DNA from: an uncultured delta proteobacterium
GTDB lineage: Bacteria > Myxococcota_A > Polyangia > Polyangiales > Polyangiaceae
DNA: 64,000 bases
Assembly: GCA_963850305.1 (NCBI GenBank)
Contig: CAWKKR010000008.1
Coordinates: 320,001 to 384,000 of the forward strand
Direction: 5' to 3'
This document shows positions 1-64,000 of the stretch, piece after piece (the stretch's first letter is position 1; each line of letters opens with the position of its first letter). Position numbers and translations under genes: made by a program. The notes beneath the pieces were generated by a model, which was given only the letters and a program-made list of their open reading frames with translations, made no database searches and had not been told where the DNA came from.

Positions 1-271
1 TGGCTGCGGCCACTTGCTGCACCAGGCAATCCGCCAGGTGCTGCTGATCCAGCGTCGAGTTCAGGAAGTACCCGTTGATCTTCTCATCCGAAAGGACGCG
101 CGACAGGAAGTCTTCAACGACGGCTTCGATGCCCGGCTGCTTGCCGAGCCGCGCATACAGAGTTTCGCTCGCTGCTCCGGCGTCCGCGCCAGTTTTCTTG
201 GCGGACCCAGACCCGCATCCGGCAGCGCCCAGAGCCGTCGCCAGAACCGCCAGTGTCCAACGAAATCGCAT
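1..271 (-). CDS. Group I truncated haemoglobin (2/2 globin) with lipoprotein signal; runs off the window edge
   Basis: Not in the ORF track. Manual translation from ATG 271 (GGAG RBS upstream): MRFRWTLAVLATALGAAGC...SETLYARLGKQPGIEAVVEDFLSRVLSDEKINGYFLNS. Lipobox plus the typical trHbN 'LYxRLG...I.AVV.DF..RV..D..I..YF' pattern. Confidence 0.8.
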   Translation of the reverse strand, partial: MRFRWTLAVLATALGAAGCGSGSAKKTGADAGAASETLYARLGKQPGIEAVVEDFLSRVLSDEKINGYFLNSTLDQQHLADCLVQQVAAA

Positions 272-340
272 GACTACTCCCTGATTTCTCCAACGGCACA
301 CACGGCCGTCCGGGTCCGCTGTGGACCAACTTCCGAATAC

Positions 341-396
341 GGCGAGGACCGCCGTTCGGATTTGTGGCCACGAACGAAGTCCAGAAGCAACCCCGG
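341..396 (+). repeat. 56-bp imperfect direct repeat, copy 1 (copy 2 at 1630-1685)
   Basis: Ungapped 45/56 identity with 1630-1685, including exact CGAAGTCCAGAAGC. Confidence 0.75.
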
Positions 397-657
397 AGGG
401 TTCGGGCAGCGACGGCGGCAAGTCGGCCAGCTTTAGCGGAGCCGCTCTGCACGAAAGACGAGCTCGGCCCGACGCCACGGCATCCACGACGACAGTTGGT
501 CTCGTGCTCACATCTCGCTGAGGGCGACGCGCTCCACCGACGAGTGAAGGTCCTCGTATGCCGACGCGACCGAGGAAAAGCGCCACCGCCCTCGTGCGGC
601 AACCGAGCGAGGCCAGGGCGTGGTTTTTCCGAGTTCCGGGGAGTACCCTTTTCGGTC

Positions 658-1608
658 ATGAAGGCGAAGATTCTCGTTGTCGAAGACTCGAAGGCGCAAC
701 GCGAACGGATTGTCTCCGAGTTACGGCAGCGCGGTTACGAGGTGTCCGAGGCCGCCCAGGGCCTGGCCGCGCTCGTCCAGATCAAGGCGGATCCGCCGGA
801 CGTGGTGATCCTCGACGTCGTGCTCGACGGGATGGATGGTTACAGCGTATGCCGCTGGCTCCGCCTCGGGGAGAGAACGCGAGACGTCGTCATCATCATG
901 CTGACGGTGAAGAACGAAGTGAAGGAGCGGGTGGAGGGACTCCACGTCGGCGCAGACGACTACATTTCCAAACCGTTCGACACGGAAGAGCTCGAAGCGC
1001 GAATCTTCGCGGCTCTGAGGAGCAGGAACGCCAGGGCCGAGCTCAAGCACCGGAACACCGAGCTCGAAGCGATGCTCACCCGCACCGAGCGCCTGGCGAT
1101 GACCGACGCATTGACGGGCATCGCGAGTCGCCGCCGCATCATGGACTTGTTCCGGCACGAATGGGCGAGCGCACGGCGCTACAAGCACACGCTGTCCCTG
1201 CTGCTGTTCGACGTGGACAACTTCAAAGGCGTCAACGACGCGGGAGGGCACTCGGCCGGTGACGAGACGCTCAAGAACGTCGCGCAGATCATCGCCGGCG
1301 GCATTCGCGAAGTAGATTTTTGCGGCAGGTACGGCGGGGACGAATTCATGCTCTTGCTCCCACACACTCCCGCGGAGAACGCGACTGTCGTCGCCGATCG
1401 CATCCGCGCTCAGCTCGCCCGGGCCAAGGCGAGCTGGACCGGCGCGGCATCTGCCATCAGCCTGTCCGTCGGCATCGCTTCCACCGCCGACTCGACGCTC
1501 CTGACTCCGGAAGATCTCGTCGAGGCGGCGGATCGTGCCCTTTACGAGGCCAAGAGCGGAGGCCGTGATCGCGCCGCGGTGGCCCGGCCAGGCATTCTCA
1601 GCCGGTGA
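658..1608 (+). CDS. Response regulator diguanylate cyclase (REC + GGDEF)
   Basis: KILVVEDS...ILDVVLD...ISKPF receiver; RYGGDEF active site preceded by an REVD (RxxD) I-site. Start set at MKAKILV. Confidence 0.95.
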   Translation: MKAKILVVEDSKAQRERIVSELRQRGYEVSEAAQGLAALVQIKADPPDVVILDVVLDGMDGYSVCRWLRLGERTRDVVIIMLTVKNEVKERVEGLHVGADDYISKPFDTEELEARIFAALRSRNARAELKHRNTELEAMLTRTERLAMTDALTGIASRRRIMDLFRHEWASARRYKHTLSLLLFDVDNFKGVNDAGGHSAGDETLKNVAQIIAGGIREVDFCGRYGGDEFMLLLPHTPAENATVVADRIRAQLARAKASWTGAASAISLSVGIASTADSTLLTPEDLVEAADRALYEAKSGGRDRAAVARPGILSR

Positions 1609-1629
1609 GGCTCGTGGCGTCTGGACCAG

Positions 1630-1685
1630 GGCGGGGACCGGCGCTCGGATTCGTGAACGCGAGCGAAGTCCAGAAGCGACGTCGG
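1630..1685 (+). repeat. 56-bp imperfect direct repeat, copy 2
   Basis: Matches 341-396 at a constant offset of 1289 bp. Confidence 0.75.
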
Positions 1686-1716
1686 TACGTATCCAATGCA
1701 TGCGCTCCGGCGTAAG
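1666..1716 (+). promoter_or_regulatory. Two overlapping candidate RpoE/ChrR-type (ECF11-like) promoters
   Basis: AAGTCC-N16-CGTAT (1666-1692) and GTATCC-N16-CGTAA (1689-1715) upstream of the ECF sigma gene. They resemble the TGATCC-N16-CGTA consensus as I recall it for RpoE-ChrR systems. Confidence 0.4.
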
Positions 1717-1807
1717 CCTTCCCGAACCGCGTGCTCGCCCCGGTGTAGGCACGCCCAGCCCGTGGATATTTTCTGGGTTTGCCGCCCTCTTCGGTGAACG
1801 CAAGCCG

Positions 1808-2323
1808 ATGGATCGCCCGAGTTTCGAGTCCATTTTCGCCGAATACGCGCCCCGGGTGCGCGCATACTTCATCCGACATCGCTTGAGCGCGGCGCGCGCG
1901 GACGAGGTGTCGCAGGAGGTCATGCTGACGCTGTGGCACCACACGGACAGCTTCGACCCGTCGAAGGGGTCGATGAGCACGTGGGTCTTCGCCATCGCGC
2001 GGAATCGGCTGGTGGACACCGTTCGCCGCGAGCGGCGACCCGCGCCGGACCCGGAGGACCCGTGCTGGGTGGAGGACCGCCGGAATCAAGCCCCGTCCCC
2101 CGAAGCGGCGACGGGCGAGCTCGGCCGGGCGAGACGGCTCCGGGCAGCCGTGAACGCCTTGCCCGCGGAGCAGCGACGCGTCCTCGAAGGGCTGTATTTC
2201 GAGGGCCAGTCGATGAGCGAGTTCGCTGCGGCGACCGGCATCCCGCTCGGGACCGTCAAAAGCCGCGCCCGACTGGCGCTCCGGACGCTCCGGGAACGGA
2301 TTGCGGAAGAGACCGAAGAATGA
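1808..2323 (+). CDS. rpoE: ECF sigma-70 factor (RpoE type, ChrR partner)
   Basis: Region 2 ADEVSQEVMLTLW...FDPSKGSMSTWVFAIARNRLVD; region 4 GIPLGTVKSRARLAL. ATGA overlap with the anti-sigma gene. Confidence 0.92.
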   Translation: MDRPSFESIFAEYAPRVRAYFIRHRLSAARADEVSQEVMLTLWHHTDSFDPSKGSMSTWVFAIARNRLVDTVRRERRPAPDPEDPCWVEDRRNQAPSPEAATGELGRARRLRAAVNALPAEQRRVLEGLYFEGQSMSEFAAATGIPLGTVKSRARLALRTLRERIAEETEE

Positions 2324-2961
2324 CGCCCAGCCATCACCCCGATGCGGACGAGCTCATCGCGTACGCCGCCGGAACGAGTCCCGAGTGGACCTCGCTCGTC
2401 GTCGCGTGTCACCTGACGTATTGCCCGGAGTGCCGCGAGAGCGTCGAGCTCCTCGACGGACTCGGCGGTGTATTGCTCGACCAGCTCGACGCGCCGGATG
2501 CCCCGACCGTGCCCACCGAGCTCGGTTCCAAAGTGGACGCGACGCGGAAGAAATCCGCACCGACCCTCGGGCTCGAACCCGATCTCCCTCGCCCGCTTCA
2601 CGACTTTTTCGAAGAGGCCTTGCCGCATTTCCGGTTCCTCGCTCCAGGAGTGCAACACATCCCGCTGTCGCTGTCGGTCGGGGGCGTGCGAGCCAGGGTC
2701 GTGAAGTTCAAGCCGGGCTTCACGATCCCCGAACATTCGCACACCGGGCTCGAAATGGTGCTCGTCCTCGACGGAGAGCTCGCCGACACGGCGACGCGGG
2801 AAATCTTCCGAACCGGGGATTCGTCTCGACGAGAGGAGGGGAACACGCACAGCCAGCACGTCACGAGCAGGGATCCGTGCGTGTGCTTGGTCGTCAGCAC
2901 GGCGCCGATCGTCCCGACCTCGATGTGGGGCAAGGTCCTGAAGATGCTGACGGGCGTCTGA
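2320..2961 (+). CDS. chrR: ChrR-family anti-sigma factor (ZAS + cupin)
   Basis: MTPSHHPDADELIAYAAG...HLTYCPEC zinc anti-sigma motif; cupin IPEHSHTGLEMVLVLDG and CVCLVV. Confidence 0.92.
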   Translation: MTPSHHPDADELIAYAAGTSPEWTSLVVACHLTYCPECRESVELLDGLGGVLLDQLDAPDAPTVPTELGSKVDATRKKSAPTLGLEPDLPRPLHDFFEEALPHFRFLAPGVQHIPLSLSVGGVRARVVKFKPGFTIPEHSHTGLEMVLVLDGELADTATREIFRTGDSSRREEGNTHSQHVTSRDPCVCLVVSTAPIVPTSMWGKVLKMLTGV

Positions 2962-2970
2962 GCGCCGCGC

Positions 2971-3702
2971 TCAGCTGGTGAACGGCAGGAACACGCTGAG
3001 CCCGCCCACGAGGGTGACGTCGTTCACCGTTCGCTCGACACCGAGTGGACCGCGGACGGAGCGCACTTGATCCCGCACGTCGAAGCGGAGGCCGAACCAA
3101 TCCGTCATGAAGAATTTCATGCCGAAGCCGCCGGAGCCCGCGACGCCGCGGCTGCCGGACACATCGACCGCGCCAGCGCCGAGCGCGACGTTGAAGTCGA
3201 AGCGCCCGATGGGGCCACCGAACCAGCGCACCTTGCCGTACGCGAGCGTCCAGATCAGATGCCCCATGTACATGTTGATGGGCGAACGTGTGTTGCCTAT
3301 GTCGAGGACGCCCTGGTGCGCCTGGTCCACCGCTTCGACGAAACCGAATTTTTGCTCGGTGCGGAGATAGGACGCCTCCAGTCCCAGGTCCTCGGTGAAG
3401 TGAAAGGTGTACGCGCCACCGTAAATGGGAGCGCCATCGGCGAGGTCGCCCGCGTACCAGCCACCCAGCGGCGAGATCTCGTGCCGGAGGGCCTTCTTGA
3501 ACTTGCGAGGCACGACGCCGCGGTAGGCGCGCTTGCCGACCAGTTCTTGCTTGAGTTCCTCGTCCACGCACTGCGCTCTCGCGGGAGCGCTCCGGACGAC
3601 GATGGCCCCCGCGACGAGCAGGCCGGCGATGAGGGGCGAACGAAGCTCCAAGCCTTCCTTCGATATCCCAGGCGCGCCCGCTCGGGCAACCGACACGAAC
3701 AT
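2971..3702 (-). CDS. Myxobacterial outer-membrane beta-barrel protein
   Basis: Signal peptide (...APARA-QC), amphipathic strands (GGAYTFHFTEDLGLEASY, WFGLRFDVRD), terminal LSVFLPF. The start may be TTG 3651. Confidence 0.8.
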   Translation of the reverse strand: MFVSVARAGAPGISKEGLELRSPLIAGLLVAGAIVVRSAPARAQCVDEELKQELVGKRAYRGVVPRKFKKALRHEISPLGGWYAGDLADGAPIYGGAYTFHFTEDLGLEASYLRTEQKFGFVEAVDQAHQGVLDIGNTRSPINMYMGHLIWTLAYGKVRWFGGPIGRFDFNVALGAGAVDVSGSRGVAGSGGFGMKFFMTDWFGLRFDVRDQVRSVRGPLGVERTVNDVTLVGGLSVFLPFTS

Positions 3703-3762
3703 CCGGGGCGAAGAAAGCGTTCGGGCGCCGAGCTCCCCGGGCCGGGGTATCGTGATGAAAGG

Positions 3763-5097
3763 ATGCCGATGAGGTTCCGAACAGCCTTCGTGAGGCACCT
3801 TCGATGGCCTCCCTCGCTTGCCCTGGTCGTCGCGGCGGTCGCCGTACCTGCGCGCGCCGCGCCGGCCCGGTGCACGAATGGCGAGCAGAGCGCGCTCGTC
3901 GAGCTCGGCTGCGAGCTGCAGCAAGGACTCGGTACGGCGACTGCCGGCACGACCGTCGCGGTGGGCCGGGTTACGAGCGATCGAGCCGTGTCCCGGGAAG
4001 ACGAGCTCCGTCGGCGATTCGCGGCGGCGGTCGGCGGCGCGACGGAACCGGGCGCTTCGACGCTCGCCCAGGCGCGCGCGCTGGCGGCCAAGGCGACACG
4101 CGTCGTCTTCGCGACGCTCGAGATCCACGGCGGCGAGGTCCGCGCCACCGCGGACGCGTACCCGGTGACGCATGGCTTCTGGGACCGACTCCGCGATCCG
4201 GAACCCGCCGCGACTGCGCACGCATTCGGAGAGCGGCGGCTCGACGCCGAGATCGCATCCTTCCTGCCGCCGGTGCCGCTCGTGGCGCGCGTGACGGAAC
4301 GCGCGTCCGATCCGACGAGCGACGTCGTCGCGCTGGCGTGCGGCGACGTCGACGGCGACGGCGCGCTCGAGCTCGTGACGATGGGACGGCGCGAGATTGA
4401 GATGGGACGCGTTCGCGCGGGTCACTTCGTCGCGACCGCGAGCGTCGCGTGGCCTGCTCTGTCGCCCGTCGCAGCGAGTCCGCTTCGCGAACCCCTAGGC
4501 TCGATCGAAATCGAGACCGGACACGGCGTCAGGGTCGGACTCACGGATCGCGCGGCGGGCCACCGATTGTCGTCCTCGCTGTCTCCGGAAGCGGAGCTCG
4601 ACGGCAGCTTGCCGTTCGGGCCGTTCGGGTGCCTGGTGAGAACCGGAACGGCCGTGGGCAACGCCGTACCGTGCACGAAGGGCGACGCGACGCGAGCCGC
4701 GGACTTCGGCACGATCGACGCCTTCGCGTGGGGAACGATGCTCGACGGCGCGGGCCGCGTGCGGACGATCGTCGCGACGCGCAGCGAGGCGGACGGCAGC
4801 GTCACGCTGAAGGACGAGTCGGGGCGAACGGCACGCGTGGCGGACGCCGGCGCGGCGCTCGCGGTGGGCGACCTGAATCTCGACGGCGAACCCGAGCTCG
4901 TGACGAGCGTGGACACGCTGAACCCAGCCGACGACGCGCTCGTCGTAAGCTCGTGGACGAGCGACGGGAACGTGAAGGAGCGGCTGCGCATTCCGGTCCC
5001 GGAAGGCATCCGCGCGATTGCCGCGTGCCCCCCGGAAGACGCTGGGCTTTCGGCCATCGCCGTTGCGACCGGCAATGGGCTGTGGATCGTGCGATGA
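3763..5097 (+). CDS. Secreted FG-GAP/VCBS-repeat protein
   Basis: Signal peptide; LACGDVDGDGALELV and LAVGDLNLDGEPELV repeats. Confidence 0.75.
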   Translation: MPMRFRTAFVRHLRWPPSLALVVAAVAVPARAAPARCTNGEQSALVELGCELQQGLGTATAGTTVAVGRVTSDRAVSREDELRRRFAAAVGGATEPGASTLAQARALAAKATRVVFATLEIHGGEVRATADAYPVTHGFWDRLRDPEPAATAHAFGERRLDAEIASFLPPVPLVARVTERASDPTSDVVALACGDVDGDGALELVTMGRREIEMGRVRAGHFVATASVAWPALSPVAASPLREPLGSIEIETGHGVRVGLTDRAAGHRLSSSLSPEAELDGSLPFGPFGCLVRTGTAVGNAVPCTKGDATRAADFGTIDAFAWGTMLDGAGRVRTIVATRSEADGSVTLKDESGRTARVADAGAALAVGDLNLDGEPELVTSVDTLNPADDALVVSSWTSDGNVKERLRIPVPEGIRAIAACPPEDAGLSAIAVATGNGLWIVR

Positions 5098-6386
5098 GAC
5101 TCGGGCGGCGCGCGTTTCTCGCGGCGGCGTTCGCGACGCGCTACGCGCCCGCCCTCGGACGAGTACCGTCGTACGGCACGCTGTCGCTGGAGCTGCCCTT
5201 CAGGTTCGACGCCGTCGATCCTCACTCGGCTGACGACGCGGCCAGCGCGCTCTTCGCGCCGGCAATCGCGGATACGCTGTTCGCGTGGGACCCGTCGTCG
5301 CGGCCCTATCCCGCGCTCGCAGCGGCGATGCCCGAAGCCGTCGCCGGGGGCACGAGAGTCGCGCTCCGCCCGGGCCTCGTGACGGCGCGTGGACGGCCAC
5401 TCGACGCGAGAGACGTCGTCGCGTCCCTGGCGCGCGCCCGAGCGCGTGCCGCGCGACCGCTGCTCGCGGCGTTCGGCAAAGCACGACAACACGACGCGCT
5501 GACCATCGTCGTTCCGGGTGCGACTCCCGAGGCCGTCGCCGACGCGCTCGCGAGCCCGGTGACGGCCATCGTGCCGCGAGGGTTTTCCGCCGAGGAACCG
5601 GACGGCACGGGTGCGTTTCGGGCGACGCGAACGCCGGACGGGATGGCGTTCGAGCGCAACGAGCGGGCCGCGCGAGGGCCGGCCTTCCTCGATCGCATCC
5701 TGGTCCGGCACGCTCCCGATCTCGCCTCGAGCCTCCGCGCGTTCGAGTCCGGCGATGCCGACGTCGGCTGGCTCGGCGCCGGGCTTCACCGTCGGCGTGC
5801 GGGCGCGATCGACTTCCGCACCGGGCGGCTCGGCTTCGTCGTGCTGCGTACGGGTTCGCTCGCCGGCAACTGGAGCTCACCCGGGATCGCAGAACGACTC
5901 GTGATCGGCATGGACCCGGCCCGGTTCGCGCACCTCGCGCTCGTCCGGCACGGCGCGGTCGGCGCCGAAGAGCACTGGGGCGGAGCGCCGGCAGATCTCG
6001 TCGTGGACGGCGGCTCTCCGTATCTCGTGGAGGTGGCCACCGTCGTTGCCGGAATTCTTTCGGAACCCGGACACGAGATACGTGTGGCTCCCTTGCCTGG
6101 CCCAGAGCTTCGCAGCCGCATCCAGCAACGCCGGTATGCGCTGGCGATCGACATCGTGCGACTGCTGGGCCCGTCCGAGCGCCATCTGCTCCTGTCGCTT
6201 CTCGAGGCTGCCGATCCGGCGCTCGCCGATCACCCCCCGAACCTCGCGACGCCGGACGTGGACACGCTCGGACGCACGCTGCCGCTCGCGGTACTCGGCG
6301 AACTCGCCGTCGTGGGCGCTCGCGTCCCCGACGTTCACGGCCTTGCGCAATGGGATCTGGGGTCCGTGTATCGTGACCGCAGATGA
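5094..6386 (+). CDS. ABC transporter substrate-binding protein family 5-like (Tat signal)
   Basis: MRLGRRAFL twin-Arg; DAVDPH...IADTLF...PALA, LDARDVVASL, GTGAFR, FESGDADVG motifs. ATGA overlap with the upstream gene. Confidence 0.75.
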   Translation: MRLGRRAFLAAAFATRYAPALGRVPSYGTLSLELPFRFDAVDPHSADDAASALFAPAIADTLFAWDPSSRPYPALAAAMPEAVAGGTRVALRPGLVTARGRPLDARDVVASLARARARAARPLLAAFGKARQHDALTIVVPGATPEAVADALASPVTAIVPRGFSAEEPDGTGAFRATRTPDGMAFERNERAARGPAFLDRILVRHAPDLASSLRAFESGDADVGWLGAGLHRRRAGAIDFRTGRLGFVVLRTGSLAGNWSSPGIAERLVIGMDPARFAHLALVRHGAVGAEEHWGGAPADLVVDGGSPYLVEVATVVAGILSEPGHEIRVAPLPGPELRSRIQQRRYALAIDIVRLLGPSERHLLLSLLEAADPALADHPPNLATPDVDTLGRTLPLAVLGELAVVGARVPDVHGLAQWDLGSVYRDRR

Positions 6387-6405
6387 CCGCGGGTCCGCGG
6401 GCACG

Positions 6406-7173
6406 TCACTTCGGCGGCATGCGGAGCGCGCCGTCGAGACGGATGACCTCGCCGTTCAGCATCGCGTTTTCGACGATGTGGACCGCGAGCGCCGCGAATT
6501 CTACGGGCTGGCCCAGGCGATTCGGGAACGGGATCCCGGCCGCGAGCGCCTGGCGGGCCTCCTCCGGCAGATTGGCGAGCATCGGAGTATCGAAGGTGCC
6601 CGGCGCGATCGTCATGACGCGGACCCCGAAGCGCGCAAGCTCACGCGCGACGGGCAGCGTCATCCCGACGACGCCGGCCTTCGACGCGGAGTAGGCGACC
6701 TGACCGATCTGGCCGTCGAACGCGGCAATCGACGCCGTCGTGACGATCACGCCGCGCTCGCCACCCGGATCCGGCGCGTTCTCCGTCATCGCCGCCGCCG
6801 CGATGCGGAGCATGTTGAACATGCCGACGAGATTCACGTTCACCGTGAGCTGGAAGAGTTCGAGCGGGAACAGGCCCGACTTTCCGACGACGCGACCCGC
6901 CGTCCCGATGCCCGCGCAACCGATCGCGATGTGGACGGCTCCGAACTCGGTTCGCGCTCGCTCGACCGCGGCGGTCATCTGCGACTCGCTCGTGACATCC
7001 GTTTCGATGAACACGGCGTTCGCGCCGAGCTCCTTTGCGAGCGCCTCACCGGGCACCGACGCCTTGTCCAGGATGACGACCTTCGCGCCGCGCGCCACGA
7101 GCGCGCGCACCGTCGCCCCGCCGAGTCCCGACGCGCCGCCCGTGACGAGCGCTACCTTGTTCTTCGGATCCAT
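6406..7173 (-). CDS. SDR 3-hydroxyacyl-CoA dehydrogenase (HSD10 type)
   Basis: [35 protein letters not shown]. Confidence 0.95.
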
Positions 7174-7180
7174 CTTTTCC

Positions 7181-7913
7181 TCACGGCAGTTTTTCGGGCC
7201 CCGGCAGGCCGCCCTGGCCCTCCACGAACGCGACGATCGAGTCGCCGAGCTTCGCGTCGTTCTCCACGCATTTCTTGCTGACGTCGCCCACGTCCACGCC
7301 CTTGCATTCCCTGCGCTGGGCCAGATACGCGTCGTTCACGGTCGCATCCTTGCGGAGCGCCTCGCGCATCCCGTCGTCGATGTGCCGCCACTCGATGCGC
7401 GGATGTTTCGGCTTCGGCGGCTTTCGCGTCGTGACCTCTTCGGTCTGGAGCGAGACGCAGCTGCCGTCCCATCGGAGCGCCTGGTAACCCCCCATTCCGG
7501 TCATCTGCATCCCGCCCTTGGGTGGGGTCTTCGCGGAGAGCAAGAGCACCTCCTCGTCGAACTCGAGAAAGCCACGCACCGACGCACCGTCCGCGTTCCA
7601 TGCTTCCGTTCGTCGCGTGAGGTAGGCGCGTGTCCACGGCGTGTCCTTGGCGAACAAAGCAAGCGCGACGTTGGGGTAAACGCCGGCACAGAGTCGTTCG
7701 ACGAAGTCGTGCGGCACCTTGCACAGGTCCCCGTCCTGGCCGTCGCACTCGGTCGGAAGCGACGCGGCCTTAGCCGGAGACACGGTCGCGACGGGGTCCG
7801 GTGCGGGTTCCGAATCGGACCGCGGCGGCAGCCGGCGCCTCGGGCGCTGCTGCCGGCCTGGATGAACCGCACGCGACGAGGACGGCGCCGATGGGGATGA
7901 AATAAGAACGCAC
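7181..7913 (-). CDS. Hypothetical lipoprotein, apparent +1 frameshift at ~7813
   Basis: GTG 7913 gives [15 protein letters not shown] (lipobox). Removing one A from GAATC (7812-7816) joins it to the 200-aa ORF 7181-7783. Confidence 0.7.
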
Positions 7914-8030
7914 GAGGTCGTGCACCAGAACGCGCCCGGAACGAAGCGTCAAGGACCGGGCCCCCTGCCAACGCGGTCAGCAGGAAGATCGTCGCGGGAG
8001 CCACCCCGACCACCGCCACGCTCACCTTCG

Positions 8031-8258
8031 CTCGACTCGAGCAATCCCGAGCTCGCCCAAGCTCGATCCGGCTCGCGTCGAGCCATCCCGAGCTCGGAGG
8101 AGCGCTCTGCCGCCCGGATGAGCCGTCGCGATGCTCAATCGAGCGCCGCACGACTCGATTCGAGCCGCGCCGAGCTCAATCGAGCGACGCATGACCTCGA
8201 TTCGAGCCGCGGTGAGCTCGCCGGAGCACGGTCTCGCCTCGATTCGAGCCGGCGGGGG
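8031..8258. repeat. Degenerate 21-bp-period tandem array
   Basis: CTCGATTCGAGCC recurs at 8154, 8196 and 8238, with related units in between. Translates as Leu heptads (LDSSRAE/LNRATHD/LDSSRGE). Confidence 0.6.
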
Positions 8259-8422
8259 CACAGACGAGCTTTTTTTCGCTCGCGACGAGCCGCGCGACGC
8301 AGGCGTGAGCCCCTGGACGCGCTCGACGAGCAAACCGAGCACACGCATGCGCTGCGCTGCCGAGCGAGTGAGCAAAGTCCGGCAACCCCTCCCGATGCGC
8401 TCGAACAGGGGGCCTCGCGCAT

Positions 8423-9247
8423 CTAGGGGCCATCGCTCGACGCGTCCCGGATGGAACGCGTGCCCGCGTCCGCGCTCGCGTCACGTTCCGACGCTCCGCC
8501 GCTTTCGGACGCTCCGTCCGTGGACGCATCGGTCCCTCCCGCGCCCACGCTAGATCCGCCCGACCCGACGGTGGTGCCGCCACTCGACGCATCAGCCTCC
8601 GTGCCCCCGGACGAGCTGCCGGCATCTGCCGTCCCGCCCGCACCCGGTGAGCCGCCAGCTTCCTCTACGCCGCCCGCACCCGGCGATCCGCCCGATTCAT
8701 CTGCGCCACCGGCACCCGGCGATCCGCCCGATTCATCTGCGCCACCGGCACCCGGCGATCCGCCCGATTCATCTGCGCCACCGGCACCCGGCGATCCGCC
8801 GGCACCCGGCGATCCGCCGGCACCCGGCGATCCGCTGGCACCCGGCGAACCGCCAGCACCCGGCGAACCGCTGGCACCCGGCGAACCGCCGGCTTCCTCT
8901 CCGCCGCCGGCACCCGGCGAACCGCTGGCACCCGGCGAACCGCCGGCTTCCTCTCCGCCACCGGCACCCGGCGAACCACCGGCTTCCTCTGCGCCACCGG
9001 CACCCGGCGATCCGCCGGCACCCGACGAGCCGCCCGAACTCGACGAACCGCAATCGCAGATGCCCCATTGCGCGTTCGCGCCGCATCGTTCGCCGCCGGC
9101 GCACGCACCCGGGCCGACACAGGTGCGCGTGTCTCCTGGCGAGCAGAGCCCGTGGCCCGCGTCGTAAGTCGAGTCGCCGAAGAGACTCTTGGAGTCCGAT
9201 GAGCACCCGACCGCGGCCGATACGAGCACGACGACCGCGAGGGCCAT
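8423..9247 (-). CDS. Gly/Ser-rich lipoprotein with a Cys-rich domain and GGSPGA repeats
   Basis: MALAVVVLVSAAVGC lipobox; CSPGDTRTCVGPGACAGGERC; repeated GGSPGA. Confidence 0.8.
   Translation of the reverse strand: MALAVVVLVSAAVGCSSDSKSLFGDSTYDAGHGLCSPGDTRTCVGPGACAGGERCGANAQWGICDCGSSSSGGSSGAGGSPGAGGAEEAGGSPGAGGGEEAGGSPGASGSPGAGGGEEAGGSPGASGSPGAGGSPGASGSPGAGGSPGAGGSPGAGGADESGGSPGAGGADESGGSPGAGGADESGGSPGAGGVEEAGGSPGAGGTADAGSSSGGTEADASSGGTTVGSGGSSVGAGGTDASTDGASESGGASERDASADAGTRSIRDASSDGP
8625..9030. repeat. Intragenic 18/36-bp tandem repeats
   Basis: Many copies of GCACCCGGCGA(T/A)CCGCC encoding GGSPGA. Confidence 0.85.
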
Positions 9248-9293
9248 CCCCTTGCGCGGGCTTTCGCCCCAGGGAATCACTCTCGGAGCTCCC

Positions 9294-11126
9294 TCATTCG
9301 ACGGTCACCGTCTTGGCGAGATTTCGCGGCTGGTCCACGTCCGTGCCCTTGAAGTCAGCCGAATAGTACGCGAGGAGCTGGAGCGGCAAGACGGTCAACA
9401 GAGGCTGCACGACCTCCGGCGCGTTCGGTATTTCGAGGACGTGCTGCGCGAGCGCACGACCCTCTTCGTCGCCTTCGGACACGATGGCGATGACCTGTCC
9501 ATCGCGTGCGCGCACCTCCTGCACGTTCGCGAGCGTCTTTTCGAAGTGACGGTCACGCGGCATCACGACCACGACGGGCATCTTCTCGTCGATCAGCGCT
9601 ATGGGACCGTGCTTCATTTCTCCCGCCGCGTAGCCCTCGGCGTGCGCATAGCTGATCTCCTTCAGCTTGAGCGCGCCCTCGAGCGCAATCGGATACGAGA
9701 GGCCGCGGCCGAGGAAAAGGACGTGCTCGGCCTGGTGGAAATGGCGCGCCACTTCCGCGACGGCGTCCTTGTTCTCGAGCGCGCGCCGCATCACGCTCGG
9801 CAGCTCGACGAGCGCCTGCAACACTTCCCGCGCCCGGGCCTCCGTGAGCGCACCGCGGCGGCGACCGATGTAGACGGACAGCAGCAGGAACGCGACGAGC
9901 TGCGTCGTGAAGCACTTCGTCGATGCGACCCCGATTTCCGGACCCGCGTGCGTGTAGAGCGCGCCGTGCGCGGCGCGCGGGATCGCGCTGTCGAGCACGT
10001 TCGTGATGGCGAGCACGGTTGCGCCGGCTTCCCGGGCAGCGCGGGCGGCGACCAGCGTATCGAGGGTTTCCCCGGACTGGCTCACCGCGACGACGAGATC
10101 GTCCTTGGTGAACACGGGATCCCGGTTGCGCACCTCGCTGGCGAGCTCGACCTGAGTCGGCACGCGGCCGAGTTGCTCGAGCCAGTATCTTCCGACGAGG
10201 CAGGCATGAAAGCTCGTGCCGCACGCGATGAGGTAGACGCGCCCGATGCGCTTGACGGTCTCGGCGTCCACTCCGAGCTCGGCGTCCACGACGTCCGCGG
10301 ATTCCAGCAAGATGCGCCCGCGGATCGTGTCTTCGACCGCGCGCGGCTGCTCGAAGATCTCCTTCAGCATGAAATGCTTGAAGCCGCTCTTCTCGGCCTG
10401 GAGCGGGTTCCAGTCGATGCGCTTCGGGGCTCGGTCGACGACCGTGCCGTCGAGCCGCTCGATGCGCACGCCCGTGGCCGTGAGCTCCGCGAGCTCACCA
10501 TCTTCGAGGAAGATCATGTCGCGCGTGTGGGCGAGGAGCGCCGGGATGTCACTGCCGCACAGGGTCTCTCCGTCGCCGATGCCGATCACGAGAGGCGCGT
10601 CGTGGCGCGCCACGACCAGACGGTCGGGTTCGTTGCGTGACACCACGGCGAGACCGTACGCGCCACGAACCTGGCGCAGCGCGACGCGAACGGCCTCGAA
10701 CAACCCGGACGCCCCCTGCTCGAGCGCGCGGTTGACCAGGTGAGCGACAATCTCGCTGTCCGTATCGCTCGCGAACTTGACGCCTTCACCCTCGAGCTTG
10801 CGCTTGAGGGCGAGGTGATTCTCGATGATACCGTTGTGGGCGAGCGCGACGGCGCCCGCCGCGTGGGGATGCGCGTTCACCTCGCTCGGACGGCCATGCG
10901 TGGCCCACCGGGTGTGTCCGAGCCCGGTCGTCCCCGCGAGGTTCCGGTGCTGGATCGACTTCACCAGATTGTCGAGCTTGCCGACCGCGCGCACGATCTC
11001 GATCTGCGCGCCGTCGTGGATCGCGAGACCCGCGGAGTCGTAGCCTCGGTACTCGAGCTTTCGCAAACCATCGAGGAGGATGGGCGCTGCCGCTCTGGGG
11101 CCGACGTAGCCGACGATGCCGCACAT
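9294..11126 (-). CDS. glmS: Glutamine--fructose-6-phosphate aminotransferase
   Basis: MCGIVGY N-terminus, GHTRWATHG, SQSGET, C-terminal DVDQPRNLAKTVTVE. Confidence 0.99.
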   Translation of the reverse strand: MCGIVGYVGPRAAAPILLDGLRKLEYRGYDSAGLAIHDGAQIEIVRAVGKLDNLVKSIQHRNLAGTTGLGHTRWATHGRPSEVNAHPHAAGAVALAHNGIIENHLALKRKLEGEGVKFASDTDSEIVAHLVNRALEQGASGLFEAVRVALRQVRGAYGLAVVSRNEPDRLVVARHDAPLVIGIGDGETLCGSDIPALLAHTRDMIFLEDGELAELTATGVRIERLDGTVVDRAPKRIDWNPLQAEKSGFKHFMLKEIFEQPRAVEDTIRGRILLESADVVDAELGVDAETVKRIGRVYLIACGTSFHACLVGRYWLEQLGRVPTQVELASEVRNRDPVFTKDDLVVAVSQSGETLDTLVAARAAREAGATVLAITNVLDSAIPRAAHGALYTHAGPEIGVASTKCFTTQLVAFLLLSVYIGRRRGALTEARAREVLQALVELPSVMRRALENKDAVAEVARHFHQAEHVLFLGRGLSYPIALEGALKLKEISYAHAEGYAAGEMKHGPIALIDEKMPVVVVMPRDRHFEKTLANVQEVRARDGQVIAIVSEGDEEGRALAQHVLEIPNAPEVVQPLLTVLPLQLLAYYSADFKGTDVDQPRNLAKTVTVE

Positions 11127-11149
11127 GTTGGATACCTCTACCCCGGAGG

Positions 11150-12073
11150 CTACCGGCCCGCCCCGAGACCGGGCAAGAGGCATGCGACGCGCTCGCACAG
11201 CATCCGGTCCGCAGGGCCCATGCGGTCAGTATTCTCTCTCAGCGTCTCGTAATACTGGGCGATCAAGTCGTCGCTCCCGAGCGGCACGCGCGCGCGGAGC
11301 GAGGCCAGTTGCTGGATTGTGTCCTCGCGCAGGGGCCGCACGGCCAGCAAGTGGACCTCCAGGGCCAGGTCGACCCAGTGCGTGTCGTGTGTCTCCGCGG
11401 CGAGCTTCACGGCATACCGGCCCGCGACGTCGACGAGACCCGCGCTCGGAAAATGACCGCCCCGTGCGCCCGACAGCACGTCCTCGAGCGGGCTCGACAG
11501 GATCTTGATGGCCGCCTCGAGCCGGCCGAGCGTGAACATCTTGTCGGCGAGGCGACCGACGTGTTGGAACGCTTCCACATCCGCGGAAGGCGGAGGCATC
11601 GTCGCGACGTTCGCCGACGACTTGCGACGCGGCACGGGTTTACTGCTCGAGGGAGCCGCGAACGGTCCGTCGTCGCTCCCGGGAGTCAGACGGGTGGGCG
11701 GCGGCTCGAGCACGGGGATGGTCGGCCGATCCTCGTCGGGCAGGACGATGACCTCCATCTCGCACGTGCCCACGAAGATGTGGTCGCCCTCGAAGAGCTG
11801 GGCCCTGCCGTGAAGCCTGACCTGATTCACGAAGGTGCCGTTGGCGCTGGCCAGATCTTCGATGAAAGGACGCCCGGCGTCGAACGCGATGCGGGCGTGT
11901 TTCCGGGAGACGAGCCCCTCCCCGACCACGATGTGACAATCCTCGCCCCGCCCGATGAACATGTCGTCATCCGCGATGGGCACGTCGCGATCGGCGAAAT
12001 GAAGGCCATAGCGGACGCCCGCCGGAGCGCCGTGTGCCTCTGACACCGGCATGCGGAAGGGGCCGCTCGTCAT
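11150..12073 (-). CDS. FHA domain protein
   Basis: FIGRGEDC...VSRKHARI...DLASANGTFVN. Confidence 0.88.
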   Translation of the reverse strand: MTSGPFRMPVSEAHGAPAGVRYGLHFADRDVPIADDDMFIGRGEDCHIVVGEGLVSRKHARIAFDAGRPFIEDLASANGTFVNQVRLHGRAQLFEGDHIFVGTCEMEVIVLPDEDRPTIPVLEPPPTRLTPGSDDGPFAAPSSSKPVPRRKSSANVATMPPPSADVEAFQHVGRLADKMFTLGRLEAAIKILSSPLEDVLSGARGGHFPSAGLVDVAGRYAVKLAAETHDTHWVDLALEVHLLAVRPLREDTIQQLASLRARVPLGSDDLIAQYYETLRENTDRMGPADRMLCERVACLLPGLGAGR

Positions 12074-12137
12074 CCACCGAAAAGATTACCATAGCGGGAG
12101 ACCGAGTACAGAGACTCGCATCCGACCTCTCCCCACC

Positions 12138-12833
12138 TCAATCCCCGGTGCGGGAGCCCGGAACACCCGAACGGATGAGAAGATAAAGCAGCTGCATGAC
12201 GCCCGTGACGGCGCCCGCGGCGTACGTCATGGCGGCGGCGCGGAGCACTGTGGTGGCGCCCTCGGCCTCGTCCCTCGTGACGATTCCGAGCTCCTCGACG
12301 GCGACCCGCGCGCGGCGCGACGCATCGAACTCCACGGGGAGCGTGACGAGTGTGAAGAGTGCGAACACCGAGAACAGCATGACGCCCGCGTACATGAGCC
12401 CGAGGGAATGAACGACGACCCCGATGCCCGAGAGCATGACCCCGAGGTTCGAACCGAGCATCGCGGGTCGCGCGACGAGCGATCGAAGACGGAGTGGGGC
12501 GTACCCGCGCGCGTCCTGGACGGCGTGGCCCGCTTCGTGTGCGGCAACCCCGACGGCCGCGAGGGATCGACCGTGATAGACGTCCGGCGACAAGCAGAGG
12601 ACGCGCGCCCGCGGGTCGTAGTGGTCCGAGAGAAACCCGGGCGTCTCCTCCACACGCACGCCGGGAACCCCGCGCAGCCGCACGAGCTCGCGCGCGGCTT
12701 CTGCCCCGGAGAGCCCGCGGTGCGAAGGAACGCGCGCGTATCTGGCGAACACGGCCTTGACGTGGAAGCTCGTCCGCACGCTGAGCAGCATCCCCGGCAC
12801 CGCGAGGAGCAAATAGAGGGGGTCGAAAAGCAC
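12138..12833 (-). CDS. Putative neutral zinc metallopeptidase (YugP-like), membrane
   Basis: LSDHYDP, AAHEAGHAVQD (HExxH), TLPVEFDASRRA, AAAMTY. Confidence 0.93.
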   Translation of the reverse strand: MLFDPLYLLLAVPGMLLSVRTSFHVKAVFARYARVPSHRGLSGAEAARELVRLRGVPGVRVEETPGFLSDHYDPRARVLCLSPDVYHGRSLAAVGVAAHEAGHAVQDARGYAPLRLRSLVARPAMLGSNLGVMLSGIGVVVHSLGLMYAGVMLFSVFALFTLVTLPVEFDASRRARVAVEELGIVTRDEAEGATTVLRAAAMTYAAGAVTGVMQLLYLLIRSGVPGSRTGD

Positions 12834-12932
12834 GAAGTGGCGCCGACCGTAGCGCGGCGGTCCCGTCTTTCAAGGCCGGAAGCGCCTCCGAGAATCCTTC
12901 CGTGATCGGGCAATGGTAAGAAGGTGCGACCC

Positions 12933-14552
12933 ATGTCCCCGCGAACCACCGGCGATGCGTCGGGCGACGACGCGATCGGCGCCCAGGCGACCGCCCTGAG
13001 CGGGCGCGGCTTCGCGACTCCGCAGAGCGGCGCGACCGTGCGGCTCGCCAAGGTCTGCCCGGCCTGTTTCGAGCGCTACCCAGGCGACTTCCGCGTGTGC
13101 CCCCGCGACGCGACCGAGCTCACCGACGTCTCCGCGGACGAGGAAGTGGACACGCTCCTCGGCGCGACCGTCGGCGACACGTTTTGCATCGTGCGCGCCA
13201 TCGGCGAGGGCGGCATGGCCCGCGTCTACGAGGGGCGCCACGTGCGGCTCCCGAACCGGCGGTTCGCCATCAAGGTCCTGCACCACATGTACGCGCAGCA
13301 GCCCACGATCGTCGCGCGCTTCCAGCGCGAGGCGGAGGCCGCGAGCGGCATCGCGCACCCGAACGTCGTCGACGTCTTCGACGTCGGCACCACGCCGGAC
13401 GGTCGTCCGTATCTGGTGAGCGAGTTCCTCGAGGGCAAGGACTTCGCAACCCTCCTCGACGAGCGCGGACACATCGAGGCGGCCGCGGCGGTCCACGTCG
13501 TCCGCCAGGTCTGTCGCGCGCTCACCGCCGCGCACGCGCGCGGCGTCGTGCACCGCGACGTGAAGCCCGAGAACGTCTTTCTCGTCGGCGACATGGACGC
13601 GCCCATCGTGAAGGTGCTCGACTTCGGCATCTCCAAGTTCGACGTGGCCGGCGGTGCGACGCTCACGCAGACCGGTATGATCATGGGCACGCCGGGCTAC
13701 ATGCCCCCCGAGCAGGCACGCGGCGGAAAGACGGACCAGCGCGCCGACGTCTATGGCGTCGGGGCAATGCTGTATCGCGCGCTCACGGGCCAGCTACCGT
13801 ACGACTCCGACGATGCGAGCGAAACGCTCGGCATGGTGCTCGGAGACGAACCGCCGCCGCGCCCCCGCTCGATCCAGCCGAGCATCCCCGAGGCGCTCGA
13901 GATGGTCATCGAGCTTTCGATGTCGAAAAACCCCGACGATCGGTACCAGTCGATGGCGGAGCTCGACGAACGGCTCGCGCCCTTCGAGCCCGAGTCGTCC
14001 TCCAAGGTCTCGCTGCTTCCACCGCCCCCGGGGAGCCTGCGGCATCGGGGCGGCGTGAAAGCGACGCTGGCGACGCCGACGGCCCGCTCCCCGTCCGTCG
14101 GGGATGTCGAGCGTGACACGCGGGAAGCGCGACTCGCGCGACCGACCCTCGTGATGCTGTCGTTCGTGGCGTACGCGTGGCTCGTGGGGAGCTCCGTCGA
14201 TGGCGGGACCAGCGCCCTCGTGCATTTCCGTGGTGCGGCCGAAGCGACCCCGATGACACGGCTCGTAGTGACGATCGTGGTGGTCGCTTTGTCGCTGGCG
14301 CCGGTCGTCTTCTGGCTCCGGCATCTCGCGGACGTCTGGAAGAGCAGCGTGCGCGCCGTCGAACACGCTCGCGCGCTGCGGCGGGTCGTGCTGGCGGCCA
14401 CGGTCCCGTACGCGTTCTTGTCCCTGGGGCTCAGGGTGCTCACGCCGCCCGCAGATCCGCGCCTACCAACCCTGCTCGCCGGAGTGAGTCTCGCGACGGC
14501 GTTCGTGGCGTACGTGGTCGGGCGGATGGGCGGGAGGAGACGGAGGGGGTGA
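12933..14552 (+). CDS. Ser/Thr protein kinase with C-terminal transmembrane helices
   Basis: GEGGMARVY, AIKVL, HRDVKPEN, DFG, GTPGYMPPEQ; N-terminal CPAC..CP; hydrophobic C-terminus. Confidence 0.95.
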   Translation: MSPRTTGDASGDDAIGAQATALSGRGFATPQSGATVRLAKVCPACFERYPGDFRVCPRDATELTDVSADEEVDTLLGATVGDTFCIVRAIGEGGMARVYEGRHVRLPNRRFAIKVLHHMYAQQPTIVARFQREAEAASGIAHPNVVDVFDVGTTPDGRPYLVSEFLEGKDFATLLDERGHIEAAAAVHVVRQVCRALTAAHARGVVHRDVKPENVFLVGDMDAPIVKVLDFGISKFDVAGGATLTQTGMIMGTPGYMPPEQARGGKTDQRADVYGVGAMLYRALTGQLPYDSDDASETLGMVLGDEPPPRPRSIQPSIPEALEMVIELSMSKNPDDRYQSMAELDERLAPFEPESSSKVSLLPPPPGSLRHRGGVKATLATPTARSPSVGDVERDTREARLARPTLVMLSFVAYAWLVGSSVDGGTSALVHFRGAAEATPMTRLVVTIVVVALSLAPVVFWLRHLADVWKSSVRAVEHARALRRVVLAATVPYAFLSLGLRVLTPPADPRLPTLLAGVSLATAFVAYVVGRMGGRRRRG

Positions 14553-14558
14553 GAGGCT

Positions 14559-15020
14559 TCAGTCCGCTCTCGGTTCGACGGGGGCGCGCCAGAGTTCCTG
14601 GATGGGTCGGGGCAGGAGGCGGATGAGCTTGGCGGTCTCGTTGGGATCGAGATGTCAATCCATGACGCGGAAGACGGCGCGCGCCGCGAACTCGGGATCG
14701 AGTCGGCCGCCGGGGGGTAGGTCGCGTTCGATGAGCGCCAGGAACTCCTCCAGGGAGCGGACATGCGCCGGCGCCCGGTCAGGCTGCCAGCCGTCATAGA
14801 AAATGCCTCGTACGAGGAGCGGCAGCTGCGCGGCAAGGCCCGCCACCGATGTCAGCGGAAGCCGATCGCGAAGCGCGTGCAGCACGCACCGGAGCGCCGT
14901 GTACGCCACTTTCCTGTCGTCGTCCTGGTCGTCGCGGTGCAGCTCGCTCGTGACGCCTGCAAGCCATTCGTTGGTTTTGTGGAGGGTCCGGTCGATGGAA
15001 TCGATGTGGGTCGTGGTCAT
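14559..15020 (-). CDS. DUF2267 family protein with an in-frame TGA at 14655-14657
   Basis: TLHKTNEWL...AYTALRCVLHALRDRL...AAQLPLLVRGIFYDGW. The family-like tail HLDPNETAKLIRLLPRPIQELW continues in frame after the TGA to a stop at 14559. Confidence 0.8.
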
Positions 15021-15115
15021 GGGCTACCTCGTCGGGGTTCCCCGTCTCCCATGCAAGAGCGCGGCCAACCTCCGCTGCTTGCAGACACGCCCCGGGACAG
15101 CTATCCGTCGATGGC

Positions 15116-15881
15116 ATGTCCGAGGGGAACGAGAAGACCGAAGCCGAAGGGGCTCCGGCTCCAGGTGCAGCGCCCGCGGAGGCGGCGCCCGTCGTGGCAA
15201 CGCCGGCCGTCCCGGAAGCGCCTCCCGCCGGAGCTCCGGTGGCGGATGTGCCTCCCGGCGCCGTAGCACCTGCCCCGGCACCTGCGGAAGCGCCAGCGGA
15301 TTCAGAGGAGGAGGTCGTGCCCGAGGTGGAAGAAGTCGTCGCCCCGACACCGTCGCGGACGACGAGTCCCCATCCGCCGCCACCGCCGCGCCTTCGCACG
15401 GTCGCTTCGGCTGCTGCGGCGCGACCCATCCAGGTGACCGGCGAACCTCGGCTCGCCCGCGATTCTCATGGCGCGCCAGCTCTTCACCATCGGTCCGAAC
15501 GATCCCATCGAGCAGCTCGAGCAGCACATGATGAACTTCCACTTCCGCCACTTGCCCGTCGTCGAAGGGTCGAAGGTCGTCGGACTCATCGGTCACGCCG
15601 ATCTGCTGCACGCGCAATCGAGCTTCCTCTCGACGAGCGCCAAGGCCGAGAACGCCGTGCTCGGCAGACTCCCCGCATCGCGCATCATGCAGCGCGAGCT
15701 CGTCACCGCGCGACCCGACGAGCCGCTTTCCGCAGTCGCCGAGCGTCTCTGGTCGACGCGCGCCGAGGCCATCCTCGTCACCGAAGAGAGCGGCGCGCTC
15801 GTCGGAATCCTGACGGAACGCGACTTCGTGCGTCTCGCGCATCACTTCCTCGGCGCGCAGGACGAACCAAAGAGCGACTGA
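15116..15881 (+). CDS. CBS-pair protein with Pro/Ala/Glu-rich N-terminus, apparent frameshift at ~15463
   Basis: Removing one T from GATTC (15461-15465) gives ...EPRLARDLMARQLFT. CBS motifs FRHLPVVEG and LVGILTERDFV. Confidence 0.8.
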
Positions 15882-16041
15882 AGCACGGCGTCGGGGCTGG
15901 GCCGGGCCCGCCGAACGACCTGCGGGAAGGCGCAGCGTCGTATGAGACGCATGGTGTGTACCGTGGGGCCACGCTCGCGAACGCGGCATCGATCATGCAG
16001 GAAAGCTCGGGCGACGGAGAAACCCGAAGGAGTCGATCGAC

Positions 16042-19740
<3,699 letters not shown>

Positions 19741-20286
19741 TCAGGAGGATGCGAGGAGCTGTCGCTCGAGGACGGCGAGCCGTCCGCGCAGGCTGCCGTC
19801 GATGGTGTGATCCCCGATGCGGGTCACGACGCCCGCGATGAGCGCCGGATCTTCCCGCCGCTCGACCAGGATCTTGCGCGACGTGCGCTTCTCGAGCTCG
19901 GCGGCCAGGGTGCGGTAATAGTCCTCGGAGAGGGGGCGCGCGCTCGTCACGGTGGCACGGAGCACGCCCGCCTTTTCGTCAGCGAGGCGCGCGAGCATTG
20001 CGGTCACGTCGGGCAGCGCGGCCAGACGTCCGCGCTGCGAAAGGAGGCGAACGGCGTTGATCGCGAGAGGCGACGCCGCGAGCCGGACCCCGATGTCTTG
20101 CAAGATCGCGTCCCGCGACGCTTCGGCGACGACGGGATTCGAGAGGGTCGTCCGGAGCTCTTCGCTTTTGGCATAGGTCTCGGAGAAGCGCCGGATCTGC
20201 TCCGTGGTGGGCTGAACCTGCCCGGCTTCGTCCGCGAGCTCGAAGATGGCGCGCGCATACCGCTCGGCGATCGCAGCCTGGCTCAC
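19741..20286 (-). CDS. atpH: ATP synthase F1 delta subunit
   Basis: IAERYARAIFE, DPALIAGVVTRIGDHTIDGSLRGRL. Confidence 0.97.
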   Translation of the reverse strand: MSQAAIAERYARAIFELADEAGQVQPTTEQIRRFSETYAKSEELRTTLSNPVVAEASRDAILQDIGVRLAASPLAINAVRLLSQRGRLAALPDVTAMLARLADEKAGVLRATVTSARPLSEDYYRTLAAELEKRTSRKILVERREDPALIAGVVTRIGDHTIDGSLRGRLAVLERQLLASS

Positions 20287-20975
20287 GGGCGAGCCCCGAG
20301 CGGCGCCGTGCCGAGCGCCTTGAGGTAGTCCGCTGCGACGCGTTCGTGATCGGCCGCGGCGAGCTCTCTCGCGATGAGCTCTTCCGCGGATTTCATGGCC
20401 GCAGCGACGGTCTGCCGCACGAGTAGCTGATGTGCCGCCTTCGTCTCCTGCTCGACGAGCAGGCGCGCGTCGCGCTCCATGCGTTCACGACGCTCCCGGG
20501 CCTCCGCGAGGATACGCGCCCGCTCGGCCTCCGCGGTTTCGCGCATCTCGCGACGGATGCGCTCGACCTCTTCGTCCAGGTGCGCAAGCTTCTCTTCGTA
20601 CACGGCAAGACGGGCAGCGGCTTCGTCCTTCATCTTTCCCGCCTCCTCCATGCCGCGGACGATGCGCTCCTTGCGCTTCTTCAACCCGTCCGCGACGGGC
20701 TTCTTGCCGACCGCGATGAGGATGCCGAAGAGGAGGGCCCCGTTGATGAGGTTCGCAAGGAACGGTGGCGCCATCCCTTTCGGCCGATATGCGAGGCTCG
20801 GCTCGACGCCGTCCTTCTCACCGAGGAACCCGTAAGACCAGTTGAACTGGTCCTCCACGCCCTGTTCGGCGCTCGCGGGACGGGTCAGTTCCGCGGAAGG
20901 CAGGGCATGTCCGGTGCCCGCGAACGCGAGCGCGAAAAGCACCATCGCCAGCAGAGAAGCGTGGCGGGCGGTCAT
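20283..20975 (-). CDS. atpF: ATP synthase F0 b subunit (with N-terminal signal-like extension)
   Basis: LANLINGALLFGILIAVGKKPVADGLKKRKERI followed by a coiled coil; position in the atp operon. Confidence 0.9.
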   Translation of the reverse strand: MTARHASLLAMVLFALAFAGTGHALPSAELTRPASAEQGVEDQFNWSYGFLGEKDGVEPSLAYRPKGMAPPFLANLINGALLFGILIAVGKKPVADGLKKRKERIVRGMEEAGKMKDEAAARLAVYEEKLAHLDEEVERIRREMRETAEAERARILAEARERRERMERDARLLVEQETKAAHQLLVRQTVAAAMKSAEELIARELAAADHERVAADYLKALGTAPLGARP

Positions 20976-21469
20976 GGCCGCACCTCTCGTCCGAGCACCT
21001 GCGCGGCGACGTCGCGCGCGAGCCGCTCCGAATCCCGGCCGAGCTCGAACCGTATCGCGTGAATCTCTTCCTGCAGATTCTCGCGGCCCTCGTCGACGAT
21101 CCTCGCCGCGACCTTTCGCGCCTCCTGCATCTGCTCCGCCTCGAGGCGCGCCGTCTCGGCGCGGACCCGATCGCGTTCCTCGCCCGCCACGCGGTGCACC
21201 TTCTCGATCTCGTGGTCGTATTTCCGGAGCAGCTCGCCGGCCTTCTCCTGCATCTGACGTGCGGACGCCCTGGCGCCCTCGGTCCGCTTTTCGCGCTCCT
21301 CGAAGAGGCCGAGGACCGGGTCGAACAGGAGCGGCTTCAGGATCAAGATGAGGCCGGCAAACACCACCATCTGCACGACGAACGTCGGATCGAAGTCGAT
21401 GTTCACCGCGCCGGACGAGGCGCCGAGCTTCTGGCCCAAATCGAGCGCGGAGGACGCAAGGACGGACAT
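20972..21469 (-). CDS. atpF2: ATP synthase F0 b' subunit
   Basis: IDFDPTFVVQMVVFAGLILILKPLLFDPVLGLFEERE. Confidence 0.92.
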   Translation of the reverse strand: MSVLASSALDLGQKLGASSGAVNIDFDPTFVVQMVVFAGLILILKPLLFDPVLGLFEEREKRTEGARASARQMQEKAGELLRKYDHEIEKVHRVAGEERDRVRAETARLEAEQMQEARKVAARIVDEGRENLQEEIHAIRFELGRDSERLARDVAAQVLGREVRP

Positions 21470-21715
21470 CGAGTGCGGCGGCCTCGTAGCATCTTGGCAA
21501 AGACGCGTCTAGACGGCCGATGGGCGATCTGGCTTTGACGGGGACGCGGGGGCTTCATTCCCATTCCCGGAGAGATTTTGTTTCTGCGGATTTGTTTCGA
21601 CGCATTCCCCGTCGAACGATTCCGTTCGCCCGAACGCGATCCGATCACGTTCCGCGTCGGAGTAGCTCGCGCTCCAGCTCGGCGACCCGGGCGAGCGCTT
21701 GGTCCTTCAGCGCCT

Positions 21716-22213
21716 TCAATACACGCGGCTCCAGCCCTCCTCGTCCACCACCCGAACTCCCTGGTCGGGAAGCGCGTGGAGCCAGGCGCGAAGAGGGCGC
21801 TGGGTCGCGGGGTCGCGCGCCGTCGGAGCGACGTCGAGGAGCGGCTCGAGCGCGAAACGACGCTCGTGGAGCCGAGGGTGCGGCACGACCAGCCCCTCGT
21901 CGGCGACGGCTCGATCGTCGATGAAGAGAATATCGAGGTCCAGGGTGCGCGGGCCGAATCGCTCGCTCCGCACCCGGCCGAACGCGCGCTCGATGGCGAG
22001 CAGGGCGTCGAGCAAGGCCCGCGGGGTCCTGTCGCAGCGGAGTCTGACGGCCGCATTCAGGTAGTGCGGCTGTGGAGGTCCGACGGGTTCGGTCTCGTAC
22101 AGGCGCGAAACGGAGACGATCGCTCCGAGCTGGCCGATCTCCCGCACGGCCCGGCCGAGGGTGGCCAGGCGATCCCCGAGATTTGCTCCCAGTCCGACGA
22201 CGGCGTCCATCAC
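21716..22213 (-). CDS. folK: 2-amino-4-hydroxy-6-hydroxymethyldihydropteridine diphosphokinase
   Basis: GLGANLGDR, YETEPVG, FGPRTLDLDIL, PHPRLHERRFALEPL. Confidence 0.97.
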   Translation of the reverse strand: MMDAVVGLGANLGDRLATLGRAVREIGQLGAIVSVSRLYETEPVGPPQPHYLNAAVRLRCDRTPRALLDALLAIERAFGRVRSERFGPRTLDLDILFIDDRAVADEGLVVPHPRLHERRFALEPLLDVAPTARDPATQRPLRAWLHALPDQGVRVVDEEGWSRVY

Positions 22214-22411
22214 GCGGAACGATAGGCTACGCTGGGCGCGATGCTCGGGCTCACGGGTGGCGAGATATTCGTGACCGTTTTCATCGTCGTCGCGATCGTA
22301 TCCGCGCGGTGGTGGCCACGGGCGGGAGGTGCCATTGCCCTCATGCTGGGCGGAAAACGGACCTCGCAGCCCCCGCGAAGTCGATAATATAGGTGAAACG
22401 GAGGTCTCGGA

Positions 22412-22417
22412 TATAAT
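22412..22417 (+). promoter_or_regulatory. Candidate sigma-70 -10 element
   Basis: Perfect TATAAT in an AT-rich patch, 8 nt before GTG 22426; no clear -35. Confidence 0.35.
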
Positions 22418-22425
22418 CCCGACCT

Positions 22426-24916
22426 GTGGAGTCCAAGTCCGCGGATGACGCCGCGGAGGCCGTGCGCGGCCCAGCGCTCATTTTCATGAGCGACGCCTCC
22501 GCCGAGGCAGAACGCCTGACTTCGGCGCTGCACGCGAGGGGTTACGCCGTCGCGGACGTGCCGCTCTCGCTGCTCGCGGGTCGCGTCGCGGTGCAACGGC
22601 CTGCTCTGTTGCTCTGCGACGCGGACGCCGAAGGTTGCGCCGACGTGCTCGGCAGGATCCGCGAAGCGGAAGCCGAGTCGCCGGTTCCGGTTCTCGTTCT
22701 CGGCGACCGGTACGGAACGATCTCCGGGCTCGGGGCGGGATTGGTCTCTGGAGTCTTCGCGCGTCCGGTGAACGTCCAGGAACTTCTCGACACCGTCGAC
22801 CGACTCGTGCGCCGCAGCGTTCCGTCCACGGCCCCGTCGCGACCGCCTCCTTCGCGCGTCGGGACGACATTGGTCGCGTCCAGCCGACCGCCGAGTCGCG
22901 CCAGTGTGTCTCCGGTGAGTCGCCAGCCGGAGCGGAGCCGGACGGACGCCACCGGTCCTTCGCCCCCTGTGCTCCCTTCACCGCCAAATCTTGGCGAAAT
23001 TGCCGTCCCGGTGCGGGACGCGGGGGACGCGCCCACCGTCGAGCTCAGTGCCGACATCCAGCAATTGCTCGAGGATGCCGAGCTACGTTTCGAAAAGACG
23101 CACCCCACGCCGGGCAGCGAGCCCGAGGATCTCGGGCCGGAGATCGAAGCGGAAATATCCGTGCCGCCAGACGTGATCGCCGCACTGAGTGAGCCTCTCG
23201 ACGACGAGGATCTCGGCGCCGAAGGGACGCCGATGCCGTCCCAGGACGGAACCGGCGCGCTCACGTCGTCGAAGGGCGTGGTCCGCGGGCACACCCAGAA
23301 TCGGCGGAGGGGGAAGCACGTTTTCGGGCACCGCTTCGGCGCCGCTCTCGGAGGTCAGCGTGGTCTCCGGCACCGGCCTGGAGCGCACGAACAGCGGAGC
23401 CGCAGCGCCCGGGGGCGACGACGACGAGGCACGGCGCGCTCGCCAGATGGCATCCACCCCCAAGCCCCCCAAGCCGGCCGATGAGGGCTCGGTGGTGCCG
23501 GAGCCTGCACGAGGCACCGTTCCGCCGCCCACCGTCGCCCAGGAGGAGCTGCCCCAATCTGCGATTCTGGGCGAGTCGCCGAGCTTGCCTCTGCAAGGGG
23601 CTCGCGCGGACGAAAAGCAGGCCTCACCGGAACGACCGCGCGTGGCGCTCAACTTCGACTCGGACCCGCCGGCGCGAAACGGTCTGACGTCCACGACCCC
23701 GCCGCTCCGGCGCAGGGAAGAGGCGTCGATGCCGCCGCGTCAGCCGAGCGCGCGGCCCCCCTCGCCCGCGGCTGCTCCACCGGACGCGCAGGCTCGCGAG
23801 AGCGAGCGGCCCTCGCGACCGCGCACCGAGCCACCCGAAGGGACGAGACCACACGTGGCGGCGTCGCGCGACGCTCCCTTCAACGTGCCGCCCGCACTCC
23901 GCCCCGGCGACTCGGTCGCGGTGGTCGCTGCGGCGATCCGCGCACGCTACACGGGCGTGCTGGCGTTCGAGGTCGACGAGGGGATTCGCCGGATCGTCTT
24001 TCGCGACGGCGATTTCGTGACGCTGACGTCCGGCGTCCACGGAGAATCGCTCGTGGCGTTTCTGGCGGGACGCGGCGACCTCCCTGCTGAAGTAGCGCGA
24101 CAAGGACACAAGTTCTCGGCGTTCGGACGCCGCGCGGGCGCTGCGCTGATCGCGCACGGACACCTCGCGCAAGATCAACTCTGGCCCGTGTTGCGCGCCC
24201 ACGCGGAATGGCTCATCGGGCGCGTGCTCGGCATCGAACGTGGGAACGCGGGAACCGAGGACGTGGGTCGCCTCGAGGACGAGCCGGCAGTGTTCGGTGG
24301 CGCGACCGGCGCGGAGGTCCTGATCGAAGTGGGCCGTCGGATCGTGTCGCCCGAAGACGCGGTCGAGCGCCTCGGAGGATTATCGGCAGGGCTCGGCCAG
24401 GGACCTTCGCGGACGCTTCTGGCGGAATGCGCACTGCCGGCACTCGAAAACGAGCGCGTTCAGAACGTCGCCGGGCAGACGGTCCGCGAGTGTCTGGAGG
24501 CCGGTGCCGATCCGTCGTTCGTGTCTGTCCTCTACGTGCTCACCGCCCTCGGCGTTCTTCGCGTGGACGTCCCGCGCGCACGCGCAGCGACGGCCGAAGC
24601 GGCCAGGCCTCCCGCGCCCGACGATATCGACGATGACGCGCTCCGCGGCCGGGTGCTCGCGAGAAAGGCGCTCGTCGACGAGGGCGACTACTTCGCCGTC
24701 CTCGGCGTCGGGCGTTCGGCGACCGGCTACGACATCCGCCGCGCGTATACGGCGCTCCGCCGCGATCTCGAGCCGGGCCGGGTGCTCACCGCCAGAACCG
24801 CGGATCTTGCCGAGACGCTGGACGAGATCCTCTCCGTACTGGAGGAGGCCTATCAGATCCTGAGCGACCAGCGCCGTCGCGAACGATATCTGCGGGCCAT
24901 CGAAGCGTCGCCGTGA
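22426..24916 (+). CDS. Atypical receiver + Pro-rich linker + DUF4388-like + J-like domain protein, apparent frameshift at ~23299
   Basis: Removing one A from GAATC (23298-23302) fuses ORFs 22426 and 23189. N-terminal receiver-like (PALLLCD...FARPV); YTGVLAF...IVFRDG; C-terminal DYFAVLGV...DIRRAY...EEAYQILSD. Confidence 0.8.
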
Positions 24917-24920
24917 GCCG

Positions 24921-27380
24921 TCACTCTGCGGCTGAGACGCTGGAACGCGCGGGCCCAACGCGCACGCGAAGCTCGCGACCGACGAGCTCGAGAATCGCGG
25001 TATCGCCACTCGCGAGATCCCCGCGCAGGATCACGTCCGCGAGGGGCGCCTCGACGAGTCGGGCGATCGCGCGCTTCATCGGACGAGCGCCGAGCGAAGG
25101 GTCGAAGCCGCCCTCGTCGAGCAAGTGATCGACGACGTCCGCGCCGAAGTCGAGCCGCACGCCTCGGTCCATCGCGAGCGCTTCGCCGAGCCCGTCCAGG
25201 AGACGACGCGCTATCTCGCGCACGTCGTCCCGTCCGAGCGGCGCGAACACCAGCGCCTCGTCGATGCGATTGTAGAGTTCGGGCGGCAGGGCGGCGCGCG
25301 CGGCCGCCACGACTGCACGCGCTTCGGCATCGCGCGGGTCGGAGGTACCCGAACCGAAGCCGACCCGACGCTTCTGGCTGGCGCCGGTCTCGTCCGAGCC
25401 GATGTTGGACGTCAGAAAGAGGACCGTGTTCGTGAAGTCCACCGTGCGCCCGCGCCCGTCGGTGAGACGCCCCTCGTCGAAGACGCCGAGAAAAGCCTGG
25501 AGCACGTCCGGGTGCGCCTTCTCGATCTCGTCGAGCAAGATGACCTGGTACGGGCGTCGGCGAACCGATTCGGTGAGCTGCCCGCCCGCTTCGTGACCCA
25601 CGTAGCCGGGTGGCGCCCCTACGAGCCGCGCGACGGTGTGCGCTTCCGCATACTCCGAGAGATCGAGGCGCGTCATCGCCGTCTCGTCGAAAAAGAGAAC
25701 TTCCGCGACGGCCTTGGCCGTCTCGGTCTTGCCGACGCCCGTCGGACCGAGGAACAGGAACGTGCCGATGGGGCGTCGCGAACCGAGGCCCGCCGCGTTG
25801 CGCCGCAGGATGCGCGCGATGCGAGCGATCTCCTCGGTGTGTCCGACGATGCGATCCGCGAGCAGTTCCTCGAGCCGCAACATGCGGTCACGGTCGGTCT
25901 CGAGCAGTCGCTCGACGGGCACGTCGGCCATCTCCGAGACCACCTCCGCGACCACTTCAGCAGTCACTTCCGTGCCGCCGCGCCGGCGAGCGCGTGCCCC
26001 GGCCAGATCGATGATGGACACGGCCTTGTCCGGGAGTGCGCGTCCCGGCAAGTAGCGGATCGACCATCCGACGGCGAGCGCGAGGGACTCCTCGGAGTAC
26101 GAAATGCCATGGTGCTTCTCGAAGGTCGGCGCGAGCGCGTCGAGAACGAGGTACGCGTCCTCGCGGCTCGGTTCTTCGACGTCGATGACCGAAAATCTCC
26201 GGGCGAGCGCGGAGTCGGATTCGATCGCTTTCTTGTAGTCCTCCGGAGTCGTCGCGCCGATACAAGGAAGCTCGCCTCGGGCGAGGGCGACTTTGAGGTC
26301 GGACGCGATCTCGTCGCCCGCGTCGCCGGTGAAGAGCTGGTGGATCTCGTCGAAGAAGAGGACGACGCGACCACCCGAAGCGAGCACCTCCTTGCGGATC
26401 GCCGCGAAGCGCTGCGCGAGCGCCCCGCGGACGCCCGTGCCGGCGAGGAGCTCCGTGATGGGGACCTCCACGACGATCCGATCGTCCAGGGTGACGACCT
26501 CTTCGGCGTCGGCGATGCGCTGCGACAGCGCGCGCACCACGCTCGTCTTGCCGACGCCGGCGGCGCCGACGAGACACGGGTTGTTGCCTTGACGCTTTGC
26601 GAGCACATCGAGCGCGCGCTCGATTTCCTCGTCGCGGCCGACCACCTTGTCGAGAAGGCCCGCCTCTGCCGCCAGCGTGAGGTTCGTGCCGAGCGCGGAG
26701 AGCGCCGGATACTCCTTCGAATCGAGCGCGAAGCGCGATGCCGTCCGGCGCGCGGCGCTCTCGGACCGCGGCAGTGAACGCACGACCTCGCGCTTACTCG
26801 TCGTTATGGGCGCCGCACGGACGCCTTCCGGGTCGGTCTTGTCGTCTTCGGTGGGTGCCTTGGGGCGCACCGGGTGCGGAACGAGTGGCACCGTGATTCC
26901 GGAGGGACGCCTCGCGGCCGAGACGGCACCCTGCACGGCTTCGAGTTCGTGCCTCGTGACGATGCGGCGGCGACCGACGAGCCCGAGACCGACGTTCATC
27001 GCCGCAACGCGGAGACGGTTCACGTCGACACCGCACTGGTCGAGCGCACGGTGCCCCGCGGAGCGTCGATCGCTCAGAAGCGCGAGGAGGAGGTGCACAC
27101 CGACCGGCTCGAGCGCCCCCATGCGTGACCCGATTTCTCGCGCTCGCTCGATGGCGCGCCGCAGCGGGTCCGGCTCATCGTCGGTCGACGCGCGTGCGGC
27201 GCGAAGCAAGCGCTCGGCGTCGAGCGACCGCTCTGCGAGCAGCTCGGCCGCCGGACTCTCGCGCGACGCGATGGCCGCGAGCAGATGCCCGCTCGTGACG
27301 CGTTCCTTCCGCCCCTTGGCCAGCTCTTCGGCCAACTTTCGGAGTGAGACGAGCTCCGGCTCCTTACGTACGGCTTTCAT
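24921..27380 (-). CDS. ATP-dependent Clp protease ATP-binding subunit (ClpA/ClpC-like)
   Basis: Clp-N region, two Walker A motifs (GAAGVGKT, GPTGVGKT), GAPPGYVG pore loop, VGF ClpP-docking loop, GARPMKR. Confidence 0.95.
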   Translation of the reverse strand: MKAVRKEPELVSLRKLAEELAKGRKERVTSGHLLAAIASRESPAAELLAERSLDAERLLRAARASTDDEPDPLRRAIERAREIGSRMGALEPVGVHLLLALLSDRRSAGHRALDQCGVDVNRLRVAAMNVGLGLVGRRRIVTRHELEAVQGAVSAARRPSGITVPLVPHPVRPKAPTEDDKTDPEGVRAAPITTSKREVVRSLPRSESAARRTASRFALDSKEYPALSALGTNLTLAAEAGLLDKVVGRDEEIERALDVLAKRQGNNPCLVGAAGVGKTSVVRALSQRIADAEEVVTLDDRIVVEVPITELLAGTGVRGALAQRFAAIRKEVLASGGRVVLFFDEIHQLFTGDAGDEIASDLKVALARGELPCIGATTPEDYKKAIESDSALARRFSVIDVEEPSREDAYLVLDALAPTFEKHHGISYSEESLALAVGWSIRYLPGRALPDKAVSIIDLAGARARRRGGTEVTAEVVAEVVSEMADVPVERLLETDRDRMLRLEELLADRIVGHTEEIARIARILRRNAAGLGSRRPIGTFLFLGPTGVGKTETAKAVAEVLFFDETAMTRLDLSEYAEAHTVARLVGAPPGYVGHEAGGQLTESVRRRPYQVILLDEIEKAHPDVLQAFLGVFDEGRLTDGRGRTVDFTNTVLFLTSNIGSDETGASQKRRVGFGSGTSDPRDAEARAVVAAARAALPPELYNRIDEALVFAPLGRDDVREIARRLLDGLGEALAMDRGVRLDFGADVVDHLLDEGGFDPSLGARPMKRAIARLVEAPLADVILRGDLASGDTAILELVGRELRVRVGPARSSVSAAE

Positions 27381-27473
27381 CTTTGGATGAGACTGGGGGC
27401 GCCGGGCTGGGCGTCCGAGCGCCGAGACTCACTGGCTTTTCGCTCGACGGCCAAGTTTGGCGACGCGGCTCGT

Positions 27474-28598
27474 TCAAGGCGCCGCGAAGAGCCGAACCCC
27501 GGTGTCCGCCGCCCAGACGAAGAGTTCCGCCGCGCCGCCGACGGCAACTCGCGGAGGATCCGCGGTCAGGGCCAGGTGCCGATCACGCGTGAGGTCGTTC
27601 ATCCAGTTCGGGGCGACCGACTCCGATGCGGGCAGAAGCGCTCGCAAGCGGCGCTTGCCGCGGACGTCGAAGACCTCGAGGACGAAGGTCCACGGGGCGG
27701 CCGCGGGCTGGGCGAGCTCGAGCACCGCGAGATACTCGCCCGCGGCCTCGGCCTCGAAGACCGCCGTCTGGAAGCCCACCTTCGACAGCGAATAGGTCTT
27801 GCCCAGCAGCAAGCGCTCGAGGACCGCCCCGTCGGCCTGCACCATCCAGAACGTGTCCGGCCGCGACGAGGGCAACAGGCGCACCGCGTCGTGAACGTCG
27901 GCGACGACGGCATGCTTCGGACCGGACCCGAAGAAGTTCGCGAGCCCCTCGGCGGTCGAATAAAGAAATGAACCGTCCGCCAGCGAACCCGTCAGGCGGC
28001 CGTCGTACCCATCGAGCTCGATCCATCGTTCCGGCACCAGCTGGGCGGGGTCGCCTTCCAGGTCATAGCCGAGGATCACGGGAGCGCCGCCGGTGGTCAC
28101 CCACACCCGAGTCGGGTCGTGCCGGTCGGGGAAAATGGTGGCGCCTGGAAGAACCATCAACCTCCGGCGCGGGCGAGGCCGCGACTGATCGGGGAGAAGC
28201 AGAAGGGACGAGCCCGGGGCGACGATGAGCAGACTGCCATTCGCGACGCCAACCACGGCGAGCGGCGAGTGAACCGGTAAATGGACCGCTTCGACGAGGT
28301 CCGGCAGCCCGAGCACCTTGACCCCATCCTCGACGATCATCGCGAGACGCCCCTTCCCGAACGCGAGCGTCTGATCGGCGACTCGCCGGGGCGGTACGGT
28401 CATCTTGCGTCGCGTCGCGAGATCCAGGACGAAGTGAGGGACTGAAGCGTCCCCGTCGCGCGCGCCACCGCCTCCGTCGGGTCGACGCTGCCCGGAGACG
28501 GCGGGCGGCGGCTTTGGGAGATCGCCCCGGGGCGGCGCGCGATGACAGCTCGCGAGAAGGAAAGCGGTCGAAAGAATTGCGGTCGACAGGACTCGCAT
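27474..28598 (-). CDS. Hypothetical lipoprotein (beta-rich)
   Basis: MRVLSTAILSTAFLLASC lipobox; long ORF with coding-like composition. Confidence 0.7.
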   Translation of the reverse strand: MRVLSTAILSTAFLLASCHRAPPRGDLPKPPPAVSGQRRPDGGGGARDGDASVPHFVLDLATRRKMTVPPRRVADQTLAFGKGRLAMIVEDGVKVLGLPDLVEAVHLPVHSPLAVVGVANGSLLIVAPGSSLLLLPDQSRPRPRRRLMVLPGATIFPDRHDPTRVWVTTGGAPVILGYDLEGDPAQLVPERWIELDGYDGRLTGSLADGSFLYSTAEGLANFFGSGPKHAVVADVHDAVRLLPSSRPDTFWMVQADGAVLERLLLGKTYSLSKVGFQTAVFEAEAAGEYLAVLELAQPAAAPWTFVLEVFDVRGKRRLRALLPASESVAPNWMNDLTRDRHLALTADPPRVAVGGAAELFVWAADTGVRLFAAP

Positions 28599-28641
28599 TG
28601 CACGGTCGGCCCGAGTAAAGCACCCGGCGCACCTCCCTATC

Positions 28642-29076
28642 ATGGCACCCGGCCAGTTACCGAAGCTCGGCGCGCTTCTCTTCCTCTGCGGGAGCGTGAC
28701 CGCATGTCAGCATTTCGAGCGGATCGGCGAGTGCCGGCAGGTGAGCGCGCTCGTGAATCCAGTGCTCGCCTCGATCGACGCATCGCGACGGCGGAATCCC
28801 GTGGACGCACGGACATACCAGTTCATCGGGCTGGAGTACGATACCCTCGCCGGCACACTCGCGGGGTTGCACCTGAAGACGAGGCACCTCGGGGAGCTCG
28901 TCGGGGAGTACCAGAAGGTCCTTCGGGCGGCCGCTCACGACTCGCGCATCTTTGCGAGCGCGCTGGATCGGAAGGACGCGAGCAAACTCATTGCGGTCCG
29001 GAACGCGGGCACGCGCGCAGCGAAGCAGGAGAGCTCGACGGTCAGCCGGATCGAGTCCTTCTGTCGCGGGAACTGA
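28642..29076 (+). CDS. Hypothetical helical lipoprotein
   Basis: LLFLCGSVTAC lipobox; EC...C pattern. Confidence 0.65.
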   Translation: MAPGQLPKLGALLFLCGSVTACQHFERIGECRQVSALVNPVLASIDASRRRNPVDARTYQFIGLEYDTLAGTLAGLHLKTRHLGELVGEYQKVLRAAAHDSRIFASALDRKDASKLIAVRNAGTRAAKQESSTVSRIESFCRGN

Positions 29077-29089
29077 CGGAGGTTCAAAC

Positions 29090-30301
29090 TCACGGAGCGG
29101 GGGCGGGCAAGGGCGCCACGTTGCGCTGGAGCACGCCCTCCGCGACGCGACCCCAGGCATACGTCAGAAGTCTCCGGAAGTGACTGCGGGCATCGCCCCC
29201 GTATACCCAGAGAAAGCGAGGGTCGTTTTCGACCTTGAGACTGGACACGTACACGCCGCTGCTGGCCCACGCGAGCGGAACGGGCTCGTTCATGGAGATG
29301 CGCGAGACGATCACGCCACAGTCGCGTTTCGGCGCACCGGAGGTGCATCCGCTCGCTACGAGGAGCTCTTCGTTCCCGATGGGGTGCCAGAACCACTGGC
29401 GCGACACGCGAAACGTCTCGTCGCGACGCAACTCCGCGCGGGCCTCGTCGGGAAGGTGTGCCTCGACCCGACGCGAGAGCTTCGCGTCCGGTTGACGCAC
29501 GATGAGGGGCGGCAGCCGCACGACGTGGAGCTCCACCTTGGCATCGTTCTCGGGCCCCGCGCAGCATCGGAACCCTATCGACGGGGCTTTCGCCGATGGT
29601 GAACGGCCCAGCGCATTCGCGCAGCGTCCCGCGACTTCACCGGCGGGCGCATTTCCCCCGCGCACCGTGACCAGCGTGCCGTGCGTACCGCGCCCCCATG
29701 CACTGTCGGTCCACTCCCAGAGCGAGCCGTGCATGTCGTGGACGCCGAAGTCGCTCCGGCATGCGACGCGAAGTCCCACCGGCAGCATGCGCGGCTCGGC
29801 TCCGGTCCCGCAAACATCTGGGCGGTAGTGGTCGCCGTATTCGTAGACGTGGTTGTCCGGCCCCTTGCATGCGCGCTCCCACTCGAGCTCCGAGCACAGC
29901 CGGTGGCCGCGCTCCTGACAGAGCGCGCTCGCTTGCTCCTGGGTCACACCCGAAAGCGGGATCGCGCCCTCTTCGTTGGGATACGGGAAAATCGAGATGA
30001 AGAACCCCTTCAAGATCACCTGTTCGCCCGGCATCTCCGCGTCCGCCACGCGGGGCAGCAGACCCGGAGGCGTGCCGGAAACGAGCGCGCCCGGCGGGAT
30101 CCAGACCATCCCCTCCGGCACCGCCGGCGCGCGCACGCCCGAGTCCCACGGAGGGCGCAACGCCGCGCTCGATGCGTCGGGGGACGTCCCGAGCTCCGCG
30201 GCGACGGCCGAGGACTTCGCTCTCCGGCACGAGGGGGCAAAGAGAAGTGTCGCTGCGAGGAGCCACGTGGAAAGGTGCAGCGGGCAACCCAACGCCGTCA
30301 C
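29090..30301 (-). CDS. FGE-sulfatase (SUMF1/PvdO)-domain lipoprotein
   Basis: RLCSELEWERACKGP, FGVHDMHGSLWEW, IGFRCC. Confidence 0.9.
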   Translation of the reverse strand: MTALGCPLHLSTWLLAATLLFAPSCRRAKSSAVAAELGTSPDASSAALRPPWDSGVRAPAVPEGMVWIPPGALVSGTPPGLLPRVADAEMPGEQVILKGFFISIFPYPNEEGAIPLSGVTQEQASALCQERGHRLCSELEWERACKGPDNHVYEYGDHYRPDVCGTGAEPRMLPVGLRVACRSDFGVHDMHGSLWEWTDSAWGRGTHGTLVTVRGGNAPAGEVAGRCANALGRSPSAKAPSIGFRCCAGPENDAKVELHVVRLPPLIVRQPDAKLSRRVEAHLPDEARAELRRDETFRVSRQWFWHPIGNEELLVASGCTSGAPKRDCGVIVSRISMNEPVPLAWASSGVYVSSLKVENDPRFLWVYGGDARSHFRRLLTYAWGRVAEGVLQRNVAPLPAPAP

Positions 30302-31710
30302 GACTCGTTGCGTTCGTCGCGCTCGCGAAGTCCGAGCTCCTTCATCTTTAGCTGGAGCCCCTTCCGCGAAATCTTCAGAAGGCGCGCGGCATGTGTGACG
30401 TTACTGCGCGTCTGATCCAGGGCGTGAACGATGAGCTCTCGTTCGAGCCGCGTCGTGGCGGCTTTGACCTGTTCCTTGAGTCCATCGGTGGGCATCGGCG
30501 TCGAGGAGGGCGACCCGGACGGCGGCGGCCGATCGCCGCGCACTTCGGGCGGCAGATCCACGACCCTGAGCTTTGCGGCGTCGCAGAAGAGCACGGCGCG
30601 CTCGATGACGTTCTCCAGTTCCCGGATATTCCCGGGCCACGCATAGGCGAGCAGAGCCCGATCCACCTCCTGCTCGAGTCCTTCGACGTGTTTGCCCAGA
30701 CGCGCGTCGAACTTGCTCACGAAATGACGTGCCAGGAGGAGCGCGTCGCCGACGCGCTCGCGCAGCGGCGGCAGATGAATCGGCACGACGTTCAGTCGAT
30801 AGAAGAGATCTTCGCGGAAGTGACCCGCCGCGACCTCCTTCTTGAGGTCGCTGTTGGTCGCCGCCACGAGACGAACGTCGACGCGAATGGTCTTGATGCC
30901 TCCGACGCGCTCGAACTCGCCCTCCTGGAGCGCGCGCAGCAACTTGACCTGAATGTCGGCCGGGATCGTCCCGATTTCATCGAGGAACAGCGTGCCCCCG
31001 CTCGCGAGCTCGAAACGTCCGGGCTTTGGTCCGACGGCGGACGAGGTTGCGCCCGTCTCGTAACCGAAGAGCTCGCTCTCCATGAGCTCGTGCGGGATCG
31101 CCGCACAGTTCACCTTGATGAAGGGGCGCTCGCGACGCGACGAGCTTTCGTGAAGAGCCCGCGCGACCAGCTCCTTGCCAGTGCCGCTCTCGCCGGTGAC
31201 GAGCACGGTCGCGGGAGTGTCCGCGACACGGTCCAGCACCCCGTACATTTCGACGATCTCGGGGCTCTGCCCGATGATGCCGTGGCGCACCTCGGGCGCG
31301 GTGGCATCGGGACGCGTCGCCTCCACCTGAGCGAGATCGCGCGTGCGCAAGGCCTTCTTGACGATGGCGCGGAGCTCCGCCTGATCGAACGGCTTGGTGA
31401 TGTAGTCGAAGGCCCCGGTCTTCAGGGCCTCCACGGCGTTGTCGACGGATCCATGCGCCGTGATGAGCACGACGGGCAGATCGGCGTCGATGCGGAGCGC
31501 CCGCCGCAATACCTCCATGCCGTCCACTTTCGGCATCCTCAGGTCCGTGATGACCAGATCGATGTGATGCTCCTCGAGCAATCCCAAACCCTGTTCGCCG
31601 TCCTCAGCGGTGTGGACGTCATAGCCGTCACGAACCAGCTGCGCGGACAGCACCCGCCGTAAGTTCGGCTCGTCGTCGACGACGAGGATCTGCTTTCGTT
31701 CGGGCAGCAT
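30298..31710 (-). CDS. NtrC-family response regulator (REC-AAA+-HTH) lacking GAFTGA
   Basis: ILVVDDE, GESGTGKE, FLDEIG, FREDLFYRLNV, WPGNIRELEN, Fis-type HTH. Loop 1 reads FGYETGATSSA. Confidence 0.95.
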   Translation of the reverse strand: MLPERKQILVVDDEPNLRRVLSAQLVRDGYDVHTAEDGEQGLGLLEEHHIDLVITDLRMPKVDGMEVLRRALRIDADLPVVLITAHGSVDNAVEALKTGAFDYITKPFDQAELRAIVKKALRTRDLAQVEATRPDATAPEVRHGIIGQSPEIVEMYGVLDRVADTPATVLVTGESGTGKELVARALHESSSRRERPFIKVNCAAIPHELMESELFGYETGATSSAVGPKPGRFELASGGTLFLDEIGTIPADIQVKLLRALQEGEFERVGGIKTIRVDVRLVAATNSDLKKEVAAGHFREDLFYRLNVVPIHLPPLRERVGDALLLARHFVSKFDARLGKHVEGLEQEVDRALLAYAWPGNIRELENVIERAVLFCDAAKLRVVDLPPEVRGDRPPPSGSPSSTPMPTDGLKEQVKAATTRLERELIVHALDQTRSNVTHAARLLKISRKGLQLKMKELGLRERDERNES

Positions 31711-31751
31711 CAGAGCCTATTTGCCACCGTCCGCAGCGCTCCGGGGCACCC

Positions 31752-33122
31752 TCACTGGCATCGGCTTCCGCCGGCTCCGTGGGGTAAGAGGACGGAGCAA
31801 TAGAAGATCGCCGTGCGGGCGTTGCCCGGCGCACCGGCGACGACGACATCGCGCCCCTCGATGTGGGCCGCGACGACCGCCGCGCCGAGTTCGTCCCCGT
31901 CGCCCTGTGACGACAGAAAGAGCTGGTCGGTGAGCAGATCCGGGTTCGCCCCCTCCGCGTCGTAGACGAGGACCGCGCCCGCGCGGTTCGTGCCGCGGAC
32001 CTTCATCTCCGGCGCGCCGACGATCACTTCGCCGTCGCCGTCACCGTCGAGATCACCGACGTCGAGGGCCGCCGCGAACCCACCAGGGCACCCGGCGACC
32101 GTGTCGCGCGAGCCGCAGCCGAAGGACGCGATGACCGCGTCCGGTGGCAGCGCCCCGAGCGAGCAAGTGGCGTCGGTCGTGGGCGTGAGGTTCGCCAGGG
32201 CCGCGCCCGAGAACACCGTCACGTTCGTCGCGTCGGCGACCACGAGATCGTCGATGTCGTCCCCATCGACGCGACCCGACGCCAGCGTTCGACCGAACTG
32301 GCTCGGTCCACCGAGGCACCCGAGTGGCGCGCCGTCCTCGCCGCGGAACAACCAGACGTGCCCCTCGCCCGGCGCACCGACGGCCGCGATTCGCGACCCG
32401 GTCGAATCAGCGCCCGCGTCAGCGACGACCACGTGCTGGCGCATGATGGCGACCGCAGCGCCGAAGTCGGCGTCGGCTTTACCGGGCGGCGTGAGCTCGA
32501 GCGCCTTGAACCCGCCAGGCTGATAATACCAGGCGAGCTGATGCGTCGAAGCCCCTGCGATGAGCGCGGGCGTCTCGTCCTTGTCCGCCGCCAGCACGAG
32601 CGGCGGCGGCGGATTCCCCGAGTCCTGGAACAGGAGGTCGTTTCTGATGACCTCCGTCAGTACCGAATCCGGAACCGGGAGCGTGTACTCGACACCGTCC
32701 ACGCAGCGAACCGTGAGCCCATACTCGGCGGCTCCCGCAGCCTGGCCGAACCCGAGGACGAAGCAGAGTTGATCGGGCGTCGCCGACCCGTCGTTCGCCG
32801 TGCCGAGCGCCGCGACCTGGTTGGCGAAGTAGCAAGGCGTGTCCTGGGAACACGAGCCCAGATCCGTCGCGTCAGTGTCCGGACTCGTGCCCGTCCCCAA
32901 CGGGAACAGCGCGGCTCGATGCGCCCCAGGCGAACCGCCCACCAGGAGCTCCGTCTGATTGCCAGCGTTCGCCGTTGCGAGCGCCACGCCGAAACCGCCG
33001 TTCATCTTGTCGGGTTCCGTGAGCAGTACGACCGGCGGATTGCTGCCCACGTCGCTGAATCTCGACCAGCTGCAGCCCACCAACGCGAGGGCGAATGAAG
33101 CCTTCCACCACGGCCGCGCCAT
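31752..33122 (-). CDS. FG-GAP/integrin-alpha-like repeat lipoprotein
   Basis: LALVGC lipobox; FGAAV...VGAP and GDLDGDGDGEVIVGAP repeats. Confidence 0.85.
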   Translation of the reverse strand: MARPWWKASFALALVGCSWSRFSDVGSNPPVVLLTEPDKMNGGFGVALATANAGNQTELLVGGSPGAHRAALFPLGTGTSPDTDATDLGSCSQDTPCYFANQVAALGTANDGSATPDQLCFVLGFGQAAGAAEYGLTVRCVDGVEYTLPVPDSVLTEVIRNDLLFQDSGNPPPPLVLAADKDETPALIAGASTHQLAWYYQPGGFKALELTPPGKADADFGAAVAIMRQHVVVADAGADSTGSRIAAVGAPGEGHVWLFRGEDGAPLGCLGGPSQFGRTLASGRVDGDDIDDLVVADATNVTVFSGAALANLTPTTDATCSLGALPPDAVIASFGCGSRDTVAGCPGGFAAALDVGDLDGDGDGEVIVGAPEMKVRGTNRAGAVLVYDAEGANPDLLTDQLFLSSQGDGDELGAAVVAAHIEGRDVVVAGAPGNARTAIFYCSVLLPHGAGGSRCQ

Positions 33123-34879
33123 CAAAAGGACCCTCCGATGACCAGCCCGCCACCGCTACCGAAGACAGCCGGGGCGGCCGCGATCCTGGGGCCTGGCGCG
33201 AGCGCTTTCTTCACCGCGACGCGGGTTCTTCTCGGCGGCGACACCGACGCTGTCGGGCGTGCGTTGAGGGGGTCGTCGAACTCCGTAGGCTTGTCGAGCT
33301 TCACGGACGACGGCGGCAGCGGATCGCGAACGAAGCTGTAAGCAGACAGCGCTGCCAGCCCGGCGCCGAGGACGAATCCGCAATCTGCACCAACCGCATA
33401 AATGCGCCCGCGCGAGATGCGGTTATCGTCCGAATCGAGGACGCCGTTCTGTCGGTCTGCATGCGCCTGGTCGTAGAGCTTGTTCGATTCGGTTCCGAAG
33501 TAGGCGCCCGCGCCGATGAATGCCGCACTGACGATCGCCTGCGTCCACGCAGCGCCGCGCGGAAACGTCGGGATGAGCTTGGCGTGCAGGGGCAACACCT
33601 GTCCGCGCGGCACGTCGACCATCGTCGACAAGGTCTTCCGCCCGGTGCCGTCCACCGTGAGCAGGTGTTTGCCGGCAGGCACCTGGACGTCGAGCGGCGG
33701 CGTGCCGCTTTGCCAGATCCCGCGCGGCTCCTGATCGATGCGTATCTTCGCGTCGGGCGCGTCCGAATCGATCCGCAGAATGCCGTAGTCGTCCCGTGCG
33801 AGCCGGACCTCGAGCTCTTTCTGCTCTCCGTGCTCGAGCTTCACCTTCGTGGCGAGGGGTTGAAAGCCTGGGATCTCCACGAGCACGTCGTGGTCCCCCG
33901 ATGGCACGAGCTCTCCGTAGGGAGTCGTACCCCATTCCGGTCGCGTCTTCTTCGGGTCGTCGATCCAGATGTGAGCGCCCGTAACGTTCGCGGAGACGCG
34001 CAAGAACGACATGAACGCGCCCTGCGACAGGTTCGCCTTGAACTGGAACACGTGGCCGGCGCTCACGTGTATGTCCGTCTCGCTGACGTTGAAGTCCCGG
34101 AACTTGTCGATCACGATATGGTAGCGCCCGACGGCAAGCGAGAGGCTCGTCGGCGACGTGGCCGTGGACACCAGTTTCCATCCGGCGTTGGCCCCGCTGT
34201 TCTGAAAAGCAGGGGTCGTCTCATCGGCGGCCAGATAGACTTTGAGCGGCGCCCCGGGGGGCTCGGTCTCGACGACGACCAGCGATCGCATCGCCTCCTC
34301 GGTCGCGGCGACTTGCGACGCAGAAGGAGGCTGCGGTGGCGGTGGCGGTGGCGGCTGAACGCCCGTCTGCCCGGAAGGGACGGGCGGTGGGGGTGGCGGC
34401 GCCTGTTCTGCCTCGAGCGTTGCGATGCGCGTCTTCACCGCGTCCGCGTCGGGCGCGTTGGGGTCGATTTTCAGGTAATCGCGATAACGCTCGAGAGCTT
34501 TATCGTTCTGACCGAGCTTCTGGTAGCAAACCCCTGCGTTGAACAAGAACGCCGAGTAAGGGTGCTCGGCGAAGCCGGCGTCGAACTCCGCGGCGGCCTC
34601 GGCAGCTTTCCCCCCCACGAAGAGACCCAGACCGGACTCCATGCGGCGACGGATCGCTTCGAGTTGCTGTGCGCCAGATTGATCCGCCGAGCTGACGGCA
34701 GGGAACGCGATCGCCAGCAGGATGCCAATCACGAGCAAGGCTGACCAAGAACGATTCGATGCTCCGGATTGCCGCACCCCGTCACCATGCCCTCGAACGG
34801 CGTCGGGCGACAAGTCCGACGCTACGCCGCCCGGAGACCGCGCCCTCCACGCCTTCGAGGCGCCCGCGCTTTTTCCCAA
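33122..34879 (-). CDS. TPR + PEGA domain protein
   Basis: FLFNAGVCYQKLGQ...ALERYRDYL TPR; VVETEPPGA and LRIDSDAPDAKIRID PEGA repeats; C-terminal GGLVIGGSF. Start uncertain. Confidence 0.85.
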   Translation of the reverse strand: MGKSAGASKAWRARSPGGVASDLSPDAVRGHGDGVRQSGASNRSWSALLVIGILLAIAFPAVSSADQSGAQQLEAIRRRMESGLGLFVGGKAAEAAAEFDAGFAEHPYSAFLFNAGVCYQKLGQNDKALERYRDYLKIDPNAPDADAVKTRIATLEAEQAPPPPPPVPSGQTGVQPPPPPPPQPPSASQVAATEEAMRSLVVVETEPPGAPLKVYLAADETTPAFQNSGANAGWKLVSTATSPTSLSLAVGRYHIVIDKFRDFNVSETDIHVSAGHVFQFKANLSQGAFMSFLRVSANVTGAHIWIDDPKKTRPEWGTTPYGELVPSGDHDVLVEIPGFQPLATKVKLEHGEQKELEVRLARDDYGILRIDSDAPDAKIRIDQEPRGIWQSGTPPLDVQVPAGKHLLTVDGTGRKTLSTMVDVPRGQVLPLHAKLIPTFPRGAAWTQAIVSAAFIGAGAYFGTESNKLYDQAHADRQNGVLDSDDNRISRGRIYAVGADCGFVLGAGLAALSAYSFVRDPLPPSSVKLDKPTEFDDPLNARPTASVSPPRRTRVAVKKALAPGPRIAAAPAVFGSGGGLVIGGSF

Positions 34880-34941
34880 TCAAGGCGGATCGTTCGCGCT
34901 GTAAGCTAGCGGTCGGGCCTAGCCGGGAAGGATTCCGCTCG

Positions 34942-35823
34942 ATGCGTGCTCGTGGTTCTTTCGCTTCGTGGACCGTCGTCGCTGCGGTGACGTGCGGGTC
35001 GATCGTCGCCAGAGCGGAGGAACCAGTGAAGCCGTATCCGGCGTGCGACCGCACCCCGACGGCAGGAGACGTCACGGCAGCGAAAGGGGCGTTCGACGCG
35101 GGGGACGGCTCGTTCAAGGAAGCCGACTACGACAGGGCCATCGAGTACTGGGAAGACGCGTTTCGCCGGGATTGCACGGCGCAACCCCTCCTCTTGAATC
35201 TGGCGCGCGCGTACGAACTGAACGAAGAGCGGCACCACGCCGTGACCGCACTCCAGACGTACCTCGATCGGAATCCGCAGGCGCAAGACCAGGGCCTGAT
35301 CCGGCGACGCATAGAGAAACTCGAGGAACAGATCCAGAGTGAAGCCGCAGCGCCCCCGCCCGCGCCTGCACCCGCTCCCGCGCCTGCACCCGCTCCCGCT
35401 CCATCGACATCGCCGGTGAAGCCGCCGGCGGCGACGAAGGAGTCCACGCCCGCGCCGGCCACCACGAAGCGCCCCATGGCGCCGCTCGTCCTCGCCGGGA
35501 GCGGCGCCGCCGTCGCCGTGGTGAGCAGCATCATCTTCTTCAAGGCGCGCTCCGACGTCAGTGACTACGAAGGCCAGTGCCCAGGAAGAGTGTGCCCAAC
35601 GGACAAACCCAATCTCCCGGCCGAGGCAAACTCCGCGCGAACCCGCGAAAACGTCTCGGGCGCGTTTGCGCTCGTCGGTATCGGCGCGATCGGCGGGGGT
35701 CTGGCCTGGTATTTCCTGTCGAAGCCGGTGGCGACATCGAGCACCGGCCGTAACCTCGGACCCGCGCTGACGCCGACGATCGGCTACGGATACGGTGGGC
35801 TGGACGTGTCCGGCACCTTCTGA
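34942..35823 (+). CDS. Secreted TPR protein
   Basis: Signal peptide; DYDRAIEYWEDAF, LLLNLARAYE; Pro-rich linker; C-terminal GLDVSGTF. Confidence 0.82.
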   Translation: MRARGSFASWTVVAAVTCGSIVARAEEPVKPYPACDRTPTAGDVTAAKGAFDAGDGSFKEADYDRAIEYWEDAFRRDCTAQPLLLNLARAYELNEERHHAVTALQTYLDRNPQAQDQGLIRRRIEKLEEQIQSEAAAPPPAPAPAPAPAPAPAPSTSPVKPPAATKESTPAPATTKRPMAPLVLAGSGAAVAVVSSIIFFKARSDVSDYEGQCPGRVCPTDKPNLPAEANSARTRENVSGAFALVGIGAIGGGLAWYFLSKPVATSSTGRNLGPALTPTIGYGYGGLDVSGTF

Positions 35824-36077
35824 TCGTCATCGCCGGTGGCACCAGGCTGTTTGCCCCAGGTGCTGGGCGCCGGGGTGGACGGTCCCTCGATGTCGTCCGG
35901 CGGCAAAGGAGCGGGGGTCGATGCTGAAGCCGGAGCCGGCGCGACCGTCGGCGCCGCCTGAGGCTCGGGTTCCACCGGGGGGGGCGTTTCGGAAGAAGAG
36001 CCACCGCAAGCCGACGTTCCCGCGACCGCCGCGACGACCGAAACGATGTTCAACGCTCGGTGAAAAATTCTGACCAA
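35784..36077 (-). CDS. Small Pro-rich lipoprotein
   Basis: IVSVVAAVAGTSAC-GGSSSETPPPVEP. TTG start uncertain. Confidence 0.5.
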   Translation of the reverse strand: MVRIFHRALNIVSVVAAVAGTSACGGSSSETPPPVEPEPQAAPTVAPAPASASTPAPLPPDDIEGPSTPAPSTWGKQPGATGDDDQKVPDTSSPPYP

Positions 36078-36263
36078 GTGGGGCCTGCCTTGCTCACTTA
36101 ATAACGCACGATATTCGAATCGGGTCCGACCGACACCGTTCTGACTCGCCACACTGACTGATGCGCGACGGAAAGTACTCTGCAAGTCGAGTTCTGCTAG
36201 CCTCGAGTTCCGTTTCGAACCCGGGCAGCCTTTTACCCCCTAGCCTCACGGAACCTTTTGCGC

Positions 36264-36935
36264 ATGTCATTCAACCGCGCCGTGCTTTTTTCAATTGGCC
36301 TGGGCAGCCTGATGGCTCTGATGTCCTGCAGCTCGAGCAAGAAGGACACCGGCGGAGCCGGCGGAGCCACCAGCTCGGATACCTGCGACCCCATCGATTA
36401 CACGCAGTACACCGCGACCGGAACGCCAGTCTCGTTCCAGAACGACGTCATGCCGATCTTCGGCGAGGACTGCACGGCGAGCCTGTGCCACAACGATCAC
36501 GACAAGGAAGCCGGCCTGGATCTGGGTACGCCGTGCCTGAGCGTCAGCGTCACGGGCGACGTCTGCACGTTCGCCACCGCGCCGAACCAGAGCCCGACCA
36601 ATCCCAACATCGTGCCCCTGACGACGGACCTCATCAAGACCGTGCACGACAGCCTGCTCTCCAAATCGGCCACGGTCGATTCCGCGGACGCGGCGCCCGG
36701 CGTGAAGCGCGTGGCCCCCGGCGATCCGAAAGACAGCTTCATTATGCAGAAGCTCTCGGATACCGAGAACGATCAAGGCTACTCGTGCACGAACCAGGAC
36801 GACTCGCACGAGGAGAATCCAGGGCCGTGCGGTGAGTTCATGCCTCAAGGTGGCGTTCCCCTGTGCGCCGGCAAGTCGCGTCCCAAGTTCGACACGATCG
36901 CGAACTGGATCGCGCAGGGCGCATTGAACAATTGA
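36264..36935 (+). CDS. Lipoprotein with a cytochrome c-like domain (CX4CH)
   Basis: LMALMSC lipobox; VSFQNDVMPIFGEDCTASLCH, VAPGDPKDSFIMQKL, MP, IANWIAQGA. Confidence 0.78.
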   Translation: MSFNRAVLFSIGLGSLMALMSCSSSKKDTGGAGGATSSDTCDPIDYTQYTATGTPVSFQNDVMPIFGEDCTASLCHNDHDKEAGLDLGTPCLSVSVTGDVCTFATAPNQSPTNPNIVPLTTDLIKTVHDSLLSKSATVDSADAAPGVKRVAPGDPKDSFIMQKLSDTENDQGYSCTNQDDSHEENPGPCGEFMPQGGVPLCAGKSRPKFDTIANWIAQGALNN

Positions 36936-36971
36936 TTTTCGGGAGGGCGCGGCGCACCCTGCCCTGACGTC

Positions 36972-37577
36972 GTGATCGGCCGCCTCACGGGAAAGATCGT
37001 GTCCGAGGAGGCGGACGGCGGCCTCGTCATCGACGTCGGGGGCGTCGGTTACGAGGTCCGGGCCCCACTCGGCACATCCGGACGCGCCGCGGCCGGCACC
37101 GACGGTCGCGTGCAGCTCTTCACGCACCTCCACGTGCGCGAGGACTTGCTGGATCTCTACGCCTTCGCGTCCGAGGTCGAGCGACGCGTGTTCAAGCTGC
37201 TCATCGACGTCCCCAACGTGGGGCCGAAGACGGCGCTCGGGGTCCTGTCCGCGCTGCCCCCGAAGGAGCTCGCCGCAGCCGTGGAATCGAAAGACGTGGC
37301 CCGGCTCACCCGCATCGACGGCGTGGGGAAGAAAACGGCTGAACGGCTGGTCCTCGAGCTGCGCGAACGTCTCCAGAAGGTTTCCGATCTGACGGTTCCT
37401 GGGCGCCCGGCGGCCGGCCCTACCGGCAACGACGAGGGGCGCCTGATCGGGGCTCTCACCAACATGGGCTACCGGCTACCCGACGCCCAGCGAGCGGTTC
37501 GCGCGCTGGGCGATCGCGTGGGTCAAGAAGCACTCGGGGATTTATTGAAGGACGCACTCGCAAGCCTGACCCCCTGA
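36972..37577 (+). CDS. ruvA: Holliday junction branch migration protein RuvA
   Basis: MIGRLTG, DVGGVGYEV, HVRED, VGPKTAL, GVGKKTAERLVLEL, ALTNMGY. Confidence 0.98.
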   Translation: MIGRLTGKIVSEEADGGLVIDVGGVGYEVRAPLGTSGRAAAGTDGRVQLFTHLHVREDLLDLYAFASEVERRVFKLLIDVPNVGPKTALGVLSALPPKELAAAVESKDVARLTRIDGVGKKTAERLVLELRERLQKVSDLTVPGRPAAGPTGNDEGRLIGALTNMGYRLPDAQRAVRALGDRVGQEALGDLLKDALASLTP

Positions 37578-37758
37578 AGCGCGCGGGTCGGGAGGAAACT
37601 GGGGCGGCACTCGTGGGGCGATCGCGGCCGAGCGACGAACCGGATTGATTCCTGAGCGGAGACGTAGACAATCTCGGAGGTTACAGGGCAGAGTAGTCGG
37701 GGCCGGCGCTCCCGATTCGGGGCGCGCGAGAGCGCCGTTTCTCACTCGGAGGCGATCT

Positions 37759-38826
37759 GTGATCACGTGTAACAAGTGCGGCAAGGACAACCAGGACCAC
37801 TACAAGTTCTGCCTCGGATGTGGTGCTGAGCTGCCGCGCGCGAGCCACGCGCCGAAGCCGTTCGCGGCCAACACGCCGCCGCAAGGAGTGCAGCCCGTGC
37901 GTCCCGCGGCCGCGCCACCCGCCGCTGCTGCGCCGCCGGTGGCGGGTATCCCGCGTCCAGCAACCGCGGCACCCGTCGCGGCGCCAGCACCCGTCGCGGC
38001 ACAGCCGGTCGCGCCGCCAGCGTCCGTCGCGGCTCCCGCGGGCGGCGTGGAGATCACCTGCCCGCAATGCGGTCATCCGAATCCGCAGTCGAACCGATTC
38101 TGCGCGGCGTGCGGCTACAACCTGGCCGCGCTCCAGGGAGGAATGCCGGTTCGTTCTCAGCCGGCGCCCGTCGCCGCGGCGCCGGCCGCGTCGCGCGTCG
38201 TGCTCACGGCGCTCCGCGCGGACGGCACGGAAGCGGGCACATTCCCGCTCCCCGACGCTCCGATGGTCACGGTCGGCCGCGACACCGGGTCCATCTTTGC
38301 CGGGGATAGCTACCTGTCTCCGCGCCACGGCACCTTCGTTCGCCAGGGCGCGCAGTTCTCGATCCGCGACGAGAACTCGCTCAACGGCGTCTATCTCAAG
38401 CTCCAGCCGAACGCGCCGTGGCCGCTCCAGTATCAGGACGTCTTCCGCATCGGTCAGGAGATCATCCGGTTCGAGGCGCTTTCGGGACAGGGCCCGAGCC
38501 CGGACGGCGTCGAGCGACTCGGGAGTCCGGCGCGCGGATACATCGGGCGCATCGCGCTCGTCGTCGGTCGGGACACGACCGGCAACGCCTTCCCGGTGCC
38601 GGAAACGGGGATTCACCTCGGCCGCGAGCGGGGTGACGTGCTTTTCTCCGAGGATGGCTACGTGTCCGGTCTGCATTGTCGCGTCGCCCGCGAACAGGAC
38701 GGGAACGTGTATCTGACCGACGTCGGCAGCTCGAACGGCACGTTCGTTCGATTGCAGGCGGAGCATGCTCTCATGCCGGGCGACGTCCTGTTGATGGGGC
38801 AGCAGCTGTTCCGCGTCGACATGTGA
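37759..38826 (+). CDS. Protein with two zinc ribbons and two FHA domains
   Basis: CNKCG..FCLGCG and CPQCG..FCAACG; VGR..LSPRH..SLNG and LGR..VSGLH..SSNGT. Confidence 0.9.
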   Translation: MITCNKCGKDNQDHYKFCLGCGAELPRASHAPKPFAANTPPQGVQPVRPAAAPPAAAAPPVAGIPRPATAAPVAAPAPVAAQPVAPPASVAAPAGGVEITCPQCGHPNPQSNRFCAACGYNLAALQGGMPVRSQPAPVAAAPAASRVVLTALRADGTEAGTFPLPDAPMVTVGRDTGSIFAGDSYLSPRHGTFVRQGAQFSIRDENSLNGVYLKLQPNAPWPLQYQDVFRIGQEIIRFEALSGQGPSPDGVERLGSPARGYIGRIALVVGRDTTGNAFPVPETGIHLGRERGDVLFSEDGYVSGLHCRVAREQDGNVYLTDVGSSNGTFVRLQAEHALMPGDVLLMGQQLFRVDM

Positions 38827-38839
38827 CGCCATCCGGAGC

Positions 38840-39247
38840 ATGTCCGAGCCGCGCTCGACTCGACTCATCCGCGTCGTGGCCGCCGTGGTCGCCCGTGACG
38901 GTCGTTATCTGATCACGCAACGCCGCGCAACGGCCGTACTGCCGCTGATGTGGGAGTTCCCGGGCGGTCGCGTGGAGCCGGAAGAGTCGGACGCGGACGC
39001 GCTCCGGCGAGAGGTCATGCACCGGCTCGGAGTAACGGTGAACGTGGGGACCCTGATCAGCTTCGTGAGCCATCCGTACGAGCGATACACGGTGGACCTG
39101 CACCTCTACGAATGCTCCATCGTCGCCGGCGAGCCCATCGAGCAAAACGTCCTCGCCTACCGCTGGGTCACGAGTAGCGAGTTTGACCGGTATCCGTTCA
39201 CGCCGGCCGATGAGGCGTCCATGAGCCAGCTCCTCGGCGTCGAATAG
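38840..39247 (+). CDS. MutT/NUDIX hydrolase
   Basis: WEFPGGRVEPEESDADALRREV; FTPAD. Confidence 0.92.
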   Translation: MSEPRSTRLIRVVAAVVARDGRYLITQRRATAVLPLMWEFPGGRVEPEESDADALRREVMHRLGVTVNVGTLISFVSHPYERYTVDLHLYECSIVAGEPIEQNVLAYRWVTSSEFDRYPFTPADEASMSQLLGVE

Positions 39248-39284
39248 TCGCGAACCGAGCGGCGGCCCTGGCCGAAGCGGGATC

Positions 39285-39932
39285 GTGCCCCTCGCGTCGT
39301 GGCTCCTCGGTCGGGCGCACCAGATCGGCGGCTTGCTCGCGCCGCCTCGGTGCATCGCCTGCGACGCCTGGCTCGACAGAGACGTCGCCTTCTGCGATGC
39401 CTGCGCGCCGGGGTCCGACCTCGTTCGAGATCGCTTGCCGAACTGCCTGGACGTCATCGCGAGCGCCCGGTACGAGGCGGGCATCGCGGACGCGATCCGG
39501 AGACTGAAATACGGGGGTCGCCCCGACATCGCCCGTGCGCTGGGGCGACGCATGGCTCGCGCCGTACAGCAGGCGAACGTCGGAGGGCCCCTGGTGCTGG
39601 TCCCGGTGCCGCTTCATCCGAAGCGTCTCGCGGAGCGATCGTACGACCAGGCGGCGCTTCTGGCCGTCTGCGCCGCGAAGTGCCTTCGTTGGCCGGTGGA
39701 GGTGCGCGCCCTTCGTCGGATCCGCGAGACACGTGAGCAAGCATCTCTGTCGCGAGGCGAGCGCGTCGAAAACGCGAGCGGCGCGTTCGCGACGAACGGG
39801 GACAGGCCGCGGCACGTGCTCCTCGTCGACGACGTGGTCACAACGGGCGAGACCGCAAGGGCGTGCGCGAGTGCGCTGGAAGCGGAAGGTTCGAGCGTCG
39901 TCGCCGTCCTGGCCGTTGCCCACACGCCCTGA
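39285..39932 (+). CDS. comF: ComF-family phosphoribosyltransferase-like protein
   Basis: CIAC..FCDAC, LKYGG, VPVPLH..RLAERSYDQA, LLVDDVVTTG. Confidence 0.92.
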   Translation: MPLASWLLGRAHQIGGLLAPPRCIACDAWLDRDVAFCDACAPGSDLVRDRLPNCLDVIASARYEAGIADAIRRLKYGGRPDIARALGRRMARAVQQANVGGPLVLVPVPLHPKRLAERSYDQAALLAVCAAKCLRWPVEVRALRRIRETREQASLSRGERVENASGAFATNGDRPRHVLLVDDVVTTGETARACASALEAEGSSVVAVLAVAHTP

Positions 39933-40043
39933 CAAAACCGTTATCTAAGTCCCCACGGTCGTTGCCCCCAGCGGAACAACGTGGAAAAAATGTGAGGATC
40001 TCAGAACCCGGCGCGAACGCGTGCGCACGAAAGGAGCGACGGA

Positions 40044-41987
40044 TTGAGCGACAGGGTCGAGTGGCGTTGGGTCGATGTCGGCGGCGTGCAATACGCCGTT
40101 CGATTCGACGAGCTCGCGGACGCGCTCGCGTCCGAGGCGCTCCCGCCTTTCGTCCTCGTGTGGCGAACCGGATGGCGAGAATGGCACCGCGCCTCGAGTG
40201 TACCGGAGCTCCGGATCGCCATGGCGGAAGCGTCGGAGCCCGCGGCGCCGATCGTCGAACATGCGGACGCCGGCGTGCCGCCCGCGCCGCCGCTCGAGAG
40301 GTACGCCGCAGTTTCCGCGGGGCCGGACACGACGCTCTACCAGCCGAAGCGCAACGATCCGCCCCCCACTGTCCCACCGGCGCGCCCCGATTGTCCTGCG
40401 CCTCCGCGGCCAGCGGCTGCCGGAATTCCGCCACCGCCGGCCTTCATGACCGGGCCCATCCCGATCCGCGACGTGATGCCGACGCTGGCGGGCGAAGAGC
40501 ACCCGGTCCATAGCCCGACGCTCCGTCCGGCAGGCGCGACGCCACCGCCGCCGCGCACGATGCCCCAATCGAAAGTTCCATTGTTCGAGGACGTCGCGAT
40601 CTTCGAGGCAGAACCGGTCGAAGAAGAAGCCGTCGAGGTCCTCGCACCGGCCGCTCATGCTCCGCCGCAACTGCCACCGCAATTGCCGCCGCAACCGAGC
40701 GTGGCCGAGCCGCCGCGGTTCCCCGAGCCGTCCAGCCCTCCCGTGGGTCCGCCCGCTCGCGTGGCGGTTCCGCAGGGACCGAAGGTCGCCGCGCGAACAG
40801 GGGGGCTGTCGCGCAACGCTCTCACCACGCTGACGTCGGCGGGCCTCGTGCTCCCGGGCACTTTGCTGATCGCGTTCGCACTCTTGCATCCGAGAAAACA
40901 CCCGACCCGAGCGGCGGCCGTGGCGTCCGCGTCTCCGGCTCGGACCGCCTCTGTTGCGAGCGCCGCCGCGCCGCCTTCGGTGCCCCCTCCCCCTCTCTCG
41001 ACCGGCTGCACCATCGCGAAGAGCGCGCAGCGGCTCGCTGACACGGCCTACATCGGCGTGCCGATCCTCTTTGCGCCCGTCCCCACGGAGGGGCAGCGCG
41101 TCGCCGTCGGTTTCGCCGCCGCGAAGGACCACGCAACCGGCATCACGATCGACTCGACGACGCTCGCCGTTACGCCCGCGTTCGACGAGAGCGTGCCGGA
41201 TTCGACGACCCTTGGCGTCGTGCCGCTGGTGCTGGGCGACAAGCTCCGGTTCGCGGTGGATTGCGCGACCGACAAACTTGCCTCCGCGAGGACGATTGAC
41301 GCGAAGACCCGCTTCGCAATCGGGGTGTCGAAGTTCGGGTTCGCGATGCTCGCGGGCGACACCGCGTCCGTCATCTGGCCGGGCAAGTCGAAGAATCCGA
41401 CGATCACGACGCCCCGGGTCGCGACGATCGAAGGCGCGGGGGACGCCGTCACCTTCCGGCACGGCGGCCAGGAGGGCAAGGTACTCCTCGGCTGGTTACG
41501 GGAGAACGGTGCCAAGTGGACGGAGCTCAAAGCGGTCACCACCGATGCGGCGCTCGTCGGCACGCCGACCGTGTCCGCGGGAGAAGACGGCGTGCTCGTC
41601 TCGTTCGCGGCCAAGGCGACGCCGGACAGCGCCTGGCGCGTCGAGCTCGCGCGCGCGAACCTCGGCGGTGAACCGGAACCCTCGACGGTGTTCGCCCTGC
41701 CCCCCGGAGGTCCGGGTGAGGAGGCCATCGCACCGTCCGCGGCGGGTCTGTCGCACGGCCGGTACCTGCTGCAATGGACGGAAGGGTCGTCGGGCAACCG
41801 CGCGATCCGCGCCCAGGTACTCGGCCCGGATCTGAAACCGATGGGAGACGTCCTCACGCTCTCGGCGCCGGAGCACAACGCGGGTCAGGGCGCCCTTTAC
41901 GTCCACGGCGAGACCGCGCTCGCACTCTTTTTCGTGCAGACCGCTTCCACGCATGAGATTTGGGGAGCATCGCTGAAATGCCCATGA
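40044..41987 (+). CDS. GYF-like N-terminal domain + Pro-rich linker + TM + extracytoplasmic beta domain
   Basis: WRWVD...LVWRTGWREW..ASSVPEL; one TM segment; long ORF. Confidence 0.75.
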   Translation: MSDRVEWRWVDVGGVQYAVRFDELADALASEALPPFVLVWRTGWREWHRASSVPELRIAMAEASEPAAPIVEHADAGVPPAPPLERYAAVSAGPDTTLYQPKRNDPPPTVPPARPDCPAPPRPAAAGIPPPPAFMTGPIPIRDVMPTLAGEEHPVHSPTLRPAGATPPPPRTMPQSKVPLFEDVAIFEAEPVEEEAVEVLAPAAHAPPQLPPQLPPQPSVAEPPRFPEPSSPPVGPPARVAVPQGPKVAARTGGLSRNALTTLTSAGLVLPGTLLIAFALLHPRKHPTRAAAVASASPARTASVASAAAPPSVPPPPLSTGCTIAKSAQRLADTAYIGVPILFAPVPTEGQRVAVGFAAAKDHATGITIDSTTLAVTPAFDESVPDSTTLGVVPLVLGDKLRFAVDCATDKLASARTIDAKTRFAIGVSKFGFAMLAGDTASVIWPGKSKNPTITTPRVATIEGAGDAVTFRHGGQEGKVLLGWLRENGAKWTELKAVTTDAALVGTPTVSAGEDGVLVSFAAKATPDSAWRVELARANLGGEPEPSTVFALPPGGPGEEAIAPSAAGLSHGRYLLQWTEGSSGNRAIRAQVLGPDLKPMGDVLTLSAPEHNAGQGALYVHGETALALFFVQTASTHEIWGASLKCP

Positions 41988-42877
41988 AAAATCCGAACCG
42001 CCCCGCCCATTCCTCGCGACTCCGCAGTCTCGCTCGATCGTCGCTCCCCGCGTTCTGCGTCGCGGCCGCCCTCACGACGTCGGGCTGTCTCTTCGGGAGC
42101 CCCGGGCCGTCCAACGTCTCGCAGGGCGAACAGTATTCGTCGGGAGATGCAACCTTCGACCAGTTCTTCAGCCAGTTATTTTTGGTGCAACTCAAAATGG
42201 GCGAGGCGCCCGCGCGACAGAGCGCGATCCGCGCCCGGCTCGCCAGGGCCGGCGGCGTCGACGCCGCGGCGAGCACGAACGACATCTCCGCCGCGATCGA
42301 GACGCGCGACGCGAAGATCGCGATGTCCGGCGTCAAGTCCAAGATCGCGGCGACCGGCCTCGACGGAACGGGCCCCGCGACGGCGACCGTCGTCACGACG
42401 GGCAGCGGCGCGAGCGCCGACGACACCGAGTTTCTGGCCACACTCGACGCCTGCGTGAAGGACGAGGCCGCTCTTCTGTCGGATCTGCGAGCCAGCAAGC
42501 CGTCGATGGACGCCCTCGGCGCACAGGCGGCGACCCTGGAGCCCGGCATTGGCGCCACCTTCTACAAGGGCGGTGCGCCCAAGAAGGCCGAGGTGAGAAA
42601 GAACCTCGAGGACGCCGAGAAACTCATCCCGCTGATGGATACGCGCGACGATCAGGTCGCCGGGGACATCGTCGACATCCTGAAGAAGCTCGAGCACGCG
42701 CTGGGCACGACGACGCCTGCGCCAGTGCCGGAACCGACGGCCGCGCCCGAGCCCGCGAAGCCAGCCAGGAAATCTTCGTCATCGCACCCGTCCACGACGA
42801 GGACGACCGAGGCGCCAGCGCCGAAGCCTGCCGCCGAGAAGCCGCCGCCAGCGGCCTCCGACGGCTTCCAGCCTTGA
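41984..42877 (+). CDS. Hypothetical lipoprotein
   Basis: ALTTSGC lipobox; ATGA overlap with the upstream gene. Confidence 0.75.
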   Translation: MKNPNRPAHSSRLRSLARSSLPAFCVAAALTTSGCLFGSPGPSNVSQGEQYSSGDATFDQFFSQLFLVQLKMGEAPARQSAIRARLARAGGVDAAASTNDISAAIETRDAKIAMSGVKSKIAATGLDGTGPATATVVTTGSGASADDTEFLATLDACVKDEAALLSDLRASKPSMDALGAQAATLEPGIGATFYKGGAPKKAEVRKNLEDAEKLIPLMDTRDDQVAGDIVDILKKLEHALGTTTPAPVPEPTAAPEPAKPARKSSSSHPSTTRTTEAPAPKPAAEKPPPAASDGFQP

Positions 42878-42884
42878 TCGGGAT

Positions 42885-44174
42885 TCAGTCGATCTTCTTC
42901 AAGGCCGCCAGAAACTGTTCGGCTTCGACGAAGTCCGTGTAGCGCGCGGCCTCGATGCCCTTCGAGTCGAAGATGACGACGGTGGGCAGCCCTTTGACAT
43001 CGAACTCCGACATCGCGCTCACGACCGCGGGATCGTCGTCGTTCGTCGCGTCCACCCTCACGGCCTCGAAGCGTCCTGCTTCGAGCTGCACGCGCTGCTC
43101 GGAGAACGTCACCTTGTCGAGCTCCTTGCACGCTCCGCACCATGCCGCGCCGAAATCCACGATGAGCGGGCGCCCGGCGCCGAGCGCCTTCGCGCGGGCG
43201 ACCTTCACGGGAACCTGTTCCCACACGAGCGTCCGCGCAGGCGTCGTCGCGCCGATGATGAAGAGCGCGCCCGCCAGGGACGTGAGCAGGACTCCGACGC
43301 CCTTCCTGGCCTTGTCTGCCGTGCCGCCTTCGAACGACCTGTGGATCGCCCCGAGGGCGATGCCGACAAACGCGACGCCGAGGGTCGCGCCGAGAAATGC
43401 GGGGGTCGGGCGCGCGACCTTTGCGAAGATCCCGAACGCGTTGTTCAAGAAATACAGCGCGACGATGACGAGAATGAGCCCGAGGACGCTCTTCACGTGG
43501 ACCATCCAGCGGCCGCTCTTCGGCAGCTGGACGGCGAACGCCCCGACCACGAAGAACGGCACGCCGAGACCGAGGGCGAACGCGCCCATCGCCGCGGCGC
43601 CGAACGCCGCGCTCTGCGTCTTCGTGATCCACGCGAGAATGCCGGTCAGAAAGGGCCCCGTGCAGGGCGCCGCGATCGGACCGCACGCGAGGCCGAGAGC
43701 GAACGCGCCGAGATAGCCCGTCCCGCCGATCTGGGCGAGCCGGTTCTTCAACGACGCGGGGATGTCGAGCTCGAACGCGCCGAACATGGCCGCGGCCATG
43801 ACGAGGAAAACGACGCTGATACCGGTCACGACCCACCGGCTCTGAAGGACCGCACCGGCCAGACTTCCCGTGAGCCCCGCAACAACGCCGAGCGGCACGA
43901 ACATCGCGATGATCCCACCGACGAACGCGGCCGAGAGCAGGGCCCCCTCGACGCGGCTCGACGTCTGGCGGGCGCCGAACACGCTCACCGTGATCGCGAT
44001 CATCGGGTAGACGCAGGGCGTGAGACTGACGAGGAGCCCGCTCGCGAACGCGGCGAGCCCGGCGTAAAGCGGGCCCTTCGCGAGCGCTTCTGCAAACGGG
44101 TTCGACGGCGCCGCGTGCGCCGTGCCTGCGAGCAGCAGCGCCACCGCGACGGTCGTCAAGGAACTCCGAGTCAT
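42885..44174 (-). CDS. dsbD: DsbD/CcdA-type protein-disulfide reductase (TM domain + thioredoxin)
   Basis: SLTPCVYPMI, AAPCTGP, LPKSGRWM, DFGAAWCGAC, GLPT. Confidence 0.93.
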   Translation of the reverse strand: MTRSSLTTVAVALLLAGTAHAAPSNPFAEALAKGPLYAGLAAFASGLLVSLTPCVYPMIAITVSVFGARQTSSRVEGALLSAAFVGGIIAMFVPLGVVAGLTGSLAGAVLQSRWVVTGISVVFLVMAAAMFGAFELDIPASLKNRLAQIGGTGYLGAFALGLACGPIAAPCTGPFLTGILAWITKTQSAAFGAAAMGAFALGLGVPFFVVGAFAVQLPKSGRWMVHVKSVLGLILVIVALYFLNNAFGIFAKVARPTPAFLGATLGVAFVGIALGAIHRSFEGGTADKARKGVGVLLTSLAGALFIIGATTPARTLVWEQVPVKVARAKALGAGRPLIVDFGAAWCGACKELDKVTFSEQRVQLEAGRFEAVRVDATNDDDPAVVSAMSEFDVKGLPTVVIFDSKGIEAARYTDFVEAEQFLAALKKID

Positions 44175-44207
44175 TGCCGGGCAGTATACGGCTGGAGGCT
44201 CCGTCCG

Positions 44208-44948
44208 CTACTTCTCCTTCATCAACCGGAGCATGCGCTTCGCGGAAGCGATTTCCGCCTGAAGACCCACGGCCAGCGCAACGCGGCCCGACGTCGTACG
44301 GTGGACGAAGCCCGTCAAGTATCGCCTCGCGGTAGGATGGTCGCCGTCGTGAAAGGCGAGCTCGCCGAGCACGAATTGACCGTAACCCTGGCCACACGCG
44401 GCGTCCTCCAGGGCCACGCGAAGTTCGGACAGATCTCCGGATTCCTCGCCCGCGGCGCGACGCGCGAGCGCGAGCTGCGCCAGATAGAGGGGCTTTGCGG
44501 TCGTGCCCCATCGGGCGGCGCGGGCCAGGGCTCCTGCCGCTTCACGGGGCCGCTCGAGCAAGTAGAGCGTCGTGCCGAGCGTCCATAAGTGGAACGCGCG
44601 CCGCGACGCCGGCGCGACCCGGCTCGCTATGCGAAGGTGCTCGATCGCCTGCTCCATTTCGGAAAGACCGAGACACGCCCGCGCCGCGTCCTGCCTCGCG
44701 ACGTCGGGCATGACCGCGGTTTCGACCATCTGCTCGGCCACGGCCAGCGCGTCCGCGAACCGTCGCCCTTCCATGTGCGCCAGGTAGAGCTGGCGCAACA
44801 GCATGGCCTGCGTGGTTCGGTCGGCTCCCGGTTGCGAGAGCCCGCGGGTCGCGTATTTGGCGCGAAGTCCCGCGGATCGTGCCAGTGTCGCCTTGCGGAG
44901 GAGTCCTACGGCGTTCGAAGCGGCTTCCACGGCCCGGATCTTCGGCAC
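44208..44948 (-). CDS. TPR-like hypothetical protein
   Basis: Helical repeats (ARACLGL..AIEHLR, LGTTLYL, VLGELAF). Start set at GTG 44948. Confidence 0.7.
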   Translation of the reverse strand: MPKIRAVEAASNAVGLLRKATLARSAGLRAKYATRGLSQPGADRTTQAMLLRQLYLAHMEGRRFADALAVAEQMVETAVMPDVARQDAARACLGLSEMEQAIEHLRIASRVAPASRRAFHLWTLGTTLYLLERPREAAGALARAARWGTTAKPLYLAQLALARRAAGEESGDLSELRVALEDAACGQGYGQFVLGELAFHDGDHPTARRYLTGFVHRTTSGRVALAVGLQAEIASAKRMLRLMKEK

Positions 44949-45118
44949 ACGTTCGAGAGTAGCAGCCGCTGTACACACGTCCAGTTTTCGGCGAAAGGTG
45001 GAACCCGGCGCGCGCGGGGCACCACGCGCGGAAGCCAGAGTGATCGGTCGTCTGCCGCGGTGCACCATCCGACAAGGATCGGTTGCGGTCCGGCGCCCTC
45101 GAACGTAACTCGAGCGTC

Positions 45119-45427
45119 GTGCGCAAGGTGGTCCAGCTAGCCCGAGCCGCAGCGGCCCTCGTGGCCCTCTTCACGTGTGTGGCGTGCGGGAAACCCGCGA
45201 CGCAAGCGGAATGCGACGAGATCGTTGGACGGATCGCGGAGCTCGAGCTCCGCGAATCCTCGAGCGCGAGCTCGGCCGAACTCGCGAAGCAAGTCGCGGA
45301 AACGAAGCTGGCTTTCGAGTCCAAGACGAAGCGCGAGTGCGTCGGAAAGCGGATCACGAAGCGCGCGCTCGGCTGCGTCCGGAACGCGAAGACGGCGGAG
45401 GAGATCGTTCACGAGTGCCTGAACTGA
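45119..45427 (+). CDS. Small Cys-patterned lipoprotein
   Basis: FTCVAC lipobox; EC...ECVG..GC..EC. Confidence 0.75.
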   Translation: MRKVVQLARAAAALVALFTCVACGKPATQAECDEIVGRIAELELRESSSASSAELAKQVAETKLAFESKTKRECVGKRITKRALGCVRNAKTAEEIVHECLN

Positions 45428-45732
45428 GCCGAGCCGTCGCAGTCGCGACCGCCAGCCTCGCTCTGCTCGCGCCGATCGCCTGTACGCGTCCGCTCGACGA
45501 AGGCGAGTGCCGAAAGTTGCTCGACCGCTACACGAAGTTCCTCGCCGAGGAGGAGAACCCCGCGCTCGTCCCGGCGGAGATCCAGAGAAAGCAGGCCGAG
45601 GCGCTCGCGCTGGCTCGGCGCGACCCGAGATTTCATTTTTCCGCGTGCGCGAAGCACGTGTCGCGCTCGAGCTACGAGTGCGCCATGAACGCATCCGGAG
45701 TCGACGCGATGGAACGCTGTCTGGTCTTCTGA
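45415..45732 (+). CDS. Small Cys-patterned lipoprotein (probable paralog of the upstream gene)
   Basis: LAPIAC lipobox; similar Cys spacing (EC...AC..EC..RC). Confidence 0.7.
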   Translation: MPELSRAVAVATASLALLAPIACTRPLDEGECRKLLDRYTKFLAEEENPALVPAEIQRKQAEALALARRDPRFHFSACAKHVSRSSYECAMNASGVDAMERCLVF

Positions 45733-45738
45733 GGAGCC

Positions 45739-46125
45739 ATGGAGCGCCTTCTCCTGATGATGAGCGGCGTCAGCGGCGCGCTCGGCGTGCTCCTCGGCGC
45801 GTTCGGCGCGCACGGTCTCAAGACCTTTCTCGCGGGCCTGGAGGACGGCGCAGAGCGGCGCGGCTTCTGGGAGACCGCCGCGCACTACCACCTGATCCAC
45901 GCGCTCGCGATTGGGCTCGCCGCGTACCTCGCCGGGAAGAACGGCGGCGGCGCCGCCACCGCGTCCGGGTTCTGCTTCCTCGCGGGGATCGTCTTGTTCA
46001 GCGGGAGCCTCTACGCGATGACGCTCACCGACATCCGCGCGCTGGGGGCCATCACGCCCATCGGCGGCGTCCTCTTCGTGGCAGGCTGGACCCTGCTCGC
46101 GATCGCGGCATACCGGCTGCCATGA
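45739..46125 (+). CDS. DUF423 membrane protein
   Basis: LGAFGAHGL, HYHLIHAL, LFSGSLY, GAITPIGG. Confidence 0.95.
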   Translation: MERLLLMMSGVSGALGVLLGAFGAHGLKTFLAGLEDGAERRGFWETAAHYHLIHALAIGLAAYLAGKNGGGAATASGFCFLAGIVLFSGSLYAMTLTDIRALGAITPIGGVLFVAGWTLLAIAAYRLP

Positions 46126-46925
46126 ACCCGGCGCAGGCGACGCTGTCGGTGACGCCCATCGGCGTTCTCCGGACCCCGTTTCCCGATCGCGCAAGCACGC
46201 CACGACAACCCACCGCCGCGCGGGGGACTCGGGGCAGGATCGAGCTGTTCGCCGATGGGCGTTTCGAGCACGCGCTGGAGGACCTCGACTCGTTCGGACA
46301 CATCTGGATCCTGTTCTGGTTTCATCTGAACGAGACCTGGCACTCGAAGGTCCTTCCGCCGCGGAGCACGCGGCGCCGGGGCGTGTTCGCCACGCGCTCG
46401 CCGTACCGACCGAACCCGATCGGTCTCAGCGTACTCCGTCTCGAGCGCGTGGAAGGCCTCGTGCTTCACGTCCTCGACGTGGATGCTATCGATCACACGC
46501 CCGTCCTCGATATCAAGCCGTATCTCCCGTACGCGGACGCCGTCCCCGAGGCCACTCACGGCTGGCTCGAAGCCCCGCTCGACGCCGGGCGCGCGACCGA
46601 TCCCGGCCGGGTGCACGCAGTTCATTTCTCGGAGGACGCGACCAGGCAGCTTGCCTTCTTGCGCGACAGATTCGAGATCGATCTGAGAGACCGCATCACT
46701 GCGGCTCTCGCGCTCGGCCCCTCCCCTCACCCTTATCGCCGCATCCGGAAGAGCGGCGACGGCTTCCGGCTCGCGGTGAAGGAGTGGCGTGTCGCGTTTC
46801 GACTGGAAGCTTCGACGGTGATCGTCGAACGCGTGCTTTCCGGCTATCGCCCGAGCGTGCTCTTTTCGTCCGACGCACCGGAGCTCGCGGCACACCGGGA
46901 GTACGTCGCGTCGTTCGGGGCTTGA
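46122..46925 (+). CDS. trmO: tRNA t6A37 N6-methyltransferase TrmO/TsaA
   Basis: PIGVLRTPF...PRQP, HIWILFWFH, GVFATRSPYRPNPIGLS, TPVLDIKPY. Confidence 0.93.
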   Translation: MNPAQATLSVTPIGVLRTPFPDRASTPRQPTAARGTRGRIELFADGRFEHALEDLDSFGHIWILFWFHLNETWHSKVLPPRSTRRRGVFATRSPYRPNPIGLSVLRLERVEGLVLHVLDVDAIDHTPVLDIKPYLPYADAVPEATHGWLEAPLDAGRATDPGRVHAVHFSEDATRQLAFLRDRFEIDLRDRITAALALGPSPHPYRRIRKSGDGFRLAVKEWRVAFRLEASTVIVERVLSGYRPSVLFSSDAPELAAHREYVASFGA

Positions 46926-46936
46926 GTCCCGCAGGT

Positions 46937-47918
46937 TCAAGCGCGCAGGCGATGCGTCGGTGCTTCCGGCTCGCTCTCGAGGAGACGGGCAAACGTCAAC
47001 AGCTCCGCCGCACAGGTCGCCAGCTCCGGACGATCGCTGGGGTCGGACGCCGTCAATGCTCGAATCAACCGTCGAAGCCCGGCCGGCAGATCGCCGAGCG
47101 CGCGCTGGAGCTCGAGCTCGGGCGCCCTCCGAACGAGCGCATGTTCCGTCGGCGTATAGCCCATGACGAACTCGTACAGAATGCAGCCCACTGCGTAGGC
47201 GTCCACCCGGTGATCGAAGTCTGACCCTACCCGACACTCCGGCGCCATGTACGTCCAGGTTCCGAAGGTGGAAAAGTCACCCTCTCCGTCGGCCAGACCC
47301 TGATCGAGCGGCTTCGCCGCGCCGAAGTCCAGAAGCACAACGCGTCCGTCATCGCAGACGAAGACGTTCTCTGGCTTCACGTCGGCATGCACGAAGCCCT
47401 GAGCGTGCAGATAACCGAGCGGTAAGCACAGCCGTTCGATGACGTGCAGCGCGGCCGCGAGGGCATCGACGCGGACCGCCGAACGCGTTTCGTCGGCGTT
47501 TCTGCGGCGTGCGTGGACGCTCGATTCGACGGGCTCCGCATCGACCCAACGGGTCTCCATGAAGTGGCGGAGCGAAGCGCCCTCGAGAAGCTCCATCGCA
47601 TACCAGGGGCTGTCGTCGGCGACGGAATGTTCATAGAGACGCACGACTCCTCCGTGACGAAGCCGGCCGAGCAGCATCACCTCCCGGGCGATCGTTTCGC
47701 GGAAGGTCGAGCTCTGGTCCCGCTCGATTCTTGACTGCACACCGAGCTCCGGTCCGGGTATCCGTGGCGACGTGAACGGCTCCAACACCGCCCGAGCCGA
47801 TTCGCTCTCCCACCCGGTAAGGGCCGAGATTCCTGCGGAAAGGCGCACCGGATCGGTCCTCGAAGATCGGGGGCTCGTCAGCCGTTCGTTCCGTCCTGGC
47901 GCCGTGCATCGCCCCCAT
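46937..47918 (-). CDS. Soluble Ser/Thr protein kinase (non-RD), apparent frameshift at ~47728
   Basis: IGSGGVGAVH...CAVK (ORF 47631) joins IERDQ...HADVKPEN, DFG, GTWTYMAPE (ORF 46937) once one base is removed from GATTC 47726-47730. Confidence 0.85.
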
Positions 47919-48129
47919 CTTCGGGGTTTCCGCGACCCGGATCACCGCAAGTCTCCTTGCAGTACCCAAGCGCAGCCGGGCGGCCCGGCGTCGAGTCAGC
48001 GAATGATACGAAGAACCTTTGCCAAATTCGGCGTGCTCCGGTTCCAAAGAAAATATGCGCGCGGGCAATTGGATGGATGGGCCGATCGAGCCGTGATAAA
48101 CGTCGCGCTGAGGCGGACGGAGGCCAGGG

Positions 48130-48681
48130 ATGCGTGTACTCGTCGTTGAAGATGATGACCTCCTGCGCCGGTCGATAGGGAAGGCCGTTCGTTCCTGGGG
48201 CGCGGAGGTCTTCGAAGCTGCAACCGTCCGGGACGGCGTGGCGTTGCTCGAGCGCCATCCGGATCTTCTCGTCATGGACGTGCGGCTCGGCGATGGGACC
48301 GGACTCGACGTGGCCCGAGCTGCCGCGCGCACGCGACCCATTCCGTTGATGATCGCGATCAGCGGACAGGCGTTGCCCGAGGAAGCCTTCCAGCTCGCGC
48401 AGCTCGGCGTGCGCGGCTATCTGCCGAAACCACTCTCGCTCGACGACCTGCATGCGACGGTGACCGCCATCGCGCACCAACCGGTCGAACTGGCGGCGCA
48501 TGCCGCCGGGCAAGTCGGTCAGGAACCGTTCCAGGACGTGCAAGCCAATCTCCGGCGCACGATGGTGGAGCAGGCGCTGGCCCTCTCCGCCGGCAGTCGG
48601 ACCGGCGCCGCGCGCCTCCTCGGCGTCACGAGGCAGGCCGTCCAGCAGATGATCCGGGATTTATCGCTCGAGAAGTCGTGA
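48130..48681 (+). CDS. RegA/PrrA-like response regulator (REC + Fis-type HTH)
   Basis: VLVVEDD, VMDVRL, ISG, YLPKP; EQALALSAGSRTGAARLLGVTRQAV. Confidence 0.92.
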   Translation: MRVLVVEDDDLLRRSIGKAVRSWGAEVFEAATVRDGVALLERHPDLLVMDVRLGDGTGLDVARAAARTRPIPLMIAISGQALPEEAFQLAQLGVRGYLPKPLSLDDLHATVTAIAHQPVELAAHAAGQVGQEPFQDVQANLRRTMVEQALALSAGSRTGAARLLGVTRQAVQQMIRDLSLEKS

Positions 48682-48715
48682 CAACTCAAATGAAAGTCAG
48701 CGGAGGGAAGTTTCT

Positions 48716-50132
48716 ATGCTCAAAGGCACCAAAGACCGTGGACCAACAGCCGCCAGGCGCTCGGCCCCGAAGCACAGTCGCTCGGCGAAAGCGAATGGCG
48801 CCGCCGCGGCGGCCGGCGCGAGAGCGAAGGTCCTGCAGGACGCGCTGACGCACGGCCCCGGACGCTACTGCGCGGTCGCGTTCTACGATCTCCCGGACTC
48901 TTCACCGGGCGCCCGGCGTGCCCTGTGGGAGGCACTCGCCGCGTTGATGGAGAACGCCGGCAAGGACGCGCCGCCCAATCGATACATCCTCGTGGGGGCC
49001 TCGGCGTCCGCGCTGGAGGGACATCCCGTGTACCGGAACGTGGCGGCAGGCGTAGATGCCTTCCGCGAGCGAATCGCGGCGTTCCCGCGTCTCATCATCC
49101 ATCAGCACGACGTCATGGTTCAAGTCGCGGCCGAGGCCGAGGAAGATCGAGTGAACGGCCTCCGGCTCGCGCACGACTACCTCGCTGGCCTCGCGGAGCT
49201 CGCGTGCGAGACGTTCGGGGGCCGGCTCTCGAACGATCGGGAAGCATTCGGGTACGTGGATGGGGTCGTCGCGAAGCCGATGAGAGCCAACTCCCGCTCG
49301 AAGGCCCCTGCCACGGCAGTCGACAGCTCCGCTGGCGCGCGCGAGCTGCTCGGGACGAAACCCGACGGCGGCGCATGGGTCCTTCATCAGCGCTTTCAGC
49401 AGGACGTCACCGCGTTCTCGCACCTCGAATCGGATCGGAAAAACGACGTGTTCGGCATCAAACCGAACGGGGACAAGATCCCCGAGCCGCCACCCAACGC
49501 GCACGTGACGCTCGCGCGGAAACTGAAGCCGGCGATGACCCGCCGAGGTTTCCCGTACCGTCGCGACGGCATCGAAGGGCTCGCGTTCGTGGCAGCCGCC
49601 GCGGACCCGACGGTGTTCGGCGACACGCTCGCGCAGATGTTCTCGCACAAGGATCGGCTGCTCCCGTTCGTTCGCGCCATCGAGGACACCGGGCTCTACT
49701 TCGCGCCGGCGGCGGCGACGCCACTGTCCGTCGCGAAGCCCGCACAACGACTCCCGGCGCTCGCGGTCACGTCGGACGATCCGGTCGTCGGGCGCACCGC
49801 TCCGCTCGTTCTCTATTCCGTCGCCGCCACGATCGCGACGTACGTCGATACCATCAAGGAGAATGGCTTCATCGACGACCTGCACGTGCTCGGCGAAGCC
49901 AAGATCGCCAGGAGGGTGCAGCCACTCGTGGAGCTCCTCCACCAAGTGTTGTCCGGCGGAAGGATTCGAGCGCTGCGATTGCAATGGGAAGCCCGGGGTC
50001 AGGTTGGTCAGCCCTGGACGCCCGGATGCCACGGTGACCGCTTCTCAGCTCGACGGGCTTCTGGATCGAGGCATGCAGGAAGCGAATGCAATCAACCTGC
50101 AGTCGGACGCGTACATCACGCTGGGCGGCTGA
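48716..50132 (+). CDS. Dyp-type peroxidase with a long C-terminal extension, apparent frameshift at ~49965
   Basis: REAFGYVDGV (GxxDG), NAHV (proximal His), MTRRGFPY (distal Arg), GLAFVA. Removing one T from GATTC 49963-49967 gives an end of ...ANAINLQSDAYITLGG* whose TGA overlaps the next ATG. Confidence 0.85.
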
Positions 50133-51551
50133 TGTCCGCGAGCTTCACGGCCTGGCTCCTCGCTCTCGACCCGGACAAGCGACGAGCGACGAGTAGCCCA
50201 GCCTCGTGGATTGGGATCTTCCTGTCAGGCACGGTGGTCATGGCCATCGCGGGCCTGGTCCCCGTTTCGCGCGACTATTTCGGGCTTCGCTTCTGGCCGG
50301 CGTTCTGCATGTTCGTGCCGCCCATCGTCGTCGGCGCAGTGGGCGGTGACCTCGAGGCGAAGGGCCGGCTCGGACTTCGAGCCTATGGAACGACGCTCTT
50401 CGTGAACTCGGTCCTGTTTCAGCTCTACATGGGGTCGCTCGTGGCGTTCTCGCGCGCGCCGGGCGCCGCGCTGATGGGAGCGTTTCCCGTGCTGCTCGCT
50501 TGCTATCACGGGCATCTACTCCACTCGAGCCCCCGGCATCCGTACGGGACGGTCGCGACCACCCTGGCGCTCGCCGGCAATCTCGCTCTGAACCACGATC
50601 GCGAGCACCTCGTGCTGATGGCTTTGATTGCGCCCGCGTCCATCCTGGGAAGTCTGGTGCTCGGACAGTTCTCGGTTGCGAGCCGCCGCGAACGGGATGA
50701 GCGCATCGCGCTGCGACAGGCCGTCGACGCGCAGATACTGAGCGACCGCACCCGGGAGGTGGAGCGCGTCGCCGGCTCCGTGCTCCGACTTCGTGCGCAC
50801 AGCCACGACGCCGGAAATACGCTCTCGAGCACGCTCATCAATGCTCAGCTCCTGGTGGCCGCCCTCGAGAAGCACCAGCTCGAAGACGGCGATCGCGCGG
50901 AGGCGCTCGCATTGACCCGGGATTCTCTGGGAAGGGTTGAAGGTGATGAAGGCGCTCCTCGAGACCGCCCGCGAGGTCGGAATCGAGGAACAACTGTCGT
51001 TCGAGACCGTCGACCTCGAGCGCGTTCTGCGTCGCGTGGTCGCACAGATCAATGCCCGCTACACCCAGTCGACGTTCTCGATTCACTTCGAGGGCGGGCT
51101 CTCGGCCTGTCGTGTGTCGGTGTCGGGCGGCGAGACGTCCCTCGATCGCATGCTCGGCAATCTCGTGCTCAACGCCGCTCAAGGGAACGGGGCGGAGACG
51201 GCGAGTCACGTCGACGTCGCCGTCTCGTCCGGCAAGGCTCCCGGACAGGTGTGTATCCTCGTGGGAGACGACGGCCCGGGGTTCAGCCAAGCTCAGCTGG
51301 ACGCGCAGCTATCCGGGTTCACGACGACGAAGGTCGGTGGAACGGGGCTCGGTCTATACACGACCGACCGATTGGCGCGCGCCAGCCGTGGCTCCATCGC
51401 GCGGGCCAACCGTGGCACCGGGGGAGCGATCGTCGCGCTCGATTTGAACCTCGCAAGAACGGCGGCGGCAGAGGATGCCGGGCCAGCCTACGTCCCGCGC
51501 GGTCCGAACGGCGAACGCCGTGCCGCGTCGCCGGCGTCCGCGCGGTCATGA
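50132..51551 (+). CDS. Membrane sensor histidine kinase (about 6 TM), apparent frameshift at ~50923
   Basis: Hydrophobic N-terminal half; H-box HSHDAGNTL; N-box NLVLNAAQ; DDGPGF; TTKVGGTGLGL. Removing one T from GATTC 50921-50925 joins the two halves. Confidence 0.9.
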
Positions 51552-52279
51552 AGCCCGAAGAGCAGATCGCGGCGCGCGCCCTCGAGCTCGCGGGCCACTC
51601 CCGACTCGGAGCGGAAGTCACACGCGATCTTGCGGCGTCCTTTCGCGGCGCGGATCCCCAGTTCTGTCGCTTCCTGTGGACCGCGGGGCTCGACGCAGGC
51701 CTCGACCCCGACGAGCTGCTTGCCCGATGCTCGACGATTTTCTTTCAGTACGTCGCGGTTCAGGTCTCGGACGATCTTTCGGACGGCGACTGCACCTATC
51801 TGACCGAACCCGGCAAGGTAGGTCCGGTGGTGCTGTTGCTCCTGCAGCACCTCTTCTATCACGGAGCGCTGATGTCCCGCATCCCACGCGACACGCTCGC
51901 AGGAGTCGCGAGGCGCTTTCTCCGGGTCGGCGCCGCTCAGCGGATAGAGTTACGAACGAGAGAATGGGGTCTCGCGAACGCACGCAACGCTGCGGCGGGG
52001 CTCAACGCCGCGCAATTCAGCGCGTACCTGGAGCTCCTCTGGTGGGGAACTCCGCTTGCGGCCCGCGCGGAGAGCGTCGGCAAACATCTCGGCATCGCCG
52101 TCCACGTCGCGAGCGACGCGCGTTCGAGAGACCGACGCTTCACCTCGCTGAGCACGCGAGATCGAAAAACCCTTCTCCGCTGGGCCGCCGCATCCGCAAA
52201 GGTGCTCCGGGCGGAGCATCTCCAGTCACTCGATCGAGTGTTGCCCACCGTTCTTTCGTCGCTGAACGACGGAGCGTGA
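51548..52279 (+). CDS. Isoprenyl-diphosphate-synthase-fold protein, ComQ-like prenyltransferase candidate
   Basis: AVQVSDDLSDGD (DDxxD), GAAQRIEL (GQxxD/E-like), GKHLGIAVHVASD (degenerate second motif); ~243 aa, helical-looking; ATGA overlap with the kinase gene. Confidence 0.7.
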   Translation: MKPEEQIAARALELAGHSRLGAEVTRDLAASFRGADPQFCRFLWTAGLDAGLDPDELLARCSTIFFQYVAVQVSDDLSDGDCTYLTEPGKVGPVVLLLLQHLFYHGALMSRIPRDTLAGVARRFLRVGAAQRIELRTREWGLANARNAAAGLNAAQFSAYLELLWWGTPLAARAESVGKHLGIAVHVASDARSRDRRFTSLSTRDRKTLLRWAAASAKVLRAEHLQSLDRVLPTVLSSLNDGA

Positions 52280-52299
52280 CGCGGACGCGTTTTTTTGCC

Positions 52300-53571
52300 T
52301 CAGGGGTTACAGCCGACCTGGGTGATATCCACGTTGCCGAGCAGCGCATCGTTGACCTGGCCGGACACGTTCGGGCAGCTCTCGGTGACGCAACGCTGCG
52401 CCGCGTAGCGCGTCGCCGCATCGCCGGGCCCACCGCCGCTCAGACCGGCCAGACCGGCGCTGTTCGCCCAGCAATCCGCGTATTCTGCGCCGTTCATCGT
52501 GCCAGTGCCGAGGACGTGCTCGCCCATGTAAGGAATGGCCGCCTTGTCTCCCATGCACCAATCCATCTGGGGGCTCTCGGGCCAATAGAGACCGATGAAC
52601 ATGCACATCTCGTCGGTCGTCTGCTGGCCCTGCGCGATGTCCCGCGCCTCCGTGTTCTGATAGCCGCACGACCATTTGACCCACTGACCCTGCTTCATCG
52701 GTATGGGCGGCGAATCGACCACCGCGGGCGGCTCGTTCCAGTTGGTCGTGTGGTAGAGCTGTTGCACCTCGCTGGTCGAGCCGAGGAGCGGATCTCCGTC
52801 GAGCAGCGAAGCGGTGTAATCGACGCCGCGCGCGTGCATGTGCGCCACCTGCTGCACGAGATTCACGTCCTCCGTCACCGGGCAAGACGTGGTTGCGCTG
52901 GCAGCGCTCGCCGCCGGGATCGCGATGTAGTTGTTGTACCAGAATATGACTCCGGCGCGCTGTGCGACCTGGGCGGTGGGGATGCTGTAGAGGTTTTCCT
53001 TGTAACACGCATGAACCGGATTTTCCGACGTGTTGATCATGTGAAAATTCAGCTCGAGCACGTCGTTCTTCGCGATCTTCAGCGCGACGTCGTCCGGAAG
53101 AGTTCCCTTCGCGAGCGTGGAGCGCGCATCGTCGACTCGCGCCACGAGCAAGCCCGAGACCTGATAATTCGACGCCAGGCTCTCGCAGTCGAGGGCCGTG
53201 GACGCATCGACGGTGTTGCCGGCAACGTCGGTGGTCGGCAGCACCCCGTTCGCATAAGATGTAGAGAGAACGTTGGCGTGGTGCGACCCTTTGGTGAACA
53301 TGCCCTCCGACCAGTTCATGTTCACGTCGTCACTCGCCAGGATGAGTTTGCACACCTGACGCTCCTGACCCGCGTCGAGCTGCATATCGATTGACACCTG
53401 GATCCCCTCGCCGGGCGCAGGGGGCGGAAGATCGAGAGCGTCGCACCCGTCGAGCGGAGCGCTCGCGCTGCCGATCGGATCGGGTGAAGCTGGGGCGGTG
53501 GTGTCACCGCCTCCGCACGCGGAAAGGATCAAAGCGGCCCCGATCGCGACGTACCCCTGGAAATGCGGCAT
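52300..53571 (-). CDS. Lipoprotein with copper type II ascorbate-dependent monooxygenase (PHM/DBH-like) domains
   Basis: LILSAC lipobox; candidate Cu ligands GSHHA, NFHM, AHMH and TDEMC. Confidence 0.85.
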   Translation of the reverse strand: MPHFQGYVAIGAALILSACGGGDTTAPASPDPIGSASAPLDGCDALDLPPPAPGEGIQVSIDMQLDAGQERQVCKLILASDDVNMNWSEGMFTKGSHHANVLSTSYANGVLPTTDVAGNTVDASTALDCESLASNYQVSGLLVARVDDARSTLAKGTLPDDVALKIAKNDVLELNFHMINTSENPVHACYKENLYSIPTAQVAQRAGVIFWYNNYIAIPAASAASATTSCPVTEDVNLVQQVAHMHARGVDYTASLLDGDPLLGSTSEVQQLYHTTNWNEPPAVVDSPPIPMKQGQWVKWSCGYQNTEARDIAQGQQTTDEMCMFIGLYWPESPQMDWCMGDKAAIPYMGEHVLGTGTMNGAEYADCWANSAGLAGLSGGGPGDAATRYAAQRCVTESCPNVSGQVNDALLGNVDITQVGCNP

Positions 53572-53688
53572 CCGGAACGACCTCTCTCGACCGGGCTTAT
53601 ATCGCGTCGGCGGCATCCTGGACATAGTCCGATCTTCGATGCGGGGGACGTCCCAAGCTCCGCTGCGGTAGCTGCCGCGCTCGCAGAC

Positions 53689-53866
53689 TCACTTCTTGAT
53701 CTGGTGCAGCGAAAACGCGATGCCTTGCGGATCCATCATCTGCGCCGCCCGGCCGCCGGGGACCTCCATCGGCCCGTTCAGGAGCTTGCCGCCTAGCTGC
53801 TTGGCCCGGGCTGGGGGTCGGCGACGACCGCGAAGCGTCCCACCGGCCGACATTCGAGCTCGCCAT
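53689..53866 (-). pseudogene. VOC/glyoxalase-family remnant with internal deletions
   Basis: AAGGAGGT RBS + MASSNVGR, then VGRFAVVADPQ in another frame, then ARAKQLGGKLLNGPMEVPGGRAAQMMDPQGIAFSLHQIKK*. These are pieces of a two-domain VOC protein in 178 bp. Confidence 0.75.
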
Positions 53867-54011
53867 GGCTACCTCCTTCGCGCGCGCGGAACGACGCGCC
53901 CGCGTGGCATCCTCGTTCCGCCCGAGACGAGTCGCAACCCCGGAAAGGCATGCCGGCCCTTCGTTCACACGGACGTCACCGCAAGCGATGAACGGTCGCC
54001 GACCCCGCCGT

Positions 54012-54965
54012 TCACGGAGACGCAGCGGCGTCGCGGACGTCGAGTGCCAGCTTGCAGCCGTCGAGGCGACGCGCGTACTGGGCGCGACGGTCGAGCGAGA
54101 TCCAGCTCGGATCGACGCGCCGGCGCTGGCGCAACAGGATCTTCTCCGTCGCGAGATCGACAATCGCGATCCGGACGAAGTGCGGCCGCTCGCCGTCGAG
54201 TTCCGAGGGCCCCGGGGTGTCGCCGGGTTCGTCGAGGACGGCGATGAAGAGTCGCGCCCGAGCCGCCTGCTTCGCCTCGTCGATCGGGGCCCTGGCAAAC
54301 GCATGTTCGAGCTCGGAGATATCGGACACACTGTCCGAGGTTCGGACGCGCTCCAGCCAGGCAGGCGAGAGGAACGGTAACCCGACGACCGCGGACCAGA
54401 GCCGATGTGCGTTCGCGACGACATCCGACGAACCTGCCGCGCGTACTTTCGTCAGCAGCGCTTTCTCGGATCGTTCACGCGGGGGCTCCGCCAGGCAGCT
54501 CAGGAACGCATCTTTGAACGACGCGACCTCCGCCTCCGCCATGGCGGCGCTCGTCTTGAATGAGTCGAGGGGACCGCGGAAGTAGATGAGGGGCTGCGCC
54601 AGCACCTTGTCCAGCGCTCCCGCCCGCAGTGCGCCGTCGAGCACGTCACCGTCGTAGGAACCGGCGAGCCGCCGTAACCAGGTCTCGGCGCGAACTACGG
54701 TGCGCTGGTCTTCGACCGTCAGAGACGACGCTTGCGAGGTCACGGCCCGCAGCAGCGCGCCCCGCGATGCGATGAGCTGTTCGTTGTCGCGGCGCCGGAG
54801 CACGACCAGAAAGATCGTGGCGGCGACGATCCCAAGCACCGTCGCGATCCGGAACAGCGCCACGAGCCGCGGCGCGAGCGCCGCACCGGGCGAGCCGCGA
54901 AGACTCTTTTCGATGCGCGCCGCGAGGGGCTTCGCCATCCTGGAATTGACGAGCAAGGTCGGCAT
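54012..54965 (-). CDS. Hypothetical single-TM protein
   Basis: MPTLLVNSRM... with one TM segment (VLGIVAATIFLVVL); 5 bp downstream of the MutS-like gene. Confidence 0.72.
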   Translation of the reverse strand: MPTLLVNSRMAKPLAARIEKSLRGSPGAALAPRLVALFRIATVLGIVAATIFLVVLRRRDNEQLIASRGALLRAVTSQASSLTVEDQRTVVRAETWLRRLAGSYDGDVLDGALRAGALDKVLAQPLIYFRGPLDSFKTSAAMAEAEVASFKDAFLSCLAEPPRERSEKALLTKVRAAGSSDVVANAHRLWSAVVGLPFLSPAWLERVRTSDSVSDISELEHAFARAPIDEAKQAARARLFIAVLDEPGDTPGPSELDGERPHFVRIAIVDLATEKILLRQRRRVDPSWISLDRRAQYARRLDGCKLALDVRDAAASP

Positions 54966-54970
54966 GGACG

Positions 54971-56626
54971 TCAGCTCCTGGAGCGCACGGAGCTCGGTCC
55001 CGCCTCGGCGAGGTTGCGCTCGACGAGCGCCATGAGCTGCTCGCCGGTCACGCCGAGCCGGGCCGCCGTCTGACCGGCGAGGGACGTGCGGGCGACGCCG
55101 GGGACGAACTGATACGTGGGCCCGTGATCCGCACCGAGCTCGACCTGCAAGAACCTGAGGTCCGAGATCTTTCGCTCCCGCTCGAGCCGCGCGGCGAAGG
55201 CCAGGAAGTGCGTCGTGATGAAAGCTTGCGGCCCTAGCCGCGTCAGCATGGAGACGACGAGCTCGAAGATCTCTTCGCCCTCGGAGGGATTCGTACCCGA
55301 GCACAGCTCGTCGAGGATGACCACGGCGCCCGGACGTAATCGCTCGAACAGGGCACGAATGCGCACGAGCTCGACGCCGAGGCGACCCTCTGCCTGGTCG
55401 GCCTTGGTCTCCTGGATGAGGGAAACGACGAGCCCCGGCGACAGGGCAATCGAACCCGAGCGCGCCGGAATGAAGACGCCGGACTGCGCGAGGAGCTGCG
55501 CGAACGCGACGGATTGCAAGAGACGGGTCTTGCCGCCCGAGTTCGGGCCCGTGACGAGCGTCGTCGTGTCGTGGCGGTCGAGCCGGAGGTCGCACGGCAC
55601 GACCTTCGGCGCGACGGAGAGCAGGAGCGGATTGAACAGACCGAAGAGCGCCCGCGGCGCGTTCGCCGCGACGAGGTCCGGCAAACAAACGTCGAGCCCC
55701 GCCTCGCGGGCCGCGTCGCGAAACCCGAGTGCCCCGAGGTAAAACTCGAGGTCGCCGAGGAGCTGCACGAGGTGGACGACGTCGTCCTGAACGCCGTCGA
55801 ACACCGCGTCGATCAACCGGGACATCACCTCGCGATCGCCGAAGCGAAACCCGCGCACGAAGAGCTCGAGCTTGATGAGCCAGCGGCGCCACGGAGACGT
55901 CACGAACGGGTTCGCGTCGTTGGCCTGCATCGACACGATCTCGAACCCGCGGATCGCGCCGTCGGCACCGATGCCGATCTTCAGATTCAGCGTCGCCAGG
56001 TTCTCGTCGTATCGAATCAGGTCCGCGAGCGACTGGAACGGTTCACTGGCTCGCAGCCGCCGGCCGAACGCCGAGAGCGCGCTCAGGCCGGACGTCGACG
56101 AGCCGAAGCCGTCGGCCATGCAATCGATGACTTCCTTCACGAGCTGGAGAATGTCGAGCTGCCTGCGATTCGGATCCCACTGCCGGCCGATCGTCGCGCC
56201 CTCGAAGAGCGTGCGGAGCCGGCAGAGCAGCAAGTAGAGCCGCTCGAACTCGCGCCTCGGCGCGGGCGCGCCGGCGAGCTCCGCCACGATCGCACGGCGG
56301 TGATGGACGATCGCAGGATCCGACGGTGGATGCGCAAGCAGCCGCGCGAGGTGCGCCGTCGAAGCGGCGTACGCCTCCCCCGCGGCTCGCACCTTGAAGC
56401 AAGACGAGACGAAGCTCTGAAGGAACAAGTCGTTCGCGAACGACGCGGGCTCCCAGGTCGAAGGCGCGACCTTGGCGCGATCCAGCGCGTCCCCGAAGAG
56501 CCCCCCGGAAACCCCGCTCGCGAACGCGAACCCGAGCGCCTGCTTCGTGCCGTCGAAATCGATGCGTCGCATCGGAACCGGATGAAGCAGGTCAGGAGTG
56601 ACCTCTTGGGTGGACATCACCCGCAT
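54971..56626 (-). CDS. MutS domain V-like ATPase (no mismatch-binding N-terminus evident)
   Basis: VTGPNSGGKT, QLLAQSGVFIPA, EGRLGVEL, ILDELCSGTNPSEG, ITTHF, TYQFVPG. Confidence 0.9.
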   Translation of the reverse strand: MRVMSTQEVTPDLLHPVPMRRIDFDGTKQALGFAFASGVSGGLFGDALDRAKVAPSTWEPASFANDLFLQSFVSSCFKVRAAGEAYAASTAHLARLLAHPPSDPAIVHHRRAIVAELAGAPAPRREFERLYLLLCRLRTLFEGATIGRQWDPNRRQLDILQLVKEVIDCMADGFGSSTSGLSALSAFGRRLRASEPFQSLADLIRYDENLATLNLKIGIGADGAIRGFEIVSMQANDANPFVTSPWRRWLIKLELFVRGFRFGDREVMSRLIDAVFDGVQDDVVHLVQLLGDLEFYLGALGFRDAAREAGLDVCLPDLVAANAPRALFGLFNPLLLSVAPKVVPCDLRLDRHDTTTLVTGPNSGGKTRLLQSVAFAQLLAQSGVFIPARSGSIALSPGLVVSLIQETKADQAEGRLGVELVRIRALFERLRPGAVVILDELCSGTNPSEGEEIFELVVSMLTRLGPQAFITTHFLAFAARLERERKISDLRFLQVELGADHGPTYQFVPGVARTSLAGQTAARLGVTGEQLMALVERNLAEAGPSSVRSRS

Positions 56627-56775
56627 TGGACACCGGATCGAACGGAAAGGTTCGTCCAAAAGCACCACCGTGACCGCCGATCTCCGTGCGCTGAACCCGG
56701 GCCGAGCCGTGCCAGCGCCCCTTCCCCTTCGCGGTCGGCACCATTCGACCGCGAAGGGGCTGCTCTTCACTCTCT

Positions 56776-57678
56776 TCAGCCGATTCGCGCAGCACCGTTC
56801 GCGGCGCGGCCGTTCACGGCGCCGGTCACGGGCGGCGTGGGTTCGGGCGGCGTCGGTGCCGGCGTGGGTTCAGGGGGCGTTGGTGCCGGCGTGGGGTCGG
56901 GAGCCACCGTTCGGTGCGTGCGGCCCGCGTAGAGCGACGGCGCGATCGTATTCACGTCGTCCGTGCGCCATCGGAGAAAGGAGATGGCGCGCCGGGCCTC
57001 GTCGTAGGCGTTCACCATGAGCGTGAACGCTTGCTGGCGAATGAGCGCCGTCTCCGCGATGACGGCGGGGGTCTGTTGGTGCTCCCCCGCAGCGCGCACG
57101 AGCTGGTCCCCGAGGTCCTTCGCGGCTTGCACTTCCTCGATGGTGAGCGCCGTCTTGCCCTGGATCGCCGTCCAGCAATCCCGGAACAAGGTGGCGTAGT
57201 CGATGAGGTCGAACCCCACGTTCTTGTAACCGGTATGGCCCTGAAACGCGGCGAGCCGCGCCTCGTCCAGGAGCCCCCGTTGCACGAGGGCCGCCGCGTC
57301 CGAACGCAGGGTCTCGCGCAGGGCGAGCGCCGCCTCATTCAAGGCGACGACTTCTTCTGCCGGCGCGACCGCGGTCACGTACCGCGCATTCGCTTCGGCG
57401 CATGCCTCGGCGTAGTCATCCAGGCCGTCGAGCACAGGCTCGTCGATCGGAAGGGTCGCCATCTCCTTCTTGAGCGCCTGGATCTGCGGCAGTGCACCGA
57501 GCACGGTCGCAATCGCGGTCGGAAGATCGATCGTGATCGGGATGAGCTCGGTCACGCTTTCGATCTCCCGGAGCCGCCGTTCGTAGGCCGCGTTGGTCTT
57601 CGAATGGTCCGGCAGCGACGTCGCGCGCCGGGTCTGGGGTTTCGGGGCAAGGGCCTTTTTGTGGTTTGGGTTCCTCAT
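56776..57678 (-). CDS. Hypothetical helical protein with C-terminal PTPAPTPPE repeats
   Basis: 300-aa ORF with a GGAAGGGG RBS-like sequence and coding-like composition. Confidence 0.78.
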   Translation of the reverse strand: MRNPNHKKALAPKPQTRRATSLPDHSKTNAAYERRLREIESVTELIPITIDLPTAIATVLGALPQIQALKKEMATLPIDEPVLDGLDDYAEACAEANARYVTAVAPAEEVVALNEAALALRETLRSDAAALVQRGLLDEARLAAFQGHTGYKNVGFDLIDYATLFRDCWTAIQGKTALTIEEVQAAKDLGDQLVRAAGEHQQTPAVIAETALIRQQAFTLMVNAYDEARRAISFLRWRTDDVNTIAPSLYAGRTHRTVAPDPTPAPTPPEPTPAPTPPEPTPPVTGAVNGRAANGAARIG

Positions 57679-57842
57679 GCCCCTTCCGACGTTGGCCGCA
57701 TGCAGACCCCTACGGCGAGAGGTGATTTATTTTCTCTCCGCCCAAAGGAGAGCGGCCGATTGGTCGGTCGCGCAACTCCACTTCAATTCAGCGCGTCCCT
57801 CACGTCACGAATTGCAGCCAGCAGCAAATTCCCGCTCACGAA

Positions 57843-58098
57843 GAGCGATCCGTCCTTCCCGGCAAGCACCGATCGCTTGAACTGAGCGATCCGTCCTTCC
57901 CGGCAAGCACCGATCGCTTGGCGCAAGCGACGTCTGCCTTCCCGGCAAGGACGGATCGCTCGGCGCAAGCGACGTCTGCCTTCCCGGCAAGGACGGATCG
58001 CTCGGCGCAAGCGACGTCTGCCTTCCCGGCAAGGACGGATCGCCTGGCGCAAGCGACGTTCGCCTTCCCGGCAAGGACGGATCGCTTGGACCGAGCGA
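57843..58098. repeat. Six-copy ~42-bp tandem array with internal inverted arms
   Basis: CCTTCCCGGCAAG at 57854, 57895, 57937, 57979, 58021 and 58063. AGCGATCCGTCCTT (units 1-2) is the exact reverse complement of AAGGACGGATCGCT (later units). Confidence 0.9.
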
Positions 58099-58148
58099 TG
58101 GGGCCCCTCGACGGAAGAGTTTGTCCAGCGGGCCGGACCGCCGCATCC

Positions 58149-58604
58149 TCACAGCATCGATACGCGCTTCATCAGCGAGCCGCAAAGCACCGACGAGGGG
58201 TTCCGTTCGCGCTCGATGGTGAGGGCGGATTTGAAGATGGCGCTCGCGCTCTCTTCGTTGCCGAGACTGACGTGGCACACGCCGAGGAGTTCGTAGTCGG
58301 CCGGCTCATTGTGGACGGAGACGAGCTCCGTCAGGATGGCCTTGGCGGCGACGTGGGCTTCCGTCATGGCGGCGGTCATCTTGGGGGGCTCACCCTTCTT
58401 GATGAGCATGAGCTTCAACGCCTGGCGCTGATCTTCGACCCGGTACGTCGCGAACTCGGCGCCCGCGAAGAGATCGCGATAGCCGAGGTACGAGCCGTCC
58501 ACGTCGCCTCCCTTGGCGAGAGCCATGATGTCCTTGATCGAACGCACGAGCGCTTCGTTTGCCACCTCGGGAGCATAACCCGGATTGCTCGATCTCATCG
58601 ACAC
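58149..58604 (-). CDS. Hypothetical TPR-like protein
   Basis: PADYELLGVCHVSLGNEESASAIFKSAL helix pair. Confidence 0.75.
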   Translation of the reverse strand: MSMRSSNPGYAPEVANEALVRSIKDIMALAKGGDVDGSYLGYRDLFAGAEFATYRVEDQRQALKLMLIKKGEPPKMTAAMTEAHVAAKAILTELVSVHNEPADYELLGVCHVSLGNEESASAIFKSALTIERERNPSSVLCGSLMKRVSML

Positions 58605-58723
58605 GTGCGGTCACTTCCACTCTCGGTCGGCGACCGGTCGAGCGCGCCTCCGGTTGACGATGCCGGGGTCGGTTCCGGGCGCGGGATCGGTTCCGGGGCG
58701 GGATCCGGGTGAGCGCGCCGACC

Positions 58724-59531
58724 CTATTCCGCGGCTATGGGATCAGGCTCGCGCGCGGATTGAGCGATTTCTTCCGCGAAATCGTTCGCCGCTGATTCGG
58801 GGACGAGACGCACATTCATTTCCGCGAGCAGTTGCCGCAGGAGGGGCTCTTGCTCTCCGTCCCCGAACCTCGCGAAGACCACCAACTTTTGCTGGAGCGA
58901 TGCGTTTTGGGAATGACGGAACAGCATATGGCCCTGCGCACCAAGCTTCTCCGCTTGGTCAATCGCGCGCTCTCTCGATGACGGGAAACCCTGCGGATGA
59001 ACATAATGGTGCGCACCGTTGACATACGCGAACACGACCTTGAGCGGTTCACTCGTAACCGGAACGATCACATTGCCTGGAGTGGTAATCGGAACGTTGC
59101 GCTTGTTCAAGAAATCTAGAATTGGCTTCACGTCCGGTGCGTGACCGCGGTTCCGCCTCTTCTCTGGAATGCAAACGAGATCATGGAGGATCTGCTCCGC
59201 GGCGACATCCATATCATCCACCGCAACGGTCCTCGGCGGAGCCAGGAGCAAAGCGTTCCCGTCTCTCCGCCCGAAGTCCTCCAGTATCTCCAAAGAAGGC
59301 TCTTCCGCCAACGCCGTCAGGGCTCGGTTTCGGAACGCCTGCTTCGCATGGGTGAGGCGATCATCGTCGAACGACGACGCGCCGAACCGTTGGCGCCTCG
59401 TTGTTGGGCGCCATCAGAACCCGGACGGCCTTCATCGCGGGACAGACCAGCACCGCGCCCACGTTTGCGCCCTCCGCTCGCCCTTGGTCGGGGACGAACT
59501 GGATCAGACTATAGAAAGCGCGTTCGGTCAT
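58724..59531 (-). pseudogene. DUF3037-like protein, frameshifted at ~59393
   Basis: Manual translation from ATG 59531: MTERAFYSLIQFVPDQGRAEGANVGAVLVCP. It continues in another frame (QRFGASSFDDDRL...) into ORF 58724-59311 (...LLLAPPRTVAV). Confidence 0.75.
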
Positions 59532-60341
59532 TTTCGCTCTCCTTCAAGGCGTAGCACGGGGTCCCACGAGCATGGATCAGCCAAAATCTCCTCCAAGTTT
59601 TCGGCCAAAATACCGCTCGGTGCGACAAAAATTGGCGAACGCATTCCGCAGCCTGCGGGGTCCAGCCCCACGGCCCAGGGACTCCCGCGGTAACTCGATC
59701 CGCGTCTGCCCGACCGAACAGCCGGAGACGTTCGGCGAACGACCGCATGGCATCCCGAGTGGTCCTTGAAACGAACTCGGGAAACAGTCCCAGCACCTCC
59801 GCGGACTTCGTGTTCTCGATTCGTCGAAGCTCGGTCCATCGCCCGCGTGCTAGGCAATGCGTGTGGTCCATGGCGAGAAGCAGCACTTTCCCTCTTGGCG
59901 CGCCACCCTCCGAGAATAAGACGTTGTTGACGTTCCTGCGGGTCTCGTTGCCGCGGATCCGATACCGATCCACGTTCAGGATCCACATATCCAGCGCGAT
60001 CAGTCCGGCGATATCTTCCGGATTCGCGACGACCGAGAGTTCCGCTTCATCACCGCCTCACGGGTGAGCGTCGATCGCCGTCGTGATGAAGGCAGGCCCC
60101 GGCGATGGCTGATCAGCGATCGGGTAGGCCTTAAGGTCCCGTTCCGTGAGATCGAGGATGCGGTGCTCGAGGGTCCGCAGCCCTAGCCAATGGGCGGCGC
60201 GCGTGACGAGTTCGCAAGCCAACGCCAGTGGGCCTTCTGGGTTGCCCAGGCCTTCACGTACGCGTCTCCTTGTTCAGTGTTCACGTGCGCCGTTCGCGTG
60301 CTTGATCTCCCGTCCGCACCGCCGCGCAGGCGCGGCCGCAT
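59528..60341 (-). pseudogene. HipA-like kinase with two frameshifts and an in-frame TGA
   Basis: TAHVNTEQGDAYVKA / LGNPEGPLALACELV (shift ~60250); TGA at 60058-60060; DMWILNVDR...NVNNVL...LLAMDHTHC; second shift in the A-run 59607-59610. The stop overlaps the DUF3037 ATG. Confidence 0.78.
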
Positions 60342-60858
60342 CTCGCCCCGAGGCCCGCAGGCTGGCCTAGCGGCGGCGAACGACTCTCGCCGCGCCCGTC
60401 ACTCCGGTGCGGCCCCCAAGATGTGTGGTCGCTGCGAATTCGTGCGCCCCCCGCCACCGCTCCCGAATCCGCCGGCTTCCCCCGGCTCCGCTCCCGCGCC
60501 CGGTACCTCACCCGGCGCGGCTTCCAATAGAGGCTACGGTCCCTTCCACGGGGCGCCTCACGAGTCGCAAACGATGCGTTCGTATTCGTTCGCGCTGGCG
60601 ACGCCCGTACGTCGCGAGAAGGCTCGGACCAGGAGAATGGTCAGGTCGTGAGCTCCTTCGGAGAGCGACGTGGCGACACTGCACGGCTTGCGATTTCCGG
60701 CGGTTGAGCCACGCGCACTCGGGGGAAGGTCTGCAAAAGTTTGAGTGCGGGCGCCAATTTCCGTCGCGCATGGCGAGTGGTGCGCGCCCCGGTGAAACCC
60801 TTCCGATAGTGCGACCGTTCGAGTACGCTCGTCGAGGTGTGATTCGTCGCCGGGAGGC

Positions 60859-61533
60859 ATGACCATGCTTAGAGCAAGCCATCGAGTACCGTTCATCGTC
60901 GTGTCGACGCTCGCCGCACTGATCGCATGCGGCGGCGGTTCCGAGTCGAGTTCCGGCGGTAACAATCTCGCGTGCGGTGGAGCCAGCGCGTGCGCGTCCA
61001 GTACCGGCGGCCTCGGCGATCAGCCACCGGGTCCCAATTGCGGGAACGGGCAGGTCGATCCAGGCGAGCAATGTGATGGCGAGGAGCTGGGAGGTTCGTC
61101 CTGCGGCGCCGCGACCTTGAACTCCAAGCCAGCTGGGATCCTGGGCTGTCTTCCGAACTGCACGTTCGACGTCAGCGACTGCACCTCTGACGGAGCAGCC
61201 GTGTCAGGCACGGGCGGCGCGACGGGAATTGGCGGCGCGACGGGGCGTAATGGCAACGGTGGACGCACCGGGGCTGGCGGGCGCGCCGGATTCGGTGGGC
61301 GCGCCGGATTCGGTGGACGCGCCGGATTCGGTGGACAACCGGCTGCCGGTGCGACGGGCAGCGGCGGGACCACCGCGGGCAGCGGCGGCTCCGACGCGAA
61401 CACTGGCGGGACGGCCGTCAGCAGCGGCGGCTCCGATACGGCGAGCGGTGGAACCGACACGACCACGGGCGGGACGAGCAGCGGCGGCTCCGACACGAGC
61501 AGCGGCGGCAGAACGGACGCCGGCAGTCTGTAA
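60859..61533 (+). CDS. Gly-rich lipoprotein with a myxobacterial Cys-rich repeat
   Basis: ALIAC lipobox; CGNGQVDPGEQCDG; GGRAGF x3. Confidence 0.85.
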   Translation: MTMLRASHRVPFIVVSTLAALIACGGGSESSSGGNNLACGGASACASSTGGLGDQPPGPNCGNGQVDPGEQCDGEELGGSSCGAATLNSKPAGILGCLPNCTFDVSDCTSDGAAVSGTGGATGIGGATGRNGNGGRTGAGGRAGFGGRAGFGGRAGFGGQPAAGATGSGGTTAGSGGSDANTGGTAVSSGGSDTASGGTDTTTGGTSSGGSDTSSGGRTDAGSL

Positions 61534-62246
61534 CGGGGGTCTTGACCCCCGCGGCTCGCTGCGCGACCGCTCCCCCGCCGCCTTCGCGGGCTCGCTCCGC
61601 TCGCAAGGGGGTCTTGACCCCCGCGGCTTGCTTCGCAACCGCTCCCCCCGCCGCCTTCGGCGGGCTCGTGCTCGCAAGGGGGTCTTGACCCCCGCGGCTT
61701 GCTTCGCAACCGCTCCCCCCGCCGCCTTCGGCGGGCTCGTGCTCGCAAGGGGGTCTTGACCCCCGCGGCTTGCTTCGCAACCGCTCCCCCCGCCGCCTTC
61801 GGCGGGCTCGTGCTCGCAAGGGGGTCTTGACCCCCGCGGCTTGCTTCGCAACCGCTCCCCCCGCCGCCTTCGGCGGGCTCGTGCTCGCAAGGGGGTCTTG
61901 ACCCCCGCGGCTTGCTTCGCAACCGCTCCCCCCGCCGCCTTCGGCGGGCTCGTGCTCGCAAGGGGGTCTTGACCCCCGCGGCTTGCTTCGCAACCGCTCC
62001 CCCCGCCGCCTTCGGCGGGCTCGTGCTCGCAAGGGGGTCTTGACCCCCGCGGCTTGCTTCGCAACCGCTCCCCCCGCCGCCTTCGGCGGGCTCGTGCTCG
62101 CAAGGGGGTCTTGACCCCCGCGGCTTGCTTCGCAACCGCTCCCCCCGCCGCCTTCGGCGGGCTCGTGCTCGCAAGGGGGTCTTGACCCCCGCGGCTTGCT
62201 TCGCAACCGCTCCCCCCGCCGCCTTCGGCGGGCTCGCTTCGCTCGC
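61533..62246. repeat. Tandem array of ten 71-bp multi-hairpin units (REP/MITE-like)
   Basis: Units start at 61603 + n*71 (n = 0-8), with one degenerate leading copy. Unit: GCAAGGGGGTCTTGACCCCCGCGGCTTGCTTCGCAACCGCTCCCCCCGCCGCCTTCGGCGGGCTCGTGCTC. No spacers. Confidence 0.95.
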
Positions 62247-62302
62247 GTGCGCGGCGCTCGTTTCGTCGCTCGGGGACGATGCGCGCGTCGAAGCTGGATG
62301 AC

Positions 62303-62716
62303 TCACTTCGGGCAGCGGCCGGCGACGAGGCACGCATCGAACCAGCACTCGAGAGTCACGAGCTCATCCGACGGCAGCGGCGGTAGGGGCGCCGGTGGCA
62401 TCACACAGGTCGATGCCTGTTCTTGCGCCGTCGTCCAGAGGGTCCGGTTACTGTTGCAGGCGTTGTAGCTATCGAGCCGCCGGGTGGGATTGGGATTCTC
62501 GCCGCCGGCCTTGTGGCAGCCGGCGCAGTTCCCGTTCAGGATCGGCGCGACGTCCTTCGCGTAACTCGGTGGCGTCGCCGGACATTCGGTTTTCGGTCGC
62601 ACGGGGCACGTCTCGACGCCCGCTTCCCCGCCGAGATAGCCGCGGCCATCGCCCGTGTTCGCCGAGGAGCACGACGCGCAGGTCGCGAGAACGACGCAGA
62701 CGATGAGGCGGCGCAT
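62303..62716 (-). CDS. Small c-type cytochrome lipoprotein
   Basis: LATCASC lipobox; YAKDVAPILNGNCAGCH; VMPP. Confidence 0.82.
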   Translation of the reverse strand: MRRLIVCVVLATCASCSSANTGDGRGYLGGEAGVETCPVRPKTECPATPPSYAKDVAPILNGNCAGCHKAGGENPNPTRRLDSYNACNSNRTLWTTAQEQASTCVMPPAPLPPLPSDELVTLECWFDACLVAGRCPK

Positions 62717-63432
62717 CAGTCACACTCCGGTGCGGTGGCCGTCGCTGCGGCGGGCAGGACCCACAGATGGCCGGGCGAGGACGCGCTCTCCGGATTCACG
62801 TGGCAGCCATTGCACGAGCCGTCGCGCATCTCGGTCTTCATGACCTCGTCGTCGTCCCCGAGCGTGAGGGCGGCCCTTGCCGGAAAGGTCGGCTCGAACT
62901 CGCGCTGGGGTACCCAGAAGTTCCCGGCGCAATTCGACGTGGTCTCGAAGGTCCGGTTCTTTTGATCGACGATGCGCACGGTCACGCCTTCCGCGACCAC
63001 GTCAGGGGCCAGCTGCGCGTACACGGTACCCCCGAGCGACATGACGAACGAGGACGGCCCCTCGCCGCCGTGACACGTCAGACAAGGTTGCCCGGGGCGG
63101 TGCGTTGGCCCCGCGGGCACTCCGGGCGCCTCGGGGCCGAGCGCGTCGACCGCGGAGTCATGCACCGGATCCGCGCAGCCCACGACGAGCACGATGAGTA
63201 GTACTAGGAAAGGGGGGCCTTGCCCCCCGCGGCTCGCTTCGCGACCGCTCCCCCCGCCGCCTTCGGCGGGCTCGCTCCGCTCGTTTCGTAATGGGGGCCT
63301 TGCCCCCGCGGCTCGCTTCGCGACCGCTCCCCCGCCGCCTTCGGCGGGCTCGCTCCGCTCGCGTAGTTCCGCAGCTCTTTGATCCTTCGGGGACGACGCT
63401 GCTCGTCCATGCGGAACTACTAAGCGGATCAA
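62716..63432 (-). CDS. Di-haem (2 x CXXCH) lipoprotein with a 72-codon in-frame repeat insertion in its signal peptide
   Basis: HRPGQPCLTCH and GSCNGCH. TTG 63432 overlaps the upstream TGA. Removing the insert restores MIRLVLLIVLVVGC. Confidence 0.8.
   Translation of the reverse strand: MIRLVVPHGRAASSPKDQRAAELRERSEPAEGGGGAVAKRAAGARPPLRNERSEPAEGGGGSGREASRGGQGPPFLVLLIVLVVGCADPVHDSAVDALGPEAPGVPAGPTHRPGQPCLTCHGGEGPSSFVMSLGGTVYAQLAPDVVAEGVTVRIVDQKNRTFETTSNCAGNFWVPQREFEPTFPARAALTLGDDDEVMKTEMRDGSCNGCHVNPESASSPGHLWVLPAAATATAPECD
63202..63422. mobile_element. Non-autonomous MITE/REP-like insertion with a 5-bp direct repeat
   Basis: TACTA at 63202-63206 and 63418-63422 (216 bp apart). Contains two variant hairpin units and an 11-bp inverted repeat GTAGTTCCGCA/TGCGGAACTAC (63363-63373, 63410-63420). 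Confidence 0.72.
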
Positions 63433-63947
63433 GGCGTGCATACGGGGTTCTCGGGCGCTGCCGGTAACACGTTCGTGCAGCCCTGGGGTGCCGTGCCCGA
63501 GAGCCACGTGACGAGGCACTGATCGCCGGGGCTTCCCACGGGAAACACGATGCCTCCCTTGTGCGATTCCGTGCCGCGTGCTTTTCGGATGAGCGTGAGG
63601 CGCTCGGGATGGGCGCCGCCGGATTCGACCACCTCTGCCATCACCTCCGGCTCGAGCGCGACCGCGGAACGATAATCCGCGAGCACTTCCGCCGGCGTCG
63701 TCGGATTGCCGCAGGGAACGTCGGTCGCGCTCAAGCGAAGGCCCTGGCTTCCGTAGAGACGGAAGTTCCGCCCGAGGCTTCCGTGACAGTCGAGCGAGCC
63801 GCAGGAATAGTCGAGCGCGGGCGCGACGATCGCGAAGTTCGTCTCGCTCGGAGCATCCACCGTGAGGGTCTCGCCCTCGTAGGGGCTCGAACAGGCCGCG
63901 ACGAGGACGGCGAAGGCGAGTACGAGCTCCACGCGCGCCGCCATCAT
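63429..63947 (-). CDS. Lipoprotein with a CX4CH haem-like motif
   Basis: LVAAC lipobox; YSCGSLDCHG; LIRKARGTESHKGG; CLVTWL. Confidence 0.78.
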   Translation of the reverse strand: MMAARVELVLAFAVLVAACSSPYEGETLTVDAPSETNFAIVAPALDYSCGSLDCHGSLGRNFRLYGSQGLRLSATDVPCGNPTTPAEVLADYRSAVALEPEVMAEVVESGGAHPERLTLIRKARGTESHKGGIVFPVGSPGDQCLVTWLSGTAPQGCTNVLPAAPENPVCTP

Positions 63948-64000
63948 TCGAAGACTCCGTCCAGCCCGACCACGGCGGTCCCGGCGGTTCGTGACTTGAT
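63944..64000 (-). CDS. 3' end of an upstream gene (partial)
   Basis: ...IKSRTAGTAVVGLDGVFE* with an ATGA overlap to the next gene. Confidence 0.5.
   Translation of the reverse strand: MKSRTAGTAVVGLDGVFE

Follow-up and report, generated by a model that had tools for sequence, protein, structure and literature searches.

In the window, which is the whole 64,000-nucleotide stretch of DNA that was analysed, we found a four-gene operon encoding a response regulator, a DyP-type peroxidase fused to a small domain termed X, a membrane histidine kinase and an enzyme termed PT (Table 1). The last three genes are coupled through the overlaps TGATG (50130-50134) and ATGA (51548-51551), which were confirmed in the sequence and bear out the operon proposed in a sequence-only reading of this DNA. 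Terminator-like sites in the region number 7 against 2.2 expected, all of them by consensus match only. The downstream copper-monooxygenase-like gene was excluded from the module because L028, the closest relative, showed no such gene behind PT. A divergent Ser/Thr kinase gene stands upstream in L028 too, and probably lies outside the module.

Table 1. Genes and features at the locus, in positions of the window
Feature	Position	Strand	Evidence
Response regulator, 183 aa, receiver + Fis-type HTH (RegA/PrrA/ActR-like architecture)	48130..48681	+	PF00072, PF02954
DyP-type haem peroxidase domain, N-terminal part of ~471-aa DyP~X fusion	48716..49777	+	PF20628, motifs
X domain, ~115 aa, unnamed family, fused to DyP	49778..50132	+	sequences of relatives; apparent +1 slip at GATTC 49963-49967
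Membrane histidine kinase, ~472 aa, HATPase_c	50132..51551	+	PF02518; apparent +1 slip at GATTC 50921-50925
PT, 243 aa, predicted trans-IDS/MoeN5 fold	51548..52279	+	AF2 model, Foldseek, VIA, conservation in 110 homologues
Short hairpin with T-run downstream of PT, convergent gene opposite; weak terminator-like site	52278..52298	+	consensus match only
Divergent Ser/Thr kinase gene, third slip at GAATC 47730	46937..47918	-	PF00069, frame switch, intact L028 orthologue

The window contains a 1187-aa open reading frame (48716-52279), which is a chimera arising from two +1 slips at GATTC, as had been proposed together with their correction to GATC. The GC pattern over codon phases moves by +1 near 49960 and is back at 50132; a second such shift begins near 50920 and ends at 51548, and GATTC is present at 49963 and 50921. 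In L028 both the DyP-tail protein and the 471-aa kinase are intact, and tblastn changes frame at both window slips. At 50921, DNA alignment reveals one extra T in the window (GATTC versus GATC in L028); at 49963, L028 is too diverged for the exact base to be placed, and GATTC is the likely slip site. Furthermore, the upstream Ser/Thr kinase gene is broken on the minus strand, and its L028 orthologue runs in a single frame. Genome-wide, +1 phase changes follow 31 of 1255 coding GATTC sites (2.5%) and 41 of 1272 GAATC sites (3.2%), and the same measure gives 0.8-1.3% for eight control motifs. One DNA run (share 0.08) yielded four short contigs, none spanning a slip. Because the close relative L028 is intact at all three slips, these are most likely sequencing errors rather than real mutations.

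The regulator matches PF00072 (E 3e-18) and PF02954 (E 1.4e-4) and is 84% identical to its L028 orthologue. The kinase has an HDxxN H-box, a HATPase_c domain (PF02518, E 1e-14) and five or six transmembrane (TM) helices predicted by hydropathy. Its membrane domain matches no family and has conserved W, P, F, Q and H residues, in an alignment that leaves out L071, L038 and L131 for frame error. This domain occurs in 5 of 383 family genomes, beside X/PT in 3 of the 5, and G530 carries an orphan kinase without X/PT. With its receiver and Fis-HTH regulator, its roughly six TM helices and a weak full-length match to NF033792, the pair recalls RegB/RegA; however, the scores are far under the cut-offs (47 of 350 for the kinase; 57.6 of 250 bits for the regulator against NF033791), and none of 30 kinases has GGxxNPF, the quinone motif of RegB. 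DyP matches PF20628 (E 8e-13, above cut-off) and TIGR01413 (E 3e-16, below cut-off), and the GxxDG motif, proximal His and distal Arg are found as GYVDG, NAHV and RRGF in the window, L028 and L005. In the window protein no signal peptide was seen and no N-terminal DyP domain was detected.

The sequence-only reading had staked its case on an isoprenoid-synthase fold for the last gene, and both Foldseek and VIA support such a fold for the PT model (AF2, pLDDT 98). The top Foldseek match is MoeN5 (E 1.7e-5, TM 0.70, 16-18% identity), and VIA Z scores are 23.1 for geranyltranstransferase, 20.7 for MoeN5 and 19.8 for Ord1, versus about 12 for terpene cyclases. On this model, PT is assigned to the fold of MoeN5 and of the trans-type isoprenyl-diphosphate synthases (trans-IDS), and is much nearer to trans-IDS than to terpene cyclases. 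Sequence searches of PT against the PDB gave nothing significant, PT is in no Pfam family, and PF00348 is found in 0 of 110 homologues at E<=0.1. Among these homologues D75, D76 and D79 of the first Asp motif (DDxxD, 75-79) are each 98% conserved. The second motif is degenerate (H186-x3-D190-x4-D195-x-R197, pattern HVAxDxxSxDxR). Canonical trans-IDS carry an Arg-Arg loop after the first DDxxD; in PT this motif is followed by G(D/E)CxYL, and the two DDxxD motifs plus Arg-Arg loop of the chain-elongating enzymes are not found. The Trp prenyltransferases ComQ, PalQ, ChrP and Ord1 share a Gln that is conserved immediately upstream of the second motif (PMC13290415), which is not a feature of the PT family: position 186 is His in 64% and Gln in 8% of homologues, in a register taken from a weak GGPP synthase alignment (E 0.69). 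Thus, of the proposed likeness to ComQ the fold stands, but PF00348, the Trp-binding Gln and a precursor Trp do not.

X is a free-standing ~105-aa gene in most relatives. Its fusion to DyP in the window, where it ends ...NAIN...AYITLGG before the stop, is genuine, because no in-frame start codon lies at the domain boundary and the same fusion is seen elsewhere, X following DyP in at least 10 loci. What had been called a DyP with a tail is therefore a real DyP whose tail is a separate protein family. X has no match in Pfam, NCBIfam, Atlas, PDB sequences or the NHLP models, none to PF05952 among 40 members and no clear fold match (best VIA Z 6.1), and it does not resemble the small subunits known from prenyl synthases. 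A PF05952 search of the genome to which the window belongs gave no signal anywhere, not even in its controls, and so carries no weight. A free relative is modelled as three helices (pLDDT 90.8), and X is conserved along its whole length, as folded proteins are; weak covariation between N93 and T101 and between I86 and L103 (Neff 90) suggests that the tail packs on helix 3. Across 61 dereplicated X proteins the tail shows no one conserved acceptor residue: Trp occurs within the last 12 residues of 2 proteins, Tyr of 34 and Cys of 14, and 16 have none of the three. In G114 and G058, in which PT was not found, the X homologues are missing exactly the C-terminal ~20 residues, and the one X~PT fusion (P0096, a single contig) has an X part without the tail. 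Two candidates were rejected: 'VLAGG' in X as a double-glycine cleavage site, as the next segment is equally conserved and no C39 transporter recurs, and an enzyme/small-ORF pair in L005 as second PT/X relatives, which are unrelated by hhalign.

X stands beside PT in 29 of 30 dereplicated loci and, by HMM, in 42 of the 43 genome loci that extend 2.5 kb or more upstream, the 43rd having a divergent fused form. The same 30 loci hold the 6-TM kinase in 22 cases, a RegA-like regulator in 14, DyP in 11 and a BezA-type GPP/FPP methyltransferase in 8, and regulator, DyP, kinase and PT occur together in 10 loci. The expected co-occurrence with this kinase/regulator pair is thus found. However, the conserved core is X+PT and not, as the proposal of a self-contained synthase, sensor and regulator module implied, PT with kinase and regulator; the latter two, like the DyP, methyltransferase and STAND partners, are optional. 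Sensing itself is a putative function. The kinase is missing from 8 of the 30 loci, where a STAND AAA/TPR regulator is often beside X, and 6 have neither. Actinobacterial loci and some of those in Sorangium have X+PT alone. Both genes are present in cultured strains of Archangium, Hyalangium, Vitiosangium and Sorangium. The kinase is found in three gene orders (RR-DyP~X-HK-PT in the window), of which PT-X-kinase in G557 and G049 is the comQ-comX-comP order, and across several phyla its gene lies between X and PT, translationally coupled. The neighbourhoods hold no recurring small-molecule acceptor gene, protease or exporter. A phylum-wide search with a 4-sequence profile, of low sensitivity with 6 candidates scored per genome, gave hits in 3 of 401 genomes, weak ones in two of these, and 58 pattern matches in viral contigs included no relatives.

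The partner methyltransferase matches C6-FPP-MT (9tb4, E 3e-56) and BezA (7fbh, E 2e-52), keeps the catalytic Glu region and is fused to PT in at least 5 of the 150 homologues listed; because it adjoins or is fused to PT homologues, an allylic prenyl donor is supported. DyP and methyltransferase are nearly mutually exclusive (both in 1 of 30 loci, kinship ignored). A tail Y-x-T is found in 14 of 14 DyP loci versus 7 of 22 without DyP, a link with one well-supported independent pair in the tree. PT and X distances correlate (rho 0.51, n=33); for the kinase sensor domain, rho is 0.16 with X (p 0.14, n=20, saturating distances) and 0.19 with PT (p 0.085).

Prenylated-peptide signalling is documented in Firmicutes (PMC13290415; PMC4008528, in the part cited). 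In ComQXPA, ComQ carries PF00348 (PMC4008528), ComX (PF05952) measures 52-73 aa and has a Trp close to its C-terminus, the kinase carries PF07730 and 8-10 TM helices and the regulator PF00196; the 2014 census in PMC4008528 gives none outside Firmicutes. The present module is similar in its enzyme, which has an isoprenoid-synthase fold, an intact first Asp motif and a degenerate second one, in its small partner gene, polytopic kinase and regulator, and in its adjacent same-strand genes in one coupled operon. In contrast, X is folded and longer (~105 aa), the ~6-TM kinase has an HDxxN H-box (PF07730, or HisKA_3, is absent from two intact orthologues), the regulator has a Fis-HTH instead of a LuxR-HTH, and nothing in ComQXPA corresponds to the DyP, methyltransferase and STAND partners. 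Because X has no terminal Trp, PT no Trp-binding Gln, and kinase and regulator are of other classes, the module is not a ComQXPA member. PalP-PalX-PalQ of Paenibacillus, in the cited part of PMC10853753, likewise combines a kinase, a precursor with a folded leader domain and a trans-IDS-like prenyltransferase, but with an NHLP leader and terminal Trp in PalX and a Trp-binding Gln197 in PalQ. MoeN5 and Ord1 are non-elongating trans-IDS-fold prenyltransferases similar in size to PT, but act on small molecules within large antibiotic clusters, with no X and no dedicated sensor. The optional methyltransferase is a close homologue of those of benzastatin and C16 homosesquiterpene pathways, whose partners are, however, terpene cyclases or another class of prenyltransferase; the window locus has no methyltransferase. 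No description of such a module turned up in the literature searched.

We tentatively favour, with a probability a little under even, a cassette that makes and senses a signal by a ComQXPA/PalPXQ-like logic with other parts. At DDxxD, PT would bind GPP or FPP as its allylic prenyl diphosphate, and X, as a dedicated protein substrate, would receive the prenyl group. The conserved D75/D76/D79, the fold, the methyltransferase partner, the near-constant adjacency, the X~PT fusion, the distance correlation and the lack of a recurring small-molecule acceptor gene argue for this reading. The folded N-terminal ~85 residues of X would be a leader-like recognition domain, and the acceptor a group other than Trp within the last ~15 residues (the Tyr of Y-x-T in the window's clade), a role for the tail to which the truncated homologues in PT-less G114 and G058 point. 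The C6-methyltransferase may tailor the donor, or DyP may act instead. Lipidated X or a piece of it, possibly cleaved or exported, would partition into the membrane and be read by the 6-TM kinase, which would phosphorylate the RegA-like regulator of a putative regulon; the gene order of G557 and G049, the STAND regulators beside X where the kinase is missing and the PalP-PalX-PalQ precedent also favour this reading. Several observations count against this reading: the tail has no conserved acceptor and may pack on helix 3 of a protein conserved throughout, Trp is the target of every trans-IDS-like peptide prenyltransferase characterised (PMC13290415), the kinase sensor domain shows no clear tracking of X, at saturating distances, or of PT, unlike in a pherotype system, six loci have neither kinase nor STAND partner, G530 has an orphan kinase, and no protease or exporter recurs. 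The last point does not discriminate, because in the cited part of PMC4008528 the ComX locus also has no dedicated protease or exporter.

The folded, evenly conserved X with no fixed tail nucleophile would also be expected if X were a non-catalytic subunit or carrier of PT, which would turn GPP/FPP (or its 6-methyl form) into a small terpenoid or prenylated common metabolite to be oxidised by DyP and sensed by the kinase. We consider this possible but unlikely. MoeN5 and Ord1 act on small molecules, BezA and C6-FPP methyltransferases work in small-molecule pathways (in the cited part of PMC12929941, genes for C6-FPP-MT are clustered with those for terpene synthases), the sole X~PT fusion has no tail, and the membrane W/Q/H of the kinase are constant whatever the X tail, as for a fixed ligand; yet PT is much nearer to trans-IDS than to terpene cyclases while its second motif is not intact, no acceptor-supplying gene recurs, and X is unlike known small subunits. 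Quite improbable, in our view, is an intracellular switch with no secreted pheromone, in which PT would lipidate or bind full-length X according to prenyl-diphosphate supply, DyP would add a peroxide or redox input via the tail Tyr, and membrane-bound X would control the kinase or STAND regulator of the same cell. It would account for X behind cytoplasmic DyP with no signal peptide, protease or exporter, for cytoplasmic STAND regulators replacing the kinase, for the Y-x-T bias and for the faint RegA/RegB resemblance, but the single tree pair behind the DyP-Tyr link, the missing GGxxNPF and the equally bare ComX locus weaken it. That X+PT is a minimal biosynthetic unit whose two-component pair only controls expression on an unrelated cue is very improbable: loci with X+PT alone, the orphan kinase and weak kinase-PT covariation fit it, but the coupled kinase gene wedged between X and PT in several phyla, its three gene orders and the rarity among family genomes of its unusual membrane domain, in most cases beside X/PT, do not.

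A broader version of the favoured cassette, which we regard as doubtful, is a Gram-negative prenyl-peptide signalling family in at least five phyla, in which a non-Trp residue (Tyr or terminus) would be prenylated on a folded precursor, dialects would arise by swapped tailoring (a C6-methylated chain, peroxidase oxidation, a precursor fused to its own peroxidase) and the sensor domain would be of no known family. If the favoured reading is true, the logic of prenylated-peptide signalling would extend to myxobacteria and other phyla, with a new acceptor chemistry and a prenyl chain that may be methylated. Three unnamed families (X, PT and the kinase membrane domain) are defined even if the small-molecule alternative holds, and the module is directly testable, as two small genes suffice.

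We found that the predicted product of the last gene in the operon, PT, has the isoprenoid-synthase fold that the sequence-only reading had expected. The model (pLDDT 98) has MoeN5 as its first Foldseek match, and VIA aligns it with trans-IDS enzymes (Z 23.1, rmsd 3.0, 237 aligned), MoeN5 (Z 20.7), Ord1 (Z 19.8) and terpene cyclases (Z about 12). The family has no Pfam family (PF00348 matches 0 of 110 homologues) and is represented by 225 sequences at E<=0.001 among 1.84 billion searched; in the Atlas it forms an unnamed 324-member cluster neighbouring the MoeN5 and polyprenyl-synthase clusters. The closest homologues come from Polyangiaceae. Because the first DDxxD is intact and the second motif is HVAxDxxSxDxR with an invariant R197, PT would fit an enzyme that ionises allylic diphosphates but does not elongate the chain. 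Among 150 homologues listed, of which nine long matches and one 300-aa match were examined, five are fused to a methyltransferase; a PT-neighbouring copy of this enzyme resembles C6-FPP-MT (E 3e-56) and BezA (E 2e-52), and this similarity suggests GPP or FPP as the prenyl donor. In a single record (P0147), a ~320-aa domain with a HEYCH metallopeptidase-like motif and no Pfam match is fused to the N-terminal side of PT.

Codon-phase analysis bears out that the 1187-aa ORF is a chimera, and frame correction restores four genes, the last three coupled. The closest relative, L028, has intact orthologues and, at the second shift, one T fewer. Across this genome (6.26 Mb, 66% GC, 11 contigs) +1 shifts at GATTC/GAATC are in 2-3-fold excess, and systematic error near GATC, perhaps linked to methylation, is the likely cause of the slips. 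Three slips within 3.2 kb exceed the genome-wide expectation, so local sequence quality may be poor, and the motif-linked excess means that other "broken" or "fused" genes of the assembly are to be doubted.

Positions of the operon, frameshift sites and other features (in the window, or in the fetched locus named)
Feature	Position	Strand	Description
Operon	48130-52279	+	regulator 183 aa, DyP-X fusion ~471 aa, histidine kinase ~472 aa, PT 243 aa
First slip	49963		GATTC, +1
Second slip	50921		GATTC, +1
Third slip	47726-47730		GAATC; splits upstream divergent Ser/Thr kinase gene
Convergent gene	52300-53625	-	lipoprotein, copper type II monooxygenase C-terminal domain (PF03712)
Tandem repeats	~57780-58050		~36 bp; repeated peptides in several ORF-list frames
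L005, divergent from module in genome G062	3707-9516	-	103-aa ORF; ~332-aa protein with weak polyprenyl-synthase match (PF00348 E 0.013, DDVVDWEDD); S8 peptidase; GAF histidine kinase
L057	7953-9468		two PT genes in tandem, divergent from X and kinase
L155	~8549-8860	-	tail-less X homologue
L156	789-1262		tail-less X homologue

The divergent L005 cluster has the look of another cassette of enzyme, precursor, protease and sensor, unrelated to the module.

Next we examined what accompanies PT elsewhere, using 48 genome and 70 metagenome loci fetched by one PT motif, a search that misses members lacking it. The DyP "tail" of the sequence-only reading is indeed present, but it is a protein in its own right, X, mostly encoded by a free gene; in the equivalent operon of G062, DyP is free and a separate 104-aa gene is homologous to the tail. 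Where the locus includes at least 2.5 kb upstream of PT, X adjoins PT in 42 of 43 genome loci and, with metagenome loci counted as well, in 65 of 70; four of the five scored without it are divergent DyP-X fusions in which the tail motif is retained. Dereplication at 70% PT identity left 30 loci, with X in 26 (plus 3 divergent), a kinase in 22, a RegA-like regulator in 14, DyP in 11, the methyltransferase in 8, a STAND AAA/TPR regulator in 2 and neither sensor in 6; a receiver of any type adjoins 18 of the 22 kinases. The kinase and regulator do recur beside PT, and the full regulator-DyP-kinase-PT set is found in 10 loci, two near-identical, under record titles including Polyangiaceae, Spirochaetaceae and Oleiphilaceae; reduced forms occur in Fibrobacterota and Actinomycetota records. 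L033, titled a Klebsiella pneumoniae MAG, has PT and X nearly identical to those of deltaproteobacterial L032 and is probably mislabelled.

The module is rare and patchy: a search of 383 genomes of the source's family detected PT in 10, X in 9 (PT adjoining 7 of the 9 copies) and the membrane domain of the kinase in 5. Gene order is PT-X-kinase in G557 and G049, and G530 has one kinase alone, without X or PT. Distance correlation with PT is higher for X (rho 0.51) than for the kinase (rho 0.19), values that shared ancestry alone could yield. The core partner of PT is X.

Searches of family models, the Atlas, sequence databases and structures gave no match for X, or in the case of its fold no clear one. 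Its model is three helices (pLDDT 91), with conserved Y23, G31, G35, G38, H54, G59, N90 and N93. The tail is variable, with Trp in 2 of 61 proteins; Y-x-T occurs there in 14/14 DyP-bearing loci versus 7/22 others, a difference for which the tree gives one supported independent contrast only. Actinobacterial-type X (L063, L066, L068, L110-L121 and similar), mostly beside PT alone, ends in Cys-x-stop (HCP, CF, CY, CM), and this Cys is a possible acceptor. Two orphan copies lack the C-terminal ~20 residues, and both genomes lack a PT match. Tail-less homologues with N-terminal EFGETT.EWF and no PT nearby are found in L155, L156, P0194 and P0195.

We tentatively favour a reading in which X would be the protein substrate of PT, DyP or the methyltransferase alternative tailoring steps on the product, and the kinase or STAND protein its reader. 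It is preferred because of the near-obligate X/PT pairing, an X-PT fusion, tail loss in the orphans and the precedent of PalP-PalX-PalQ (PMC10853753). That X is instead a helper subunit for a small-molecule product is only somewhat less likely, and agrees with a tail that has no fixed nucleophile and seems packed on the fold (at low alignment depth), and with a constant kinase pocket. An intracellular switch is improbable, and an unrelated regulatory cue more so.

A ComQXPA-like system had been proposed; the module may work alike, but it is not a member, showing none of four defining ComQXPA features. No description of it was found in the literature, covered mostly without subscription journals and compared through PMC13290415, PMC4008528, PMC10853753, PMC12929941, PMC10881772 and PMC12723460; supplementary genome-mining tables could list the family. 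Collectively, the module is real and conserved, apparently undescribed, and made up of three unnamed protein families. A lipid-signal mechanism for it is plausible, and can be tested with two genes and a mass spectrometer.
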